In this document: piece by piece, positions 1-64,000 of the stretch
How the letters are laid out: every line of letters starts with the position of its first letter
Position numbering within the stretch: position 1 is the first letter of the stretch
Source of the DNA: an uncultured virus (IMG/VR IMGVR_UViG_3300031758_009617)
Lineage: Duplodnaviria; Heunggongvirae; Uroviricota; Caudoviricetes
Length of the DNA stretch: 64,000 bases
Virus record (IMG/VR): IMGVR_UViG_3300031758_009617
Direction: 5' to 3' (one strand)
The notes under the pieces: generated by a model
What the model was told of the DNA's origin: nothing
Databases searched by the model: none
What the model saw: the letters and a program-made list of their open reading frames with translations, nothing else
Translations under genes and position numbers: made by a program

Positions 1-1764
1 GTTCTTATCCAACTGTGAGAAATGTTGTTCAACCAACTTATCCAATGTGATGTAACAACTATCAGTATCGGAATAGAAAGTATACTCCACATTAGTCGTT
101 CCGCATGTCTTGTTCAGATAATCATTCAATGCTCGACCAATATGTTGAATGATGTATTGTCCTGTCAACGTGATACCTTCGGCAATTCTATCATCATAGA
201 AACGAAAGTATTGATTTGCCCAGGCACCATATAAACTATTCAACTGAATCTTACGAGCCATTTGAATGTTGTTATATTTGGAAATCAATTTTACCTGTTC
301 AACATCCTTTGTCTTTTCATATTCCTTCTGTGCCTCAATCATCTTCTTCTTGTAGAACACACGTTCACTGAAAATCTTTTCGACAATTTCTGGGAATAAT
401 CCTTGATGTGTTTGTGTATAACAATAGCCATTTGCTGCCATTGCCACATTCTTGTCATGGAGCTGACCAACGTGTTCCGTATGTCCTGCCAAAAGTTTTT
501 CAGGTGTGATGTCTAGTGATGCACCCGTTACCATTGTTTCAGGACTCATGTTATACTGCATGATGATGCTAGGATATAGTGATGCCGCGTCGAAGCTCAC
601 AACCCAATCATACTTACCCGGCACGGGTTCTTTCACATAGGCACCGGCAATTGTTCTACCTTCGTGATGTTCCTTTTGATGAACAATAATATTCTTTGCC
701 CACAAATGATTGTGAAGAATACAATCCCAGGTTCGCACCGCCGAGAAGATGTCATTGAAGTTACACTTGGCATCATATGCCATCGTGATAACCAATTCAA
801 TCAACTTCATCTTATCTTCTAAGGCGTCAACCAGTTCTACGTCAACAACGTTATATTCCACAAACGATTGCCAATCATTTGTATAATGATCCTTGAATGT
901 TTCATATTCCGTTTCTAGTTTCTTTCTTCCCAATTCCTGCTGTGCGATATAATCGAGCTTATAACTTTCTTGTGCCGAGTATGTAAACTTCTTATACAAG
1001 TCCAAATAATCTAAGCTACTCACACCAAAAATATCAGCCGTGAGAAATTCACGACCATTCATCGTGATGTATCGTTCATTAACAATACGCCATGGCGACA
1101 AATCCTTAATTTTATCCTCACCCAAAACTCTCTTGATACGAACCAGAAGATAAGGCATATCGAATAGCTGTGTGTTCCACCCTGTCACAACATCAGGAGT
1201 TGTGGCTTGCCAGAAACGAAGAAATGTGCTGAGCAAATCTGCTTCATCACGACACTTCACATATTCGAAATTGTTCTTATTGGAAATATGCTTGATGTTT
1301 TCAATGTCAAACTTTTTTGCGCCAAAGGTTGTAATCTTCTTTGTGTTGTTATCTTGTACTGTGATGAGCAAGACTTCCTCGATGGGATTGTCAATACTCG
1401 GAAAGCCATTCTCTGAGGCTGTCTCAATGTCGAGTGAGAAGATGGTGAGCTGACTAATATCATAATCAACCTCAGTAGGATATTTCTCTGTGATGTACTG
1501 ATAGGCAAAAGAAGTGTTACCGAAGATGGGGAAGTTTTCTACTTCCTTATATTTCTTCATGAATTCTTTTGCTTCGTTGATGTCACCAAATTGAATAGGC
1601 TCTAGATTATCACCAAACAAACTTTTATGTTTTGTTTCAGTCTGCGCCTTAATGAACATCGTGGGGCGGAATTCCACCTTGTGGTTGTCACGCTTGCCGT
1701 TTTTAATTTCACGGACAAGAATTCTATTACCATATTGTAATACGTTCGTGTAGAAATTCTTCAT
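1..1764 (-). CDS. 43: T4-like family B DNA polymerase gp43, N-terminal part (runs off the left edge)
   Basis: Missing from the ORF track because there is no stop in the window. Manual translation from ATG at 1764 gives MKNFYTNVLQYGNRILVRE..., ExoI FSLDIET, motif A WVVSFDAASLYPSII, motif B KIQLNSLYGA. Lies downstream of regA/Hsp20. Confidence 0.97.
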   Translation of the reverse strand, partial: MKNFYTNVLQYGNRILVREIKNGKRDNHKVEFRPTMFIKAQTETKHKSLFGDNLEPIQFGDINEAKEFMKKYKEVENFPIFGNTSFAYQYITEKYPTEVDYDISQLTIFSLDIETASENGFPSIDNPIEEVLLITVQDNNTKKITTFGAKKFDIENIKHISNKNNFEYVKCRDEADLLSTFLRFWQATTPDVVTGWNTQLFDMPYLLVRIKRVLGEDKIKDLSPWRIVNERYITMNGREFLTADIFGVSSLDYLDLYKKFTYSAQESYKLDYIAQQELGRKKLETEYETFKDHYTNDWQSFVEYNVVDVELVDALEDKMKLIELVITMAYDAKCNFNDIFSAVRTWDCILHNHLWAKNIIVHQKEHHEGRTIAGAYVKEPVPGKYDWVVSFDAASLYPSIIMQYNMSPETMVTGASLDITPEKLLAGHTEHVGQLHDKNVAMAANGYCYTQTHQGLFPEIVEKIFSERVFYKKKMIEAQKEYEKTKDVEQVKLISKYNNIQMARKIQLNSLYGAWANQYFRFYDDRIAEGITLTGQYIIQHIGRALNDYLNKTCGTTNVEYTFYSDTDSCYITLDKLVEQHFSQLDKN

Positions 1765-1806
1765 TCAACCTCTCCCGGGTCTTGAATGTTTTTAAGATAT
1801 GTATGA

Positions 1807-1834
1807 AATATAACATGATGCCACACTTTGTCAA
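1807..1834 (-). promoter_or_regulatory. Sigma70-type promoter upstream of gp43
   Basis: Minus strand TTGACA-N16-TATATT with TG extended -10. Confidence 0.6.
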
Positions 1835-1842
1835 GTAGGCAG

Positions 1843-1868
1843 GAAACCTCCCGTCTCCGAGAGGTTTC
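1843..1868 (-). terminator. Stem-loop after 1875..2171 (terminator-like, weak U tract)
   Basis: Minus strand GAAACCTCTCG-GAGA-CGGGAGGTTTC, 11-bp stem with GNRA loop. Confidence 0.5.
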
Positions 1869-1874
1869 AATGTG

Positions 1875-2171
1875 TTAGACTAGTTCTAACTTTGGGCGTT
1901 CAGGAAGAACAATACCCTTGCCTGTAATCCTATTGTATTCATTCTTCAATTGGTCGGCTGCTTCATATACCAGCACAACATGTTCACGGGAATATGAAAA
2001 CTTCTTGGAGGCAGCAAACGGAAGAAATGGTGCAAGACCAACAGAGTATTGATGTTCTTGGGTTGGGATGAGCACAACCGCACATGGTGTTTCGATGGTG
2101 AGTGAATCACCTTGTACTTCAACGTCACCAATCAAATCTTCGCCTGTAACTAACTTGATGCATTTAATCAT
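1875..2171 (-). CDS. Conserved small T4-like hypothetical protein found upstream of gp43
   Basis: MIKCIKLVTGEDLIG start; located between Hsp20 and gp43 as in environmental T4-like phages. Confidence 0.7.
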   Translation of the reverse strand: MIKCIKLVTGEDLIGDVEVQGDSLTIETPCAVVLIPTQEHQYSVGLAPFLPFAASKKFSYSREHVVLVYEAADQLKNEYNRITGKGIVLPERPKLELV

Positions 2172-2210
2172 TATAAACTCAACTGTAAGGGTGTTAGGAG
2201 GATTATTTAA

Positions 2211-2639
2211 TTACAAAATGTCAATCTTCCGAGGCTTCTTATCCTCGGGGACGATGCGTTCCAAATCAATGGTGAGAACACCATCAACAAGTGACGCATC
2301 ACGAACAACTACATCATCAGCGAGTGTCCACTTGCGAGTGAACGCACGCTTTGCCAAACCGCGATGGACATATTCCACTTCGGTTTCTGAAGTTTCTGTC
2401 TTTGCTGAAATGGTAAGAACTCCCTCAGCCAATTCAACATCAAGTTCATTCCGCTTGAAACCTGCCACGGCAAGTTCGATGCTCCAATGCTCAGCATCAT
2501 GCTTAACGATGTTGTATGGGGGATAATTGCTTGCACTATTAACCGATTCAATGGTATGAAAACGGTCCCATAGACTATCAAAGCCAATAGCCCATGGTGT
2601 ATTAAGAGAAGCAGAGTTAAAAGTAAAGGTACGTGTCAT
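2211..2639 (-). CDS. hsp20: Small heat-shock protein Hsp20 (IbpA-like)
   Basis: NYPPYNI, ELAVAGF, HRGLAKRAFTRKW, DGVLTIDLERIVPEDKKPRKIDI; GGAGG RBS. Confidence 0.95.
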   Translation of the reverse strand: MTRTFTFNSASLNTPWAIGFDSLWDRFHTIESVNSASNYPPYNIVKHDAEHWSIELAVAGFKRNELDVELAEGVLTISAKTETSETEVEYVHRGLAKRAFTRKWTLADDVVVRDASLVDGVLTIDLERIVPEDKKPRKIDIL

Positions 2640-2693
2640 AATTCCTCCTTTGAGCGAATGTGTTAGTGATACCCTTTCGGCGTATCTAAGGTT

Positions 2694-2722
2694 AAGTTAA
2701 CTCCTAACACCCCTACAGTCAA
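2694..2722 (-). promoter_or_regulatory. Sigma70-type promoter upstream of hsp20
   Basis: Minus strand TTGACT-N17-TAACTT. Confidence 0.5.
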
Positions 2723-2725
2723 GTC

Positions 2726-3145
2726 TTATTTCTTTTTTCCAATATTATATTTTGCTACTAAATTCCAATTGTTCTTTTCACCAAATGCAAGTACTTTGAT
2801 TTGTGATAACGGTGCGGTATCTTCACATAGGTCTGGGTTCACAATGTCAACCAATCCCCAATCTTCAAGAAGATGAGCAACTGTATTACGTCTGTGTAAA
2901 TCGTTATCTGATAAATCAGCATGCTTACCGTCAAGGGCAAAAAGTTCCTTAAAGTGAACAATGAAATATCTGCCTTGCTTATGTAAGATGTGACAGCTTT
3001 GGTATAGTGTTTGATCCTTTCGTGAGGCAACACCAATACGTGTTAATGTTTCACGAACCTTCAAGAAGTCATCCGGATTCACCAATTTAACTTCTAATGG
3101 TTCATACCCAGGAATTGCGGGTATATTTATTAAATCATGCGCCAT
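2726..3145 (-). CDS. regA: RegA translational repressor
   Basis: DFLKVRETLTRIGVAS...LYQSCHILHKQGRYFIVHFKELFALDG; follows gp62. Confidence 0.97.
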   Translation of the reverse strand: MAHDLINIPAIPGYEPLEVKLVNPDDFLKVRETLTRIGVASRKDQTLYQSCHILHKQGRYFIVHFKELFALDGKHADLSDNDLHRRNTVAHLLEDWGLVDIVNPDLCEDTAPLSQIKVLAFGEKNNWNLVAKYNIGKKK

Positions 3146-3584
3146 TTGTCAATCCACCTGTGTTCAATTTTTCTTTAATTGTGAGAATTTGTTCTGGCGT
3201 TAAAAGAGCAAGAGCCTGAAATGCTTTCTCAGTATTGTATTTATAATACTGTTTAACCACATCAATATCTTCGACTTTTTCAGCCTTCAACCACTTGTTG
3301 AATCTCTTTCGAGGTCTCACTATATTTATAAGAAAATCAAACTGGAGGCGTTTCTCCAGATGGGGACGACTATTCATTTCATTGGCAGCAATTACTGTGT
3401 CTGCCCCGAAACTTAAACTCTTGTTTACAAGATAGGGATTATACTGCTTCTCACTCCACTCATCCACAATGAGTGCATCCTTAGAGTAATGAATGGCATT
3501 CACAAAATCGAAAGGACTAATTTTCGGAGTTTTATATTCCTCAATTTTTTCTTCTACGATTTCTTCGCCATCAAGATTTATCAT
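3135..3584 (-). CDS. 62: Clamp loader small subunit gp62
   Basis: YNPYLVNKSLS, ANEMN, QFDFLINIVRPRKRFNKWLK; synteny 45-44-62-regA. Confidence 0.93.
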   Translation of the reverse strand: MINLDGEEIVEEKIEEYKTPKISPFDFVNAIHYSKDALIVDEWSEKQYNPYLVNKSLSFGADTVIAANEMNSRPHLEKRLQFDFLINIVRPRKRFNKWLKAEKVEDIDVVKQYYKYNTEKAFQALALLTPEQILTIKEKLNTGGLTNGA

Positions 3585-4062
3585 GTGCCAGTAGGTCTAA
3601 TGTGGAAATTTCTTCGTGCATCTTAAAGTTTCTATATCCTCGTTCTGTGATGAATTCAACATCAAACGAAGGATTTTTATCTACATTGATAGTACTCTTT
3701 CCCCGATAGAAATCTAACGGATACAGATAGACATTTGAAGTGTCAACATCAACCCCAAGAAGAAAATCAATACCACATTTGGCATAATCTGTCTTTTTTC
3801 TTTTTGAGCCCTTGTCCCTACCATTTCCTTTAGCATATGTTTCAACACTTCTATTTTTACTAGTTAATGACTTTACTTGTACCAGTAAAGACTTTCCTGT
3901 TCGGGGATGACGAATCAATAAATCATATGGAGAGGATGGATTCTCAGGAGTTGATGTCTCCCAACCTCGATAAATGAAATATGTCTTAGCCATTAGTTGT
4001 GTGATTTGTCCTTTTTCATGGTCAGTCACAAATGTCGAATAAGAACTGGGAATAAGATTCAT
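3571..4062 (-). mobile_element. Free-standing PD-(D/E)XK endonuclease, probable homing endonuclease
   Basis: KGQITQ...YDLLI...VQVKS...IDFLLGVD pattern resembles intron-associated PD-(D/E)XK nucleases; interrupts the normally adjacent 44-62 pair. Confidence 0.65.
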
Positions 4063-4074
4063 AGTATTCTCCTA

Positions 4075-5016
4075 TTACTTCATCTCACATGCTGCCATGA
4101 TTTCTGTCAGACATGCTACTAGATTAATTTCAGCATCGGCAACGAACGCCGCCTTGTATTGATAATCAGCCAATAGCAATACCAACTGAGGAACTTGAAC
4201 CACCTCAGTGAGTAACGTATCATACAACTTTCGAAAGAGCATGTTCGGATCGTTGTCCATGTTGTTCACAACCCAACCGCGCATCTTCTTGAAATCCTTT
4301 TCACGGAGAGCCGTGAGAAGTTCCTTCATGTTTGCATCACTGATGTTCGTGAGAATACCTGCATCAATATTACCCGATGAGGCATATCGTTGCAACTCAT
4401 TTAATACACGCCGATAATCAGGGAAGTGCTTATTTAACACCTCAGCAACAGCTTTCGGATCAAACGTGACTTGTTCTTCCTTCAAGATGTCTGATACTCT
4501 CTTAAAGAATTTCGCCGCCATGGCAGGCTTATCATCCTTTGAGAGTTTGAAATCCACCACGGTGGTTCTACTGTGTAGTGGAGGAATAATTCTATTTTTG
4601 TAATTACAAGTGAAAATGAACCGACAATTCTTACTAAACTCCTCAATGAAACCACGAAGTGCGGGTTGTGTGGAATTAGGATTTAAATAATCTGCCTCAT
4701 CAAGAATCACGACCTTTGTTTTACCAGCCAAAGAAACTGTACTGGCAAAATCTTTAATCTTGGTTCTGAGTACATCAATACCTGATTCCTCAGATCCGTT
4801 GATAATAATATACTCACATCCTAATTCTTCACACAAAGCCCGGGCTATCGTGGTCTTACCTGTCCCTGCTGTACCCGCCAAGAGCATGTTAGGAATATTA
4901 TCCTTATCCACAAACTCTTGGAACGTGTTCTTCAATGTCTGCGGAAGAATACAATCAGAAATTTTCCGCGGACGATACTTTTCAACCCAAAGAAACTGCT
5001 CACGATTTGCTTCCAT
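4075..5016 (-). CDS. 44: Clamp loader large subunit gp44
   Basis: LWVEKYRP, Walker A GTAGTGKTT, Walker B ILDEADYL, QPALRGFIEEF. Confidence 0.98.
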   Translation of the reverse strand: MEANREQFLWVEKYRPRKISDCILPQTLKNTFQEFVDKDNIPNMLLAGTAGTGKTTIARALCEELGCEYIIINGSEESGIDVLRTKIKDFASTVSLAGKTKVVILDEADYLNPNSTQPALRGFIEEFSKNCRFIFTCNYKNRIIPPLHSRTTVVDFKLSKDDKPAMAAKFFKRVSDILKEEQVTFDPKAVAEVLNKHFPDYRRVLNELQRYASSGNIDAGILTNISDANMKELLTALREKDFKKMRGWVVNNMDNDPNMLFRKLYDTLLTEVVQVPQLVLLLADYQYKAAFVADAEINLVACLTEIMAACEMK

Positions 5017-5022
5017 AATATA

Positions 5023-5703
5023 TTACACCTTTGATGTAGTGTCGGCTGCAATCAAATATGTTAGTTCAGAAGTTGTAGATTCAAAGAAAAATACCAATAC
5101 CTTACCTGCCTTGGCGATGGCGTGTGATACATGCACCTTATACTCACCAGGAACAATCTTGAATGTATCAATTGCCATCTTGACATCAAACGACACATCA
5201 CTGTCACCCAAAGGTTGCGTGAATGAATGTGATGTAGAATTCTTCGGATCATTCACAAACAATGTCACCTTACCATTCTTTGATACGATGTTCATCATTG
5301 TGGCAGATACAACCGAAGCCGTCTTGACAATCATGTTAATGTCAGATGCCGTGAGCTTAAAGGAGTACAAGTGTTCAAGCTGCGGAGGATTATCAGACGG
5401 AGCTGCTACAAGACTCTCATCTGCAAACTTGAATGAATGATTACGCCCATCACCATGTTGAATGACCAGATGCTTCTCATGAAACTCAATGTCTGGTGTC
5501 TGTGACATTGAAAGAAGTGTTAGAAGCTGTGTCAAATCGTAAATAGCGAACTGCTGAGGAAACGTTTCCTCGACAACAGCCCGTGCCTGAATACTATTTA
5601 CTGCATTACGAGTTGCCAACTTATTACCCGCCTTCACTAGAAGGTTAGGACTAATCTGTGCGAAACTCTGTAGCAGTGATACCGTCTTGGAACTAATCTT
5701 CAT
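5023..5703 (-). CDS. 45: Sliding clamp gp45
   Basis: MKISSKTVSLLQSFAQISPNL...FPQQFAIYDL; GAGGAG RBS supports the start at 5703; precedes gp44. Confidence 0.9.
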   Translation of the reverse strand: MKISSKTVSLLQSFAQISPNLLVKAGNKLATRNAVNSIQARAVVEETFPQQFAIYDLTQLLTLLSMSQTPDIEFHEKHLVIQHGDGRNHSFKFADESLVAAPSDNPPQLEHLYSFKLTASDINMIVKTASVVSATMMNIVSKNGKVTLFVNDPKNSTSHSFTQPLGDSDVSFDVKMAIDTFKIVPGEYKVHVSHAIAKAGKVLVFFFESTTSELTYLIAADTTSKV

Positions 5704-5980
5704 GTTGTTTCTCCTCAATGTAAGTGTCATGTACGTATAGTAACATAATAGCGTAGTGAATGATTTTCAAGATGTCATCACGATTATGTCCATTCTTTTT
5801 TCCATATCGTTGAGCATACTTCATGATGTTACCTACAGTAAACCCAACACCGTGACCATTATCAAAAATGAATTCAGATGCTTGAAACTTGTTTCGTGAA
5901 TAATGTTGGGTATAGGTCTTATTAATGTACGCCTGAATTTCCTGAAGGATTCTATCCTCAGAATAGCGATAATTGAGCAT
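5693..5980 (-). CDS. Conserved phage protein (DUF3310-like)
   Basis: TYTQHYS...GFTVGNIMKYAQRYGKKNG...DILKIIHYA. Confidence 0.7.
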   Translation of the reverse strand: MLNYRYSEDRILQEIQAYINKTYTQHYSRNKFQASEFIFDNGHGVGFTVGNIMKYAQRYGKKNGHNRDDILKIIHYAIMLLYVHDTYIEEKQHED

Positions 5981-6024
5981 CTTCACCGTTCCTGATATTT
6001 TTGTAGCGGGAATGGTTGTCTGCA

Positions 6025-6387
6025 TTATGCCTGTACCACAGGATATTGTCCACCTTCAGCATCAGACAACGTGCGATACCATCCATTGCAGTTACGGAGC
6101 TTGCCCGGTGCACCTGAGACTTCACAAATTGTAAAGCTACGCCGTTCAGCGTCACGAATTTTTTCATCCAAAACATCATGAATCAGGTCGGTGTAGATGC
6201 GAAGTCCGCCCCACTTCTCCTTCACTTGGATGATACGAATGTTCGTAATCTTTTGCTGTTCAATGAAATCAAATACTTCATTGATGAGTGATGCCCAACC
6301 CTTTCCCACTGACTCTAGAGCAAGAGCCCTGTCATATCCTTCATACACAACAAACGTGGGATACCTCGGTGATGCTGCCTTAGCCAT
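6025..6387 (-). CDS. Conserved hypothetical phage protein
   Basis: QVKEKWGGLRIY...ICEVSGAPG...GWYRTL motif set; GAGGAG RBS. Confidence 0.7.
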   Translation of the reverse strand: MAKAASPRYPTFVVYEGYDRALALESVGKGWASLINEVFDFIEQQKITNIRIIQVKEKWGGLRIYTDLIHDVLDEKIRDAERRSFTICEVSGAPGKLRNCNGWYRTLSDAEGGQYPVVQA

Positions 6388-6522
6388 AATTATTTCTCCT
6401 CAATTAAATCTTCAACAACAGAATCCGGAATATTTAACATCCGGTGTGGATCCTTCATATTAATACGCGATATTACTTTTTGGTTTGTATGTTCCCAAAT
6501 GCCTCGTAAATAGGCCTTCTTT

Positions 6523-6551
6523 AACATAACAAGTAGTTCGTCCTTTGTCAA
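6523..6551 (-). promoter_or_regulatory. Sigma70-type promoter
   Basis: Minus strand TTGACA-N17-TATGTT with TG extension. Confidence 0.6.
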
Positions 6552-6558
6552 GTTCATA

Positions 6559-6831
6559 TTAACCATTAAAGAATGTTGCAGAAATCCAAATACCTAAGTA
6601 ACTACCACCCACACTACCCAAGGCATATCCTAACCATTGATGCCACTTATCTTGACCCTGAGCAATTTTTCGAATCACAAAAAATTGTATAGACGCGAGC
6701 ATAAAATCACTGGCTGCTGCGGTATGATAATGTGTATCGGCAACTGCACGAAAGTTAATACACCATATGGAATAATTCAAGAGCTGAATTAAAAATAGTA
6801 CACCCGCTTCTTTAAGTTTTGTCAATTTCAT
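6559..6831 (-). CDS. Small membrane protein
   Basis: Three hydrophobic segments, C-terminal GYALGSVGGSYLG; start overlaps the upstream stop. Confidence 0.65.
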   Translation of the reverse strand: MKLTKLKEAGVLFLIQLLNYSIWCINFRAVADTHYHTAAASDFMLASIQFFVIRKIAQGQDKWHQWLGYALGSVGGSYLGIWISATFFNG

Positions 6832-6983
6832 AGTTTCTTCAAAGTTTTCCGTATCCGATAAACGTCCCATTTAACCCACGCCATCATAATAGCATAAAAT
6901 AGAAAAAGCACACCAAAAATTGCCACGAACATAATCATGTCAGCCAGGACTTTTGCAATCCAGAATTTGATAGCGGTAATCAT
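6828..6983 (-). CDS. Small single-pass membrane protein
   Basis: Hydrophobic stretch MIMFVAIFGVLFLFYAIMMAW; ATGA overlaps on both sides. Confidence 0.5.
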   Translation of the reverse strand: MITAIKFWIAKVLADMIMFVAIFGVLFLFYAIMMAWVKWDVYRIRKTLKKL

Positions 6984-7591
6984 AGATGCATCTCCTTGAT
7001 GTAATCCCACACAATGATATTCATGGCAGCACTCACGTTAAACGAACGAAGGACTCCACGTTGAGGAATACTCACTTTATAAAAGTGTTCATTAGTAGTT
7101 ATTAGCGGAGGAATACCATGACTCTCTGAACCGAATACGAACAACGGATTTATTATTTCTTCCGAATATTTCAACGCCATTTTTCGTGATCCAATTTCAT
7201 CGCCGCCCTGTTCACACAACACCACAGTGTTCCACTTCAACATATATTCCAATCGTTCATTGATTTCGGCGTCGGCGTGTATCGGGTCGTCATAACTATA
7301 TTGAACGATGTTAATATAATTCTCAGCACCAACTGTGCTGCGTCTGTCAAACTTATTACGCCCAAAGATATAGAAATTCTCTGCACCCAATAGACACGCT
7401 GACCGAATCATCATCCCAATGTTGAGTTCTCCTGTAATGTTAATACACCCCACCGAGAACTTCAAGTGTTCCTTATTGCAAATGGCAATGTTTTCTTCAA
7501 CACTATTATTCTTATATTCATCCCGAACATTATACATTTTACTATTTGTTTCAGCGATGATTTTAGAATAATTCACCATTGGGTTTTCCAT
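6980..7591 (-). CDS. SpoU/TrmH-family (SPOUT) RNA 2'-O-methyltransferase
   Basis: SPOUT motifs NIGMMIRSACLLG, FVFGSESHGI, VSIPQRGVLRSFNVSAA. Confidence 0.85.
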   Translation of the reverse strand: MENPMVNYSKIIAETNSKMYNVRDEYKNNSVEENIAICNKEHLKFSVGCINITGELNIGMMIRSACLLGAENFYIFGRNKFDRRSTVGAENYINIVQYSYDDPIHADAEINERLEYMLKWNTVVLCEQGGDEIGSRKMALKYSEEIINPLFVFGSESHGIPPLITTNEHFYKVSIPQRGVLRSFNVSAAMNIIVWDYIKEMHL

Positions 7592-7601
7592 ATATCACCT
7601 A

Positions 7602-8732
7602 TTAGAAGGGAATGTCATCGGGATACCCCTCAGCCTGTTCGGCTGGGGTCATCGTGACACCTGCATCCACCTTTGTATAGAGGTCGAGAAAGCTCGCCTT
7701 GGTCTCAGAATTGAATCGAGCAATACAGAGATTGATTGCCTTGAGACGGTCACCAAACATAGCGTAGGCGTTCACGATATGCTCCAGACGCCGCGTGGAG
7801 ATGAGTTCATCCACAGCACCCTCCATGAACGTCTTACGAATGATTTCTGCCCATGCCACCAGCTTGTCGGCAAAATCCTCATCCACCTTTTCCACACGCT
7901 CCATCTTCTTCATGATAATCTTCTTCTCCACCCGGGAGTTAGGATACTCCTGTTCGATGGTCACAGCGAAACGCTCGAGGAGTGCATCGTCCAGAATCTG
8001 TGCGGACATGTACTTACCATCGTCAGAACCCTGACCCTTGGTGTTACCCGTTGCCACGATATTGAAACCTGGGGCAGGGTGAATAATCTCGCCCGTCTTT
8101 TTATTGAAATACGGCTTTCCTTCAAGGATTGCCTGTAGGCACATCAGCTTGTTACTGCCGCGGTCGCTCTCGTCCAGAATGACCACAGCGCCGCGCTTCA
8201 TCCCAATGGTCACGGGACCTTCACGATACACCACGTTGCCATCCACAAGAGTATTGCCTCCAATGAGGTCATCCTCGTCAGTTTCAATGGTGACGTTGAC
8301 ACGGATACACTCACGCTTCAATGCGGCACACACCTGCTCCACCATGGTGGTCTTACCATTACCAGACAATCCTGTAATGAACACGGGATAGAATTGCTTG
8401 GAGGCGAGGATGGTCATGAGATCCTTATGAAACCCGAAAGGTACATAGGTGCTATCCTTGTTTGGTACAAGGTTGTCCACCTCAATCTTGAGCTTCGGCT
8501 GCGATAGATACATTGTAGATGCATTACTCACAATAGGTGCCTCTGCCTGAATAGGCGTATAATTTGAAGTGCTTGTAGGCGTGATGGCATAGACGCCGCG
8601 CCGAACCTTGTATGCTGGGTCATTCAAAAACACATTGGGACTTTCACCCACCTCACGGGCGACCGTGAGAACATCAGGACGAGAAAACTCGGTCTTACCA
8701 GTAGCGCGAAGGGCATCAATGAGTCGGGTCAT
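7602..8732 (-). CDS. cobS: CobS-like MoxR/AAA+ ATPase
   Basis: GLSGNGKT, ETDEDDLIGG, ILDESD, GNTKGQGSDDG, ISTRRL; typical of T4-like phage CobS. Confidence 0.9.
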   Translation of the reverse strand: MTRLIDALRATGKTEFSRPDVLTVAREVGESPNVFLNDPAYKVRRGVYAITPTSTSNYTPIQAEAPIVSNASTMYLSQPKLKIEVDNLVPNKDSTYVPFGFHKDLMTILASKQFYPVFITGLSGNGKTTMVEQVCAALKRECIRVNVTIETDEDDLIGGNTLVDGNVVYREGPVTIGMKRGAVVILDESDRGSNKLMCLQAILEGKPYFNKKTGEIIHPAPGFNIVATGNTKGQGSDDGKYMSAQILDDALLERFAVTIEQEYPNSRVEKKIIMKKMERVEKVDEDFADKLVAWAEIIRKTFMEGAVDELISTRRLEHIVNAYAMFGDRLKAINLCIARFNSETKASFLDLYTKVDAGVTMTPAEQAEGYPDDIPF

Positions 8733-8784
8733 GTTTACTCCTGTGTGCTTGAATGATGAAGTGTACATCTCAGATTATACTATA

Positions 8785-8813
8785 AATATAACACCATTTC
8801 TCTCGTCTGTCAA
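8785..8813 (-). promoter_or_regulatory. Sigma70-type promoter for the cobS-like gene
   Basis: TTGACA-N17-TATATT with TG extension. Confidence 0.7.
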
Positions 8814-8856
8814 GCCCTACGTAAGTGCTTATTTTTCAACAACTTACGTAGGGCTT
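8812..8856. repeat. Perfect 15-bp inverted repeat with 15-nt spacer (copy 1)
   Basis: AAGCCCTACGTAAGT-gcttatttttcaaca-ACTTACGTAGGGCTT. Confidence 0.9.
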
Positions 8857-8863
8857 CACAGTA

Positions 8864-11125
8864 TTACGCCATCTGTTCAATGAACCTATTTAAGAATACA
8901 CGCGAAATCATTTTCGTATTTTGCATTTTCTTAAATGCCTTGAGCAGAGACCCCTTCTTTGAGCCATCCTTGTAGCTCTTGAGGACTGTATCCATATCCA
9001 CATCTTCAACTTCTAGTTCATCACCTGGCACCATGTAGTATACATCATACCCGGCGAGCTTCATACCGAAATACTTGTACTTTGCGAATTCATCGGCATA
9101 CTGCTTATCGAACACTTCCTGATTGAATTCAGGATTATTTCGCGTCAAGGTTCCCATCACCTGACTGCGATAGTTGCGACCTGACATCAGATAGAAACCC
9201 ACCACCCGCGAACCTGTATGCTGCCGATACATTTCAAGAAGTGCCAACGTGATGTTACCACACTTCGACACCATGACCTGCTTCTTTGTCTTGCGATCCT
9301 CAATCACAATCCGACCCCGGTACATTCCACCGGCGTTACCCATCTGCTCACCATCCTTGAACGCCAATCCATATGATGCTTCACCGTCAGTAAGCAGTAC
9401 CGTGTTTAGAATTTCCACACGGGTGTTTTTCTTGAATTCCTCAGCAAGCGAGCGAAGAACCAAAACAGCGTCGTTCAATGGAGTCCCACCCAAATGCATC
9501 GAAGGGGGGACATGGTGGGAGCTTGAAGAATAATAGTAATAGTTTGCCGAACGCTTATAGGCGTTAGCCAAGAGAAGAAGATTTTTCACCGACACGTTAA
9601 ATTCTGCAGCACCCATGTTATAATGGAGCAACTGCTTCAAGCGAAAATCAACATTGTTAATTTGAATGGATCGGTCACGATTGTCGTTAGGACATGTGCG
9701 ATACATCGTACCGAAAATTGGATGCTTGCTCTCAGAGCGTGTAATACCCGACAACATGAAATCCTTTTCAGCTGAGGTGTCAATGAACCCATACACATCG
9801 AAGGGGATATTCACCTTTCGGCAAAACATGGAAAGATTAATGATTTGCTCAATGGTACCTGCCATGTTTTCAGTCATGGAACTTGACAAATCAATAACCA
9901 TAAGCATTCCATGATTCTTCCCATTGGGAATTTCGGTTGACTGTAGGAACAGATCCTCTGAAATCTGATAGCGCCAAAGTTTTTCCGTGTTCAGCTTACC
10001 CGTCTTGCTAACACGCGCCTTGGCGAACTGCTTGGCATTTCGCTTTAGCTCAAACTCCTTAACCAAATACTTAATGTAATTACGATTGGTGCTCATGAAG
10101 GTGTTGTATAGGTCATTCTCCTTCGCCAAATATTCCGGCTTGTATTCAGACCGCATCTGCTGATGCACCACACGGGCAGGGATTACATAATCCTTGTGAT
10201 TCAATTCAGGCCAGAAAATATATGTATTAGGATAGGCATCCTCATCAATGAGCTTTTCCTGATTAGCCTCAAGAGCCTCGTCAGTGATGGATCCCATTTC
10301 CTGATTCTCAGCCCATTCCGTCATCATCCTACGATAGGCATTGCTCTTGGACATGCGTTCCAGCTTGTCGGCAGCATTATCCTTACCTGCGGCGCGAAGC
10401 TGGTCTATAACATCCTGCAGCGTCTTGCCACTACCTGGAGTATCGCTGGAATATTCACCATACCCTTCGCCCGTGCCCTCGCCCTCGCCGCCTTCATCCA
10501 TGTTGTCAATGGCGTCAGACAGAGCATCGAGGTTGTCGAAAATGTCATCGGAAATATCATTGAACTCCCCATCCGCTGCCGCAAACAGCTCCTCAGACAA
10601 GGACATCACCTCATCCCATGTCTCGGCATTCTCAATACGAGAAACAAGATTTTGCTCAGCATCCGTAAATGTAATACCTGCGCGAGGACCGAGCTTGAAA
10701 TGCACGTTCACACGGTCAGCAAACGGGAGATGCTTCATATCATCCAGACCGACACCGAAGAACCCGCGCTCCACAAGCTGGGTGTATCCATTATACATGG
10801 GCTTCCGCAGACCCGGAAACTTACGCTTCATGAGCTTTTCAATACGAGCATCCTCAACAACATTAAGAATACCCTTGAAATTCTTTCCGTGCTCCTGTAC
10901 CCGATCCATCCAACCATCGGTAGGTGTGTAGAGAGCATGACCAACCTCATGACCAATCATGAGGTCATACAGGTCAGCGTCAATTTCCTTCCAGATGGGG
11001 AGAACCAGAACTCGGTTCTTAACATCGAAGCTGGGGCCTCGAACCTGCCGATGCTCGATGCGAATATTTTCTGCCGCTAGGAGCTTGCCTAGGGTTGACT
11101 TTGTGTTGTCTAGGACGTTCGACAT
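8864..11125 (-). CDS. CobT-like vWA protein with N-terminal HExxH peptidase-like domain
   Basis: HEVGHALYTP, NVVEDARIEK, MIDAS-like DLSSSM, GGTPL, LTDGE; partner of the CobS-like ATPase. Confidence 0.85.
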   Translation of the reverse strand: MSNVLDNTKSTLGKLLAAENIRIEHRQVRGPSFDVKNRVLVLPIWKEIDADLYDLMIGHEVGHALYTPTDGWMDRVQEHGKNFKGILNVVEDARIEKLMKRKFPGLRKPMYNGYTQLVERGFFGVGLDDMKHLPFADRVNVHFKLGPRAGITFTDAEQNLVSRIENAETWDEVMSLSEELFAAADGEFNDISDDIFDNLDALSDAIDNMDEGGEGEGTGEGYGEYSSDTPGSGKTLQDVIDQLRAAGKDNAADKLERMSKSNAYRRMMTEWAENQEMGSITDEALEANQEKLIDEDAYPNTYIFWPELNHKDYVIPARVVHQQMRSEYKPEYLAKENDLYNTFMSTNRNYIKYLVKEFELKRNAKQFAKARVSKTGKLNTEKLWRYQISEDLFLQSTEIPNGKNHGMLMVIDLSSSMTENMAGTIEQIINLSMFCRKVNIPFDVYGFIDTSAEKDFMLSGITRSESKHPIFGTMYRTCPNDNRDRSIQINNVDFRLKQLLHYNMGAAEFNVSVKNLLLLANAYKRSANYYYYSSSSHHVPPSMHLGGTPLNDAVLVLRSLAEEFKKNTRVEILNTVLLTDGEASYGLAFKDGEQMGNAGGMYRGRIVIEDRKTKKQVMVSKCGNITLALLEMYRQHTGSRVVGFYLMSGRNYRSQVMGTLTRNNPEFNQEVFDKQYADEFAKYKYFGMKLAGYDVYYMVPGDELEVEDVDMDTVLKSYKDGSKKGSLLKAFKKMQNTKMISRVFLNRFIEQMA

Positions 11126-11168
11126 AGTATACCTCTTTGAAGGTCACGAAGGCTTATCGGATACTAGT

Positions 11169-11197
11169 AATCTAGCACCCGATAAGCCGTTTGTCAA
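11169..11197 (-). promoter_or_regulatory. Sigma70-type promoter for the cobT-like gene
   Basis: TTGACA-N17-TAGATT with TG extension. Confidence 0.7.
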
Positions 11198-11233
11198 GCC
11201 CTGACGTAAGTTATTGAAAAATAAGCACTTACG
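11196..11233. repeat. Second copy of the palindromic element, with the spacer inverted
   Basis: AAGCCCTGA-CGTAAGT-tattgaaaaataagc-ACTTACG; the spacer is the reverse complement of the copy-1 spacer with 1 mismatch. Confidence 0.85.
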
Positions 11234-11237
11234 AGAC

Positions 11238-11852
11238 TTATTTCTTCTTGGTTTTTACTGTTTTCGTGACTTTTTTAGGGGTTTTCTTAGGCGTTCTCAG
11301 AGATTTCGGTGCAAATTTTTCTTGTAACCGCTTCGAAACCTCTTCACCTGACATCCAAATATCTTTGCTATCAAGAATTGATTTAATTTCATTTGCTGTT
11401 AAAAACCCACTGTAGATATCCTGCCAAAGTTTTTCACTCCACTTGCGTTCATGAATTATGTTGTCATACATTTCGCCGCCCTTGCCAATGGTTGCGCTGG
11501 TATAGTTATGAAACATGAACATGGAATGATTACTAATCTCCCAATGCTTGGCAGAAAGGAAAATGATTGTAGCAGCACTCATACATGCACCTTCAACTGA
11601 TGCCACAACATTTGCCTTTGATTCAGCAAATACACGCATAAATTGAATTGCCGTAAATAAGTCGCCACCATAACTATTAATGTGAACTACAATCACATCG
11701 TTCTCACTTGAATTTCTAATGGTTTCAAACCATTGTACATATTCAGCGGGTGATTTAATATCTCCCGACAAATAGAATTTGTGCACCTTTGAGATAGGGC
11801 GGTCGGTAAAAGCGGTAATGTTATTACCTGCCATAATTTCAGTCTTGTCCAT
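11238..11852 (-). CDS. ClpP-like serine protease
   Basis: HINSYGGDL, EGACMSAATIIF, FMFHN, KDIWMSGEE. Confidence 0.85.
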   Translation of the reverse strand: MDKTEIMAGNNITAFTDRPISKVHKFYLSGDIKSPAEYVQWFETIRNSSENDVIVVHINSYGGDLFTAIQFMRVFAESKANVVASVEGACMSAATIIFLSAKHWEISNHSMFMFHNYTSATIGKGGEMYDNIIHERKWSEKLWQDIYSGFLTANEIKSILDSKDIWMSGEEVSKRLQEKFAPKSLRTPKKTPKKVTKTVKTKKK

Positions 11853-12222
11853 AATGTCTCGTCACCTGTTGAATACGTTCAATTTGTTTTTGAATAATGT
11901 CTTTACGATTCGGCCAATGAATATATTCCTTGTCAGGATTCTTTTGCAGATTGTAAAGAAGCGGGAGGATCAATTGTTCAACTTCTTGTAACTTGCCACG
12001 TATTTCTTTTGTTAGTAATTGTTTATGCTGTTCAATCAAATCATTTGTATCACCTTCAGTTAGAGCTTCAATTTGTTGCTCTAATTTTTGAATCTTTAGA
12101 AAAAGTTCATCTTTAAATTCTGGGTCAACAATGGCAGGTTGAGGTGTGCCTGACGATGTGGAGGATGAAGAAAATTCATCGTCTGTGAATGTAAAGCCAA
12201 AATCAAAATCATTACTTGCCAT
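11839..12222 (-). CDS. Conserved T4-like hypothetical protein
   Basis: DFDFGFTF N-terminus; ILPLLYNLQKNPDKEYIHWPNR. Confidence 0.75.
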   Translation of the reverse strand: MASNDFDFGFTFTDDEFSSSSTSSGTPQPAIVDPEFKDELFLKIQKLEQQIEALTEGDTNDLIEQHKQLLTKEIRGKLQEVEQLILPLLYNLQKNPDKEYIHWPNRKDIIQKQIERIQQVTRHYGQD

Positions 12223-12748
12223 GTTTCATCCTGCGTTGAAGTTTCTTGTTCTTTTTCTTTAATTTATTTAGTTCCCAACGCAACTTAAAGTTTGATGCAT
12301 GATGTGTGAAGTTTAATCCTTCCATGTGGTCATATTCATGTAACACCACACGGGCAGCAATATTCTTAAATGACATGCGTTGAGTTGTACCAGACACATC
12401 TTGATATTCCACGGTAACTTCAGATGGGCGCTGTAATGTCAGCATGAATCCTGGGAATGACAGACATCCTTCTTCCATTGTGGTCTGTTCTCTACTTACA
12501 CCAATCACAATGGGATTGAATAAGGCATATCGCTGTTCGGCATTACCAAAAACAAACACACGATAAGGTAAGCCCACTTGATTGGCTGATAATCCTAATC
12601 CTCCCAACTGTAACATTCGCTTATGGAGTATCGTTGCCAACTCCTCTGCAATATCGCCATCCTTCTGGAAATCAAACTCAGGGGGCTTTGTGGTCATACG
12701 TGGGTCAGCAAAATGAATTAATTGCAAATCTTCAAGTTTCAAAGTCAT
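12212..12748 (-). CDS. def: Peptide deformylase
   Basis: All three PDF motifs: GLGLSANQVG, EEGCLS, HEYDH. Confidence 0.95.
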   Translation of the reverse strand: MTLKLEDLQLIHFADPRMTTKPPEFDFQKDGDIAEELATILHKRMLQLGGLGLSANQVGLPYRVFVFGNAEQRYALFNPIVIGVSREQTTMEEGCLSFPGFMLTLQRPSEVTVEYQDVSGTTQRMSFKNIAARVVLHEYDHMEGLNFTHHASNFKLRWELNKLKKKNKKLQRRMKHGK

Positions 12749-12757
12749 AGGTCCTCG

Positions 12758-14470
12758 TTATACAATAACAGAAAAGTTTTGTTTCTTTGTAAATTTCACG
12801 ACATGCGTGAACTTATCAAACAATTGGTCGCCTTTATGAGAGATGACCCATACATTTGTCCCATCACCCAACGTGTTTAATAGTTGCATGACATATTCGG
12901 TTGCAGTTGTATCTAAACTGCTATCAAATACTTCATCAAGAATAAGGAGATTAGTACTAGCAGAATTCTTGAGCTTGGCGATTGTACGCCACGTAAAAAG
13001 AAGCGCCAAGTCAATTCTTTGTTTCTCGCCTTCACTAAAGCTTTCATAACTAAAATCATCCCGATAGCGCGATTTAATAACTTCATCAAATTTCTCATCT
13101 AAAGTAAACTGTACGAAGAAGTCCATAGACGTTAAGAACTTATTCACAAGTTTATTTATCGCAGGTAAATATTGACGAATAATTTTTGTTTTAATACCTG
13201 AGTCTTTCAATAAGACTGAGGCGATGTCATAATAATCAGATTGTTCATTGAGTTCTAATCGGTCTTTGACAATCGCCATGGTGTCTTTTGCCAAATCTTT
13301 CAACTTCATTTTTTCTACTTCAATGTTTCCAACTTTCTGTGAGACATCCGCCTTTTCCAACTCTAGACGTTGAATGAATCGTTCACTTGAATTAATTTCA
13401 TTCTTAATGGTGTTCACTTCATCAGTGAGCTTTGAAATTTCTTTATTGACGTTACCAATTTCTTTTAAGCGAACTTCCAACTCCTTCTTAGTGTTCTCAA
13501 TGGCATTGATGTGTGCATGAATCTGTGAGAGTTCGCCTTGATGTTCTTGAATTACTTCATTCTTGAAATCATGTCCGATACCCTGCTTACACTTGGGGCA
13601 TGTATCATTGTTATGATAGAATGAAATTTCTTTTTCCAGTTTTGTTGAACCTACTTCATATTCATTGATTTGTTGAACAGCTTCTCGGAGATTTTCTGTG
13701 ATACTAGATAGGTCCCCAATGCTATTAAGATAATCATTTCTTCGAGCATCAATACCATCGCATAAAATACGTTTTTCAGAAATTTCATGTAGTGCCTCCT
13801 GAATCTTAGCGTTCAATTCTTCTATTCGTGCATCACGGTCTTGTTCCAACGTTTTGATATACTCTTGTTGAATTTCAGCCTTTGACTTCGCCACAGAAAT
13901 TTTTCCTTCGACATCATGTAATTTATTCTTCAACTCTGTGATTTTATCCTTCAACACAATATTCATGGATGTGAATATCTTGATATCCAAAATATCTTCA
14001 ATCACCTCACGCCGAGATGCCGCGGGCAATTGCATGAAGGGAGTAAATGATGCTGAACCCAGAATAACAATTTGTGTGAATGATTTAAAATTCAATTTCA
14101 AAATGTTATCTTCAAGATATTTCTGATAGTCCCGTGATGCAGCATCTTGATTGAGAAGTGTACCATTCACCCAGATTTCAAAAATACCAGGCTTGATACC
14201 TCGATTGATTTTATAGTTTTTCCCGCCAATAGAAAATTCAATCTCAACCAAACAATGCTTGCCATTAATGGTGTTGACAAGTTGTGGCTTATTAATGTTA
14301 CGATAAGGTTTACCAAACAAAGCAAAACAAATGGCATCAAGCATCGTACTTTTGCCACTACCATTCTCACCCACAACAAGAGTTGTGGGGCGTCTATTAA
14401 GTTCTATTTCAGTAAATGCATTCCCTGTTGAGAGAAAGTTTTTCCATCGAACGGTTTTAAAATGTATCAT
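12758..14470 (-). CDS. 46: Recombination endonuclease ATPase subunit gp46 (Rad50/SbcC-like)
   Basis: WKNFLSTGN, GENGSGKST, CPKC zinc hook, FSEGEK, LDEVFDSSLD. Confidence 0.98.
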   Translation of the reverse strand: MIHFKTVRWKNFLSTGNAFTEIELNRRPTTLVVGENGSGKSTMLDAICFALFGKPYRNINKPQLVNTINGKHCLVEIEFSIGGKNYKINRGIKPGIFEIWVNGTLLNQDAASRDYQKYLEDNILKLNFKSFTQIVILGSASFTPFMQLPAASRREVIEDILDIKIFTSMNIVLKDKITELKNKLHDVEGKISVAKSKAEIQQEYIKTLEQDRDARIEELNAKIQEALHEISEKRILCDGIDARRNDYLNSIGDLSSITENLREAVQQINEYEVGSTKLEKEISFYHNNDTCPKCKQGIGHDFKNEVIQEHQGELSQIHAHINAIENTKKELEVRLKEIGNVNKEISKLTDEVNTIKNEINSSERFIQRLELEKADVSQKVGNIEVEKMKLKDLAKDTMAIVKDRLELNEQSDYYDIASVLLKDSGIKTKIIRQYLPAINKLVNKFLTSMDFFVQFTLDEKFDEVIKSRYRDDFSYESFSEGEKQRIDLALLFTWRTIAKLKNSASTNLLILDEVFDSSLDTTATEYVMQLLNTLGDGTNVWVISHKGDQLFDKFTHVVKFTKKQNFSVIV

Positions 14471-15510
14471 AGTTCAAGATTCTGTGCCTCAACGTATAAG
14501 GTTTTCAGCAACGTTTTCAATTTATTCTTGTCTTTGGCTGATTCAACGGAATCAACATATTCAGAAAGAAGTGTCATTGTATCTTCAATATTCACCGTCT
14601 CACTATCCAATGCCTCAGACTCAAATTCTGAAAAATCTTCGTGGATAGTTAATTCAATCACTTCATTAATATACAACGCATCAAGCAGTTTGTCAAATTT
14701 TTGATAATCATTTTTATGGACAACAATCAATTTCACACATGCCTTTGCATACTTGGATGCATCAATGGTTTTCTCGCGGTCATCATAATAAATCTTATGA
14801 AAAATTTCAAATGGATTTTCTATTAATTGTAGGTCCAATGTATCTAAATCCAATACATGGAATCCTCGTTTATCATCATAGTCACTCCATGTGAACCCAT
14901 AGGGACTTCCTAAGTAATATACATTGTCATCAGTGCTACGATGATGGAAATGTCCTGTGAGTACCATTGAATAGTTTTTCAGAACCTGTCTATCCATACC
15001 TCCATCATTCTTTGCCCCACGAAACATATCAAATCCGGCAATTTCAAAATGCCCAAAACATAACTCAGCAGGTTGTTGAATGACTTTCATACAGGCATCA
15101 TAGTTCTCTGCACACATCCAAGGAATAAAAGATACTGTGCGACCATCTAATTGTGTGATGGTTGGGTCTTCAATGATTTCAATGTTATGATATTCCCGTA
15201 ACAATAAATCTAAACTATTCACTTCATTTGTATTCTTATAATATGTATCATGATTGCCAGGAATCACCTTCATGTCAATACCACGTATCTTTAGTTGCTC
15301 GAAAAAATATTCCTTACATGAACGTAGTGTATTGAAGTTGATGTACTTTCTTCTATCGAATACATCCCCTAAATGCAAAAGAGTTTTGATTCCCGTTTCA
15401 TCTAGATATGGGAAAAATACTTCATCATAAAATTTTCGGAAATAGGCGTCGAAATGCTGTGAATCATTTCGCGCACCAAAATGTGTATCTGTGATTATGG
15501 CAACTTTCAT
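14467..15510 (-). CDS. 47: Recombination nuclease subunit gp47 (Mre11/SbcD-like)
   Basis: ITDTHFGAR, LGDVFDRRK, GNHD, GHFH. Confidence 0.98.
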   Translation of the reverse strand: MKVAIITDTHFGARNDSQHFDAYFRKFYDEVFFPYLDETGIKTLLHLGDVFDRRKYINFNTLRSCKEYFFEQLKIRGIDMKVIPGNHDTYYKNTNEVNSLDLLLREYHNIEIIEDPTITQLDGRTVSFIPWMCAENYDACMKVIQQPAELCFGHFEIAGFDMFRGAKNDGGMDRQVLKNYSMVLTGHFHHRSTDDNVYYLGSPYGFTWSDYDDKRGFHVLDLDTLDLQLIENPFEIFHKIYYDDREKTIDASKYAKACVKLIVVHKNDYQKFDKLLDALYINEVIELTIHEDFSEFESEALDSETVNIEDTMTLLSEYVDSVESAKDKNKLKTLLKTLYVEAQNLEL

Positions 15511-15954
15511 TTATCCCTCGTACAGGGCAGAGTTGCTCCCATGTTCAAATACTTCCACACTCTTAAGGCGAACTCGCCCGTTCGTCTTGTGTACAACACC
15601 GGGGGCAATGTCAACATATACCATATGAGCAAATGCTTCACATCCAACACTATCAAAAATACGCAATGTGCATCCGCCTTCCTTATCCATTTGTTTGAAC
15701 AAGGGAAGCAAAGGATCATCCTTGGCAACTGCCGTTGTGTGGTCAAAGGCAACATCTAAGTATTCCTTAATCCACTTGGTATCACCAAAGTCATATACCC
15801 AGTTTCTTTCATCTAGGACATCTGCCTCAAAGATGAAACGAAATCCTAAACTATAACCATGAATTTGATTGCAATGTGATTTTGCTCGCCATTGACGAAA
15901 TGCACAGCTCAAACCACGCTCATTACCAAATGTTTTCGTTGAATAGAATTTCAT
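15511..15954 (-). CDS. queD: 6-carboxy-5,6,7,8-tetrahydropterin synthase QueD
   Basis: SCAFRQWRAKSHCNQIHGY, WVYDFG, FDHT, GCEAFA, VEVFEHGSN; GAGGAG RBS supports a start near 15954. Confidence 0.9.
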   Translation of the reverse strand: MKFYSTKTFGNERGLSCAFRQWRAKSHCNQIHGYSLGFRFIFEADVLDERNWVYDFGDTKWIKEYLDVAFDHTTAVAKDDPLLPLFKQMDKEGGCTLRIFDSVGCEAFAHMVYVDIAPGVVHKTNGRVRLKSVEVFEHGSNSALYEG

Positions 15955-15964
15955 TGTCATCTCC

Positions 15965-17128
15965 TCAGTATTTGTTTGTAGAAGTGTAGTCACGATAACG
16001 ATTATCATCCCGGCGCCATGCTTCACCTTGACCCAACATCACATCTAGAATTCTATCCATTGTCTGTGATGTCCAAGCTGAAATCTTTCCCATGTTTCTA
16101 TGAGGTTCATTCAAGTGCCTGAACAACTTGTTAATGGCATCTTGTTGTGACCAAGGTACATATAAACGTTCAGCATCATTGGCAAACGTTTCTGGGAATG
16201 ACCGATAGGCAGGATACAACACATTACATTCAAGTGCATCTGCCTCAGACACCGTGTTACTTACCCAATCTTGTAATGCACAATTAAACAATACACGACT
16301 ATTGGCAACAATCTCATAATACTCATTCTTAGAAAGATTATCATAAATCTTTAAAAGACCACTCTTTTCTAATTTACGAGCACGTTCCAAATATACCGGA
16401 TTGTTACTCCGTAATGGACCGCCCGATACTATGGCAAATTCAATGTTATATGTTTCTGCAACTTGTTCAGCAATATCCATGAAGAAGTTGGGTTGCTTTT
16501 CTTGGTCAAACCGAGCAGCAAATACAACACGCATCTTTCTAGATGAGAATTCTGGAATATGCGATACTCGACTTCTCACCTCATCACGGTCAAACGTCAA
16601 GCCTGAAATGTTGTAGAGAGGTGCTGTCCAACCTGCAATCTTCATATGTGCCACCATTTCTTCATTTGACGCAAGAACACCCGTAACAAAATCATTCACC
16701 ATGTGTTCATACTTACTCATCCAAGGTGCCATACCCCACACATGAACAAAGTCATCAGGATCAATGCTTTGTGCAAGACAACGTACCCACACCTTCGGTC
16801 GATCCTTTTCAGGGATTTGATTCATGATGTAAGGAAGCGATTCAATGCCGGGTTGAAACATATCTTCAAAAAAGATGGCATCTTCACCGGTGACTGTCCC
16901 ATCTTTCATCATCTGCACAAGATTCATCATTTGTGACATAGCGAAATAACTTCTTCCATGTGCATCAAGAACCTGTCCCACAGAAATTGCCTGACTGTTA
17001 TCAATGGTCTTGCCGGGAACAATCACATATTCAACACCACGACGATCCATAGTGGTAGTTGCCCACTTAGTTAGTTGCAATGTATATCGTGATTCATATG
17101 ATTCCAATCCCATATAGAAAATCTTCAT
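15965..17128 (-). CDS. GT-B fold glycosyltransferase (GT4-like) inside the deazaguanine cluster
   Basis: VVFAARFDQEKQP and ALQDWVSNTVSEADALEC (E/D-x7-E-like) nucleotide-sugar domain motifs; ATGA-coupled to the upstream T-fold gene. Confidence 0.75.
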   Translation of the reverse strand: MKIFYMGLESYESRYTLQLTKWATTTMDRRGVEYVIVPGKTIDNSQAISVGQVLDAHGRSYFAMSQMMNLVQMMKDGTVTGEDAIFFEDMFQPGIESLPYIMNQIPEKDRPKVWVRCLAQSIDPDDFVHVWGMAPWMSKYEHMVNDFVTGVLASNEEMVAHMKIAGWTAPLYNISGLTFDRDEVRSRVSHIPEFSSRKMRVVFAARFDQEKQPNFFMDIAEQVAETYNIEFAIVSGGPLRSNNPVYLERARKLEKSGLLKIYDNLSKNEYYEIVANSRVLFNCALQDWVSNTVSEADALECNVLYPAYRSFPETFANDAERLYVPWSQQDAINKLFRHLNEPHRNMGKISAWTSQTMDRILDVMLGQGEAWRRDDNRYRDYTSTNKY

Positions 17129-17496
17129 GTCAAACTCCCCATTGGTTGATATTGAATGATTGCACCGTTCTCACCATCTTCACTCACACCTACTTCAACT
17201 TCTCTGCCCGGATAAACATTAGTAATGTACTCTATTAAATCTTCTGCCAACATTTCACAGCTCTTATAATCAACATGCAACGTGCCTTGATATAGATGTT
17301 CAAGTTCACGCTTGAATAAGATGAATTCAATGTCTCGGTCATTATGTGTCACCGATACACGAACACGGAAATGAAACATGTGTCTATGAGGATATCCTAA
17401 AAATTCTACATCTTTCAATTTCGGGTCAGTCAATGCTGCGGGATATTTGTGAATACCTTCTTTCTGAAATGTCACTTCAATGTAACGCTTTATCAT
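17125..17496 (-). CDS. QueD-paralogous T-fold protein, DpdL-like (putative CDG decarboxylase)
   Basis: LGYPHRHMF (LxxxHRHxF), SCEMLA, VSEDGENGA; lies next to the DpdA-like gene. Confidence 0.65.
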   Translation of the reverse strand: MIKRYIEVTFQKEGIHKYPAALTDPKLKDVEFLGYPHRHMFHFRVRVSVTHNDRDIEFILFKRELEHLYQGTLHVDYKSCEMLAEDLIEYITNVYPGREVEVGVSEDGENGAIIQYQPMGSLT

Positions 17497-17498
17497 GA

Positions 17499-18758
17499 TT
17501 AAAAGTCCTCAGGTAATGTTGCAGGTATGCCATCACGAACAGCTTGACTTGGGAGATATCGTCCCATTTCATTTTCCCACTTTTCAAAATCCACTCTGTT
17601 TTTAACTCGACTAAACGCCATCATGGCATTGTATTCATCGTCACTCATCAATGTATGAATCTGTGAAAAATCCTTTCTCATGGTATCTAAGTGACGTAGA
17701 AAGTTAATGACTGATGAAGTGAAGTATGCGTTAAATGCAAGAATGGGCGGATTAGGATCATTTGTTTTTGCCTGATACTTTCGAACACTGATGTTCATGA
17801 CCTCATGGAATACTTCATCTGTTACATCATAGAACGGAACATTTTTCTTGATGTCGGCATTGATAATGGAATACTGAGGACCATTTTCATTGATGAAGTG
17901 TTTGCCGGGAGTAATCCAAGAGAAATCAGGACCATAGTATCTTCCCATTTGTACACCCGATGTATGGGTCGTACTATCATAACTAATATGTTTGTTTGTG
18001 TATAAGCCACTTTCAATCATTGCCAATGTAGGTACCATACGTGATACTGCACCAATACCTAACAAATGGAGATGATTGTTCATTTCAAACAAGGGTGTTT
18101 GTGTGTAATAAAATGCTCGCTTACAATCTTCAAACATCCCGTTACCGATACCACCTGAACCCATGGCGACACCGCCAATGCGTTCATGATATTCCTTAGG
18201 AATTTCTTCCAGTGCCAACTCACACCATTTGATGTATGTGTCAAGGTCACCGCCTTGTACAATGAACATGGGCTTGGCATCAGATTTCATGGCGATGAAT
18301 GTGTCAATTTGGTTCTTCACATTTCTGCCTGATTCACGCGCACACCATTCAAATTTATTTCTATCAAAATATTTACTGTTAATATCTGAACGTACCGCCT
18401 TTGTGCCAATAATGCTCACAGGAATTTCATCAAAACTCATGGCGCAATCAGAGTACATGGCTTGACTCTCGTACACCTTCTGTTTTAATGCCGGCGTGAT
18501 GGTCAATCCTTGTGTGACAATTTGTAGACCGCCCGAGTCGGCATACACCTGATTAATACCTTTACCACGATAGGCACCATAAAACACCTCACCGAAATGC
18601 TTTTCAATATAGGCGTTATACAGGAATGAAAATTCGTGGTCATATTTACCACGAATATGTCCCCACATTTTATTCAATTCACCCAATAGATATCCTGTAT
18701 GTGTATCCTTAAAGTTGCAACGCAGAAAGGATAACCCAGAAGCAACATATTCAAACAT
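17499..18758 (-). CDS. dpdA: DpdA-like (TGT-fold) 7-deazaguanine DNA transglycosylase
   Basis: TGT-family motifs in order: ADSGGLQ, SFDEIP, IVQG, GGVAMG, HLHLLG, SYDSTT; flanked by FolE/QueD/QueE. Confidence 0.8.
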   Translation of the reverse strand: MFEYVASGLSFLRCNFKDTHTGYLLGELNKMWGHIRGKYDHEFSFLYNAYIEKHFGEVFYGAYRGKGINQVYADSGGLQIVTQGLTITPALKQKVYESQAMYSDCAMSFDEIPVSIIGTKAVRSDINSKYFDRNKFEWCARESGRNVKNQIDTFIAMKSDAKPMFIVQGGDLDTYIKWCELALEEIPKEYHERIGGVAMGSGGIGNGMFEDCKRAFYYTQTPLFEMNNHLHLLGIGAVSRMVPTLAMIESGLYTNKHISYDSTTHTSGVQMGRYYGPDFSWITPGKHFINENGPQYSIINADIKKNVPFYDVTDEVFHEVMNISVRKYQAKTNDPNPPILAFNAYFTSSVINFLRHLDTMRKDFSQIHTLMSDDEYNAMMAFSRVKNRVDFEKWENEMGRYLPSQAVRDGIPATLPEDF

Positions 18759-18760
18759 TA

Positions 18761-19276
18761 TTAGCTCCCAAAGATTTTAAGTAGATGATGTGTCTGATGT
18801 AACGCATCATCAAGTGCATTGTGATATGTGCCTGTTCGTTCAGCTTCTGGTAATTTAATTACTTCGCGTATTGTGCGATAGCACCTGTTTCTCCAGGCGT
18901 TCCAAGGACGTACCATACTTACTGCCTTATAGGCATTTTCCATAATGACATTATCAAAATCAGAACCACAACCCCATGTAGGATATTGTACTGTTCCATA
19001 CCATTGAGAAAACTTTGTAAGAGCTTCGCGCAGAGATACATTATTTTCACGAAGCATTTCTAATACTTCCTTGGGTTGCTTACTCCACCATTTCACAGTA
19101 TCAGCAGAAATGTGTAATCCCTGTAATTTACAGTCAGCCACATCTACCGTGCAGTAAAATGTATCTATCACACCTGCTTCGATAGAAAATTTTACCGCAC
19201 CAATAGAGGCGATTGCTGCGTTTGACTCGGTACTCATGGTTTCCAAGTCAATCATTACATTGATATCACTTGACAT
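18761..19276 (-). CDS. DEDDh 3'-5' exonuclease (DexA/exonuclease VIII-like)
   Basis: MIDLETMST, WGCGSDFDNVI, YHNALDDA. Confidence 0.85.
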   Translation of the reverse strand: MSSDINVMIDLETMSTESNAAIASIGAVKFSIEAGVIDTFYCTVDVADCKLQGLHISADTVKWWSKQPKEVLEMLRENNVSLREALTKFSQWYGTVQYPTWGCGSDFDNVIMENAYKAVSMVRPWNAWRNRCYRTIREVIKLPEAERTGTYHNALDDALHQTHHLLKIFGS

Positions 19277-19280
19277 GATA

Positions 19281-19982
19281 TTACTTGATGAGATGCATGA
19301 ATTCTGAACGAAGGGCAGGATTCTCCTTGAATCCGCCACCCAACTTCGATGTGATTGTATTGGAATGTGGATCCTCAACACCTCGTGCCTTTACACAGAA
19401 ATGTTCGGCGTCAATAACAACCGCTACATCAGGCGTGTCAAGGATGAATGACAGAGCATGATAAATTTGTTCTGCAAGGCGCTCTTGAACCTGAGGACGG
19501 CGTGAGAAATATTCAACAACACGATTCAACTTGCTCAACCCCAACACCTTATTTTTCGGGATGTAGGCAACATGTGCCACACCTGAAATAGTGACAAAGT
19601 GATGTTCACATGCCGAAGTCACCGTGATGTTCTTTTCAAGAACCATCTCATCATACCCCATCTTATTCTCAATGGCAGTACACTTCGGAAATGCTGCATA
19701 ATCTAATCCCCAAAATAGTTCATTCACAAACATCTTGGCAACACGCTTAGGACTATCTTGGAGACTGTCATCAGTCAAATCCATACCTAGAGTTGTCATG
19801 ATTTCAGTGAAATGTTTTTCAATCTTCTTAATCTTCTTGTCACTATATTCTTCCGTCTGCATGAAAGGTGTCTCTACACCCTGAGCAACAAGATGCTTAT
19901 GTACCTGTAATCCCAATTCAGGATCAGTCTTGCCCATGGCAGAACGAATAGCTGATGCGTTAAAACGATGTTGTGACTTCAT
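19281..19982 (-). CDS. folE: GTP cyclohydrolase I FolE
   Basis: SPKRVAKM, SACEHHF, GLSKLNRVV, RPQVQERL, HFCVKARG. Confidence 0.97.
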   Translation of the reverse strand: MKSQHRFNASAIRSAMGKTDPELGLQVHKHLVAQGVETPFMQTEEYSDKKIKKIEKHFTEIMTTLGMDLTDDSLQDSPKRVAKMFVNELFWGLDYAAFPKCTAIENKMGYDEMVLEKNITVTSACEHHFVTISGVAHVAYIPKNKVLGLSKLNRVVEYFSRRPQVQERLAEQIYHALSFILDTPDVAVVIDAEHFCVKARGVEDPHSNTITSKLGGGFKENPALRSEFMHLIK

Positions 19983-19983
19983 A

Positions 19984-20889
19984 TTATCTCCCAATGACGT
20001 TGCCAAAGACATAACAATGATTTCGTGTGGCAACTTTATAACCACGATTCATTGCTTCGATACACAAATCACCAATATACGGATCCTCTTGAGCATCCTT
20101 TGTGGCGCCGACAGGCATCACCCATACGTCTGGCATGTATCTCCCACATAGTAATCTAATTCTATTTAGGTGATTGTCAAGTTCATCCCAATTTTCTTTT
20201 GTCCCGTTACACACAAATTTCAAAATGGATGTAGCATTGGCAAGTGAATATTCATGAATGTGTTCTGCACTCACCACATTATCTTCACCTGATACCGTGA
20301 ACAATTTTGGACTCATTGACCAATGCCAACGCGCCTTACCATTTCCCATGAATGGGAATTCAAATGACATGAATTTTCTTAATTCTTCTGACAAGGGGCG
20401 TGTGGCATTTGTTTCCACCGTGACAAGTTGTGGTGCATTATTTCTGTCACGCAACACACGAAGAATTTCCATCATTGCCTTTTGTTGCATCATGGGTTCG
20501 CCGCCCGTGAAGCATAGCATGATGGGTTGTTGTGTTACAGGATGAATGAACAATCCTTGTGGGTTATGCTCGCTCTTGTTGGCTTCAACTAAACGGTCAG
20601 CAATTTCTTCGGGAGATGCATCGTGCGCTAGATGCTTGAAACGTTGTGACCAAGAATAGGATGAGTCACACCCAAACTTCCACACGGGAAGGTCATTGAC
20701 ATGCTTCACAGAATCCACATCGAATGTTTCGAATGGTAATTCATATGTAGATGGGTCTGTGGGATTCTTTTGTCCGAATCCACTACAATTTAAATTACAA
20801 CCAAAGAAACGTAACCAAACGGCAGGCGTTCCTGCCAATTCAGCTTCACCTTGAAATGAATAAAAAATTTCTGAGTAACGAATACGCAT
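19984..20889 (-). CDS. queE: 7-carboxy-7-deazaguanine synthase QueE (radical SAM)
   Basis: EIFYSFQGE, RFFGCNLNC...GCDS (long insert before the third Cys), FTGGEP, VETN, SMSPK. Confidence 0.92.
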   Translation of the reverse strand: MRIRYSEIFYSFQGEAELAGTPAVWLRFFGCNLNCSGFGQKNPTDPSTYELPFETFDVDSVKHVNDLPVWKFGCDSSYSWSQRFKHLAHDASPEEIADRLVEANKSEHNPQGLFIHPVTQQPIMLCFTGGEPMMQQKAMMEILRVLRDRNNAPQLVTVETNATRPLSEELRKFMSFEFPFMGNGKARWHWSMSPKLFTVSGEDNVVSAEHIHEYSLANATSILKFVCNGTKENWDELDNHLNRIRLLCGRYMPDVWVMPVGATKDAQEDPYIGDLCIEAMNRGYKVATRNHCYVFGNVIGR

Positions 20890-20918
20890 ATCACACTCCA
20901 ATCACAAAGTTATATAAC

Positions 20919-20947
20919 AATCTACAGACTATTTAGGTATTTGTCAA
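20919..20947 (-). promoter_or_regulatory. Sigma70-type promoter heading the deazaguanine operon
   Basis: TTGACA-N17-TAGATT. Confidence 0.6.
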
Positions 20948-20950
20948 GTT

Positions 20951-21562
20951 TCACTCATCATATTCATCCACTTCTTCCACATCAATATACTCAGATTCAA
21001 TAATCACCACATCGTCATCAAGTGCCTGTAGATATTTTGGTTTACGTGTAATCTTTTTCGTTTCTTTGTCGGCACTTAATTCTTGGTTGGCGGCATCAGC
21101 TTGCTTTTGCAAGTACCGAATGAACTCATTTGTATGTGTGCCTTCGTCATGAGCTTGACGAATGATGTTATCCACATCTAACGAAGCAATATACTTATAT
21201 TTGGTTTGTAGATGCTTCTTCTCTTTTTGAATTCTTCGCACAAAGGCATAATAGGTAATTTGTGTGAAGTAGGCAAAGGGATTGCTTGATTTCGCGGGAT
21301 CGAAGTTGTCCATATATGTGAGACAATTTTCAATGGCATCTAAAATCATATCCTCACGGAAACTGTAATTAATGAAATTATTTTTATAGGCTAAATGATT
21401 GGCAATTTTAATGAAGCAGTCGCCTATGTATTCTGGAACTTGTGGACGTTCCTCTTTGTTCTGTTCTGCTTCACGTACCTCTACTTTATAATCTATTAAG
21501 GCTTGTAGAAACTTTTTATTATCTATGTAATGATTGTTTGTTTTACTCTTGGTTTTCGTCAT
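20951..21562 (-). CDS. 55: Late-transcription sigma factor gp55
   Basis: HYIDNKKF, YIGDCFIKIA, NFINYSFREDMILD, NPFAYFTQI. Confidence 0.96.
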   Translation of the reverse strand: MTKTKSKTNNHYIDNKKFLQALIDYKVEVREAEQNKEERPQVPEYIGDCFIKIANHLAYKNNFINYSFREDMILDAIENCLTYMDNFDPAKSSNPFAYFTQITYYAFVRRIQKEKKHLQTKYKYIASLDVDNIIRQAHDEGTHTNEFIRYLQKQADAANQELSADKETKKITRKPKYLQALDDDVVIIESEYIDVEEVDEYDE

Positions 21563-22010
21563 GGTTATTTTCCATATTCAAAGGTTCATCAACAAAATAT
21601 AACTCACCGGGTGTAATTTCACGTAATAAATTTTCTGCTGCTTCTTCACGTTCTATTTGTTCTTCTTGGCGCTTTTGTGTTTCAATGGTATGTTCAATAT
21701 AGTTGACATATTGTTGACGTACCTCTTTCTTTAAACTTCCTATGGTTAATACAATGTCAGTACTAATTGTAAATTCATCACTATCACTTAATCCAATCCA
21801 TGGACGCAAAACAAAACTTTCGCCTATCACTTGACCATTGCGTCGTGTTTCTTGGTGAGGGATAACCTGTACAGGAACATTCATTTGTAAATGTGTTTCA
21901 GATGCCAACGACCGAACATCATGATTCATGGTACAGAGTATAGTTTCTCCTGTTTTCAATTTCACAATCTTATAATACGTTCCCTCATTATACTTGTTGT
22001 AACTATGCAT
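21543..22010 (-). CDS. Conserved T4-like hypothetical protein between uvsW and gp55
   Basis: YKIVKLKTGETIL start; conserved synteny. Confidence 0.7.
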   Translation of the reverse strand: MHSYNKYNEGTYYKIVKLKTGETILCTMNHDVRSLASETHLQMNVPVQVIPHQETRRNGQVIGESFVLRPWIGLSDSDEFTISTDIVLTIGSLKKEVRQQYVNYIEHTIETQKRQEEQIEREEAAENLLREITPGELYFVDEPLNMENNHDENQE

Positions 22011-23484
22011 GTAAGGGTATTGTTAATAGTTTATAATTGAATCCTTCTTCATTGTAAATTTTTACACGTTCAATTAAATGAAGTAGGGTATAATTTTTAT
22101 GTGTTTTCCATGAGAGGTTATCTCCAATATCATACAACTTACAACTTGTTTTTTGTTCTCCCAATCGAAGACCGCGACCAATACTTTGTAAATTTCTGAT
22201 ACGAGATTTCGAGGGCGAAGCAAATACAATGTTGTGGAGATTTCTAATATTTATCCCCGTAGAGAATGTTCCATATGACGCAAGAATAATGGCATTCTCA
22301 GATTTTTCTGTAATGGCACGAACTGCTTCTCTATCTTTAGTTTCAACTCCACCGTGTACAAAGAATAACTCTCGTCCCTTTTCAACTTTTTCAGAGAGCA
22401 TATCAAACAATACTTCACCATGTTTTTCAACATATTGGAATAATACTAGAGTATTTCCTTTTTGGTCAAGCACTAAATTTTGTATAAATTTATTTCTCTT
22501 GGGGTGTGTGACTAACCAATCTAATTCTTGTTGATAGGTGAACTTCTTACACAACTGTTTTTCTTCATCACTGTAATCCAACTGTAAGCAACGAATCTTT
22601 AAATCAGCAAGCTGTTGTGTATCCATTAACTTCTTTGTGGTTGTTACTTTATGAACAGCACCAAACAATCCTTCTAATACTAAACGATGTGTCTTGGTGC
22701 CATCCAATGTTCCTGTTGTACCTATCTTAAAAGGTGCCTTGGTGCATTTGTGTAGAATTGATGATAATGATTTGGCTTTAAACAAATGGCACTCATCACC
22801 ATATACCACATCAAAATTTTCAAAATAACTTTTCGGCATCTTGTAGATGCTCTGCCACGTGGAGATTACAATAGGAACGTTTGTAACTTTTTCTTTACCT
22901 GAATAAATGCGGGTGCAGTTTTCAGATACTTTCCAATCCGACGCTGTAGCATAATCAGCAAAGTCACCATACAATTGCTCGACTAAAGAAGTTGTGGGAA
23001 CGATGATAAGTTGTCGGCGCCCTTGGGTCTGATGCCAACGAACCAAAGAATAAATGATTAAACTTTTGCCTGACGCAGTAGGAGAAAGAAGAAGTGTTCG
23101 TCCACGATGAATGGATTCTAGTACAGCATCTTCTTGATAATCACGAATATCAACGGGCTTACCATTTGAATGGTAATTCAATGATGCAATGAATTGTTTT
23201 GCTTGTTCAACATCTTCGGCATATGAAGGTAAATGATTTGTAAGTGTATAATTGTTTGACTTACAAAATTCTTTTACATAAGGAGCAAGACCTACATATA
23301 ACTCCTTTGTGAACAAACTTAGTAGACGAATTTTTCCGTCCCAAAGTTTTGCACGATATTGGGGTGTGAATTGAGCACCCGGAACTGCAAACGTGAAGAA
23401 GTCATTCATTTCAAGTAGAATGGATGCATCGGCATCTACATGAAGATAAACCTCATCTTTCTTGCTAATGGTAACATCACTCAT
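22003..23484 (-). CDS. uvsW: UvsW SF2 helicase
   Basis: RDYQ, SPTASGKS, DECH, GTTGT, QSIGRGLR. Confidence 0.97.
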   Translation of the reverse strand: MSDVTISKKDEVYLHVDADASILLEMNDFFTFAVPGAQFTPQYRAKLWDGKIRLLSLFTKELYVGLAPYVKEFCKSNNYTLTNHLPSYAEDVEQAKQFIASLNYHSNGKPVDIRDYQEDAVLESIHRGRTLLLSPTASGKSLIIYSLVRWHQTQGRRQLIIVPTTSLVEQLYGDFADYATASDWKVSENCTRIYSGKEKVTNVPIVISTWQSIYKMPKSYFENFDVVYGDECHLFKAKSLSSILHKCTKAPFKIGTTGTLDGTKTHRLVLEGLFGAVHKVTTTKKLMDTQQLADLKIRCLQLDYSDEEKQLCKKFTYQQELDWLVTHPKRNKFIQNLVLDQKGNTLVLFQYVEKHGEVLFDMLSEKVEKGRELFFVHGGVETKDREAVRAITEKSENAIILASYGTFSTGINIRNLHNIVFASPSKSRIRNLQSIGRGLRLGEQKTSCKLYDIGDNLSWKTHKNYTLLHLIERVKIYNEEGFNYKLLTIPLHA

Positions 23485-23921
23485 AATCCACCATTCGTAA
23501 ACTTATACCATTCAATAGCAGACTTGATGTCCCATGTTCTACTATTGATGCTTTTAATGATTTGTTCCAATTGGTACATGACAGTTTTTAAATATTCCAA
23601 CTTATCCGTCATGCGGATAACATCATCGTCAGTATTCATGACATCATCCATTTCATTTTTTAATGGACGCGCATTGAGATATTGTTCCCAGCCCAATTCA
23701 CTAAGTTCTTCTTTTGAGAGTTCGCCACGATAATATCTACCTTTCAACTTTCGGATACGAAGGTATTCAGCCTCAGCCTTACGATATTGAAGGCGGACTG
23801 ATGACATCATGTTGAGATATTTTGCGTGAAGTTCAGGAACACGGGCGGCACTACGCCCTAAATTAGTTTGGTCAATTTTACAATCTTCTGTCCACATGTC
23901 CTGTATTTCTTGTAACTTCAT
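23481..23921 (-). CDS. uvsY: Recombination mediator UvsY
   Basis: DCKIDQTNL, PELHAKY, YYRG, RTWDIKSAIEW. Confidence 0.92.
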   Translation of the reverse strand: MKLQEIQDMWTEDCKIDQTNLGRSAARVPELHAKYLNMMSSVRLQYRKAEAEYLRIRKLKGRYYRGELSKEELSELGWEQYLNARPLKNEMDDVMNTDDDVIRMTDKLEYLKTVMYQLEQIIKSINSRTWDIKSAIEWYKFTNGGL

Positions 23922-23948
23922 ACCACCTCACTTGTTAATACATCATGT

Positions 23949-23977
23949 AACATACACAGTACAACTACATTTGTCAA
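23949..23977 (-). promoter_or_regulatory. Sigma70-type promoter upstream of uvsY
   Basis: TTGACA-N17-TATGTT. Confidence 0.6.
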
Positions 23978-24570
23978 GTAGTCAATAAAGACTCCACCGT
24001 GAACATGCGATATTTAAAGACGGCGTTGCCTACAAAGTATTGTGTGTTTCCTGTTGATACATCGAAATCCAATCCAGATAACGAGATGGGGAAACAATCT
24101 ATGAAGTTTAACCGAACGATTGGGAGGTCACTGGAATTCAATACCATTAATGTGGCATCACTATATTCCGGTAGGTCAGTTCTACGTTGTGTACCCACAT
24201 CTTGGTTATTGATTTCAGGTGTTCGGAATGCTTGATCCGCGAATCTCTTTTGAAATTGTTTATGGTTCTCTGGGAAACCTAAAGCAATCATCCAGTTGTA
24301 CAATTCAATGTAATTTGCCATGTCTTCCTGAATCATGAAACGAATGGTGAGTTCACCGAAGTCAAGTTTTTCACCTGGCTTTGGGATATCAATCAATGGT
24401 GTGGGTTGTTTTGCTACACCTAAATTCATGGACGGGATGTTTGCTGCCTGACAAAAGTATGTTACTTTCGGCAGACTTTGAATCATGAAACGAAAGCCAT
24501 TGGGACGTAGAAAATCTAGTTCCTCAGGTTGACGATTAGTCCATTTTGCTTCTGTGATTTCGGTTGACAT
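23974..24570 (-). CDS. 3: Tail tube terminator/completion protein gp3
   Basis: FLRPNGFRF, YFCQAANIP, PGEKLDFGEL, EDMANY, SDATL, FPISLSGL. Confidence 0.9.
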   Translation of the reverse strand: MSTEITEAKWTNRQPEELDFLRPNGFRFMIQSLPKVTYFCQAANIPSMNLGVAKQPTPLIDIPKPGEKLDFGELTIRFMIQEDMANYIELYNWMIALGFPENHKQFQKRFADQAFRTPEINNQDVGTQRRTDLPEYSDATLMVLNSSDLPIVRLNFIDCFPISLSGLDFDVSTGNTQYFVGNAVFKYRMFTVESLLTT

Positions 24571-24707
24571 GTTTCACCTATCTCTCTTGACTGGCACTTG
24601 ACAGAGTGTTAAACTCACTATGTCTGGGATGAATTGATAATACTATTTATGATACTATAAAACAGCTATATACTCCCTACTCCTGAGAAAGTATACAAGT
24701 ATATAGC

Positions 24708-24740
24708 AAAAGGATTGGGAGAGACTTTTCAGCCTCTCCC
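24708..24740 (-). terminator. Rho-independent terminator after gp23
   Basis: Minus strand GGGAGAGGCT-GAAA-AGTCTCTCCC followed by AATCCTTTT. Confidence 0.75.
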
Positions 24741-24765
24741 TTTCCTGTTTCATCTGCTACTTCGA

Positions 24766-26058
24766 TTATAGAAGGTTTGTGACCTTCAAGCGACGATAGT
24801 AGTGATTACGGTTAGCGGTGAATGTATCGCCGTCAGTTGTACCGTTGGCTTGTGTTACGAATGGATTTGCAATCATGCCGTAACGTGTCTTGAATCCAAT
24901 CTTGGGTTGGAATGAAGATGGGTCAATGGCACGTACCATTTGTAATGGAACGTATGGGCAGTAGAAGATACCTGCGTCATATGCATTTGAACCCTTATAA
25001 CCAACTACTACGAATTGTGAAGCTGAGTTTGTGTTGGCTGAGTATGGATCAATGAACACCTTGAAGCGACCATTCAATGTACCTGCGAATGTGTTGCCTG
25101 TGTCATCCATTGAGATGCCGTCGTTGCCTGAAAGAGCAGGTGTGTAATCCAACTTACCTGTCATGGCAAGAGCTGCTGCAACGTCTGATGAACAGACGAT
25201 GAAGTTACCGCGTCCACGACGAGTTTCTTGTGCGATTACGTTTGCATCGCGTTCGATTTGGAACATCAAGCCCTTGAAGCGTTCTACTGACCAACGACCG
25301 TTTGAGTCAACGTCAAGGTCGAATGTACCTGCTGTTGCTGTTGAAGCAGCACCTGGCTTAGCAACCTTGTAGATAGTACGAATTACTTCACGGTTCATTT
25401 CAGCAAGAATTTCTTGTGAAAGAATGTTTGATAATTCACTTTCTGCATCAAGACCGTGAATTGCCTTCAAGTCTTGTGCTAATTCAACTGTGTATTCGGC
25501 CTTCAATGCACGTGACTTGGCTGTTACAGTTGTCTTTTCGATACTGAAAGCCATTTCGTTGAAGTCACCAGCCATACCGCCTGTGCCTAGAGCTTCAGCT
25601 GCTGCTGTTGTTAAGCCTGTGCCGTATGTGTATGTGCCATCAACTGGGTTTGTACCTTCGTGTGTGCCTGTGCCTGAGAAGTCGGTATCAGCTTCATTGA
25701 ATAATGCTTCTGCACCATCTTGGGTTGAATAACGTGACTTCATGGCGAAGATGAGGCCAGTTGGACCAGTCATTGGTTGTACGCCGGCTACGTCATAGGC
25801 CATCAAGTTTGGAAGTGAACGACGAACCAATGAAATTAAGATTGGGTCGTAACGGTCAATTTCGGTTGATCCTGAGCCAGCAATGTTGTTAACTGGAACA
25901 GCTTCGAACAATGCTTGCTTTTCTTCGCGCAATGCCTTTTCTTGGTTTTCAAGAATAACGGCAGTAACAGCCTTCTTGTAGTTGTCTTTGATGGCTGGTA
26001 GGGATCCGTGTTCTAGAACTGGAGCCCACTTCTTTTGTAATGATTCTGATAAAAACAT
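24766..26058 (-). CDS. 23: Major capsid protein gp23
   Basis: KWAPVL, DPILISLVRR, GVQPMTGPTGLIFAM, ELAQDLKAIHGLDAE, FQPKIGFKTRYG. Confidence 0.99.
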   Translation of the reverse strand: MFLSESLQKKWAPVLEHGSLPAIKDNYKKAVTAVILENQEKALREEKQALFEAVPVNNIAGSGSTEIDRYDPILISLVRRSLPNLMAYDVAGVQPMTGPTGLIFAMKSRYSTQDGAEALFNEADTDFSGTGTHEGTNPVDGTYTYGTGLTTAAAEALGTGGMAGDFNEMAFSIEKTTVTAKSRALKAEYTVELAQDLKAIHGLDAESELSNILSQEILAEMNREVIRTIYKVAKPGAASTATAGTFDLDVDSNGRWSVERFKGLMFQIERDANVIAQETRRGRGNFIVCSSDVAAALAMTGKLDYTPALSGNDGISMDDTGNTFAGTLNGRFKVFIDPYSANTNSASQFVVVGYKGSNAYDAGIFYCPYVPLQMVRAIDPSSFQPKIGFKTRYGMIANPFVTQANGTTDGDTFTANRNHYYRRLKVTNLL

Positions 26059-26100
26059 TTACGTTCTCCTGAGTTTTTGTTTACTGTTAAACGTTACTAT

Positions 26101-26108
26101 TATTTATA
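26101..26108 (-). promoter_or_regulatory. T4-type late promoter (gp55) upstream of gp23
   Basis: TATAAATA on the minus strand. The same octamer occurs at 3323, 27435, 33899, 38525, 43545, 48567, 49027, 55217 and 63619, each upstream of a gene start. Confidence 0.85.
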
Positions 26109-26114
26109 CTAGCT

Positions 26115-27398
26115 TTATTTTCCAAATGTGTTGCGTGAAAGCATTTCTGCATATTTAGCAACCGTACCTGATACTTCTTGTGTTTCTACCACTTCTTCTG
26201 TGATGGGTGAAGAAACAGTTGACTTGGGGAAGTAGTTATTTTTAATAACTGAAATCTTTTGTTCAAATAATTCTTCATTTTCAAATTCAACTTCTTCAAT
26301 CAAGCCGCGAAGTTTTTCAGCTTCAGTTTGTGCTAAGTCACTTGTTGCCTTTGAGAATACAACTTCACGCTTTGCTTCGTTCAACTCTGTATTAAGTTCA
26401 ACTGCCTTTGCCAATGATTCGTTAACTTGTGCAGTTAATGTATCAATTTGATTTTGCATGTCGCCTAAAACATCGTACTTTTCTTCAGGAACTTCAATGT
26501 AGTGTTCCTTGAACAACACCTTCAAGCCTGCAATGAAATCTTCAGTGACTTCTGCACGAAGTCCTGTTTCAATTGCAACTTCATTGTTTGCCAACCATTG
26601 TTCAGCAACATATGAGAGATAGGCATCAATCTTTGAAACCATTTCTTCGTGGATGTTCACGACGGTGTGTGCTGCTTGTTCAGCAAGCGCATCTTGCATC
26701 TTTTCTACTTCGTGAGCAACGCGAGCAGTTACGACGGCTTCGAATAATGAAGCTGCCTTTGTCTTGAATTCTTCTGACAAGTCAACTTCTGATGCAAAAA
26801 GATTTTCAACATCCTTTGCCAATTCAGCCTTCATGTTTTCCATGGCTTCGGCAAGTGCTGTTTCATCTTCTTCTTCAGTTTCTTCTGGGCCTTCTTCTAC
26901 TAATGAATATTGTGCCTTTTCTTCTTCTGAAAGAGCATTGTATTCTTCTTCTGAAATGACTTCTTCGCCTTCTACTTCAGCTTCTTCTTGGTGAACATTG
27001 CCCTTTGAAGATGCTTGGTTGATGACAGATGATGGATCTGCTACTGTTGTGTAGTTAGTGGCAGCGCCTGCACCTTGATGTGAAACAGTAGGCATCTTAG
27101 CCTTCTTTGATGCTTGTGCCTTACCTTGATTCTTTTCATCAGTTTCTAAATCAATTGAAGCATCTTGTGATGAACCTTGCTTCATGGGAGCAGCTTCTTT
27201 GGGGCCTGCGCCTGCTTGTAATTGATTTACAGGGTTTGATGGCTTTTCTGCGCCACCGCCCTTGTGCATCATTTGAACTTCTGGTGTTTGTGATGAGCCT
27301 TGAGCTGGAGCCTTAGTTTCCAAATTCTTACCCATTCCTGGGAAGGCTTCATCGAGCTTTTTAGCCATCATTTCTCGAATCTTGTTTTCTACTGACAT
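26115..27398 (-). CDS. 22: Prohead core scaffolding protein gp22
   Basis: LSEEFKTKAASLFEA, IDAYLSYVAEQW, FIAGLKVLFKEHYIEVPEEK. Confidence 0.95.
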   Translation of the reverse strand: MSVENKIREMMAKKLDEAFPGMGKNLETKAPAQGSSQTPEVQMMHKGGGAEKPSNPVNQLQAGAGPKEAAPMKQGSSQDASIDLETDEKNQGKAQASKKAKMPTVSHQGAGAATNYTTVADPSSVINQASSKGNVHQEEAEVEGEEVISEEEYNALSEEEKAQYSLVEEGPEETEEEDETALAEAMENMKAELAKDVENLFASEVDLSEEFKTKAASLFEAVVTARVAHEVEKMQDALAEQAAHTVVNIHEEMVSKIDAYLSYVAEQWLANNEVAIETGLRAEVTEDFIAGLKVLFKEHYIEVPEEKYDVLGDMQNQIDTLTAQVNESLAKAVELNTELNEAKREVVFSKATSDLAQTEAEKLRGLIEEVEFENEELFEQKISVIKNNYFPKSTVSSPITEEVVETQEVSGTVAKYAEMLSRNTFGK

Positions 27399-27434
27399 TT
27401 AGTATCTCCTGTAGTTGTTTCAAAAACTTTATAT

Positions 27435-27442
27435 TATTTATA
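27435..27442 (-). promoter_or_regulatory. Late promoter upstream of gp22
   Basis: TATAAATA. Confidence 0.75.
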
Positions 27443-27447
27443 CGAGT

Positions 27448-28098
27448 TTATTTCTTTGAAATGGCATTTAAGAAGGTTTCAAAGGCACGAATCTTCATTT
27501 CTTGCAATTGACGTTGATTGGTCTTTTCAATCAGCTTCTTAGTTTCATCCATATTTTGATATGTCCATGAACCATTTACAAACATCCAATCCTTATTTTC
27601 CATAATCCCTTGTACGAAAGCATCAGGTGCCGAAGGGTCAGCCACAATGTCAGCCGCCGTTGCAAGATAGAAATCATCTTGAACTTCGTTGATACCTTCT
27701 GAAGTGGTTTTTAATGAACCCAATCCGCGTGACGACACACCCAACTTACCACCACCTTCAATGATGTTACGTGCAATATTACCCATTGGGGTGTTCATGA
27801 TTTTTGCACGACCAACATAATTGTTTCCATCTTCCTTCAATGACACAATCATGTGAGAGACACGGTCAAGATTGATGGTTGGACCTTCAGGATGTCCCAG
27901 TTCACCAAATGCGCGATTGGCTTCGACATATTCCTTCATGTAACGCTTTACTTCGCGTTCCATAACTGTCTTGGGATAGATACGTGAATTTTTATTGGCA
28001 ATTTCACTTTGAAGAAACACACCTTCAATGAAAAGATTTTTTGAATTTTCTTCGTTGATGATTTGAACATCTTCAACTATTTCAGCAATGAGTCTCAT
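27448..28098 (-). CDS. 21: Prohead protease gp21
   Basis: FIEGVFLQ, GELGHP, GVSSRGLGSL, DIVADPSAPDAFV. Confidence 0.98.
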   Translation of the reverse strand: MRLIAEIVEDVQIINEENSKNLFIEGVFLQSEIANKNSRIYPKTVMEREVKRYMKEYVEANRAFGELGHPEGPTINLDRVSHMIVSLKEDGNNYVGRAKIMNTPMGNIARNIIEGGGKLGVSSRGLGSLKTTSEGINEVQDDFYLATAADIVADPSAPDAFVQGIMENKDWMFVNGSWTYQNMDETKKLIEKTNQRQLQEMKIRAFETFLNAISKK

Positions 28099-28100
28099 GA

Positions 28101-28475
28101 TTATGCTCCTATTGATTGATTAAGATGTTGTGTATCACCATATCCTGAGACCTTCATGATTTCAAGAATAATGGTACCACCACCTGCGGGTAATGTCACA
28201 ACTATGTTACTACCATTTTCTCTGTTATCAGAAAATCCGTGAAATTGAAAATCACGTGCACCTGTCATAGCCCAAAGTTGTACAGAATTTCTTGAAACGG
28301 TTCCGTTACCTGAAGGTATTGACCAATAGATGCCACTAATATTTGCCTTAGGTGTTGCGGCATTCTGTGTTGTAGTTTCTAGTGTTGTTTCTAAATCAAT
28401 GGTTTCAGATGCATTTGCGCCTGTAATGGCAACTACAACATGTATGGGTGTCTTTTTAAGTATTGATATGGCCAT
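28101..28475 (-). CDS. Hypothetical head-module protein
   Basis: Beta-rich 124 aa ORF with RBS, in the position before gp21. Confidence 0.65.
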   Translation of the reverse strand: MAISILKKTPIHVVVAITGANASETIDLETTLETTTQNAATPKANISGIYWSIPSGNGTVSRNSVQLWAMTGARDFQFHGFSDNRENGSNIVVTLPAGGGTIILEIMKVSGYGDTQHLNQSIGA

Positions 28476-28478
28476 TTG

Positions 28479-28829
28479 TTACTCCGATTCTGATTGCATA
28501 TATTGTGCAGCCGATACAATATAATCTTCTGCTAAGGTAATTTTGCCTTGAACCCATTCAGGAAGATTGGTATCTTCAGATAACATATCATGCATTTCTT
28601 GTGCATTACGAATAATTGTTTTCAATGAAGATTTTGCCATATCACCTTCATAATCATATTCACCTCTTTCTTCGGATGTTTCTTCCTTCATTGCCATTTT
28701 AGTGGCTGTGGCATACATTACATTTTTTGCATTGGCACCGTAACGTTTGCGAAAATCTTTGAAGTTTTTCTTCATGGACTTCACAATCTTTTCTCGTTGA
28801 GCCATATCCTTTTCGCTCATCTTTGCCAT
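28479..28829 (-). CDS. Probable prohead core/internal protein
   Basis: REKIVKSMKK...VMYATATKMA and YEGDMAK...LPEWVQGKITLAEDYI modules seen in T4-like head-region proteins. Confidence 0.65.
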   Translation of the reverse strand: MAKMSEKDMAQREKIVKSMKKNFKDFRKRYGANAKNVMYATATKMAMKEETSEERGEYDYEGDMAKSSLKTIIRNAQEMHDMLSEDTNLPEWVQGKITLAEDYIVSAAQYMQSESE

Positions 28830-28831
28830 GA

Positions 28832-30019
28832 TTAATCCTTTTCAACGGTGAACTTTGTACTTTCATCCCATTGTTTTGGATATCCACCCTTGTTGTCACC
28901 TCTATAAAGTTTTTTGGGAGGTTCACGCTTGTCTAATATTTGTGAGGAACGGGCCATACCCTTCACGCGCTTGGCAAATTTTTTTGCTGACAAAGGTGCT
29001 TCTTGCTTCTTCAACACTCTGGTGCCTTGATCCATGGACTTTCGTTGATACGACTTCAAAGTTTCAGAAGAAATTTCATCAATGGATTCCACTTCTTCAT
29101 TAGCCTTTGCACGCTTAACAAGCTTGTTTGTAGCATTTGCAATTCCTCTTTCTCGCTTGTCTACCTTTTGGTATGTACCAGACTGAGCTTCACCTGCATA
29201 TGAATCTGCTGCCTTTTTGATATACGAACCGAGCGTTGCAGATTTCAATTCATCAATGGGCTTCACTTCTTCGTTCTTCATCTTCATGAAGTTCTTGGCA
29301 AACTTTGGCTTCTTGGCAGCTTCATATTCCTTCTTGGCATCTGCCATAGTCTTACTATATGACTTCTTCATTTCAGCCGCCTTCTTGGCAGCATATGGAT
29401 CTGAATATGCTTCTGAAGTTGATTTCACTTCTTCCTTCATGCCCTTCTTCTTGGCACGAAGCATCTTGAAGTCCATGGCATCTAATTTACCATTCTTGTT
29501 GACATCAATTTTCTTTTGACCACCAATTAAAGCTTCATCCATTCTTTCATCTTCATCTTCGTAGTCATCTTCTTCATCGTCATCCTCATCTTCTTTCTTT
29601 TCCTTCTTCATTTTCTTTTCTTCTTCCATACATTCAGCACATTCTTCTGTGTTGAACATTGATGAAGAAACTTCATTTTTCTTTGCATCAAGCAAAGCAT
29701 CAATTTTTGATTGTAATAATTCGTTGAAGATGTTATTGGCTTCTAGATGATTGCCTGCTTCAATGTTATCAATTAAATCTAAAATTTGTTCGTTAATATC
29801 TGCCATCTGAATATCCTCTTTTATTTGTGTAGCAGGTTTTAATTTAGACACATGTATGGTATGGGGATTAGAATCTGCATTTGATGGCTGAATATTCACA
29901 TGACCCGCAAGGGCAGAATTCTTATTTCCGTCGTGACGATGTATTACTCTACCTGTAACTTTCTTTCCTTTATGGGTGAAAGAAACGGTATCGCCTATCT
30001 TAACCTCATGTAGTTCCAT
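28832..30019 (-). CDS. gp67/gp68-like prohead core protein with charged low-complexity modules (possible second start at 29806)
   Basis: Directly after the portal gene; MADINEQILDLID...FNELLQSKIDALL segment, acidic tract, EF-hand-like DVNKNGKLDAMD, repeated IDE motifs. Confidence 0.65.
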   Translation of the reverse strand: MELHEVKIGDTVSFTHKGKKVTGRVIHRHDGNKNSALAGHVNIQPSNADSNPHTIHVSKLKPATQIKEDIQMADINEQILDLIDNIEAGNHLEANNIFNELLQSKIDALLDAKKNEVSSSMFNTEECAECMEEEKKMKKEKKEDEDDDEEDDYEDEDERMDEALIGGQKKIDVNKNGKLDAMDFKMLRAKKKGMKEEVKSTSEAYSDPYAAKKAAEMKKSYSKTMADAKKEYEAAKKPKFAKNFMKMKNEEVKPIDELKSATLGSYIKKAADSYAGEAQSGTYQKVDKRERGIANATNKLVKRAKANEEVESIDEISSETLKSYQRKSMDQGTRVLKKQEAPLSAKKFAKRVKGMARSSQILDKREPPKKLYRGDNKGGYPKQWDESTKFTVEKD

Positions 30020-31589
30020 TCTTTTTCTTCTCCGGTGGGGCGGGGAAAGGAGATCCCTTAGGTAATATGTTGCCGGGCTGATTTGGGTCTTCAAGGGGTT
30101 CAGAGTAATCCATTCCTGCTGAAGCAGCTTCTTCGTTTTCTGAATTCATTTGTGCAATTTCTTCATCAGTTAAACGCAACACATGCTTTTGAATGTAACT
30201 CTTACTTATATATTTACCATCAAATTCTGCAAGTTGTGATAGTAATTCAACGCGAGCCCGCAACAATTCTTGGTCTTTGCTTTCAGAATAATAGGCATCT
30301 TGAGCAAACTTATACTTGATATCTTCCTTCATTTCTTCCCAATCAGTTTCAGTTGTGACACCTTTTAACACAAGTTGTGTTTTCAACAGGTCATCAAACA
30401 TACGTGAAAATTGACGGCGCAATTTATTGATGAATTTTGTGAACTTCAATTCATCACGATTAATTTCAGCGGCACGACCAAAGTTCAATCCTGATTGTTG
30501 TTGCAAACGAGAAACAGGAACATATAAACTTTCATACAACTTACGTTGGAAGTATTCAATGTCGGCAATTTCACCGAGGTTTTGACCACCAGGTAGAGTA
30601 TCAATTTCAGTACCCTTACCTCCTTCACGACGAGGCAACCAGAAATCTTCCAACAAGCTCATAGTCTTTTTATCATCACGAATCTCGCCTGTGTTGGCAT
30701 CATACACCAACTTGTTGCGATAACGATTCATGATGTCCTTGATGTATTGTTCAGCCTTCAACTTGGGAAGGTTACCTACATCAATATAGAAAATTCTTCT
30801 TTCGGGCGCTCTTGCTAAACGATAGATGACAAGAGCATTTTCCATCATACGCAATTGGTTTGCTGTTTTGATGGCTTTATGTAAATAGCTCAACACCATG
30901 TTATTATCTACATCAACTAAACCTGATGGGACATAACAAATGGCGTCTTTGGTTATTTTCAATCCTTGTGTGGCACTTGGACTTGCTTGTGTCACAGGTG
31001 TAGTTAATACACCCTTTTCATTATATACGAAAAATTCTTCCACCTTACGTACAAGTTCTACACCTGTATTTTTTTCAGTTTCTTTAATGACGTTTCTGAT
31101 TTTCTTGATTTTTCTTGGATCAATATAACGAATATCAGTTAACCCTTGTTTGGGTTTTGCTACGTCTACAACTTTGTGAAAATACACACGACCATCTACA
31201 TACCAGCGACGAAAATAATCTTGTGCTCGATGTTTAAAGTCAAGAATTTGTGTGATGTTTGCAAATTCTTCCTTGATGGCTTTCTTGATTGATGCTGGAG
31301 CCTTTACATCATCTAAATCAATTTCAATAGGATCCTCATCTTCAATATTGGCAATGGATTCATTGACGATATCATCAATGGCACTATCAACATCCGCCAT
31401 TAAAGAAATGGCACGATAGCGTTGAATTAAATCTGATTCATTTTTTGCTGCATTATCCAGGTCGAGGTAGGTACCGTAGTACCCACCTGCCCGGACAGTG
31501 TCGAGAGCACCATCGTCGGAAGGAGGCACGAAACTAATTTCAGTTCGTGCGGGCTCCTTCCGCTTGATGCTATATCCAAAAATATCCAT
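30006..31589 (-). CDS. 20: Portal protein gp20
   Basis: FRRWYVDGR, RAPERRIFYIDVGNLPK, EDFWLPRREGGKGTEI. Confidence 0.99.
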   Translation of the reverse strand: MDIFGYSIKRKEPARTEISFVPPSDDGALDTVRAGGYYGTYLDLDNAAKNESDLIQRYRAISLMADVDSAIDDIVNESIANIEDEDPIEIDLDDVKAPASIKKAIKEEFANITQILDFKHRAQDYFRRWYVDGRVYFHKVVDVAKPKQGLTDIRYIDPRKIKKIRNVIKETEKNTGVELVRKVEEFFVYNEKGVLTTPVTQASPSATQGLKITKDAICYVPSGLVDVDNNMVLSYLHKAIKTANQLRMMENALVIYRLARAPERRIFYIDVGNLPKLKAEQYIKDIMNRYRNKLVYDANTGEIRDDKKTMSLLEDFWLPRREGGKGTEIDTLPGGQNLGEIADIEYFQRKLYESLYVPVSRLQQQSGLNFGRAAEINRDELKFTKFINKLRRQFSRMFDDLLKTQLVLKGVTTETDWEEMKEDIKYKFAQDAYYSESKDQELLRARVELLSQLAEFDGKYISKSYIQKHVLRLTDEEIAQMNSENEEAASAGMDYSEPLEDPNQPGNILPKGSPFPAPPEKKKNGTT

Positions 31590-31611
31590 AATATTTTTAC
31601 CTTGTCAAAGA

Positions 31612-32127
31612 TTAAACAGGTGTTACGTCAAAATGCGAATATTGGAAAGTCACTGTGAATTCTGAAATGACATCATTTTGACTGTATGCTAATGCAATTT
31701 CTGAAACGTTAATTGGGAATGCGTTACGAATTTCATATGTACGAAGTGTAACATCATTTCTATCCAATTGTTGTACACGTAAATCACATTGATACAACGC
31801 AGGGGTTAATTGACCACCGTTGTTTACACGGTCGTTCATTAAGTTTGTCCAGCGTTCGAAGTATTGACGCATCTTCAAAGATGTATCGTTGATAACTGTG
31901 ATTGTCCATGGATCAAAGATGCGTTCTCCTGCCATCTTTACTTCACGACCACGATATTGAACGATTGTTGGGTTAACGTTTGATGCAGGGAGTGCAGCGG
32001 CTGTGACAAGTAATGAGTCATCAGAAGCGGCTACTCCTACTGCTGCAGGCCAAGTAAGTGTTACCAAAAATTGATTTGGACGAGCACCACCTGCGCCTAA
32101 CTTGTTTCTAAATTGGGTAATATCCAT
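31612..32127 (-). CDS. 19: Tail tube protein gp19
   Basis: GGARPNQF, AAALPAS, YRGREVKMAGER, WTITVIND, AFPINVSEIAL. Confidence 0.96.
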   Translation of the reverse strand: MDITQFRNKLGAGGARPNQFLVTLTWPAAVGVAASDDSLLVTAAALPASNVNPTIVQYRGREVKMAGERIFDPWTITVINDTSLKMRQYFERWTNLMNDRVNNGGQLTPALYQCDLRVQQLDRNDVTLRTYEIRNAFPINVSEIALAYSQNDVISEFTVTFQYSHFDVTPV

Positions 32128-32156
32128 TTGTTTCTATCTCCTAGAAGTTATTTAGT

Positions 32157-33830
32157 TTAGGCGCCTACGACTTCTTCAAAGCTCACACCAGTACGTGTGG
32201 CGATGAAGTTCAATTGCATGAAGTTGATTGAACGAGCTGGCTTGATGAAGATGTCAGCTACGAATTCGTTACGGTCAATGACTTCGCCTGTGTTATTTGT
32301 TTCATCGCAAACTACGCGGAAGTCAAAGATACCACGACGACCACGAACATCGCGCAAGAATGGTTCCACTAAGTTACGGAATTGTGCGCGTGTGAAGGCA
32401 TCGTTGAATTCAAACAATTGATACTTGCCTGCTGTGGCAATTGCCTTTTCTAGAACGATGAACAAACGACGAACGTTGATTCTATCGAAAGCTGATGGCT
32501 TGGCAAGAAGTGTCTTGTCGCCAAACAATACAGTACCTTCGCCTGGGAATGACACAACTGGGTTGATGCCATTCTTATATAGTTCATCGCGGTCAGTCTT
32601 GTCAGGTGAATATGCCAACTTCACAACATTCTTGATTTGACCACGATTTAAACCACCTGGTGAGAACCAAGGATCGGCAATGGTGTCAGTACGTGCACAG
32701 AGACCTGCAATGTCGGCATTCAATGGAACCCAACGATACAAATCATTGTACTTGTCGTATTGATATTTCCAACCTGAGTCCATAACACCATATGATGTAT
32801 TGACATTTAATGTATCTTGACGGTCTGTGATGATGTCCTCAGCTTCGCTGCCTGCGTTATTTAATACAGATGCTAAGAGAGGTGAAACGAAACCTACGCA
32901 ATCCATACGTGCTTGAGCAGTTTGAATCATGTATTGTCCAACTGCTAATGCGTTAGGACCGTTGAATAGAAGATTTACATCAACGATTTCTGCATTGGCA
33001 AATAAGTCCCAACCTGTTTGAAGTGCGCCGGTTGATGGTGCATCGTCAGAAACACCATTGGCAAGTGACCAATCGTCTGATCCTAAGCCATCATATTCGA
33101 TTGATGCTGATGCAGCACTGCCCCAGTTTGTTCCTGCAGGATGATCCATCCAATATACGTAACGTGAACCACGAAGTACATCACGATAGAATGCATTTGA
33201 TCCGTCAGCCTTCTTAACGTCACTACCCTTTGAAACGAATGCAAACTTTTCTAGTACAGTACCAGGTGTGCCTGTCCATAAACCATCTTCGTCAACAACG
33301 ACAATGTGCATTTCGTCGCCGGCTTCAGTGTTTCCTAAATTCACGAGGAAGTCTGATGTGCCAGGTGCTGCGTCGAATTCTGTGCGATAGGTCCATGCTG
33401 AGAAGCCTGAAGCGTCACATGCTGACACCTTTAATGAGTTACCTAGAACACCTGGGAACTTAGCAGCCCATTCACCTACTGATGCGGCGCCGTTTGAATA
33501 TTGTGCTTCCCATTGGTCTTCGTTCTTGATGAGAATTGCTGTGCCTGATGTTACAGCATTCTTTGCATTACTACCTACTGAGCGAACAACCTTTAAGTTG
33601 TTGCCATATGCCAAGAAGTTGGCGGCTGAGAACCAGCTAGCGGCAACTGTATTGTTTGGCTTTGCAAATGTTTTGACGAGTTCAGCTTCGTTGCTGATGG
33701 TTGTGATTTGTTCTACCGGACCCCATTGGAAGGCTCCTACGTAGCCACCTATTGATGTGGCAACAGCAGGAACGATACCTGTTAGGTCTTTTTCGACTAC
33801 AAGTACGCCTGGTGATAATTGAAATGCCAT
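32157..33830 (-). CDS. 18: Tail sheath protein gp18
   Basis: QLSPGV, WGPV, PWFSPGG, FGDKT, FDRINVRRLF, FEFND. Confidence 0.98.
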   Translation of the reverse strand: MAFQLSPGVLVVEKDLTGIVPAVATSIGGYVGAFQWGPVEQITTISNEAELVKTFAKPNNTVAASWFSAANFLAYGNNLKVVRSVGSNAKNAVTSGTAILIKNEDQWEAQYSNGAASVGEWAAKFPGVLGNSLKVSACDASGFSAWTYRTEFDAAPGTSDFLVNLGNTEAGDEMHIVVVDEDGLWTGTPGTVLEKFAFVSKGSDVKKADGSNAFYRDVLRGSRYVYWMDHPAGTNWGSAASASIEYDGLGSDDWSLANGVSDDAPSTGALQTGWDLFANAEIVDVNLLFNGPNALAVGQYMIQTAQARMDCVGFVSPLLASVLNNAGSEAEDIITDRQDTLNVNTSYGVMDSGWKYQYDKYNDLYRWVPLNADIAGLCARTDTIADPWFSPGGLNRGQIKNVVKLAYSPDKTDRDELYKNGINPVVSFPGEGTVLFGDKTLLAKPSAFDRINVRRLFIVLEKAIATAGKYQLFEFNDAFTRAQFRNLVEPFLRDVRGRRGIFDFRVVCDETNNTGEVIDRNEFVADIFIKPARSINFMQLNFIATRTGVSFEEVVGA

Positions 33831-33898
33831 TTTATTCTCCTGTTAGTGATTGAAATCTTAATAGTATTTTCAGGGCGTGATTACACTATGGTTTATAA

Positions 33899-33906
33899 TA
33901 TTTATA
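33899..33906 (-). promoter_or_regulatory. Late promoter upstream of gp18
   Basis: TATAAATA. Confidence 0.8.
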
Positions 33907-33929
33907 ACTTTACACACCTTCAAAATACT

Positions 33930-35573
33930 TTAATTCTTGTAGATGTTGTTCCATGGCAAAGATTTATCGGTTGACCACACAATATTGTTCTCAACAAATA
34001 TGGATTCTGAAGTGCCGTCATCTATGAAACCAAATGGTGTCAGTTCATCTTCAATTTGCATCATTTGTTGTTTGTAGATTCTCTCACGAACGTTGATGTC
34101 TGTGAGTTCGCGGAAATATTGGTTTGTGGTAAGCCAACCAAATAGTACTAACGTCATCACTAAGTCATCATGATATCCTTCGTCAGCTACGAATGTACCA
34201 TTTTTCTCAATGAATGTTGAAAATTCATGAATGGTTTCGGCGTCAAATATATTTAGTTTTTTCTCCTCGAGGAGAGATTTGATGGCGAAACACCCTTGAC
34301 GTTTCACAGACTTTGTGGTTCTAACACCCATTGTTGTGGATTTGGCAAATCCTGGACTAATGTAGGTTTGTTTGTTTTCTTGTATTGTACAGAGCATATT
34401 TTCATATTCATGTTCAATATGTAGAATGTCTGCAATTTGTCCGCCAATGTCATTTGTTTCTACAAGTATATATGCATTATTGTAATCTCGTGCAGCTTTC
34501 ACAATGACATCTGGGAACAACATGGGAGAAATGGTATTGTTTTTAAACTTACCTACAAGTTTATACGGCATCTCAGTGACATCAACAATGGTGAATGCCG
34601 AATAATCTCCTCCCACACCTCGGGCAACGTCAACACAAATGACATACATTCTATCTTTGCTGGGTTCAGTATAAATGGACAACCCCATTTCATTGTAAAA
34701 CACAGGATCCATACTACTCATATATGCCAGTGTTGCGCCATTAATCAACGTGTTTGTAGAACCCAAAAACTGACATAGTACTTCTTGATTGAATTTCACA
34801 TCACCCAACGTCTTTCTTTGTTCTTCTGCCCAGGCTTCATCACGACCCGGAATTTCCCAATATGGAATAAAGTGATGAACGAACCCGTTTTTACCCTTTT
34901 CAGCTTCGTTCCAGAATTTCCAAAAATGGTTGTAACCTAATGGGGTGGATGTTAGCAGAATCTTGGTTGTTGTACCGGCAGAAATTGTCGGATATACAGA
35001 CGCAAAGAATTGTTCTGCAATGTTGTTCGGGATAATGGCAGCTTCGTCAATATACAGCCAGTTAACAGACTTACCACGAATACCGGATCCTGTTGTGGCA
35101 GCAGTAAACACCTTACTTCCATTTTCCAACTCAACGTTACCTTTGTTCCAAGTACGAACTCCTTGTTGCATCCAGATGGGAAGATGTTCATACATGATTT
35201 GATAACGGTCTAATACTTCACGCGCAGCACTACCTTTATTGGCTAGAATTGCTACAGTTTTACTCTCTTGAAATAATGTATACCATAGGATACATGCGGC
35301 AGCCGTGATAGTTTTTCCTTGCTGACGCCCTTCCATAAGTACCACTTTACGATTATTCAGAATAACATTAACTTTCGTTTTCTGACAACCGTACAGTTTG
35401 AAAAGTTGTAATCCATGGTCAAGTGTAACAATGTGACAATAATTCTCAATGAAATAAATTGGATCCTCTTGACACTTCACAAATTCCTGAATTTCTTCTG
35501 GTGTGAACTGGTGTTGATGACCAACAGGTTTTAAGTTAGGATTGCCATGGTACGAATTGTTTTCTTCAATCAT
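33930..35573 (-). CDS. 17: Terminase large subunit gp17
   Basis: YHGNPNLK, GRQQGKT, YIDEAA, TSTPLG, VDVARGVGGDYS, HDDLVM. Confidence 0.98.
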   Translation of the reverse strand: MIEENNSYHGNPNLKPVGHQHQFTPEEIQEFVKCQEDPIYFIENYCHIVTLDHGLQLFKLYGCQKTKVNVILNNRKVVLMEGRQQGKTITAAACILWYTLFQESKTVAILANKGSAAREVLDRYQIMYEHLPIWMQQGVRTWNKGNVELENGSKVFTAATTGSGIRGKSVNWLYIDEAAIIPNNIAEQFFASVYPTISAGTTTKILLTSTPLGYNHFWKFWNEAEKGKNGFVHHFIPYWEIPGRDEAWAEEQRKTLGDVKFNQEVLCQFLGSTNTLINGATLAYMSSMDPVFYNEMGLSIYTEPSKDRMYVICVDVARGVGGDYSAFTIVDVTEMPYKLVGKFKNNTISPMLFPDVIVKAARDYNNAYILVETNDIGGQIADILHIEHEYENMLCTIQENKQTYISPGFAKSTTMGVRTTKSVKRQGCFAIKSLLEEKKLNIFDAETIHEFSTFIEKNGTFVADEGYHDDLVMTLVLFGWLTTNQYFRELTDINVRERIYKQQMMQIEDELTPFGFIDDGTSESIFVENNIVWSTDKSLPWNNIYKN

Positions 35574-35967
35574 TTACATCCTGTATTGTAATGGGTTCAT
35601 TGACTTTCTTCATGGCTTTCAATAACTCATGAGTTGAACCAACGAACAAATTGTTTTGTGTCTGTATTTTTGGTTTATCTGTTTTTTCCAATTCTTTTTT
35701 CCGCTTTTGAACTTCAAGTAAATCCTTGGCAGTATCAGAAACAGTCTTAATGAGTTGTCCTGCAACTTCATATGCTCGGGGATGGTCACTGTTTTTTGCA
35801 ATATGTAAGATACCGTCAATGGCTTCATTCCCCTTATCAATTAAATTTCTCAATGTTTCACGGGCGTGTTGGGCATCATCTTCTATTACAGGAGATGTCT
35901 TTTCTTCCACCTCGTCTACTGTCGTTGAAACAACTTGAAATTTTTCATCTAACTTATCAAAGCTCAT
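35566..35967 (-). CDS. 16: Terminase small subunit gp16
   Basis: SDHPRAYEVAGQLIK, NNLFVGST. Confidence 0.95.
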   Translation of the reverse strand: MSFDKLDEKFQVVSTTVDEVEEKTSPVIEDDAQHARETLRNLIDKGNEAIDGILHIAKNSDHPRAYEVAGQLIKTVSDTAKDLLEVQKRKKELEKTDKPKIQTQNNLFVGSTHELLKAMKKVNEPITIQDVND

Positions 35968-36773
35968 ATTTCACTCGAAAAAATGTCATCAAATTCTTGT
36001 ACGAATGTATAATTATCTATAGGTGTTGCATTTTCTGGGTCTGTGGTAGTTGTGATTCTTCTACCAACCTGAGTATTTGTAGGAGGTTGTCCTTCAAACA
36101 ATCCATAATCTGTATATATGTTTTGTATTGTTTTCTTGATGAGATTGGCATCTTGCACATACCCAAAGAAGTTCATTTTAATTGTAAAGTTCAAATCCCA
36201 AATTACACTCAACCGCTTATCAAATCCTCCCTCCCACTCATCTTGATAACTGATGTTATCCAGTACAATTTGTAAGTCACGTTTCACGCCCAGTTCAGGA
36301 ATTTCATTAATTGTGACATTGAAATCAGGATTGAAATAGGGGAGAATTTGTTCCACAATTTGTAATCCATCATCTTGATTTTTTGCAAACACACTTAAAC
36401 TAATCCCCATGTTATATGGGGTAGAAATATATGAATAGCGAACACCCGTATTTGTTGTACCTGTTGTATCAACTGAACGAACATTTTGTGTAACAGCTAA
36501 TTTTCTAGATGCATCATAATTAAAATTTGTTATTTCAAATCCCATACGGGGTAATGTAATTTGAAACGTTGCACGACCTGTTTCTAGTTCAGGAGCTTCA
36601 CGAATACGGTCTATGAACTTTTGCTTTGGGGCATAACTTAATGGCACAAACAAACTTTGTGCAACTTCACCTTCGGCGTTTATTCTACGTAATGTGATGT
36701 TATTAAACAACGTACCAAAAGCAATAATAGCCTTACGTATATGTTGATGATAGAAGTGACGATTATTAAACAT
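35964..36773 (-). CDS. 15: Tail sheath stabiliser/completion protein gp15
   Basis: FYHQHIRK, VPLSYAPKQKF, LPRMGFE, QIVEQILPYFNP. Confidence 0.96.
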   Translation of the reverse strand: MFNNRHFYHQHIRKAIIAFGTLFNNITLRRINAEGEVAQSLFVPLSYAPKQKFIDRIREAPELETGRATFQITLPRMGFEITNFNYDASRKLAVTQNVRSVDTTGTTNTGVRYSYISTPYNMGISLSVFAKNQDDGLQIVEQILPYFNPDFNVTINEIPELGVKRDLQIVLDNISYQDEWEGGFDKRLSVIWDLNFTIKMNFFGYVQDANLIKKTIQNIYTDYGLFEGQPPTNTQVGRRITTTTDPENATPIDNYTFVQEFDDIFSSEI

Positions 36774-37513
36774 TAGTATTCACCAAATGGATTAACTTCA
36801 GAAAAATCAAGAATGTCGCTGCCTTCAGATTCGAAAAATTCTGTATCAGAAAACGGTACATTATCAATTGTTTTGAAATCTTGTTTGATAATTGAGAATC
36901 CTGCTTGTGTTAACAACCTGCCGCCTGTTTGAGTTAACACTTCATATTCATAGGCATCTTGTGTAATGGTGTCAACTGTGACATCAATTTCTGCAACACC
37001 TGTTGAAAACACTTCTGAACTATATTGATACAATTCACAACTCATACTGTAAATGTAAAATTTGCCTAATTGATAGAATGGATCAAGGTGTTGCACGAAC
37101 TTAATTTCAAACATACTGTTAGTTTTCGGGAGATAAATTAAATCTCCTTCAGCGGGACGAGATGGGAGTTGTAGTAATTCCGGGGGACTGGCTCCTACAC
37201 TATCTTCCCATCTACGTTTTGAAACAACGAATGTGGCTTGGTCATTTACATTGATACCAAACTTTGTGAATAGTTCACCATTGCCGTCCCATCCTTGAAT
37301 GTTTGCCAAATACATTTCTAATGGAATGGCAGTATCAAAGCGACTTAATACATCTTCTCCCAATACATTATCTTGATTACCTGATGAACGAGGAAGATAG
37401 TATACATCATGACCATAAATCTTGATGCTTTCAATGATTAAATCTTCCAAGAGTCGCTGTTCATTGGTAACTCCCGAGGTGTTACCGCTTTGAAAATAAA
37501 AATTGGTTGGCAT
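36773..37513 (-). CDS. 14: Neck protein gp14
   Basis: ESIKIYGHDVYYLPR, RPAEGDLIY, PFYQLGK, DFSEVNPFG. Confidence 0.96.
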   Translation of the reverse strand: MPTNFYFQSGNTSGVTNEQRLLEDLIIESIKIYGHDVYYLPRSSGNQDNVLGEDVLSRFDTAIPLEMYLANIQGWDGNGELFTKFGINVNDQATFVVSKRRWEDSVGASPPELLQLPSRPAEGDLIYLPKTNSMFEIKFVQHLDPFYQLGKFYIYSMSCELYQYSSEVFSTGVAEIDVTVDTITQDAYEYEVLTQTGGRLLTQAGFSIIKQDFKTIDNVPFSDTEFFESEGSDILDFSEVNPFGEY

Positions 37514-38490
37514 TATCCCACCATAAAGTCAACAGGAAGTTCGTAACGACTTTGCATTTCTATTTCGATTTGACGAATTTCTTCCATGGATTCTTCGAAC
37601 ATACGTTGTCCATCCATTTGAACGCCGCCCGGAAGTTGCATACCTTGGAACTTCTTTAAGTTTGTACCCCATTGACGTTTGATAAGGGCTGTGGCATATC
37701 TCTTTAAAAACATATCATTATATACTTCTGTGAATGTTTCTGGTTCAACCATCACAAAAGCCTCAACTGCCACATAATCACCCTCAGAGAAAGTTTCTTC
37801 CCAATTTACATCAATATACAAACGATTCATTTTTCTATTGAAACGAATAGTTCTATTACCCGCAAACATATCATCAAGTAATTGTAAGTGCATTTTCACT
37901 TGATTGTAATATGTAACATCAGATGACAACAAATTATACATGTCATTCAATCTGAATTGATATACAACATTGAAAATATTTGTGGTGCCTGCTGAACTTG
38001 ATCCTGCTGACCCCAATGGGAAAACGCGGATAACACCTGTGACCGGGTCCGCTACATCAAAATATTTTTTTGCAAATGTTCCTGCAAAATATGGATTCGT
38101 GTTTCGAAGTGTAGTTGAAAATCCTGAATTGGAACCTGTAATAACTTCACTAGCAACGAAAGGTCTTAAAGGATCATCTCCTTTAATAACTAAAATACCA
38201 GGTGATTTTCTAACAACAACACCTATGGCTTCTGATGTTGCCCCTTCTACGGTCTCACCTATCTCAAAATTTTCACCTAAAATACCTGAAAGAAAGAGTT
38301 CAGATAAAGTGATTTTTGGGGTGAAATAAACACGTTCCACCCCATCGAAATGATACTCATGAAAGAAGTCAATGGCATCTTGAATTCTATCTTCTATTTG
38401 GTCGTCATCTACATTGATTTCAATGACGGGATACCCTAAACGACGCAAACAATAATCTTTTAATTGTTGTCGTGTGGTTATTGCTGTCAT
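37513..38490 (-). CDS. 13: Neck protein gp13
   Basis: LKDYCLRRLGYPVIEINV, EYHFDG, KRYATALIKRQWG, LPGGV. Confidence 0.96.
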   Translation of the reverse strand: MTAITTRQQLKDYCLRRLGYPVIEINVDDDQIEDRIQDAIDFFHEYHFDGVERVYFTPKITLSELFLSGILGENFEIGETVEGATSEAIGVVVRKSPGILVIKGDDPLRPFVASEVITGSNSGFSTTLRNTNPYFAGTFAKKYFDVADPVTGVIRVFPLGSAGSSSAGTTNIFNVVYQFRLNDMYNLLSSDVTYYNQVKMHLQLLDDMFAGNRTIRFNRKMNRLYIDVNWEETFSEGDYVAVEAFVMVEPETFTEVYNDMFLKRYATALIKRQWGTNLKKFQGMQLPGGVQMDGQRMFEESMEEIRQIEIEMQSRYELPVDFMVG

Positions 38491-38540
38491 AATCTTCCTC
38501 AACTATTGATATGAGTACAATAACTATTTATAAGAATTGA

Positions 38541-39644
38541 TTATGTGTGCGTTGTTTTGAAGTGATTATCAAGCCAATTCCAATCAACAGTGTTCCGTAA
38601 TTCATCGGGGGAATCTTTATATCGTAGAGCAAATTCATGCCCTTCTTTTGCACCAATAAGTACCCAATTACTATGAACTCCCTCGGCAAACGCCATCCAA
38701 CGTGCCAACCAATGTTGGTCATTTATTGAATTTCGTAACGTGAGTTTCACACACTCACGGAATGCTGTTCGCCAAGCCTCAAATGGACTAGTGGCAAATG
38801 TGGCTTCTGATACGGTTCGCGGCACTGTATGAATGGGACTATATGAGGTGAAGTCCAGACCAAAGTTTTCAGGGGTGCTAAGAACCAAATCGGTATTATA
38901 TGCCACGACACCCATGTGTCCATATTCTAGACGATTACTCATATTTTTAGCATTAAATACGAGATGTGCCCGCGGTGCATCTTTTACTGGATAATCAAAA
39001 ATTGTTTTGTCAGTTAATTTGTTTTTTCCTGTGACTACAAAGAAGTGGGATGCCCCTTCTGATAAATCCACACAGCGTAAAAACATTTTTCTACGACCGT
39101 TAATTCCATCAATACGGACAGCTCGCGGACACATTTTAACAAGGTGTTCCCAATTCTCATCTGCATTTGTTTCGCCGTTACTGGCAAAAAATACAGGAGT
39201 TTCTAAATTTTCTGTGCGATTAAATTTCAATGTGTGAATTGCTGCTAGAGGATTGACATCAACAATAATCTTTTCCGGCCAGTCCCATGGATCCACACTT
39301 TGAGATTGATATTCTCTGATAGTTTTGGGGTCTCCTGCCCAACCTGCAATGAATACAAGTTCATCATTTTTTCGAACAACGAATACTAAAGGAGCTGAAA
39401 TGTGTTGCCACTTGCCATTGGCATGCTGATAAATTTTTCTCTCTGAGCCTTTTTCTTCCAACACATTGATGTATTCATAAATGGTGAGTTCCTTTTCACC
39501 CGCCTGAGCCCACCCTTTAGAATCTCGGACTGTCTGTTCAAAATCAGTGAACCAGCCAAGAGAACGAACCCATGGCTTTGTTTCAACAATCCAATATTTC
39601 GTGAACAAATCACTATGGGCTAACCAACTTTCACCTTTCAACAT
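38541..39644 (-). CDS. Glycosyltransferase-like (GT-A-type) phage protein
   Basis: C-terminal half PVFFASNGETNADENW...RIDGING...LEYGHMGV...AWRTAFRECVKL resembles a GT-like family common in environmental phages; lacks a canonical DxD (VVTGK). Confidence 0.5.
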   Translation of the reverse strand: MLKGESWLAHSDLFTKYWIVETKPWVRSLGWFTDFEQTVRDSKGWAQAGEKELTIYEYINVLEEKGSERKIYQHANGKWQHISAPLVFVVRKNDELVFIAGWAGDPKTIREYQSQSVDPWDWPEKIIVDVNPLAAIHTLKFNRTENLETPVFFASNGETNADENWEHLVKMCPRAVRIDGINGRRKMFLRCVDLSEGASHFFVVTGKNKLTDKTIFDYPVKDAPRAHLVFNAKNMSNRLEYGHMGVVAYNTDLVLSTPENFGLDFTSYSPIHTVPRTVSEATFATSPFEAWRTAFRECVKLTLRNSINDQHWLARWMAFAEGVHSNWVLIGAKEGHEFALRYKDSPDELRNTVDWNWLDNHFKTTHT

Positions 39645-39645
39645 A

Positions 39646-40344
39646 TTATGACTCCTTCTTCATTTTAGCTTTATGTTTTTTAACAATCTTTTCGTCATTC
39701 ACATCAATGGATGGACCAAACGCCCATTGTCCTACATGACGTACTTGGCGGCTGAGATTCATGTCCACCCAAATCTTATATCCCGCATCGCGTAATTTCT
39801 TTTGGAAGTAGAAATCTTCACCATGCCATTCTTTATCTTTATACTCAAAAGCAAAATAGGGAGGTTGAATTTTTGTTAACACTTCGGTTTTCATCATGAC
39901 ACACCCCATGCCAACCCCCTCAACTTCTTGTAATTCTTGGTCATATTCCAATGGCAACCAATTGTCCCAGTCACCTCGTTCAGGATAGGCAACTGTCTGT
40001 AAAGGAACAGAACGTTTCATGTAGTTGGAACAGACAACATCCTTATTGTGTCCCATTAATCGTAATGCTGCACTGCTGGGAAATAACATGTCAGAATCTA
40101 GCCATAGGGCATAATCAGCGTTAATTTCAAGTGCTTGTTGTGCCAACTTTTCTCGTTGGGTTAATAGAATAGTACTTTGATTATAAAGTACATGCACATC
40201 AATACCCACCATCGTTGTTGTTTTCACTAATTCAACAAGTGATGATGCGAATAAACTGTACATATTTTCTCGACATGGAACAAGAATTGCCAATTTCGTG
40301 GGTTGAAATCTCCATGCACTCAAACCATAAATGTTCTTCTTCAT
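39646..40344 (-). CDS. GT2-like glycosyltransferase
   Basis: WLDSDMLFP (DxD), GVGMGCVMM, GEDFYF, HVG. Confidence 0.8.
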   Translation of the reverse strand: MKKNIYGLSAWRFQPTKLAILVPCRENMYSLFASSLVELVKTTTMVGIDVHVLYNQSTILLTQREKLAQQALEINADYALWLDSDMLFPSSAALRLMGHNKDVVCSNYMKRSVPLQTVAYPERGDWDNWLPLEYDQELQEVEGVGMGCVMMKTEVLTKIQPPYFAFEYKDKEWHGEDFYFQKKLRDAGYKIWVDMNLSRQVRHVGQWAFGPSIDVNDEKIVKKHKAKMKKES

Positions 40345-40799
40345 ACACCCGCCAATCCTTGTGCCAATGATGTAGTGGATGTTGTGATGTCACGAATCAT
40401 CGTGACAATTTCATAAACTCGCTTCACCACCAATTGATAATCAGCAAGTGGGAGTTGTGTGATGATATTTAATGTTTCAATACCATATCGGTCAAAAATT
40501 AATACTTCCATGGCGGCTTGACGAGCAAATTTTTCAATCAAAGCGAAACGAGCGGTTTGTGGCTCATTCACCAAAAGATTGTAGCAATGTTCATGCCCTG
40601 TTTCTTCAAGAATTTCTTCAAGTAGTTGTATTCTTTCAGGCCACTTGTTTTCTTCCTTTAGATATTTCAATTCATACAGAAGTTCAGTTAACTTCTTTTT
40701 ATCATGGGCAACGGTAACCCATCGGACATATCGTTCTTCATATTCCGATGGGTTTTCGTTGATGACATCTAATAATTGTTCAAATGTAATTGTACTCAT
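40341..40799 (-). CDS. Hypothetical helical protein
   Basis: 152 aa ORF with GGAG RBS, ATGA-coupled to the GT2 gene. Confidence 0.7.
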   Translation of the reverse strand: MSTITFEQLLDVINENPSEYEERYVRWVTVAHDKKKLTELLYELKYLKEENKWPERIQLLEEILEETGHEHCYNLLVNEPQTARFALIEKFARQAAMEVLIFDRYGIETLNIITQLPLADYQLVVKRVYEIVTMIRDITTSTTSLAQGLAGV

Positions 40800-40826
40800 G
40801 TTTCACTCCACAAAAAGAATAGTAAA

Positions 40827-40855
40827 AATATAATATGTTAATATCTATTTGTCAA
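40827..40855 (-). promoter_or_regulatory. Sigma70-type promoter inside the late structural region
   Basis: TTGACA-N17-TATATT. Confidence 0.6.
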
Positions 40856-40863
40856 TATGTATA

Positions 40864-41070
40864 TTAGTAGTTGAAAGGCGTGGTTCTTCCACCAAAATCA
40901 ATAGATAGGCGTACTTGACCTGATAGATTAATGTTTGGTGCAGTACCTACAGGATTGTTATTAACCGCCTGTGCCAAGTCAGCACGTAATCGAGCTGCTC
41001 CTGATAGGCCGTATGCATTACGCACACGGCCCATCGTTATAGCGGAACCAGTTGCTGGTAGTAACCCCAT
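40864..41070 (-). CDS. Small fibre-associated protein (adhesin-type N-terminal module only)
   Basis: MGLLPATGSAITMGRV...GQVRLSIDFGG; directly follows an S74 fibre; GGAG RBS. Confidence 0.6.
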   Translation of the reverse strand: MGLLPATGSAITMGRVRNAYGLSGAARLRADLAQAVNNNPVGTAPNINLSGQVRLSIDFGGRTTPFNY

Positions 41071-41082
41071 GACGTACTCCTA

Positions 41083-43512
41083 TTATCTTTGCTTTTTCAA
41101 TTCAGCAACTTCAGCTTGTAATTCCTTGATAGCTTCAATCAAAAGAGGAACAAGTTTTTCATACTTTACCGTCAAATATTTATCATCAATGGGAGCAGAT
41201 GCCACAGCTTCAGGTAATACTTCCTGCACTTCTTGGGCACTTACACCGATTTGCATCTTATCATTACTATATCCCAATGACTTGGCAAGTTCATTTTCTG
41301 TGAAGTAGTAACCATTTAATGCCGCTACCTTTTCACCTGCCTTTTCAATCTTCCCATGGAAGTTCTTTAGTCGTGCGTCAGAGTAATAGGCTGTGATTTC
41401 GTTTGTTGCCCGAATTTCACCTGCTGTACCTGATGCCCCTGTATTGACACCTATACTATTGAATTGTACGTTTGAGGATGTTGCTACTGCTTGTCCGATA
41501 GACACCGTTACGCTGCCTGTTGAGGCTGATGCAGACACACCTGTTCCTCCAGTGATACCTGTGACACCCGCATTTGTCAAGGTTATTGAACTACCAAGTG
41601 CAACAGAACCGCCGCCTGACATACCTGTGCCCGCTGTGACAGTAACGGAACTGTTAGACAACTTAGCGTTGGCAATACTGCCTGCCAACATGGTATTCGT
41701 AACTGTACTTGAATCACCTGATGTAATCACAGTACCTGTTGTAGCGGGTAATGTGATTGTTGTGGTGCCTGCTGTTGCTGCAGGTTGTAATGTCACTGTA
41801 CCTGATGTTGAGCCTGGCATTGCCACACTTGAAATACCTGTCAACGCTAAGTTTGCCGAACCTCGATTAATGGCAACGGCCGTGGTACCAATGTTCATCG
41901 TTTGATTGGTTGCCGCTACAGTGACAGAACCTGTACTGCCGTTAACAGCAGTTACACCTGAGTTGGTGATGGTGACAGCACCGGTGCCGCCTGACACAGA
42001 AATACCTGTGCCCGCAACAGCACTTGTTACACCTGAGTTGGTGATAGTGACAGCACCTGTAGCACCTGACACAGAAATACCTGTACCTGCCACGTTACTT
42101 GTGACACCTGTATTGGCAATTGTGACACCTGCGGATCCGTTATAACTTGTGCCTGACAACCCAGTACCAATTGTCAATGTATTTAAATTACTACCTAACG
42201 CCACACCTGAGATGGTACTATTAGTAAGTTTAGTATTAGCAATACTTCCCGCCAACATGGTGTTTGTGACACTTCCTGTGTCACCTGTTGTAACAACAGT
42301 ACCTGTTACTGCTGGGATAGTAAGAGTGTTAGTGCCTGCTGTTGCAGCAGGAGATACTGTGATGGTTCCTGATGTTGAACCTTTGAGGAACAAACTCTTA
42401 CCCGAGGCAATTTCAATGTGCTCAGAACTTGTCCAGGCACCTGTAGAGTTTACCCAATTAAATGTTTTGTCTGTTGTACCTTTTAATGTGATACCACCAT
42501 TATCAGCCGTTGTATTGGAAGGAGATGAAACAGCACCTAATTCAATATTCTTATCGTCAACAGAAATTGTTGTTGAATTAATTGTAGTAGTTGTACCGTT
42601 CACAGTTAAATCGCCACTCAATGTCAAATTAGCGGCGCTAACGGTTCCTGTGAATGTAGGGCTAGCAGAGAATACTAAAGTACCTGTGCCTGTTTCATCT
42701 GTGACTGCTGCAAGAAGATTTGCGCTTGTTGGTGTTGCTAAGAATGTGGCAACACCTGTACCCAATCCAGAAATACCTGTTGATACAGGAAGACCGGTAC
42801 AGTTTGATAAAGTACCTGACGTAGGTGTACCAAGAACAGGTGTAACAAGTGTTGGGGTATTGGCAAATACCAAGGCGCCTGTACCTGTCTCGTCTGAAAG
42901 TACTCCTGCCAATTCAGACGATGATGTTGAGGCAAATGCACTGAGATTATTTGATGTATATGCCACGGTACCGCCTGCGCCAAATGCCACAGAACTTGAA
43001 TCGGTACCTGTAAGTGTCAATGTGTTACTTGCTGTTAATGTCTTGCCATCAGCAATGGTTAATGTTGCTGATGTCGCGGGAGCTGTGATGGCAACTTTGT
43101 TGACACTAGTTGCTGTTGCCACACCTAACGTGGGTGTGACAAGTGTTGGGGTATTGGCAAACACCAATGCGCCTGTGCCTGTTTCATCTGTGACAGCCGC
43201 TAATAGGTTGGCACTTGATGGTGTTGCTAAGAATGTGGCAACACCTGTGCCCAATCCTGAAATACCTGTTGATACAGGAAGTCCTGAGCAGTTGGTTAAT
43301 GTGCCTGAACTGGGAGTTCCCAATGCACCACCACTAGAAAGTAATGTGGCTGATCCTGAGGGAACTGTTAATGTTGAATTTCCTGATGTTGTTAATGTCA
43401 AACTGTGGGCGTTTGACATTGTAAGAGTTGCTCCTGCAACACCTACATTTGTAATACTTTGAGCGTTGTTATCTAATCCATTTTTTGCGACAAAACGTTT
43501 TGTGGTTGCCAT
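41083..43512 (-). CDS. Long tail fibre with C-terminal intramolecular chaperone (peptidase S74)
   Basis: Gly/Thr/Ser-rich repeats; YYSDARLKN...GVSAQEVQEVLPEAV...VKYEKLVPLLIEAIKEL. Confidence 0.9.
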   Translation of the reverse strand: MATTKRFVAKNGLDNNAQSITNVGVAGATLTMSNAHSLTLTTSGNSTLTVPSGSATLLSSGGALGTPSSGTLTNCSGLPVSTGISGLGTGVATFLATPSSANLLAAVTDETGTGALVFANTPTLVTPTLGVATATSVNKVAITAPATSATLTIADGKTLTASNTLTLTGTDSSSVAFGAGGTVAYTSNNLSAFASTSSSELAGVLSDETGTGALVFANTPTLVTPVLGTPTSGTLSNCTGLPVSTGISGLGTGVATFLATPTSANLLAAVTDETGTGTLVFSASPTFTGTVSAANLTLSGDLTVNGTTTTINSTTISVDDKNIELGAVSSPSNTTADNGGITLKGTTDKTFNWVNSTGAWTSSEHIEIASGKSLFLKGSTSGTITVSPAATAGTNTLTIPAVTGTVVTTGDTGSVTNTMLAGSIANTKLTNSTISGVALGSNLNTLTIGTGLSGTSYNGSAGVTIANTGVTSNVAGTGISVSGATGAVTITNSGVTSAVAGTGISVSGGTGAVTITNSGVTAVNGSTGSVTVAATNQTMNIGTTAVAINRGSANLALTGISSVAMPGSTSGTVTLQPAATAGTTTITLPATTGTVITSGDSSTVTNTMLAGSIANAKLSNSSVTVTAGTGMSGGGSVALGSSITLTNAGVTGITGGTGVSASASTGSVTVSIGQAVATSSNVQFNSIGVNTGASGTAGEIRATNEITAYYSDARLKNFHGKIEKAGEKVAALNGYYFTENELAKSLGYSNDKMQIGVSAQEVQEVLPEAVASAPIDDKYLTVKYEKLVPLLIEAIKELQAEVAELKKQR
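42672..43323 (-). repeat. Internal ~55-aa duplication within the tail fibre
   Basis: LGTP(S/T)SGTL(T/S)NC(S/T)GLPVSTGISGLGTGVATFLATP(S/T)SANLLAAVTDETGTG occurs twice with shared DNA runs. Confidence 0.85.
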
Positions 43513-43536
43513 GATTCTCTATCCTCGGTGGCAGGG

Positions 43537-44040
43537 TTACTGTGTATTTATATTACCATATAGTAGATACAATCTCACACAGCTATCGGCTGATAGTGTT
43601 ACATCACTATTGTCTATCCAATATTTTGTGGGGATGACTAGATGTGTATGATTTTGAAGTGCGTGTACGCACCCCTGGTCAAGTTCTAAAGGAAATGGTT
43701 CCATAATAAACTCATCCCCTTGACGAATATGCATAACTCTGTCCTGCGGAGAAAGCGCGGCCAATGATACTACAGCCATGTGAGTGGGTGTAATAGGAAA
43801 CACATTATTCTGTATGATATCGTTAAGATTTATCTTAGTGGATTGGTGTGATATTTTGATTGTTCCTGCAATTTGTAGATTTTCATTGTTGAAATATTCA
43901 GTTACATGATGTCTATACTTTATACACATAGCCATATCTATGGTAGAGTTCAGAATAATGTATTCTGAAATTTCTAATGATTCTGCGAGACAGTCTAGAC
44001 GTTCAGACTGTGTAAGAAAATTACTTATTGTTTTAGGCAT
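43537..44040 (-). CDS. Hypothetical protein
   Basis: ORF fills the gap between the adhesin-like gene and the fibre; start at MPKT inferred. Confidence 0.55.
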   Translation of the reverse strand: MPKTISNFLTQSERLDCLAESLEISEYIILNSTIDMAMCIKYRHHVTEYFNNENLQIAGTIKISHQSTKINLNDIIQNNVFPITPTHMAVVSLAALSPQDRVMHIRQGDEFIMEPFPLELDQGCVHALQNHTHLVIPTKYWIDNSDVTLSADSCVRLYLLYGNINTQ

Positions 44041-44051
44041 GATAATAAAAG

Positions 44052-44915
44052 TTAGCAGGAACCAACAAAATAACTTAAACACCCATTCGTCATATAATAG
44101 ATATATACTCCATTATTATATGTTCCTGTGTGGGATACACAACTACCATCTCCAGTATAGTAACATGCATTTGAGTCATAATATAAATCAACTCTCGAAC
44201 TATCACCACAATCACTATTAAATGCCCAGAATCCCGTGCCATTTGCACTACAACATGCACTACCGGTGTGGTTTCCCCCACAAGAACCGCCACCACCTCC
44301 AGTATAACCACATGTGGGAGAATCATATTCAGCAACATCTACATATGAACCACAATTCCCATTAGCAAAATTTCCATACAGAGTATATCCACTACAATAT
44401 GCAGTTGACAAATATTCCCCGTATTGAGGTGGTGGGGCATAAAGTGTATATGTGGGCCCAAAAGGTAAATATTGTCCTGTGTTATAATTGTATAATCGCA
44501 TACGAAAAGATACATTCTGGCAGGCTACCTCTGTACTAGCGTTTACCGTACCTGTTGTACCACTGAATCCATATAATCCGGAATAACTACCTGTTGTAAT
44601 ATTTTGCACCTGTATATAATAGGGGCCTGAACTCGGTATGGAAAAAGATAGTGAGTAAACATAGTTGTTACCTGCCCCACTATCATATGTTACCGCATTG
44701 GTTATAGTGGGACCCACTGAGGCTGTATGGTTATACCCCCGCCATTCTGACATTGTGTGGGGTGCTTGACCATTTGGTCTAGATGTTGAACCGGTATTTA
44801 TTGTTACATATGAGCCTATTTCTGCCAAACGTAATCCTATACTGGCAGTAAGGCTTCGCCCCAATTCTTGGTTAATGTTCCCTAGAGAAACGGCACCTGA
44901 TGATTGGATAGCCAT
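44052..44915 (-). CDS. Putative fibre-tip adhesin, Cys/Gly/Tyr-rich C-terminus
   Basis: N-terminus MAIQSSGAVSLGNINQELG...PHTMSEWRGYNH is paralogous to that of 52653..54098; 12 Cys. Confidence 0.65.
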   Translation of the reverse strand: MAIQSSGAVSLGNINQELGRSLTASIGLRLAEIGSYVTINTGSTSRPNGQAPHTMSEWRGYNHTASVGPTITNAVTYDSGAGNNYVYSLSFSIPSSGPYYIQVQNITTGSYSGLYGFSGTTGTVNASTEVACQNVSFRMRLYNYNTGQYLPFGPTYTLYAPPPQYGEYLSTAYCSGYTLYGNFANGNCGSYVDVAEYDSPTCGYTGGGGGSCGGNHTGSACCSANGTGFWAFNSDCGDSSRVDLYYDSNACYYTGDGSCVSHTGTYNNGVYIYYMTNGCLSYFVGSC

Positions 44916-45634
44916 TAGACATTGATTGCTGTTGCTACAATCTTATACACCGTTGAGGCATTTGCAGGTGTTGTCAACAGACGAAGATTGCCCCCTGAGA
45001 TATCTGCATCAAATGACGCCAATGATACCCCTGTCAAAATAGTACCATATTCAGTGATGTATGCATCAGTTCCATCGTGGATGATACTTACTTCAGTCAT
45101 ATGATATGCAGAACCTGATGTGATGGAAATTTGATATTTCACACTTCTATACGTTGCAATTGCAATACTATCCGCTACTTGATTTGCTGTTGTGGCGGAG
45201 GTTGTCAGTGTAGCTGAACGAAGAATACCGTTAGCCAATGCAACCGATGTTGCTGATGCCACACCCAACGTAGGTGTTGTCAGTGTAGGACTTGTTAGCG
45301 TAGGACTTGTTAGCGTCTTGTTTGTTAATGTTTCTGTGCCCGCTAACGTGGCAAAATCGCTGTCAGTTAACGCGGTATTAAATTCTGCAATAGTCCCTGT
45401 TATTGTGTTATTACCTAACGTAACAGTTTTGTTTGTTAATGTAGACACACTTGTAGGTGTAATGGCTGTTGTATTAGACAAATCAGATTTTGCCAAAGAA
45501 AACCCACCTTGGGTGGTGCCATCATGAACACGTAGAGTTTTAAGAGTTGTGTCTACCGAAATTTCACCCGCAGCGCCGGTGAAATTATTATTTTGTGTTG
45601 TTGTTCCTCTACGAAACTGCACCTGTGTTGGCAT
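44915..45634 (-). CDS. Fibre-like virion protein with Mtd-type N-terminal domain
   Basis: MPTQVQFRRGTT...FTGAAGEISVDT...VHDG; TLTNKT repeats; C-terminal YRSVKYQI...IIHDGT...TEYG domain. Confidence 0.75.
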   Translation of the reverse strand: MPTQVQFRRGTTTQNNNFTGAAGEISVDTTLKTLRVHDGTTQGGFSLAKSDLSNTTAITPTSVSTLTNKTVTLGNNTITGTIAEFNTALTDSDFATLAGTETLTNKTLTSPTLTSPTLTTPTLGVASATSVALANGILRSATLTTSATTANQVADSIAIATYRSVKYQISITSGSAYHMTEVSIIHDGTDAYITEYGTILTGVSLASFDADISGGNLRLLTTPANASTVYKIVATAINV

Positions 45635-45665
45635 CTATAAATCTCCTGTATCTCTATATTTTATA

Positions 45666-46019
45666 TTAAAGACTTTCTAAATCTGTTTCTAACAAAGATC
45701 CTGCCGGTGTCGTTAAACAATCATAGGATCTACTCACTAAGACGCCAAACGCATCTACAGTTAAAGCATCTAAATCCCCGTAATCTCCTGACGGGAACAC
45801 TGAGCCTAACAAAGCAGTTTCAACAGCATCTAAACGGGTGTCAATTTCACTTGGATCAATATCAACGTAATTGGCAACAGGTACAATTTCATCATTTGAT
45901 TTTCTAATATAAAAGATTTTATCAATTGAATTTATAGCAAGTTCACCAACCGCCAAATCATTGACGGTTGGTATAGCTAATGCTAACTCGCTTCTTTTAA
46001 GTTTAATTATTGTTGCCAT
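45666..46019 (-). CDS. Short virion/fibre protein
   Basis: IKLKRS...P...LAVGELAIN fibre N-terminal module; GDYGDL. Confidence 0.65.
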   Translation of the reverse strand: MATIIKLKRSELALAIPTVNDLAVGELAINSIDKIFYIRKSNDEIVPVANYVDIDPSEIDTRLDAVETALLGSVFPSGDYGDLDALTVDAFGVLVSRSYDCLTTPAGSLLETDLESL

Positions 46020-46189
46020 TGACTATTTTCTTCAGATGCCGGGGAAGTATCTAACTTCTTTTTCATTTCTTCCAACTCCTCTTGGGTGAGAGCAAGTTGG
46101 GCAGATAACATTGTTTTTTCCATTGTTAACTGTTTGACTTGTTCACCCAAAGAGGCGATGTACTTGTTTAAAAGTTTTTGTGTGTCCAT
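46007..46189 (-). CDS. Small coiled-coil protein
   Basis: 60 aa with heptad pattern, between fibre genes. Confidence 0.55.
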   Translation of the reverse strand: MDTQKLLNKYIASLGEQVKQLTMEKTMLSAQLALTQEELEEMKKKLDTSPASEENSQWQQ

Positions 46190-46210
46190 AACGAGTCTCT
46201 ATTCAGATTA

Positions 46211-47992
46211 TTAGTAAGTACCACCATCAATGACATTTGACCAACTTGGTGTGCCATTGTTTGACTTCAAGAAGTAATTGTTTGTGCCTGCTGCTGTTGC
46301 TTGAATGGCGCCTGTGCCATTACCATACAATACACCGTTACTTGTCAATGTTGAAGCACCTGTACCACCATCTGCAACACCGATTGCTGAAGCTAGACTT
46401 GAAACAGTACCGCCTGTCAAGTTGGCTAAGATTGTACCAACTGAGTAACCTGTACCACTTACGTTAACAGTTGTTGATGGTTCTGATTCTAATCCTTTGA
46501 AGAACTTGAAGATGTTGTTATCAGACGCATCGCGGAAGAAACCAGCATACTTCGTTGTTGATGATTCAACATATTCAGCATAGACACCTGAGTCAACTGA
46601 GTTACCTGTGTTGTTATCAGCCAACTTCAAGAGTACGTCATCAATTGTTACAGTTGTTGAGTTTACAATTGTTGATGAACCGTTAACTGTTAAGTTACCT
46701 GCCACAGTTACGTTGGCGCCATCAAGTGTCAAGGCAGTTGCGCCTGTTGATGACTTGATATCGTTACCTGTAACTTGTAAATCACCCTTAACTTCAACAT
46801 TGGCGCCTGACAATGTGAGTGCTGTTGCTGATGAGGATTTGATATCGTTACCTGTAACTGTCAAATCACCTGCAACTGCGACATCAGCACCTGAAAGAGT
46901 AAGTGCTGTGGCTGATGAGGACTTGATGTCATTACCTGTAACAGTTAAATCACCTGCTACTGCAACGTCACCTGAGCCTGAGAATGTAATGGCTGTTGTG
47001 CCACCACTCATCTTGATGTCGTTACCACCAACTGTCAAATCACCTACCAATGCCACATCTTCAGTTAATGCAACTGTAACAGCAGCCGTTTCTGAGCCTG
47101 AGCCAGTGATGGAAATTTGATTTGCTGTACCCGCAACAGTAGCAACATAGTTACCTGTTGTGTCTGTACCTAGTGCTACTGAGTTAGCGGCAATAGAAAC
47201 TACACCTGCTTCAGTTACACTGATATCACCTGACAATCCGGCATAGATGTAATCTGCAACGTTTTCTGCTGTGATGCGACGATTTGCTTCTGCTGAGGCA
47301 TCATAGACCAAGAATTCATCTGAATCAGCCAATGATGTTAATGATGTGCCGCCTGCAATATCAACCTTTGTGGCTTGTACTGAGTTGATAACAACGTTAC
47401 CTGATGATACTGTGAAGTTGGTACTGTTGAATGATGCAATACCCTTGTTGGTATCAGATGCATCTTCTGCTGAAATTGTTACTACGTTATCGGTAATTGA
47501 TGTATCAATACCTTCGCCACCGGTGAATGTTAATGTTTCACCTGTTGTGAAATTGTCAGTACCTGTGTCACCTGCAATTGTGAAGGATCCTGATGGAACG
47601 GCAGCAAATGAAAGATTACCTGAACCGTCAGTCTTTAAATATTGGTCTGCACTGAATGTTGAAGGTAATGTGTATGTAACGTTGGCTGCAACTGTGTTAG
47701 GTGCCTTTAATGTGACAGAATGTGTAGCATCGGCATCCTTTAATTCCACCTTTGCGCCCACTGTTCCTGTGGCAGGAACTAAGAAGGCATCAACTGTGTT
47801 GGTGTAGTATTTACCACCTACTTTATCAATAACTTGGGTAGTACCGTCTGAACCTACAGATTCGATGTAGAGAATAGCGCCGGCGCCGCTGTTGGAGCGG
47901 TCTTGACTATACGCTAATTCGCCTTCTGCTAAGGCAGATGTTGCTGGTGCTGTTGATCCTGAAGAACGCTTAATTTGAATTACTGTTGACAT
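46211..47992 (-). CDS. Tail fibre-like protein with 28-aa repeats
   Basis: IQIKRSSG...LAEGELAYS; about four DVAVAGDLTVTGNDIKSSSATALTLSGA repeats; ends IDGGTY. Confidence 0.85.
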   Translation of the reverse strand: MSTVIQIKRSSGSTAPATSALAEGELAYSQDRSNSGAGAILYIESVGSDGTTQVIDKVGGKYYTNTVDAFLVPATGTVGAKVELKDADATHSVTLKAPNTVAANVTYTLPSTFSADQYLKTDGSGNLSFAAVPSGSFTIAGDTGTDNFTTGETLTFTGGEGIDTSITDNVVTISAEDASDTNKGIASFNSTNFTVSSGNVVINSVQATKVDIAGGTSLTSLADSDEFLVYDASAEANRRITAENVADYIYAGLSGDISVTEAGVVSIAANSVALGTDTTGNYVATVAGTANQISITGSGSETAAVTVALTEDVALVGDLTVGGNDIKMSGGTTAITFSGSGDVAVAGDLTVTGNDIKSSSATALTLSGADVAVAGDLTVTGNDIKSSSATALTLSGANVEVKGDLQVTGNDIKSSTGATALTLDGANVTVAGNLTVNGSSTIVNSTTVTIDDVLLKLADNNTGNSVDSGVYAEYVESSTTKYAGFFRDASDNNIFKFFKGLESEPSTTVNVSGTGYSVGTILANLTGGTVSSLASAIGVADGGTGASTLTSNGVLYGNGTGAIQATAAGTNNYFLKSNNGTPSWSNVIDGGTY

Positions 47993-48013
47993 GGAAAATC
48001 TCCTGTGGGTTTT

Positions 48014-48226
48014 TTAATATGTTCCGCCATCTATATTCGTTGCTGATGCTTGAATTTGCTGTGCATCCCAACGTTGTTCCGTTTCATTCCATATCAAAGT
48101 GGCGCCATCTTCTAAATTATCTTTATTCACGTTCTTCAATTCTTCTAAATTAACTAGAGGTAACGAAACCTTTTTTACATTTGTATTAATTCTTTGAGGT
48201 GTTGATACTTGTACTTTGAGTGCCAT
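48014..48226 (-). CDS. Small virion protein
   Basis: LEELKNV...DGATLIWN...IDGGTY. Confidence 0.6.
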   Translation of the reverse strand: MALKVQVSTPQRINTNVKKVSLPLVNLEELKNVNKDNLEDGATLIWNETEQRWDAQQIQASATNIDGGTY

Positions 48227-48558
48227 TATCGTGTGACCTCGGGTGTTACGGTTACTATCCCTTCAAGAACTCTGGTAATTACATCATCATTTTCAATTTC
48301 AATATCATAGACATATCGACCAAAACGTAATGCTCCTGTTTGAGTTGATGTTAATGATAATGTAATCACCCCATTCTCAGGTTCATCACCTGCAGAAGTT
48401 GTGAATTGAGTATACGTATTCGACCCATAACTTTTACGCATTTGAGCACGAATGGTATAATCAGTTAAATCTAAAGGATTGCCCAAGGCGTCAGACAGTT
48501 CAATGGAAATTGAATATGTACTACCTTGGTCAATAACTAAATTACGAGCAGTTGCCAT
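48226..48558 (-). CDS. Conserved T4-like virion structural protein (Ig/BppU-like)
   Basis: NLVIDQGSTY, DLTDYTIRAQMRKSY, GRYVYDIEI, RVLEGIVTVTPEVT. Confidence 0.75.
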   Translation of the reverse strand: MATARNLVIDQGSTYSISIELSDALGNPLDLTDYTIRAQMRKSYGSNTYTQFTTSAGDEPENGVITLSLTSTQTGALRFGRYVYDIEIENDDVITRVLEGIVTVTPEVTR

Positions 48559-48584
48559 ATGTTGAATATTTATAGTTTTTGAAA

Positions 48585-48998
48585 TTATGCCTGAATTGTC
48601 ATAGCAGAAAAACGAAACACCGTTGATGATGCATTTGTAGGCGTAACTAAAATACGAAGATTTCCACTATTAATATCAGCATCAAATGTTGCCAAAGAGT
48701 TTCCTGTCAATACAGTGCCATATTCAGTTAAATACACAGTGGTTCCATCATGAATAATCATGAGAGATGTGGCATGAAACTCACTCGTAGTTGTGTTGGC
48801 AACTTGAACAATGTATCGCAATGTTCTAACAGAAGATGCTGCAACAGAATCCAATAGTTGATTTAATGACGTACTTGTTGTTGTTAACGTTCCTGCACGA
48901 CCTTCAACCTTGAAACTATTCAAGTTTGAGAGATTGTCATCAAGTTCTTGATGTGTTAATGTTGATCCTTTAACTGTTCGTAATGTTAACGTTGCCAT
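48585..48998 (-). CDS. Virion structural protein
   Basis: MATLTLR..KGS.LT..ELD.N anchor plus IIHDGT..YLTEYG domain shared with 44915..45634. Confidence 0.7.
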   Translation of the reverse strand: MATLTLRTVKGSTLTHQELDDNLSNLNSFKVEGRAGTLTTTSTSLNQLLDSVAASSVRTLRYIVQVANTTTSEFHATSLMIIHDGTTVYLTEYGTVLTGNSLATFDADINSGNLRILVTPTNASSTVFRFSAMTIQA

Positions 48999-49029
48999 TG
49001 AGAAATCCTAATTAATCGTTCTATAGTAT

Positions 49030-49698
49030 TTATACATGCGGTGCCCATTTATTTAATGGACATGACGCTGAGGCGAGTTGAGTCTTGGTTTTCATGAAAC
49101 AACCACACTCAGTACAGCGAAATGCATCTTTTTCCAACTTGTCACATGACTGACAAATATTCATACGTTCAAATCCCACTTCAGTAGGAACAATGACAGG
49201 CAATCCTTTTGCGGCGTTTTTTCCTGTTTTCCACATTTCTTTGGCAAGATTCCGTGCCTGTTGAAATACTGAAGGAAACTTATGAAGGGTTTCCTTCTCC
49301 TGTTCTAAAAAATAATCAACCTTTAAAATGGTTTCTTGTTCTTCAGGTGTGAAACGAGCTTGTTCATATGTCAATCCTGTCATCATTTTTGTGATGATGT
49401 TTAAATCATCATTCAATGTGTTATTGAATATGGCAAATCGCCAGAACACAGGAGTTTGATTTTTCGGAAGAAAATAGTATAATGTGGGAGTTTGGGCACG
49501 AGGAAATCCCATGAGATGTTCTGGGATACACATGGTGTAATATACCACAGGTGTAGGATGTTCTTGTAGCTTTTGTTCTAACTGCTGCTGTTCTGGTTTT
49601 AATCCATTTTCACACCCTTCAGATATCACAAGTATTAAAATGGGCACAGACGATGTATCAATGATGTTGGCTACATCAGGAAATGTGTTTGGTTGCAT
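49030..49698 (-). CDS. Thioredoxin-like domain fused to a C-terminal Cys cluster
   Basis: LVISEGC...QTPTLYYF thioredoxin-like pattern; C-terminal ICQSC...RCTECGCFMKTKT...SCPLNKW. Confidence 0.55.
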   Translation of the reverse strand: MQPNTFPDVANIIDTSSVPILILVISEGCENGLKPEQQQLEQKLQEHPTPVVYYTMCIPEHLMGFPRAQTPTLYYFLPKNQTPVFWRFAIFNNTLNDDLNIITKMMTGLTYEQARFTPEEQETILKVDYFLEQEKETLHKFPSVFQQARNLAKEMWKTGKNAAKGLPVIVPTEVGFERMNICQSCDKLEKDAFRCTECGCFMKTKTQLASASCPLNKWAPHV

Positions 49699-50483
49699 TA
49701 TTCTTTCACATATTTAAGGATTAAATCACTAGGAAATAGTTCACTATTATTTCGTAAAAAGACGTAATATTTTTCATATACGTCGGTGAGGTTCATGTCA
49801 TTACGTAAAGGTTCTTTTGCATAATCTTGTGATGCTGCTTTATGTTGTTCAAAATTATTGGGGTCATTAATATTTCCACTTTGTTTATGTCCTGCTATTT
49901 CATGTGGGTCTGACCAATTGAAACAATATGAGGGAACGTAGTGTGTGTAATGTTCATCTAATTGTTTTTCATCGCGTAATTTAGTATACCAACTCAATCC
50001 CTCATATCCTGTGATGTCTGAGCGAAATCCAATTTGTCGAATCCGAGGCATTTTCACAATAACACTTGCTTCCAATGTATTTTGTGTAAGTTCTAATTTA
50101 TGTTGAGTGGCAAAGAAACTTTTTTGAGGTTTCCATGCATCTGTACCCACTTCTTCTATTTTATCTACAGCTTGTTGAATATGCCAAGGTAGGTAAATGT
50201 CGTCATCATCAGCCAACATGAAATAATCACCTGTGGCGTAGATTACTGCATCACGACAAATTTGTCCTCGATTAGTATACGGAAGACCTGTTTGCATATC
50301 AGTGTTATTGTTTATTAATACAATACGGTCATCAGAAAATCCCAATGACATAGGATATTCCATATCTGTATTTAGGATAATCAGTTCTTTGTTTGGGTAT
50401 GTTTGTGCATTAAACTGCGCAATGATTCTATTGACACATGTATATCTTCTAAATGATGTACAGACAAAACTAACTTTTTTCAT
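49698..50483 (-). CDS. GT2-family glycosyltransferase
   Basis: VSFVCTSFRR, AQTYPNKELIILN, ATGDYFMLADDDDIYLPWHI. Confidence 0.88.
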   Translation of the reverse strand: MKKVSFVCTSFRRYTCVNRIIAQFNAQTYPNKELIILNTDMEYPMSLGFSDDRIVLINNNTDMQTGLPYTNRGQICRDAVIYATGDYFMLADDDDIYLPWHIQQAVDKIEEVGTDAWKPQKSFFATQHKLELTQNTLEASVIVKMPRIRQIGFRSDITGYEGLSWYTKLRDEKQLDEHYTHYVPSYCFNWSDPHEIAGHKQSGNINDPNNFEQHKAASQDYAKEPLRNDMNLTDVYEKYYVFLRNNSELFPSDLILKYVKE

Positions 50484-51106
50484 AACTGTTCCTGGTTATT
50501 TAATCTATTCCAAATTTCAGGCGACCAACTGTACAATGATAAATGTTTTGCATATTTATTTTCAAATTCTCCGTACACAAAATATTCTATATTCTTTTCC
50601 CTCATCTTGTTTTTAATAACTTCGTGTGTGGTTTCATAACTATACCCTAAAGAAGATTTAACAACACTACCAAACCAACTAGGCCCATACCAATTATTGC
50701 TATCATTTATTTGTTGTGTACAGTATTCTAGAACATCTAAATCTTTTTTTGCACCAAATACATTATTTGGAATAGTTAAGTCGCCTTCGTTGTGGTATAA
50801 AAATACCCCATCATAATTTAAAAAATCGTCCAATGAATTCACCGGTTTAAAATCAATATCCAAGTAGAATCCTCCAAATTCTTTAACAGCCCAAATACGT
50901 AACAAGTCTGCACAAAAAGCATAGTTTTTTATTGAGTAGAATTTGTCATACCAATTTTGAATATTTTTAGATAATGGTGGGGGCGAAGACCAGAAAATAT
51001 ATTCGTAATCCGAGTGCATCTCTTTTATTTCATTTGCTAGTTTCTGTTCTCGCTTGGGTAATTTAAAATCCCCTACCCATATTTGATGAATTATTTTTGG
51101 TATCAT
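50480..51106 (-). CDS. GT32 (OCH1-like, DxD sugar-binding) glycosyltransferase
   Basis: MIPKIIHQIW, YAFCADLLR, GGFYLDIDF, GP. Confidence 0.9.
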   Translation of the reverse strand: MIPKIIHQIWVGDFKLPKREQKLANEIKEMHSDYEYIFWSSPPPLSKNIQNWYDKFYSIKNYAFCADLLRIWAVKEFGGFYLDIDFKPVNSLDDFLNYDGVFLYHNEGDLTIPNNVFGAKKDLDVLEYCTQQINDSNNWYGPSWFGSVVKSSLGYSYETTHEVIKNKMREKNIEYFVYGEFENKYAKHLSLYSWSPEIWNRLNNQEQL

Positions 51107-51676
51107 TCATCTTCTCCATACGGCATCTTCACCTTCTATAATTAATGTATATCTATTTTTTTGAAGGCGTGAATATGTCTGAGCCAATTCTTCTTTTAAG
51201 CAATGTGTTATTTCAAACTCTATTTGTATTGGATGAACAGAAGAATCAAGTATACTGTTAACAACTACACAATCATGACCCTCTGTGTCTATCTTAACTA
51301 AATCCACAGATTCGATTTGATAACGTTCCACAAGGGTAGACCATGTGATGGCTTCTATTTTATGGTTAGTTAACATTCCTGTCTCTAACATCTTTTTTGC
51401 TTCAGAATGACCTCGGTGGGGTTTAATTATAGTGGCCCAACCTTTTGTGAAACCTAAATTATACTTTTCTTGATTTTCGGGTTCAACCCAAAATAAATCT
51501 ACTATGTTGTTTTCTGCTGATATAGCAACGTTTATCTTAGTTACATTAGGTTTATCGGGTAATCGGTCTAGATATGTTTTTACAGGTTCGACTGACAAAC
51601 CTATTTGTTCAGGTGTACACCCTTCTAATAACGTGTGGTAGTCGCATGTGCCTATTTCAACAAAATCATATCTCAT
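51107..51676 (-). CDS. FkbM-family methyltransferase
   Basis: FVEIG, GLSVEP, NVAIS, VDLVKIDTEGHD, IEFE. Confidence 0.88.
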   Translation of the reverse strand: MRYDFVEIGTCDYHTLLEGCTPEQIGLSVEPVKTYLDRLPDKPNVTKINVAISAENNIVDLFWVEPENQEKYNLGFTKGWATIIKPHRGHSEAKKMLETGMLTNHKIEAITWSTLVERYQIESVDLVKIDTEGHDCVVVNSILDSSVHPIQIEFEITHCLKEELAQTYSRLQKNRYTLIIEGEDAVWRR

Positions 51677-52623
51677 AGTAAACAACTCGTTTTAGCGGTT
51701 TCAAGAATTTCTTGTACATACTTATATGTACACATCTTTTCGTTATAATTTTCAAGAGTAATATTATTATACGGTAATTTTCCGTCAACATACTTACCCT
51801 TAAAAAAAGTTCTGTCCTTATCTGCTGTTTCTCCTGTAACTCCCGCATTATGCATGATAGTACATTTCTCCCAAAAGTCAAGACCGTGCATAGGCCATGT
51901 GAACTCTAATTCGTCCACCACTTTGGTATCATGTCCAAAATACCAACCATTCCATAAAACTGCCCACATATCAGCAGTCCATTTTTGTATGGGGTGATAT
52001 TTATCGGTTTGAGGAAATGCTTTCAGATGGTCAAGAAAAAATTGATACAATTTTTCAGAATCCTCATACACCTTTTTCCAAAAAGCAGCATCAATGTTTT
52101 TCATGAGATATTGAGCACCTCCACTGTGCATCTCATATTGTACCGGAACATCTTCACTTATACCTACAATTTCACACATGCGTTCGTACACACCACATTT
52201 TTTGCTTTTAATATATTCTGCTCCAATGTAATAGCGCGTGTCACTTAAATACCAAACATCGTCATGCACTAAATGGTCCCATTGTGGGGGCTTCGTGAGA
52301 ATGATATCGCAATCATGATACATAATGGCTTCATCTTTTAAATAAGGATGCTTCTCAAAATGTTTTTGTAGAATGTGTGGACGAATTGAAGAAATATATA
52401 CCGAATTTTCTCTGTCATCATTATAAAAAAAGAATCGAACCGTGTTATAGTGATTAGCTAATTTAATCCAAGCATCAGGGATATGATTGTTTTTAATGGA
52501 ACATACAATATCTATATTGTTTGGATTTAAACCATTTTTTAAAAAATTGTGTATCATAACCTCAACCTGCCATGTGTAATAATCAATGGCAGGTTGGGCT
52601 GATATATAACGTAAGTTTTTCAT
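51673..52623 (-). CDS. GT-A glycosyltransferase resembling GT95/GT96 peptidyl O-glycosyltransferases
   Basis: YYTWQVEVMIHNF, YISSIRP, YHDCDIILTKP (DxD), GGAQY, WTADMWA, IMHNAG. Confidence 0.65.
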   Translation of the reverse strand: MKNLRYISAQPAIDYYTWQVEVMIHNFLKNGLNPNNIDIVCSIKNNHIPDAWIKLANHYNTVRFFFYNDDRENSVYISSIRPHILQKHFEKHPYLKDEAIMYHDCDIILTKPPQWDHLVHDDVWYLSDTRYYIGAEYIKSKKCGVYERMCEIVGISEDVPVQYEMHSGGAQYLMKNIDAAFWKKVYEDSEKLYQFFLDHLKAFPQTDKYHPIQKWTADMWAVLWNGWYFGHDTKVVDELEFTWPMHGLDFWEKCTIMHNAGVTGETADKDRTFFKGKYVDGKLPYNNITLENYNEKMCTYKYVQEILETAKTSCLL

Positions 52624-52652
52624 AAAGTAAATATCACCTTGTTGTTAATGAT

Positions 52653-54098
52653 TTAGCAGATACATGCACCACCTGAACAACAGCCAGGATCACAGTTTTG
52701 TACCAAATATCCATATGTGATTGTGCAATCGTCATTTTGAAGGTCACATACAGCAGCGTCACCTATACATGTTGATGTGCCAGGTAAACAACCCACGACA
52801 CATGTTGTCGTTGTTGTTGTTGCTGCTGCTGTTGTAGTTGTTGTTGCTGCTGCTGTTGTAGTTGTTGTGGGAGCTGCTGTTGTAGTTGTTGTGGGAGCTG
52901 CAGTTGTTGTCGTTGTTCCGCCTGGGCACGATGTTGGGCCTGTCAAGTTACCTGCGCCTGTTACTTGATAGTATACCCCACCTCCATCGCCATAATAACC
53001 GGCGTCTGCAAACGTGCCACATCCCGAGTCAGTATACAACTTGGTTCCACCCACATAATATGTGAATTGTGCTGCGGCTGAACAGGCTCCAGATATACTT
53101 CCTTGAACACCTGAAAGTCCCAATGTTGAACTATAACAGACTGCTGTTGTAGTAGTTGTGGCTGCTGTTGTAGTAGTTGTGGCTGCTGTTGTAGTTGTAG
53201 TAGTTGTTGCTGGGGGTGAGCCTGAACATTGAGAGTCGTTGGTACATACTCCAAATCCACCTGATGTAGATCCACCTTGTCCGCTTACATCTACAATCAA
53301 CGTACCTGGTGCTACACATAAATTAACAAATTGGCCGAAATCCAATGATCCTTGTATATATCCAGCACTACCATAGGGTATATAGTCGAACACATAGGTT
53401 TGTTGATTGTTGAATGGTGAAGTGTTGTATACGGTCCAACAATCACCGAGCGCCGCTGTGGTTGTTGATGTAGTTGATGTTGTTGATGTAGATGTTGTAG
53501 ATGTTGTAGATGTTGTAGATGTTGTAGATGTAGATGTCGTCGTTGTTGGTGGTTCTGTTGTTGATGTCGTCGTTGTTGGTGGTTCTGTTGTAGATGTTGT
53601 AGATGTTGTTGATGTCGTCGTTGTTGGTGGTTCTGTTGTAGATGTTGTAGATGTTGTAGATGTTGTTGATGTCGTCGTTGTTGGTGGTTCTGTTGTTGAT
53701 GTCGTCGTTGTTGTTGATGTGGATGTTGTAGTTGTTGGTGCCGCGGTAGTTGTTGATGTGGATGTTGTAGTTGTTGGTGCCGCGGTAGTTGTTGATGTGG
53801 ATGTTGTAGTTGTTGGTGCCGCGGTAGTTGTTGATGTGGATGTTGTAGTTGTTGGTGCCGCGGTAGTTGTAGTAGTAAAATTATGATTATAGGCAAAAAA
53901 CTCACTGATAGCATGAGGTGTTGAACCGTCAGGATAATTACCTACCGCACCCGAAGTGTTAGCAGGCACCTTAGGAGAAGGATCCAATGTGTTAACATTG
54001 TTTGTAGACAATGACTGAAGGGATAGTTCACTTGACGGCAATCCCTTTTCGTCGCCTACATCTTTAATTGAAATTTGCCCGCTGGATACGATGGCCAT
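52653..54098 (-). CDS. Mucin-like Thr/Ser/Pro-repeat, Cys-rich putative fibre-tip protein
   Basis: Adhesin-type N-terminus MAIVSSGQISIKDV...PHAISEFFAYNH; three Thr-rich tracts separating Cys domains with 4, 4 and 10 Cys; GGAG RBS; follows an S74 fibre. Confidence 0.8.
   Translation of the reverse strand: MAIVSSGQISIKDVGDEKGLPSSELSLQSLSTNNVNTLDPSPKVPANTSGAVGNYPDGSTPHAISEFFAYNHNFTTTTTAAPTTTTSTSTTTAAPTTTTSTSTTTAAPTTTTSTSTTTAAPTTTTSTSTTTTTSTTEPPTTTTSTTSTTSTTSTTEPPTTTTSTTSTTSTTEPPTTTTSTTEPPTTTTSTSTTSTTSTTSTTSTSTTSTTSTTTAALGDCWTVYNTSPFNNQQTYVFDYIPYGSAGYIQGSLDFGQFVNLCVAPGTLIVDVSGQGGSTSGGFGVCTNDSQCSGSPPATTTTTTTAATTTTTAATTTTTAVCYSSTLGLSGVQGSISGACSAAAQFTYYVGGTKLYTDSGCGTFADAGYYGDGGGVYYQVTGAGNLTGPTSCPGGTTTTTAAPTTTTTAAPTTTTTAAATTTTTAAATTTTTTCVVGCLPGTSTCIGDAAVCDLQNDDCTITYGYLVQNCDPGCCSGGACIC
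53458..53876 (-). repeat. Coding tandem repeats of the mucin-like tract
   Basis: Four perfect 39-nt units at 53710-53865 (TAAPTTTTSTSTT), four EPPTTTT units and variable 9-nt STT runs (gatgttgta). Confidence 0.95.
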
Positions 54099-54119
54099 TG
54101 TCTATGTTCTCCTGTGTTA

Positions 54120-55070
54120 TTACTTAGTGCAGTTGCACTTACTTAACTTATCATCCAATTCCTTAATGGCTTCAATCAACAACCCAATCATCTTTTCATA
54201 CTTCACAGCCATGTGACCACTTTCACGGGTTGTTACAACTTCAGGTAGTACACCGGCAACGTCTTGTGCAATAACACCTGTATCTGCCCCATGTAATCCT
54301 AATGCATTAGCTTCTTCATTCCAAGTATATGTGACACCGCGAAGTGCCTTCACCTTTGTGAGAGCATCAGAAATAACTGCAACATCTGTCTTTAATCCTG
54401 CATCTGAGGATGAGAAGGCAATGATGTCACCTGATGCCTTGATTTGTCCTGTGGCAGCACCTGTTGCTGAGCCCACATTGATACTTCCAAATGTCACGTT
54501 ACTTGCTGTTCCTACGGCTTGACCAATGGCAACAGTGGGTGTGGCACTCTCACCACTATTATTTGTTAATGTAACACCTGTGCCTGCCACTAATGATGCG
54601 ACATAATCACCTGTAGTATCGGTGCCTAAAGCAACTGAGTTGGCGGCAATTGTTAACGCTACGTTTGATACGTTTGCAGAACCATCAATGGTGAAGTTAC
54701 CTGTTACATCGCCTGTGGCGAATGTCACGGTGCGACCAGTTGTCCAACCTGCCGATGTGCCTGTGATGTTACTATCAGTGAAGGCGACAGTTTTGCGTGT
54801 TGAACTTGGGGTGAAAAACAAGTTCGTGCCGTTAAATTCGACGGCACCTGCTTGTGGAGTTGTTAAGTTTGTGCCAGACACAAGTTTTACAGGAGCAATG
54901 GTTGTTGTTCCTGTTACAAGAACTAAAGTTCCCGTCATTGTGCCGCCTGATTTTTCCAATTTGGCAACATCTAAACTGTTGAAGTTGGCGTCAACTTCTG
55001 CATTAGTAAGTGGGGCACCTTTGTTTGTTCCTGCTGCTGGGGCTGTTTGGCGAAGCGTTAAAGTAGCCAT
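54120..55070 (-). CDS. Short tail fibre with C-terminal S74 chaperone
   Basis: MATLTLR...KGAPLTNAEVDANF anchor; SSSDAGLK...GVIAQDV...LPEVV...VKYEKMIGLLIEAIKEL. Confidence 0.85.
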   Translation of the reverse strand: MATLTLRQTAPAAGTNKGAPLTNAEVDANFNSLDVAKLEKSGGTMTGTLVLVTGTTTIAPVKLVSGTNLTTPQAGAVEFNGTNLFFTPSSTRKTVAFTDSNITGTSAGWTTGRTVTFATGDVTGNFTIDGSANVSNVALTIAANSVALGTDTTGDYVASLVAGTGVTLTNNSGESATPTVAIGQAVGTASNVTFGSINVGSATGAATGQIKASGDIIAFSSSDAGLKTDVAVISDALTKVKALRGVTYTWNEEANALGLHGADTGVIAQDVAGVLPEVVTTRESGHMAVKYEKMIGLLIEAIKELDDKLSKCNCTK

Positions 55071-55073
55071 AAG

Positions 55074-55265
55074 TTATCCTCTGTTGATTATTGATTGTAA
55101 TAATTGTTTTATTTCTAATAAGTCGTTTTTGACTTCAGTAATTTCTTCTTGAAGCTCGGATATCTTCTGCACTTGACGCTTTTCTTGACGCCGAGCAAAA
55201 ATAACTGTTGTGTCAGTATTTATAAGTGCCTTGGAATGCTTATCACGTACAAATGGCGTTTCCAT
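55074..55265 (-). CDS. Small conserved coiled-coil protein following the large baseplate protein
   Basis: FVRDKHSKALINTD...EIKQLL. Confidence 0.7.
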   Translation of the reverse strand: METPFVRDKHSKALINTDTTVIFARRQEKRQVQKISELQEEITEVKNDLLEIKQLLQSIINRG

Positions 55266-58200
55266 TAAATCACCGCTACTGCTCTGAGATTCTTAATGAG
55301 AGGAGTTTTACTCTTATCAGTGGAGTTCATTGTAATTTTCACAGCAAACTTGGCAAATGATGAAGGAGCTGACACACTGTAACTATATTCCTGATAGATG
55401 TTACCATTATATACAACAGGAGCCTGTTCATTCAACGTTACCCAATCAACATCAGCAAACGGTCTATCATCTTCTACATTCTGCATCTTGGCTTCTACAA
55501 TTACAGAACATTGTTCAGGACGAATCATATCGAAGAATACACGCAAGTCATCGGCGCCGTCACCATCCAATGTTACAGTTCGTGTGACATACACGGCATC
55601 TGAAGAACCAGATGCGGCAATGTCATTCGCCAATGTTAGAACAGAAATTTTTCGTGTGTCTAACACAGGTGTTAACAATGAATTATTGGTTGATAATTCC
55701 GCCTTTATCTTCAATGTAGGAATGTTTCCTGTTGTGTTTGAATGAGAATAAATTGTGAATTCTTTAGGCAACTCAACAGTATCATTATTGTTCACAGTAA
55801 TATATGCGCCTAACCCGGGATAATATGTACTTGATGTATCAAGTAGTGTGTATGATAATTTCACTTGTGTTGAGGGATTTAAACTCAAGATACCTAAGTT
55901 AGGTGAAAGTGCTGTAGCTTGCTTGTTATCAATACTATCAAAGGTGAATGTAGACGCACCACGTGTGAATGTATCGTTTGTTGCCAAACTACCTGAGGTT
56001 ATGAATATTTCAGCCGTTGTGCCATACACCTTCGTGACATAACCTGTAGCTGTTGTATCATCCTTATAGAAGGTTAATCCTGTTCCTGTGATATTCACTG
56101 CATCATTTTCAAGAACTAAACTTGTATCAGAGATGATGTCTTTTACTGTACCTAACAAAGCGCGTGCTCGATAATTCAATGTAGTACCTGACCCTGAGGC
56201 TTCAAGTGTTAATGCTGTGTCAGATTGAATTGATGCCACCTTTCCAATAACAGTGATGTTATCATCTTGATATAGAATGTCACCCACACGTAGGTCTGAG
56301 GTGAATGTTGTGGCTGAACCAGTGACAGCAGTACCTGTTATACTGATAGTACCTGTAAAATTGGTTGTTGTCGAAGGTGCAAATACACGAAGTTGGTCAC
56401 CCACTGATAGGTCGGTGAAGTCTGTACTTGAACCCGCAATGGTATCATTTTCTGATACTTGAATTGTTCCGGGCAATACTGTTTGTGTGTCATCAAATAC
56501 TTGAACAACATCACCTGGTTTCAAAACATACGTACCTGTTTGTGAAATGGTGACGTAATCAATGGGCTTAGATTCAAGAATGACGGTACGTGTTGTTTCA
56601 AAACTTCTAGAATACATTTTGAATTTCAAATCTTCAGATTCTAATGCTGTCCAGATGGTGTTATTATTAGGAATGAACAATACACCAACATAAGGTTGTT
56701 GTGTGATACGTTCGTTAGTGCCTATTAAATTTTCACCCAATTCAGAAACCCACACTTCATATTCAGTCGTGTTGTTTTCAGGCAATAACATAAGAGCATA
56801 TTCTGTGTTGTTCTTTAGATATACCGGAGATTCAAATGTAAATGTGGTTGCTGTATTTGCAGTACCTGAGACGGAAATTTCTGACGCATTTAATGTCTTG
56901 GTACTGAACGGTACAATTTTATTGCCCGGGAATCCATTAATGACTTCACGGATTTGAATGGTGAACTTCTTGGTTGATGACTTTCTCTTGAAGAACAATT
57001 CAACCTTATTCAAGAACACACCATCGGGATGTCCTTCAATGATGAAGGTCTGTGCCATGGGATCGCCAAATGATGCGGGATTGAATGTTGATGGATTAGA
57101 CAACAACAAACGACTCACAACATTGTTTTGTGTTTCAGAAAGAGCATCTTGACGAATTGCTGGGAATCGTGTTGATGAAATTGAACCATCATCAATATTA
57201 GGGACACCTGATGATTGTAATTGTGCAGCCGCTGATGTTGTTTCTGAAGCATCTGTTAATTTAAACACCTTATTTCCCACGCGGAATGTATTCGCAGGGA
57301 TTAAGAATTGTCCCACTAAGGTACCATCGGTTGCAACAATTAATGGATCACCGTATGCCGAAGCACTTGGTGTATATTGTGATGACAATATGCCTTCTGA
57401 CAAATTACGTATTGTATTTACAGTAACACCGGTAGGCAATGTAAAGTAACGGCAATGTGCTGAGACATCTTCGCCGTCAAAATATGCCTGAACAGCCGTA
57501 CCGGGTTTCAATCCTGTTGCAGTGAATGTGATGATTTGCTTTTCAATGTATGGGACAACAGAAACGTCTAATACACGAACACCAATATTTCTAAGATTGT
57601 TTTCTGGGAGTTTACCTGATGTAATGATGTTTTTTGTGACATCTGAAATTAATGGTGCCGCTTCACTACCACGAACACCTACCAAACCTGCAACTGTAGT
57701 GACACTCAATACAGGAAGATTGGTTGTTTCAACACCTTGCCATATGGTTTTCCAACTGTTCCAGTGTAACTTGAAGGCGTTTGTATTGAATTCCCATCCA
57801 TCATTAACGCCGTTATAATTTACTTGAACATCAGGACGAACTTGTGTATCTACCCATGTGATTTGTGGCGGATCCAAACGTAAATCGCCTGCCATGTAAT
57901 TACCTAGTAACAAATTACCACAGACACGACCCTTTGACGCAAATTTATTTTCTGTGATAGTGGTAAATGTACCTGAATATCCTGTTGTGATGACCTCAGA
58001 TTCATCAGAAGGTAAATGAAGTTCAATGTTGTTTAATGCGAAGGGTGCTCGTAATATTTTATTCTTGGTATCAATTGATGCATAGTAATCAGCATCAAAC
58101 ACGTTACCAATATCATGTCCATCGAAGGCATCAACAAGAATACCCTTCTTAACCATGGCGTTACCTGAATCGTCTGTAATCAACATATTGGCAGCACGAT

Positions 58201-60973
58201 TTTCAGCAATTGACAATGCTGTGTAGTATTCAAGTCTATTCACACGTTGTTCAAGTTCACCAATGTCACGCATTGTGTAACGACGATTATCTACTAAACG
58301 AACAATTGATGCATAATCTTCGCGGTCGTAGACGCGAGAAGCAAATGTTGATAATGATGGATATGGTGCCAATTCTATGACTGCCAATGTCATGGCGTTA
58401 ATGGCATCGGCAGGTGTTTGTGGGTTAAGTGCAGACACACCAGTAATCACCTTAAATTCACCATCGCGGGTTAATACAACTTTATCCTTTCTGGGTAAAT
58501 TAATGGTGAATGATGCCGTCAATGTGCTATCGGGATCAGGTATCGTTATACCATTTGTTGTATCTAACGTTGTGATAGGCACATTATGTGATGCATTCAT
58601 ATTGTTGTTTTTGGCGTCAACATATGTTTGACCTGAATATCCCGAACGTAATTCAACGGTTGGTCGGAAATCAATTACATCACGAATATCATATGTGATG
58701 CCTGTTGATTCTGATGTATACACGGGTAATTCATATGTGAAGATTTGCTTGTTGTAATCAAGTGTTGTTGGATCAAAATCAATCAAGGCACTTTGATATG
58801 AATTTCTATTTAGGTAACCTAATGTTGATGAGCGTGTGAAGTTTTTTAACTTCAACACAATTTTCTTTTCAGTTAAATCTTCAGCACCTGTATATTGAAC
58901 ATATGATGTATTGTATACGTTGTCATTTGAGTTTTCATATAGAGTAAATTCTGAAGTGACATTACTCCATGCACTCAAACCACTTTCAGTTGATGGGTAT
59001 GCTTCAGTATCGTCGGCAATGTGTACTGATACAAGTTGTAATGCGTGTGATACGCCTAGGTAAATTCTACCTGCTGCTAAATTAGTGGCACTAGTAGAAG
59101 TTAATGTTGAGCCATCCACTGCCAAAAATGTGGTGTCAAGTGTCAAATCAATAGGCGCACCATTACCTTGACGAACTCGTGCATATACTTTTCTGTTTGC
59201 GCCTGCATCACCCACGGCAACTGCCAATGTACCTGACGTTGTATTGGTTGGTGTGTATCCTGTGATTTCTGCTAAGTTGTATGATGCACCTACAGGTTCA
59301 ACAACAATGAAATCATCCTTAAAGGAAGAACTAGTGCCTGCCAAGGTTTGTCCCACACCACTTACGGCAATACTACCATTACCTGAACCGTTGAATGTAT
59401 ATTCACCCAAATATTTCCAGAAGAAGTAGTCAGTATCGTTTTCATACTGCACAACAGCTTGGGATCCTGTGGGGAATAGTAGTGAATTATATGTGCCTTC
59501 GTGTAATTTAAATCCAGTTTGTGTAACTGAACCTAAATCATCTCCAGGTGTAATGGCCACCGTGGCACTAGAATTTGTTGTTGTGATGTTACGAATTGTT
59601 GTTAAATCATCAACCGTCTTGCCCGCTTCTAGTGTGATGCCATACAAATATAACTTGTAGAATTTTGAACTTCCTGTTCCTGTAACATCACGATAGAAAC
59701 GTAATAGACGGAATTTTGCCGTGGCAATTAAAACACTACTACCGTCACGGAGATTGAGTGTGGCATTGTTTTCAGCCAATGACCAACTACCGGTCACCGA
59801 CTTTACATAAACATAATTACCAAACAATGTAGGAATTTGTTGTTCATCAACTAGTAATGTATCAGTTGCCTTATCAACTGCAAGATAATCAGTGGACTTT
59901 AATTCTGTATCAAATCCTTCTACATAGGCTTTACCGGGTTCAACACCATACACCAACTTGGAAGCATCGCCAATAGTTTCTACTGTGTACTTACCATTAT
60001 TTGTTGATGTTTTTAAATGTTCACGAACATTGACGTTTAATCCTGTGACAACATAGTTACCTGATTCATCATATGTTCGTTGTGCCAATACTCGTTGTAA
60101 TTCTGAATATTGTGGCTTGTTAAATGCGCGCTTCACCTTTCCTTCTTCAACTAAGAATAGAAGATGGAATCCTTGGTCAGGTGTTGTTGTTATTTCGTAA
60201 GATTCAAGTTGTGTGGTAAGTTTATATCGGTCGCCGCCAGGTGCTGCATAATTGTAAGACCCTGCAGCAGGATCAAGTAAACTTACATCATCATTTGATG
60301 TTACCGTACTGGTAATAATTCTGAATCCAATATTTTTTGTTGGTGTACTACTATAGAAACTCAGAACTTTAGTCTGTGAGTTATGACGGACAAATGTTCC
60401 ATCAACATAGACAATGCCATCATCAATGGTGTAGAGTGAACCTACACCTGTGGCTGAACTACTTGAAACAGAAAATCTAAATGATTGTGTTATACCAGTT
60501 GAATCAACCACAGTGAGTGCTTCATCTTCAGCAAACACAGTGATGAGTTCTTGTGCTGTTTCATCGTAGAATGATGATTGGTAATTCAAATACAGAACTC
60601 GTTGTCCTGTTGAATCTTCATCAACGCGCACAATTTTGGCAGATACACCCAGTTCGTTACTAACAACGGCATTCACAAGCGTTGTTTTGTATAACTCATA
60701 TGCAGAACTACCAATTGTGATACCTGCCGAATCGGTGTTTTTTACTTTTACAAATGGTACATTGAACTGAAATGTTTCAGCACAACCAACTACAACAGAA
60801 CCATCTTTGAATACATGGTCACCAAAACGTTGTATTTGGTTTTGTAAAATGGTTTGAAGTTGAGTAAGTTCACGGGCTTGAACCGCATAACCGGGCTTGA
60901 AAAGAACTCGGTGAAAATTCTTTTCAACATCAAAATCATCATAGTAGGGTGAAGTTCCTAAATTGATAGCCAT
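55265..60973 (-). CDS. Large virion structural protein (DUF4815-type, baseplate/fibre-associated)
   Basis: SPYYDDFD...HRVLFKPGYAVQARELTQLQTILQNQI, APGGDRY, RTYDESGNY, RRYTMRDIG, DPMAQTF. Confidence 0.9.
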   Translation of the reverse strand: MAINLGTSPYYDDFDVEKNFHRVLFKPGYAVQARELTQLQTILQNQIQRFGDHVFKDGSVVVGCAETFQFNVPFVKVKNTDSAGITIGSSAYELYKTTLVNAVVSNELGVSAKIVRVDEDSTGQRVLYLNYQSSFYDETAQELITVFAEDEALTVVDSTGITQSFRFSVSSSSATGVGSLYTIDDGIVYVDGTFVRHNSQTKVLSFYSSTPTKNIGFRIITSTVTSNDDVSLLDPAAGSYNYAAPGGDRYKLTTQLESYEITTTPDQGFHLLFLVEEGKVKRAFNKPQYSELQRVLAQRTYDESGNYVVTGLNVNVREHLKTSTNNGKYTVETIGDASKLVYGVEPGKAYVEGFDTELKSTDYLAVDKATDTLLVDEQQIPTLFGNYVYVKSVTGSWSLAENNATLNLRDGSSVLIATAKFRLLRFYRDVTGTGSSKFYKLYLYGITLEAGKTVDDLTTIRNITTTNSSATVAITPGDDLGSVTQTGFKLHEGTYNSLLFPTGSQAVVQYENDTDYFFWKYLGEYTFNGSGNGSIAVSGVGQTLAGTSSSFKDDFIVVEPVGASYNLAEITGYTPTNTTSGTLAVAVGDAGANRKVYARVRQGNGAPIDLTLDTTFLAVDGSTLTSTSATNLAAGRIYLGVSHALQLVSVHIADDTEAYPSTESGLSAWSNVTSEFTLYENSNDNVYNTSYVQYTGAEDLTEKKIVLKLKNFTRSSTLGYLNRNSYQSALIDFDPTTLDYNKQIFTYELPVYTSESTGITYDIRDVIDFRPTVELRSGYSGQTYVDAKNNNMNASHNVPITTLDTTNGITIPDPDSTLTASFTINLPRKDKVVLTRDGEFKVITGVSALNPQTPADAINAMTLAVIELAPYPSLSTFASRVYDREDYASIVRLVDNRRYTMRDIGELEQRVNRLEYYTALSIAENRAANMLITDDSGNAMVKKGILVDAFDGHDIGNVFDADYYASIDTKNKILRAPFALNNIELHLPSDESEVITTGYSGTFTTITENKFASKGRVCGNLLLGNYMAGDLRLDPPQITWVDTQVRPDVQVNYNGVNDGWEFNTNAFKLHWNSWKTIWQGVETTNLPVLSVTTVAGLVGVRGSEAAPLISDVTKNIITSGKLPENNLRNIGVRVLDVSVVPYIEKQIITFTATGLKPGTAVQAYFDGEDVSAHCRYFTLPTGVTVNTIRNLSEGILSSQYTPSASAYGDPLIVATDGTLVGQFLIPANTFRVGNKVFKLTDASETTSAAAQLQSSGVPNIDDGSISSTRFPAIRQDALSETQNNVVSRLLLSNPSTFNPASFGDPMAQTFIIEGHPDGVFLNKVELFFKRKSSTKKFTIQIREVINGFPGNKIVPFSTKTLNASEISVSGTANTATTFTFESPVYLKNNTEYALMLLPENNTTEYEVWVSELGENLIGTNERITQQPYVGVLFIPNNNTIWTALESEDLKFKMYSRSFETTRTVILESKPIDYVTISQTGTYVLKPGDVVQVFDDTQTVLPGTIQVSENDTIAGSSTDFTDLSVGDQLRVFAPSTTTNFTGTISITGTAVTGSATTFTSDLRVGDILYQDDNITVIGKVASIQSDTALTLEASGSGTTLNYRARALLGTVKDIISDTSLVLENDAVNITGTGLTFYKDDTTATGYVTKVYGTTAEIFITSGSLATNDTFTRGASTFTFDSIDNKQATALSPNLGILSLNPSTQVKLSYTLLDTSSTYYPGLGAYITVNNNDTVELPKEFTIYSHSNTTGNIPTLKIKAELSTNNSLLTPVLDTRKISVLTLANDIAASGSSDAVYVTRTVTLDGDGADDLRVFFDMIRPEQCSVIVEAKMQNVEDDRPFADVDWVTLNEQAPVVYNGNIYQEYSYSVSAPSSFAKFAVKITMNSTDKSKTPLIKNLRAVAVI

Positions 60974-60979
60974 ATGTAC

Positions 60980-63121
60980 CTAGAAGTGTAAAAAGAGTTT
61001 AATAGTTTCAATCTGTTCTGCTGTACGTGTGATGGGAGAGAAATCGTTCACGTAAATGATGGTGCCTGTATTTTTATCAAATTCAGGGTCTTCCACATTT
61101 GTACAGGTCAAGTTTTCAAATTCTGTTGTGTTGTTCGTGAACGTATTTTCTGTTGTGAGTCCTTCTGTTCCTTCAACATATGCCAGATAGACCTTATACG
61201 TTTCTGTTGATGCATCAAACAACTTTGTTAATACTTTATATATACCACCTGTTGATGACTCAATTTCATCGTCAATGGAATATTCATTATATTCATCTTC
61301 AGGAACGGTGACGATGAACGAACTTGTTCCTGTATCCTTTTGAAAATACCCAATATCAACATCTTGTGTTGCATTATACAACTTGAGATTCTTTACAATT
61401 CCGAGTTGACGATAATCATTACCTTGGAATAAATCGGCATTTTCTGTGGTGATTGTTGTACTAATACACAATGTATGAGCAAACAATTCTTGGGCGATGT
61501 TGAATCCATGCCCTCGTTGAGGACCTACGTTTGCTCGCACAGATGCCACTTCAGTGGGCAATCCATTAATTACAATGCGAGCATAATTGTAATTTTGTCC
61601 GTAATCTAAAATTTGAACATTCTTAATTACACCATTTACAATATCATCATCGGGATCAATATACAATTCTGCACCCGTACCATCACCAATAACTTCAACG
61701 GTTGCTGTATCATATCCAGCGCCGCCGTCGAGGATATCAACTTTATAAATGGCTCCATGAATTGTTTCAAGTACCACATCTTGATTGATACCACTTGCTG
61801 TTTCAGCACCTAAAACAACTATGCCCTGAAATCCATTACCCGAAAATGCACTATATGTTGAGTTGGCAAGTTCAACTTCTGGGAATGTGACCAATTCCAA
61901 TTCAGTGGAAGAGATGATATTAGATACAACACCTATCACATTGTTCGCTGAATCTACAATGGTCCACCCATCTTCCAATTCATTTGTGAAATCTGTATCT
62001 GTGCCCAACACCAATCGCGTTGTGGAATCAGTGGAGATGGTCCCTGAATAGTTTTCTGAGCCAGAAATTGATGGGCTATAATCAGCAGGTGTAGTTTTAG
62101 CATCATACATGATTGCACGGGCATGTGTATATCCGCGCATTGAGTTTGTGACAGTAACAGAAGTGATACTCCCCGCACCGTCAATTGTCACGTTTGATGT
62201 TGTGCCTACAGGTGTCAATGAGTGTGACAATCCCACACCCGACGCAATATTAATATATGCGCCATTTTCAGCATCAACTAACGATGCTGCTAAACGAATT
62301 TCTTTATTGGTATAGAATATAGTATAGTAAACAGTATTGTTTGTTAAATTTGTGATGGAAGTTCCGCCACCTGTATTATATGTTACGGCATCACCTGTTG
62401 CAAAATTATGACCCGGATATTCAATGGTATCGTTTGCGGAATCTACAGCTGTGCCACCATTAAATGTAATGGTTGTGGGTACTAATCCGTCGCCCTTAAT
62501 TACTAGGTATGGTGTATTATATCCTTCACCTGGGCTCTCAATACGAACTTCTTCAATAACACCATTCACATTGAAATTAACACCGTCAGATACATTTCGC
62601 ACAGGAATATAATCTGTTGTAAGAAACTTAATTCTATCAATGACAGGAACTTCATACATGAACTTCCAACAATACCCATCACTTAATACCACAGGCTCAG
62701 GAGTTGTTGATGTTGGTTTTATAGTTGAGGCAATGGCAACACCTTGACTGTTTCTTCCGACACGAATACACTTGTAAATATTATATTCGTCAGTCATTAC
62801 ATAAAAATCTTCTACAACAAAAACACCGTCGTCATCATATGCCAATTCTTCATAATCACTATATTCAACATATATGGTCCCTGATTCCCAATCCTTACGA
62901 CGAATCATATAAACCACATCATAAGGACCAGGTACGACACGTTTTGCCAACAACATATTTCTATGTACGTCGGAAATGTAGTGTCGGGTATCTACAGGAG
63001 TATCGGCTTCTTCAAATGATTTTCCTGCGAAAACATAGAAAAAGTCATGTCCTGTAATGATGTCACGATAAATTGACCGAGCAATTTCGTGCCTGGTTTG
63101 AGCAGGAATCAGGTTAGCCAT
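60980..63121 (-). CDS. 8: Baseplate wedge protein gp8-like with large insertions
   Basis: RRKDWESG, FYVMTDEYNIYKCI, DGYCWKFMY, FLTTDYIPV, GHG, YRQLGIVKN, R..EQIETIK. Confidence 0.85.
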   Translation of the reverse strand: MANLIPAQTRHEIARSIYRDIITGHDFFYVFAGKSFEEADTPVDTRHYISDVHRNMLLAKRVVPGPYDVVYMIRRKDWESGTIYVEYSDYEELAYDDDGVFVVEDFYVMTDEYNIYKCIRVGRNSQGVAIASTIKPTSTTPEPVVLSDGYCWKFMYEVPVIDRIKFLTTDYIPVRNVSDGVNFNVNGVIEEVRIESPGEGYNTPYLVIKGDGLVPTTITFNGGTAVDSANDTIEYPGHNFATGDAVTYNTGGGTSITNLTNNTVYYTIFYTNKEIRLAASLVDAENGAYINIASGVGLSHSLTPVGTTSNVTIDGAGSITSVTVTNSMRGYTHARAIMYDAKTTPADYSPSISGSENYSGTISTDSTTRLVLGTDTDFTNELEDGWTIVDSANNVIGVVSNIISSTELELVTFPEVELANSTYSAFSGNGFQGIVVLGAETASGINQDVVLETIHGAIYKVDILDGGAGYDTATVEVIGDGTGAELYIDPDDDIVNGVIKNVQILDYGQNYNYARIVINGLPTEVASVRANVGPQRGHGFNIAQELFAHTLCISTTITTENADLFQGNDYRQLGIVKNLKLYNATQDVDIGYFQKDTGTSSFIVTVPEDEYNEYSIDDEIESSTGGIYKVLTKLFDASTETYKVYLAYVEGTEGLTTENTFTNNTTEFENLTCTNVEDPEFDKNTGTIIYVNDFSPITRTAEQIETIKLFLHF

Positions 63122-63138
63122 ATTGTTTACTTACTGAA

Positions 63139-63585
63139 TTATGAGATGGTGATGGTCCAAGTGATTGACATACTATCAGATGATCCCTTGTTAACTACTG
63201 GGAACACTGTACGGCACAACATGGTGCCTGATGAACTAGCATTGAAGATGCCTGCTTCTGTCAATGCGCCTGTGCCTTCACCTGCAGCAAAAGTTGCAAC
63301 GGCAGTTACAGTTGCACCTGAGGCTGTGTATGAGTCAAGACCTTGACGACCAGCTGTTAAACCGCCTGCGATTAATCCAGTTTGCCCGGCTGATGCTGCG
63401 GTGTTATCTGTACCCACTTCCATGTGTGACATGACGCCTTGTGATGTGCCTGCCATACGGGATGCAATGTGTTGTAAACCTGTTGTTACAACTAAGTTGT
63501 CGTGGGTGTGTTCTTCTTTGATGTTACCATTTTCATCACGAAGAACAATGTTCAACTTACCTGTTGCCTTGATGTTTTCTTGCAT
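63139..63585 (-). CDS. Baseplate/fibre-associated structural protein
   Basis: NLVVTTG, MEVGT, LTEAGIFNA, MLCRTVF, VNK...ITWTITIS. Confidence 0.75.
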   Translation of the reverse strand: MQENIKATGKLNIVLRDENGNIKEEHTHDNLVVTTGLQHIASRMAGTSQGVMSHMEVGTDNTAASAGQTGLIAGGLTAGRQGLDSYTASGATVTAVATFAAGEGTGALTEAGIFNASSSGTMLCRTVFPVVNKGSSDSMSITWTITIS

Positions 63586-63631
63586 TTCTTTCTCCTAAAA
63601 AGTAAAAGTTGTTATTAGTATTTATACTACT

Positions 63632-64000
63632 TTAAGTACAGTTGACCGTTCCTGCATATCCTATATCAACATACCCTGTTGCAATATAATCGTCTAGGGC
63701 GATACAAATCAAATCAGACAATGATGTTGTGTTATTGAAAAACTTTTCGAAATCACGAATTACAATTTCACCTGTTAACACAGTATCAATAATGTTTTTA
63801 TCGACATCAAACGTGTTTATAGTTTCTGATGAAGATACACTATCTGAAACATTTTTTCCAACAAGAAGAACATTTGAGTCATTGATATTTACCGTTTCAT
63901 CTGTAGAATATGCTCTGAAAATTTCTATGCTATCAGTTATAGACACTTGTTCAGTCAAATCACTTGTTACATCATCTTCTTGTGAAAAGACAATATTTTT
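63632..64000 (-). CDS. C-terminal part of an upstream baseplate-region protein (runs off the right edge)
   Basis: Frame is open to position 64000; repeated K..SD.V motifs, ends DYIATGYVDIGYAG. Confidence 0.65.
   Translation of the reverse strand, partial: KNIVFSQEDDVTSDLTEQVSITDSIEIFRAYSTDETVNINDSNVLLVGKNVSDSVSSSETINTFDVDKNIIDTVLTGEIVIRDFEKFFNNTTSLSDLICIALDDYIATGYVDIGYAGTVNCT

Follow-up and report, generated by a model that had tools for sequence, protein, structure and literature searches.

A phrog_4417-family glycosyltransferase encoded beside a mucin-like phage gene is a candidate initiator of threonine O-glycosylation

What is the acceptor of a predicted glycosyltransferase (GT) that a T4-like phage encodes directly beside a mucin-like gene? 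The question is raised by the gene at 51673..52623 on the minus strand of the window, the whole 64,000-nucleotide stretch of DNA analyzed here, which comes from an uncultured virus of the Caudoviricetes (IMG/VR record IMGVR_UViG_3300031758_009617). A preliminary description of this DNA had put the gene product forward as the best candidate for an initiating protein O-glycosyltransferase, as the gene immediately after the mucin-like ORF, and had matched its motif order to the hydroxyproline O-arabinosyltransferases (HPATs, family GT95) and the peptidyl-serine alpha-galactosyltransferases (GT96). Here we consider the gene, its predicted fold and the gene neighborhoods of its relatives.

The glycosyltransferase gene and its neighborhood

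The GT gene lies in a row of genes on one strand, and the cassette holds two further predicted GTs. The features of this region are as follows.

49030..49698, minus strand: 222-aa protein with a C-terminal Cys-rich DUF6171 domain (PF19668, E 3.7e-6)
49698..50483, minus strand: GT2-family glycosyltransferase (PF00535, E 1.8e-6; phrog_14775 glycosyltransferase, E 1.7e-4)
50480..51106, minus strand: GT32-like DXD glycosyltransferase, Gly_transf_sug (PF04488, E 2.8e-12)
51107..51685, minus strand: FkbM-family methyltransferase (PF05050, E 4.6e-9; TIGR01444, E 2.1e-7, below its cut-off)
51673..52623, minus strand: phrog_4417 GT-A glycosyltransferase gene, 316 aa, ATG start, the sole long ORF at these coordinates
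52624..52652, minus strand: intergenic gap of 29 nt separating the GT start codon from the stop codon of the mucin-like ORF
52653..54098, minus strand: mucin-like ORF, 481 aa, small Cys-bounded domains with poly-Thr linkers, candidate acceptor
53692..53870, minus strand: 39-nt tandem repeat, 4.6 copies (96% matches, Tandem Repeats Finder), encoding the 13-aa unit TAAPTTTTSTSTT
54120..55070, minus strand: tail-fiber protein with a C-terminal S74 intramolecular chaperone (PF13884, E 3e-14; tail-fiber PHROGs)

The ORF listing gives one long minus-strand frame at 51673..52623, confirming the ORF as it had been described. A ribosome binding site, AAGGTGA at 52634-52640, can be read in the sequence 10 nt 5′ of the ATG, and promoter and terminator signals in the 29-nt gap do not exceed those of shuffled sequences. 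The stop end of the GT gene overlaps the FkbM gene by 13 nt. The upstream ORF had been called mucin-like, a label borne out by a Ser+Thr content of 88% in its richest 50-aa window, 17 Thr/Ser runs and the TAAPTTTTSTSTT repeat; the ORF matches no Pfam, PHROG or NCBIfam family. The tail-fiber gene at 54120..55070 flanks the cassette.

Family membership and conserved motifs

The 316-aa protein is a full-length match to phrog_4417 (E 9.3e-69; residues 5-309 against profile positions 2-291 of 293), an entry of unknown function in PHROGs that represents a large family without a name. No named family was found for the protein in Pfam or NCBIfam, and NCBIfam has none for the mucin-like ORF, for phiFL1A gp51, or for the N-terminal domain of a fused Bacteroidota member. 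A search of a phage collection for DNA nearly identical to a 20-kb query matched nothing; by tblastn at E<=1e-5, 77 phage records match the GT. From genome contigs, 134 relatives were retrieved with the motif W215-T-A-D-M219-W220 as a pattern, and a family profile (A3) run over two phyla was found in 1 of 301 genomes each, both of them MAGs already among the pattern-retrieved relatives. A search seeded with LP65 Orf49 gave four close relatives, none with a recorded Pfam family. Against solved structures, phmmer found no match (best E 2.1) and a second family profile (A1) gave only spurious TALE-repeat matches and a weak GNPTAB match that is considered below. In the literature searched (full text, mostly without subscription journals) we found no paper on GTs of the phrog_4417 type, on poly-Thr-tailed phage proteins with an adjoining GT, or on phrog_4417-type GTs in Bacteroidota RiPP clusters.

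Conservation was assessed in a 55-sequence family alignment (36% mean column identity) and in a second alignment of 81 sequences. The motifs quoted in the preliminary description (Y-x-x-WQ, Y-x4-RP, DxD, W-x-x-(D/E)-M-aromatic and a late His) are all present, and they rise above chance in that most of their residues are invariant, or nearly so, across these alignments. The motifs below are given with their positions.

52567..52581, minus strand: N-terminal motif Y15-x-x-W18-Q19; W18 invariant, Y15 and Q19 at least 90% conserved (55 sequences)
52306..52314, minus strand: DxD motif D104-C-D106; both Asp invariant in the two alignments (55 and 81 sequences)
51964..51981, minus strand: W215-T-A-D-M219-W220; M219 and W220 invariant, W215 at least 90% conserved (55 sequences)
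51850..51852, minus strand: H258, the "late His" of an H-N-A-G motif; H258 and G261 invariant (55 sequences)

In the remaining motif, Y76-x4-R81-P82, Y76 is invariant in the 55 sequences, and R81 and P82 are at least 90% conserved in the 81-sequence alignment. The "x5-P" that follows the DxD in the earlier reading is an exception, in that P112 is not conserved and the family consensus at this position is x. The DxD lies immediately after strand 99-103 of the AlphaFold2 model and, from what is generally known of GT-A enzymes, D104 and D106 would be ligands of the metal and nucleotide sugar. H258 is a putative third metal ligand, by analogy with the histidine of GT8-type enzymes.

Predicted fold and structural neighbors

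The AlphaFold2 model of the protein (pLDDT 97.4, pTM 0.93) identifies it as a GT-A glycosyltransferase with a single, Rossmann-like alpha/beta/alpha domain. In this model the protein opens with strand 4-11, and neither a membrane anchor nor a hydrophobic segment is seen at the N-terminus. Foldseek matched 162 PDB chains at E<=0.001, of which those listed are GT-A enzymes, and VIA-align matched 87 PDB chains at Z>=8. The nearest solved folds are those of GT8, GT77 and GT24 enzymes (Z 13.6-15), including glycogenin (Z 15.0 over 227 aa), the Skp1 alpha-galactosyltransferase AgtA (Z 14.6), LgtC (Z 14.5) and the catalytic domain of UGGT (Z 13.7), and LARGE1 follows at Z 13.1. Taken as a group, GT8 (glycogenin, LgtC, GlyE), GT77 (AgtA) and GT24 (UGGT) align over 212-246 residues with Z 12.7-15.0 and Foldseek E-values of 2e-6 to 1e-4. 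They have the DxD and the late His in common with the phage GT, and several members act on proteins or protein-bound glycans. However, identity to these enzymes is 7-13%, the TM-score by query (TMq) is just 0.38-0.51, and approximately 70-90 residues of the phage GT fall outside the common core. The Pfam GT8 model (Glyco_transf_8) has no match to the GT protein at E<=1. All three are retaining families in CAZy, and a retaining mechanism may be supposed for the phage GT from these nearest folds.

Among predicted structures, the first named neighbors in a structural search of the ESM Atlas are eukaryotic clusters from Chlorophyta and Streptophyta that are 100% PF23452 (HPAT). With predicted models on both sides, the TM-score by query is 0.76 and 0.75 over 282 and 284 aligned residues, equal to that of LP65 Orf49 (TMq 0.75), the true member that diverges most from the rest of the family, and far above GT8-type folds, which reach at most 0.51. 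The HPAT set is also carried by 20 of the 30 named clusters that lie closest by language-model features. The PF23452 profile (gathering cut-off 23.9 bits) finds nothing in the GT protein at E<=1 and nothing in the phage record at E<=10; among family members it matches 1 of 55 (E 0.23), 0 of 81 at E<=0.01 and 0 of 70 at E<=0.1. It also had 0 matches in five genomes and two 401-genome phylum samples, a scan that is uninformative on absence because the control gave 0 as well. We describe the phage GT, on the basis of its model, as HPAT-like rather than as a demonstrated HPAT member. The GT95 motif order proposed in the preliminary description thus holds at the level of the fold and does not extend to significant PF23452 membership. 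GT8, GT77 and GT24 lead among solved folds, and HPAT leads among named predicted folds.

In the HPAT reaction, hydroxyproline receives L-arabinofuranose. HPAT1-3 and the phage GT share a DxD within a GT-A core, and HPAT substrates, which are repetitive proteins and small peptides, match the poly-Thr proteins and RiPP precursors found beside phrog_4417 genes (see below). The accessible text of one source (PMC8012813) describes HPATs as Golgi type II membrane-anchored enzymes that initiate O-glycans directly on peptide hydroxyls, both in extensins (repetitive proteins) and in CLE peptides, and describes GT95 as related to GT96. Unlike HPATs, the phage and bacterial protein is predicted to be soluble and has no type II anchor or Golgi context. 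The presumed acceptor also differs, being Thr rather than Hyp (HPAT) or Ser (SGT1, GT96), and hydroxyproline is not expected in the neighboring Thr-rich tracts. It is possible, though somewhat less likely than not, that phrog_4417 represents a prokaryotic and viral branch of a GT95/GT96 superfamily of peptidyl O-glycosyltransferases, in which a Thr run would serve as the acceptor code. Phages of Bacillota and Bacteroidota and T4-like aquatic phages would then coat capsids, tail tubes, Ig-like decorations and fibers with mucin-type O-glycans, and fused versions in Bacteroidota would glycosylate the poly-Thr tails of lanthipeptide-like RiPPs.

A viral precedent is PBCV-1 A64R (PDB 2p6w), a GT of chlorovirus capsid glycosylation, with Z 10.7, well under the GT8 or HPAT match. 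Both proteins are virus-encoded cytoplasmic GT-A enzymes, A64R being tied to virion-protein glycosylation and the phage GT being linked to it by our proposal. A64R, however, belongs to a eukaryotic virus. Its product is a glycan of the N-linked type.

Membership in DUF7164 (PF23741) was considered and rejected. Alignment of the A1 profile with the DUF7164 protein of a Bacteroidota locus (L069) gave an hhalign probability of 0.24 (E 0.25), and the domain is absent from the tallies of 55, 81 and 70 family members; language-model similarity alone is high (0.96).

Poly-Thr tracts in the gene neighborhoods of relatives

Synteny was examined in 107 loci with 1.5 kb of sequence on both sides of the family gene. 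Poly-Thr runs occur within this distance upstream in 53 loci and downstream in 5. For the single-domain subset (n = 63), a poly-Thr coding run is found upstream in 50 loci, as against 3 downstream, and the other 13 are without an upstream run. After clustering at 70% identity, 29 clusters are upstream-only and 4 downstream-only (sign test p 1.1e-5), and at 50% single-linkage the counts are just 7 versus 1 (p 0.07). These locus counts overstate the number of independent events because the poly-Thr trait is phylogenetically clustered, with 11 changes on the GT tree versus approximately 36 in shuffles. When the fused form was compared with poly-Thr by independent pairs on the same tree, there were only 4-5 pairs and the test had no power. 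Among viral loci with upstream room, 10 of 32 have no Ser/Thr-rich ORF (>=60% in 50 aa) within 6 kb; at >=50% Ser/Thr, none is found in 7 of 35 (L011, L019, L023, L024, L029, L031 and L037).

The upstream partners are mutually non-homologous; among them are tail tubes (Phage_TTP_1), capsids (Phage_capsid), small proteins resembling Ig or FN3 domains, and fiber-like mucin proteins of 300-1570 aa. In isolated phages, the directly upstream gene or gap contains poly-Thr in 9 of 10 cases; in the one exception there is instead a tail of TTV(K/A)P repeats. A poly-Thr-ended tail tube or capsid lies directly upstream in phiFL1A, Lactococcus phage 1706, FA88, SA2, Lactobacillus phage iLp84 and several prophages; in phiFL1A, iLp84 and 1706, the capsid and tail-tube proteins both end in poly-Thr. 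Since the family gene sits right after virion proteins with Thr runs across many phages, its product probably sugar-coats them.

The association was also examined in reverse, from 80 viral loci picked solely by an (ACN)10 tract, with 80 poly-Ala loci as a control. A family GT occurs within 3 kb in 7 of the 80 poly-Thr loci, in all seven directly downstream and on the same strand, and in 0 of 80 loci of the poly-Ala control (Fisher p 0.014), a set that differs from the poly-Thr loci in GC content (0.53 vs 0.42). No family GT lies within 3 kb in the other 73. Downstream neighbors could be called in 27 of these 73 loci (37 proteins scanned), and they include GTs of other families in three (L143, L157 and L205), the others being lysins or unknowns. 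A poly-Thr tract does not by itself, then, mean that a GT lies close by.

Fused forms and Bacteroidota RiPP loci

The 81 long members of the family include fusions to GT7C (11), GT2 (8), GT6 (3) and other domains. Such GT-GT fusions are compatible with an initiator coupled to an extender. The DUF6171 domain found in the window cassette is fused to the C-terminus of the GT in the relatives P0074, P0086, P0121 and P0064, and in a set of 70 family members it is present in four. For fused forms from Bacteroidota, 7 of 11 scanned loci contain C39-ABC exporters, HlyD, LanC-like, LanB or radical-SAM genes, as in clusters of the lanthipeptide type. These loci hold double-glycine-leader precursors, which in three cases (L051, L066 and L069, clusters from Chitinophaga or Sphingobacterium) end in poly-Thr, and poly-Thr lies within 1.5 kb upstream of just 3 of 44 fused Bacteroidota genes. 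A cluster with a C39-peptidase ABC exporter is also the context of glycocin GTs of the SunS/GccA type, which are cytoplasmic GT2 enzymes that glycosylate a ribosomal precursor peptide. The two differ in that SunS and GccA have a GT2 fold and a single Cys, Ser or Thr as target, whereas the phrog_4417 family is HPAT/GT8-like and its presumed target is poly-Thr.

Proposed role and alternatives

We propose, with a probability of roughly 0.6, that the 51673..52623 product is a soluble, cytoplasmic, metal-dependent GT-A enzyme that places the first sugar on Thr residues of the adjoining mucin-like protein, after which other enzymes of the cassette would extend and methylate the glycan. The acceptor would be a polypeptide rather than a glycan. 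The enzyme would recognize poly-Thr tracts and use a nucleotide sugar as donor to attach the first sugar to the hydroxyl of Thr (or Ser), the acceptor in this T4-like phage being the mucin-like protein 52653-54098. The operon-like row would then act, with the GT32-like and GT2 enzymes extending the O-glycan and the FkbM protein methylating it, the DUF6171 protein included in the row, and the product would be a densely glycosylated "bottle-brush" fiber or decoration protein. It is from the gene neighborhoods that we infer a polypeptide acceptor and an initiating role, and the mucin-like protein is presumably part of the virion. The designation as best candidate for the initiating enzyme thus gains support from comparative genomics, through poly-Thr synteny and loci with a lone GT; the order of action within the three-GT cassette is what we infer.

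The strongest competing explanation, which we judge fairly unlikely, is that the GT32-like enzyme, the GT2 enzyme or a host enzyme starts the glycan on Thr and the 51673..52623 GT adds a later sugar. The presence of three GTs in the window cassette would permit this division of labor, but in 14 siphophage and prophage loci the family GT is the sole recognizable one, with none of 96 neighboring proteins matching any GT family, so that at these loci no neighboring GT could have begun a glycan for it to extend. The closest solved folds include the glycan-extending LgtC, UGGT, AgtA, LARGE1 and GlyE, and many relatives carry a further, fused GT domain; yet it is the phrog_4417 family, rather than GT2 or GT32, that tracks poly-Thr tracts. 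A common host initiating enzyme seems unlikely because the host range is so broad, spanning Bacillota, Bacteroidota and the hosts of T4-like aquatic phages.

It is less probable that the target is not a protein at all. The GT could act on phage DNA or else on host envelope glycans, so as to convert the serotype or exclude superinfection, and its adjacency to poly-Thr would only mark a common moron insertion site after major structural genes. Insertion spots are indeed known in gaps 3′ of tail-tube or capsid genes, but they leave unexplained both the asymmetry of 53 versus 5 loci and the downstream placement in 7 of 7. In Herelleviridae phages of Lactobacillus, the family gene lies close to recombinase and sigma-factor genes, which would suit an inserted gene; even these copies, however, lie directly 3′ of the gene for a small Ig-like protein whose tail is poly-Thr or Thr-Pro. 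The window and the 14 lone-GT loci showed no membrane anchor, flippase or Gtr-type partner, and the Bacteroidota copies are found in peptide (RiPP) clusters rather than polysaccharide loci. The accessible portions of two sources (PMC12801897, PMC12619734) discuss phage GTs mostly as DNA- or envelope-modifying enzymes, which speaks for a role of this kind; on balance we regard it as improbable.

A very improbable alternative is sugar-1-phosphate transfer of the Stealth or GlcNAc-1-phosphotransferase kind, which would yield phosphoglycosylated Thr tracts. Phosphoglycosylation of Ser-rich repeats is known from protists. Stealth_CR2 is matched by 5 of 55 members with a best E of 0.016, under significance, the A1 profile weakly matches the catalytic domain of GNPTAB around the DxD (E 0.54), and there are structural matches to CpsY (Z 10.2) and GlcNAc-1-phosphotransferases (Z 9.7-9.9), but all these scores are non-significant and well under those for GT8, GT77 and GT24 (Z 13.6-15) and HPAT (TM 0.75). 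Finally, the variable length of the repeat ORF (481, 467 and 246 aa) beside an identical GT might suggest a GT-like protein that has decayed or is structural, or a poly-Thr ORF that is non-coding repeat DNA, a reading we find scarcely credible given that the catalytic-type residues are all invariant in 55 sequences, the gene is unbroken and preceded by a good ribosome binding site, the GT recurs at 100% identity in four further viral contigs, and the poly-Thr frame is open over 1446 nt and has equivalents in many relatives.

Comparison with mycobacteriophages and wider significance

A precedent for glycosylated virions exists in the mycobacteriophages. There, according to the accessible text of PMC12619734, phage GTs have been linked to glycans on the C-termini of capsid and tail-tube subunits (Freeman et al. 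2023, cited therein), and virion glycans are reported to shield the phages from antibody recognition. The relatives in which the GT directly follows poly-Thr-ended tail-tube or capsid genes are mycobacteriophage-like in this respect; the neighbor in the window is instead a fiber-like mucin ORF. The phrog_4417 family, known here from its genes, occurs in phages of Bacillota and Bacteroidota and in T4-like aquatic phages. Because no Mycobacterium phage is among the 77 records that tblastn retrieved, it is considered a different GT family from that of the mycobacteriophages.

If the proposed initiating role is correct, the family, with its hundreds of clusters, would predict glycosylated virions. 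The phages concerned would be those of Enterococcus, Staphylococcus, Lactobacillus, Lactococcus, Clostridium and Chryseobacterium, together with aquatic T4-like phages. It could be relevant to the adsorption and stability of dairy phages and, since antibody shielding by virion glycans has been reported, to the pharmacology of phage therapy. The RiPP link points to O-glycosylated lanthipeptide-like products in Bacteroidota, of which no report was found in the literature searched. An enzyme that is soluble and reads no more than a poly-Thr tag could serve as a convenient tool for cytoplasmic glyco-engineering. On the more speculative reading of phrog_4417 as a branch of a GT95/GT96 superfamily, virion O-glycosylation would be widespread well past the mycobacteriophages, and the enzymes that initiate glycosylation of plant extensins and CLE peptides would have bacterial or phage relatives. 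The HPAT fold link makes the origin of these plant enzymes directly testable.

The single-domain form of the family is called "hypothetical" wherever a source names it.

Genomic context

The window is a segment of a T4-like myovirus, judging from PHROG annotation of 39 further ORFs. Its T4-like genes encode RegA, clamp, clamp loader, an SbcCD-like nuclease, late sigma factor, major head protein, scaffold, protease, portal, sheath, tube, terminase and baseplate wedge (gp44/62/45-, gp46/47-, gp55-, gp23-, gp20-, gp18-, gp19- and gp17-like genes within 1-64000). It also carries a CobS-like gene (7602-8768), a peptide deformylase (12212-12748) and a QueE-like radical SAM gene (19984-20901), and the minus strand encodes 61 of its 66 called ORFs. 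The candidate glycosyltransferase (GT) sits within the tail-fibre module, where a structural protein of 1902 aa, a fibre bearing an S74 chaperone and the mucin-like ORF lie upstream of it.

Features around the GT gene
54120-55070, fibre with S74 chaperone, upstream of the GT
52653..54098, minus strand, mucin-like ORF, 481 aa, Thr/Ser-rich
51673..52623, minus strand, GT, 316 aa
51107-51685, same orientation, downstream, FkbM methyltransferase
50480-51106, same orientation, downstream, GT32-like DXD transferase
49698-50483, same orientation, downstream, GT2 transferase
49030-49698, same orientation, downstream, DUF6171 protein
downstream, same orientation, further fibre-like ORFs

The GT ORF has exactly the extent given in the preliminary description, and it directly follows the mucin-like ORF, whose stop is separated from it by a gap of 29 nt. 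A ribosome-binding site (AAGGTGA) lies 10 nt 5′ of its ATG, and the gene shares its last 13 nt, stop included, with the ORF that follows. Promoter- and terminator-like sites around the gene were not above shuffled expectation, making it plausible that the GT and its neighbours form a single transcription unit.

The mucin-like ORF is the sole ORF in the window with many Thr/Ser runs (17, against one each in two other ORFs). Between its poly-Thr linkers, as in the upstream ORFs of L007, L012, L015, L018, L025, L041 and L042 (loci fetched for relatives), recurs a Cys-bounded module of ~50 aa with a pattern like 'LY.D....(x)..GYY.DG....V..G......C'. The module has no Pfam match and may be a small binding domain common to these mucin-like proteins. 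A 100% identical GT accompanies mucin-like ORFs of 481, 467 and 246 aa (in records comprising the window, L005:4568-5971 and L003/L004/L006; split in L004). The 14-aa difference between the two longest is approximately one repeat unit, and the length differences reflect either real variation in repeat number or assembly collapse.

Among the downstream genes, the GT32-like ORF (50480-51106) matches the TcdA/TcdB catalytic glycosyltransferase Pfam domain weakly (E 4.5e-6) and the LifA/Efa1 NCBIfam model far below cut-off (E 0.0098); we read both as shared likeness in the DXD region only. The Cys-rich DUF6171 protein is a separate gene here, four ORFs downstream of the GT. The same domain is fused to the GT C-terminus in four relatives of 391-423 aa (P0074, P0086, P0121 and P0064), and ESM Atlas clusters of 394-397 aa are likewise GT and DUF6171 fusions.

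Family and predicted fold

The GT belongs to no Pfam or NCBIfam family but aligns over its whole length with PHROG phrog_4417, annotated 'unknown function' (E 9.3e-69). At E<=0.001 the family comprises 2333 proteins of similar length (90%-identity clusters) and 847 representatives of 50%-identity clusters, 390 of the latter at E<=1e-30. Where sources name single-domain members, the name is 'hypothetical protein'; the fused forms of Bacteroidota are called 'galactosyltransferase-related' after their C-terminal domain. An alignment of 55 members (mean column identity 36%) has invariant columns at W18, Y76, D104, D106, M219, W220 and H258, with Y15, Q19 and W215 conserved in at least 90%, and an 81-sequence alignment agrees. 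The motifs singled out in the preliminary description are all present, and apart from the x5-P following the DxD they lie on such columns.

The AlphaFold2 model built on the alignment (pLDDT 97.4, pTM 0.93) has a GT-A fold, with the DxD directly after strand 99-103. Among the VIA-align matches listed, the best solved structure is glycogenin (Z 15.0, 227 residues), followed by the Skp1 alpha-galactosyltransferase AgtA (14.6), LgtC (14.5), the UGGT catalytic domain (13.7), the GT8 protein 3tzt (13.6), WbbM (13.5), LARGE1 (13.1), GlyE (12.7) and GT6 enzymes (11.5-12.1). Foldseek ranked the same groups among its listed matches (E 2e-6 to 1e-4, TMq 0.38-0.51). The families of these best matches are presumably all retaining, and we take the invariant H258-x-x-G261 with K275 to be a putative counterpart of the GT8 C-terminal metal/phosphate motif.

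It had been claimed that the GT follows the motif order of GT95 (hydroxyproline O-arabinosyltransferase, HPAT) and GT96. GT8-type folds top the PDB listings, and no GT95/96 entry is among the 50 PDB matches listed by either Foldseek or VIA-align, so that the PDB is unable to settle the question. The ESM Atlas is able to, and it favours HPAT. Once clusters of the family itself are set aside, the structural neighbours that come first among those with a name are a cluster from Chlorophyta and one from Streptophyta ('Hydroxyproline O-arabinosyltransferase-like domain-containing protein'), both 100% PF23452 (TM by query 0.76/0.75; 282/284 residues aligned), a result reproduced on repeat search. Ranked by language-model features, the 30 nearest named clusters include 20 with the HPAT set; one of these is bacterial (282 aa; 58% of members match PF23452; score 0.97), and DUF7164 is next (0.96). 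As a yardstick, LP65 Orf49, which of the bona fide members in BFVD diverges most (20% identity), has a TMq of 0.75, and viral GT8-like proteins reach 0.36-0.51. In these models, the HPAT domain therefore matches the GT fold as well as a remote member of the family does, and far better than GT8.

The PF23452 HMM, on the other hand, is blind to the family: it had no match to the GT at E<=1 or to the phage record at E<=10, and among family members it matched one of 55 (E 0.23), none of 81 at E<=0.01 and none of 70 at E<=0.1. Plant HPATs are described as having a type II membrane anchor (PMC8012813), which the GT lacks, since its first modelled strand begins at residue 4. On the predicted structure, the GT is HPAT-like in fold and not a demonstrated member of GT95/96.

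Poly-threonine neighbours

Among 35 viral loci fetched with the GT, 32 had at least 800 nt upstream, and 21 of these 32 carry a same-strand S/T-rich ORF (at least 50% S+T in 50 aa) within 100 nt upstream; 17 do so at a threshold of at least 60%. These ORFs encode multi-domain proteins of 240-1150 aa that have 'TTTTTAAPTTTTT'-type linkers in common. On prokaryote genome contigs (80 fetched, 76 with room), eight loci have an S/T-rich ORF directly upstream, and these are all the loci containing any such ORF. A symmetric test was applied uniformly to the 107 loci that have 1.5 kb of flanking sequence each way, and the GTs were dereplicated by single-linkage clustering (sign test).

Poly-Thr runs upstream and downstream of the GT
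All loci (n=107): upstream 53, downstream 5
Single-domain genes (n=63): upstream 50, downstream 3
Fused long genes (n=44): upstream 3, downstream 2
90% identity clusters: upstream-only 47, downstream-only 4, p 2.4e-10
70% identity clusters: upstream-only 29, downstream-only 4, p 1.1e-5
50% identity clusters: upstream-only 7, downstream-only 1, p 0.07

A FastTree phylogeny requires only 11 changes of the trait, compared with a mean of ~36 in shuffles; it is thus common to relatives, and locus counts are not independent events. The diversity of upstream partners nevertheless argues for a functional link over an inherited neighbourhood. By Pfam, many upstream genes encode tail tube (Phage_TTP_1) or capsid (Phage_capsid) proteins, with tail chaperones or connectors downstream. 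Of ten isolated phages examined, nine have a Thr run in the gene or gap directly upstream of the family GT.

Sequence upstream of the GT in isolated phages
Enterococcus phiFL1A: major tail protein, 21-residue Thr/Ser run at end
Lactococcus 1706: major tail protein, end T10-HHD
Clostridium FA88: tail-tube-position protein, end TTTTIAPTTTTSTS
Staphylococcus SA2: tail tube, end T8, with an overlapping 87-aa poly-Thr ORF
Lactobacillus iLp84: 125-aa protein, five Thr runs; T7 ends on both capsid and tail tube
Lactobacillus Iacchus: 128-aa protein, six Thr runs
Lactobacillus SAC12B: Ig-domain protein, tail of TTV(K/A)P repeats
Enterococcus Planchet: poly-Thr segment in another frame, just past the capsid stop
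Lactococcus bIL285: poly-Thr segment in another frame, just past the capsid stop
Chryseobacterium MA9V-3: 428-aa protein, internal 21-residue run

The out-of-frame segments directly after the major capsid stop in Planchet (L118:3778-3873) and bIL285 (L124:3956-3973), and the ORF overlapping the tail-tube gene end in SA2 (L123:3667-3930), suggest from sequence that programmed frameshifting or read-through could give some of the subunits a poly-Thr tail. Two family forms of 502 and 621 aa (L023, labelled GVMAG, and L031), whose contigs are classified as giant-virus MAG or as large viral contigs, have no upstream S/T-rich ORF.

Proposed function

We put the probability that the GT starts O-glycans on poly-Thr at roughly 0.6. 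The main rival, that it extends glycans, is unlikely. The GT32-like and GT2 genes alongside it in the window speak for that rival; against it, at 14 tail-tube or capsid loci no GT family matched any of 96 neighbouring proteins, which leaves the family GT the only candidate there to touch the polypeptide. The earlier interpretation is partly supported: a role as initiating protein O-glycosyltransferase is favoured by poly-Thr synteny and lone-GT loci, but placement in GT95/96 is reduced to a likeness of fold. The proteins form a new HPAT-like family that is widespread and whose members are probably polypeptide O-glycosyltransferases, with poly-Thr as the signature of the acceptor.

As an initiating enzyme, the GT would be a soluble cytoplasmic GT-A protein binding a nucleotide sugar through D104, D106, H258 and a divalent metal, and forming the first Thr-O-sugar bond on an extended poly-Thr segment, probably with retention, judging from the nearest folds. 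In the window phage, the GT32-like and GT2 enzymes could extend the glycan and FkbM methylate it; DUF6171 might, speculatively, help in recognition or regulation. The result would be a fibre or decoration protein densely covered in O-glycans, with possible roles in linker stiffening and protease protection, shielding, or adhesion.

Work cited in PMC12619734 reportedly shows that phage GTs glycosylate mycobacteriophage virions at the C-termini of capsid and tail-tube proteins. The 77 phage records matching the GT studied here include no Mycobacterium phage, so it represents another family. A search of full-text literature, largely that outside subscription journals, returned nothing on the GT family, on phage proteins that have a poly-Thr tail and a GT gene next door, or on RiPP clusters of Bacteroidota containing GTs of this kind; a Bacteroidales RiPP survey names S-glycosyltransferase domains and unspecified GTs (PMC10352776).

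Fused forms in Bacteroidota

Chromosomal forms in Bacteroidota (450-711 aa) carry the family domain N-terminally and a GT7C- or GT2-like domain C-terminally; the domains fused in 81 long representatives are GT7C (11), GT2 (8), GT6 (3) and rarer others. These forms lie outside polysaccharide loci. In seven of 11 loci scanned, their neighbours include C39-peptidase ABC exporters, HlyD, LanC-like cyclases, split LanB dehydratase, radical SAM enzymes and, in one case, DUF7164. The small ORFs of these loci look like typical precursors with a double-glycine leader, and the cores of three have a poly-Thr end: '...CDT13KAPAVIL' (L066), '...KITTTTTSSAPATQ' (L069, directly upstream of the GT) and '...GKTTTVPTTPAPTA' (L051). 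The family therefore meets poly-Thr again in a setting unrelated to virions, and these lanthipeptide-like precursors are candidate O-glycosylated RiPPs. Precursors beside two-domain family GTs lie at L110:294-1821, L066:247-492, L069:5602-5850, L051:2182-2376, L104:1320-1583 and L071:10193-10414; in L110, six stand in tandem.

Loci selected by poly-threonine tracts

In the reverse direction, 80 viral loci were chosen only by an (ACN)10 tract. Seven have a family GT within 3 kb, which in every case directly follows the poly-Thr ORF on its strand, compared with none of 80 in a more GC-rich poly-Ala (GCN)10 control (Fisher p 0.014). The other 73 loci had callable downstream neighbours in only 27 (37 proteins scanned), and three of these 27 have other GT families beside the poly-Thr ORF. 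A poly-Thr tract thus need not come with a GT, and GTs of other families may at times take over this role. The GTs in question, which are not of the phrog_4417-type family, are a PF11397 'GlcNAc' GT accompanied by a radical SAM/SPASM enzyme, a pair of GT2 genes, or a single GT2 gene (L143:1865-3834, L157:630-2657 and L205:2007-2897). One relative, P0124, is a fusion of a phrog_4417-type GT with radical SAM/SPASM.
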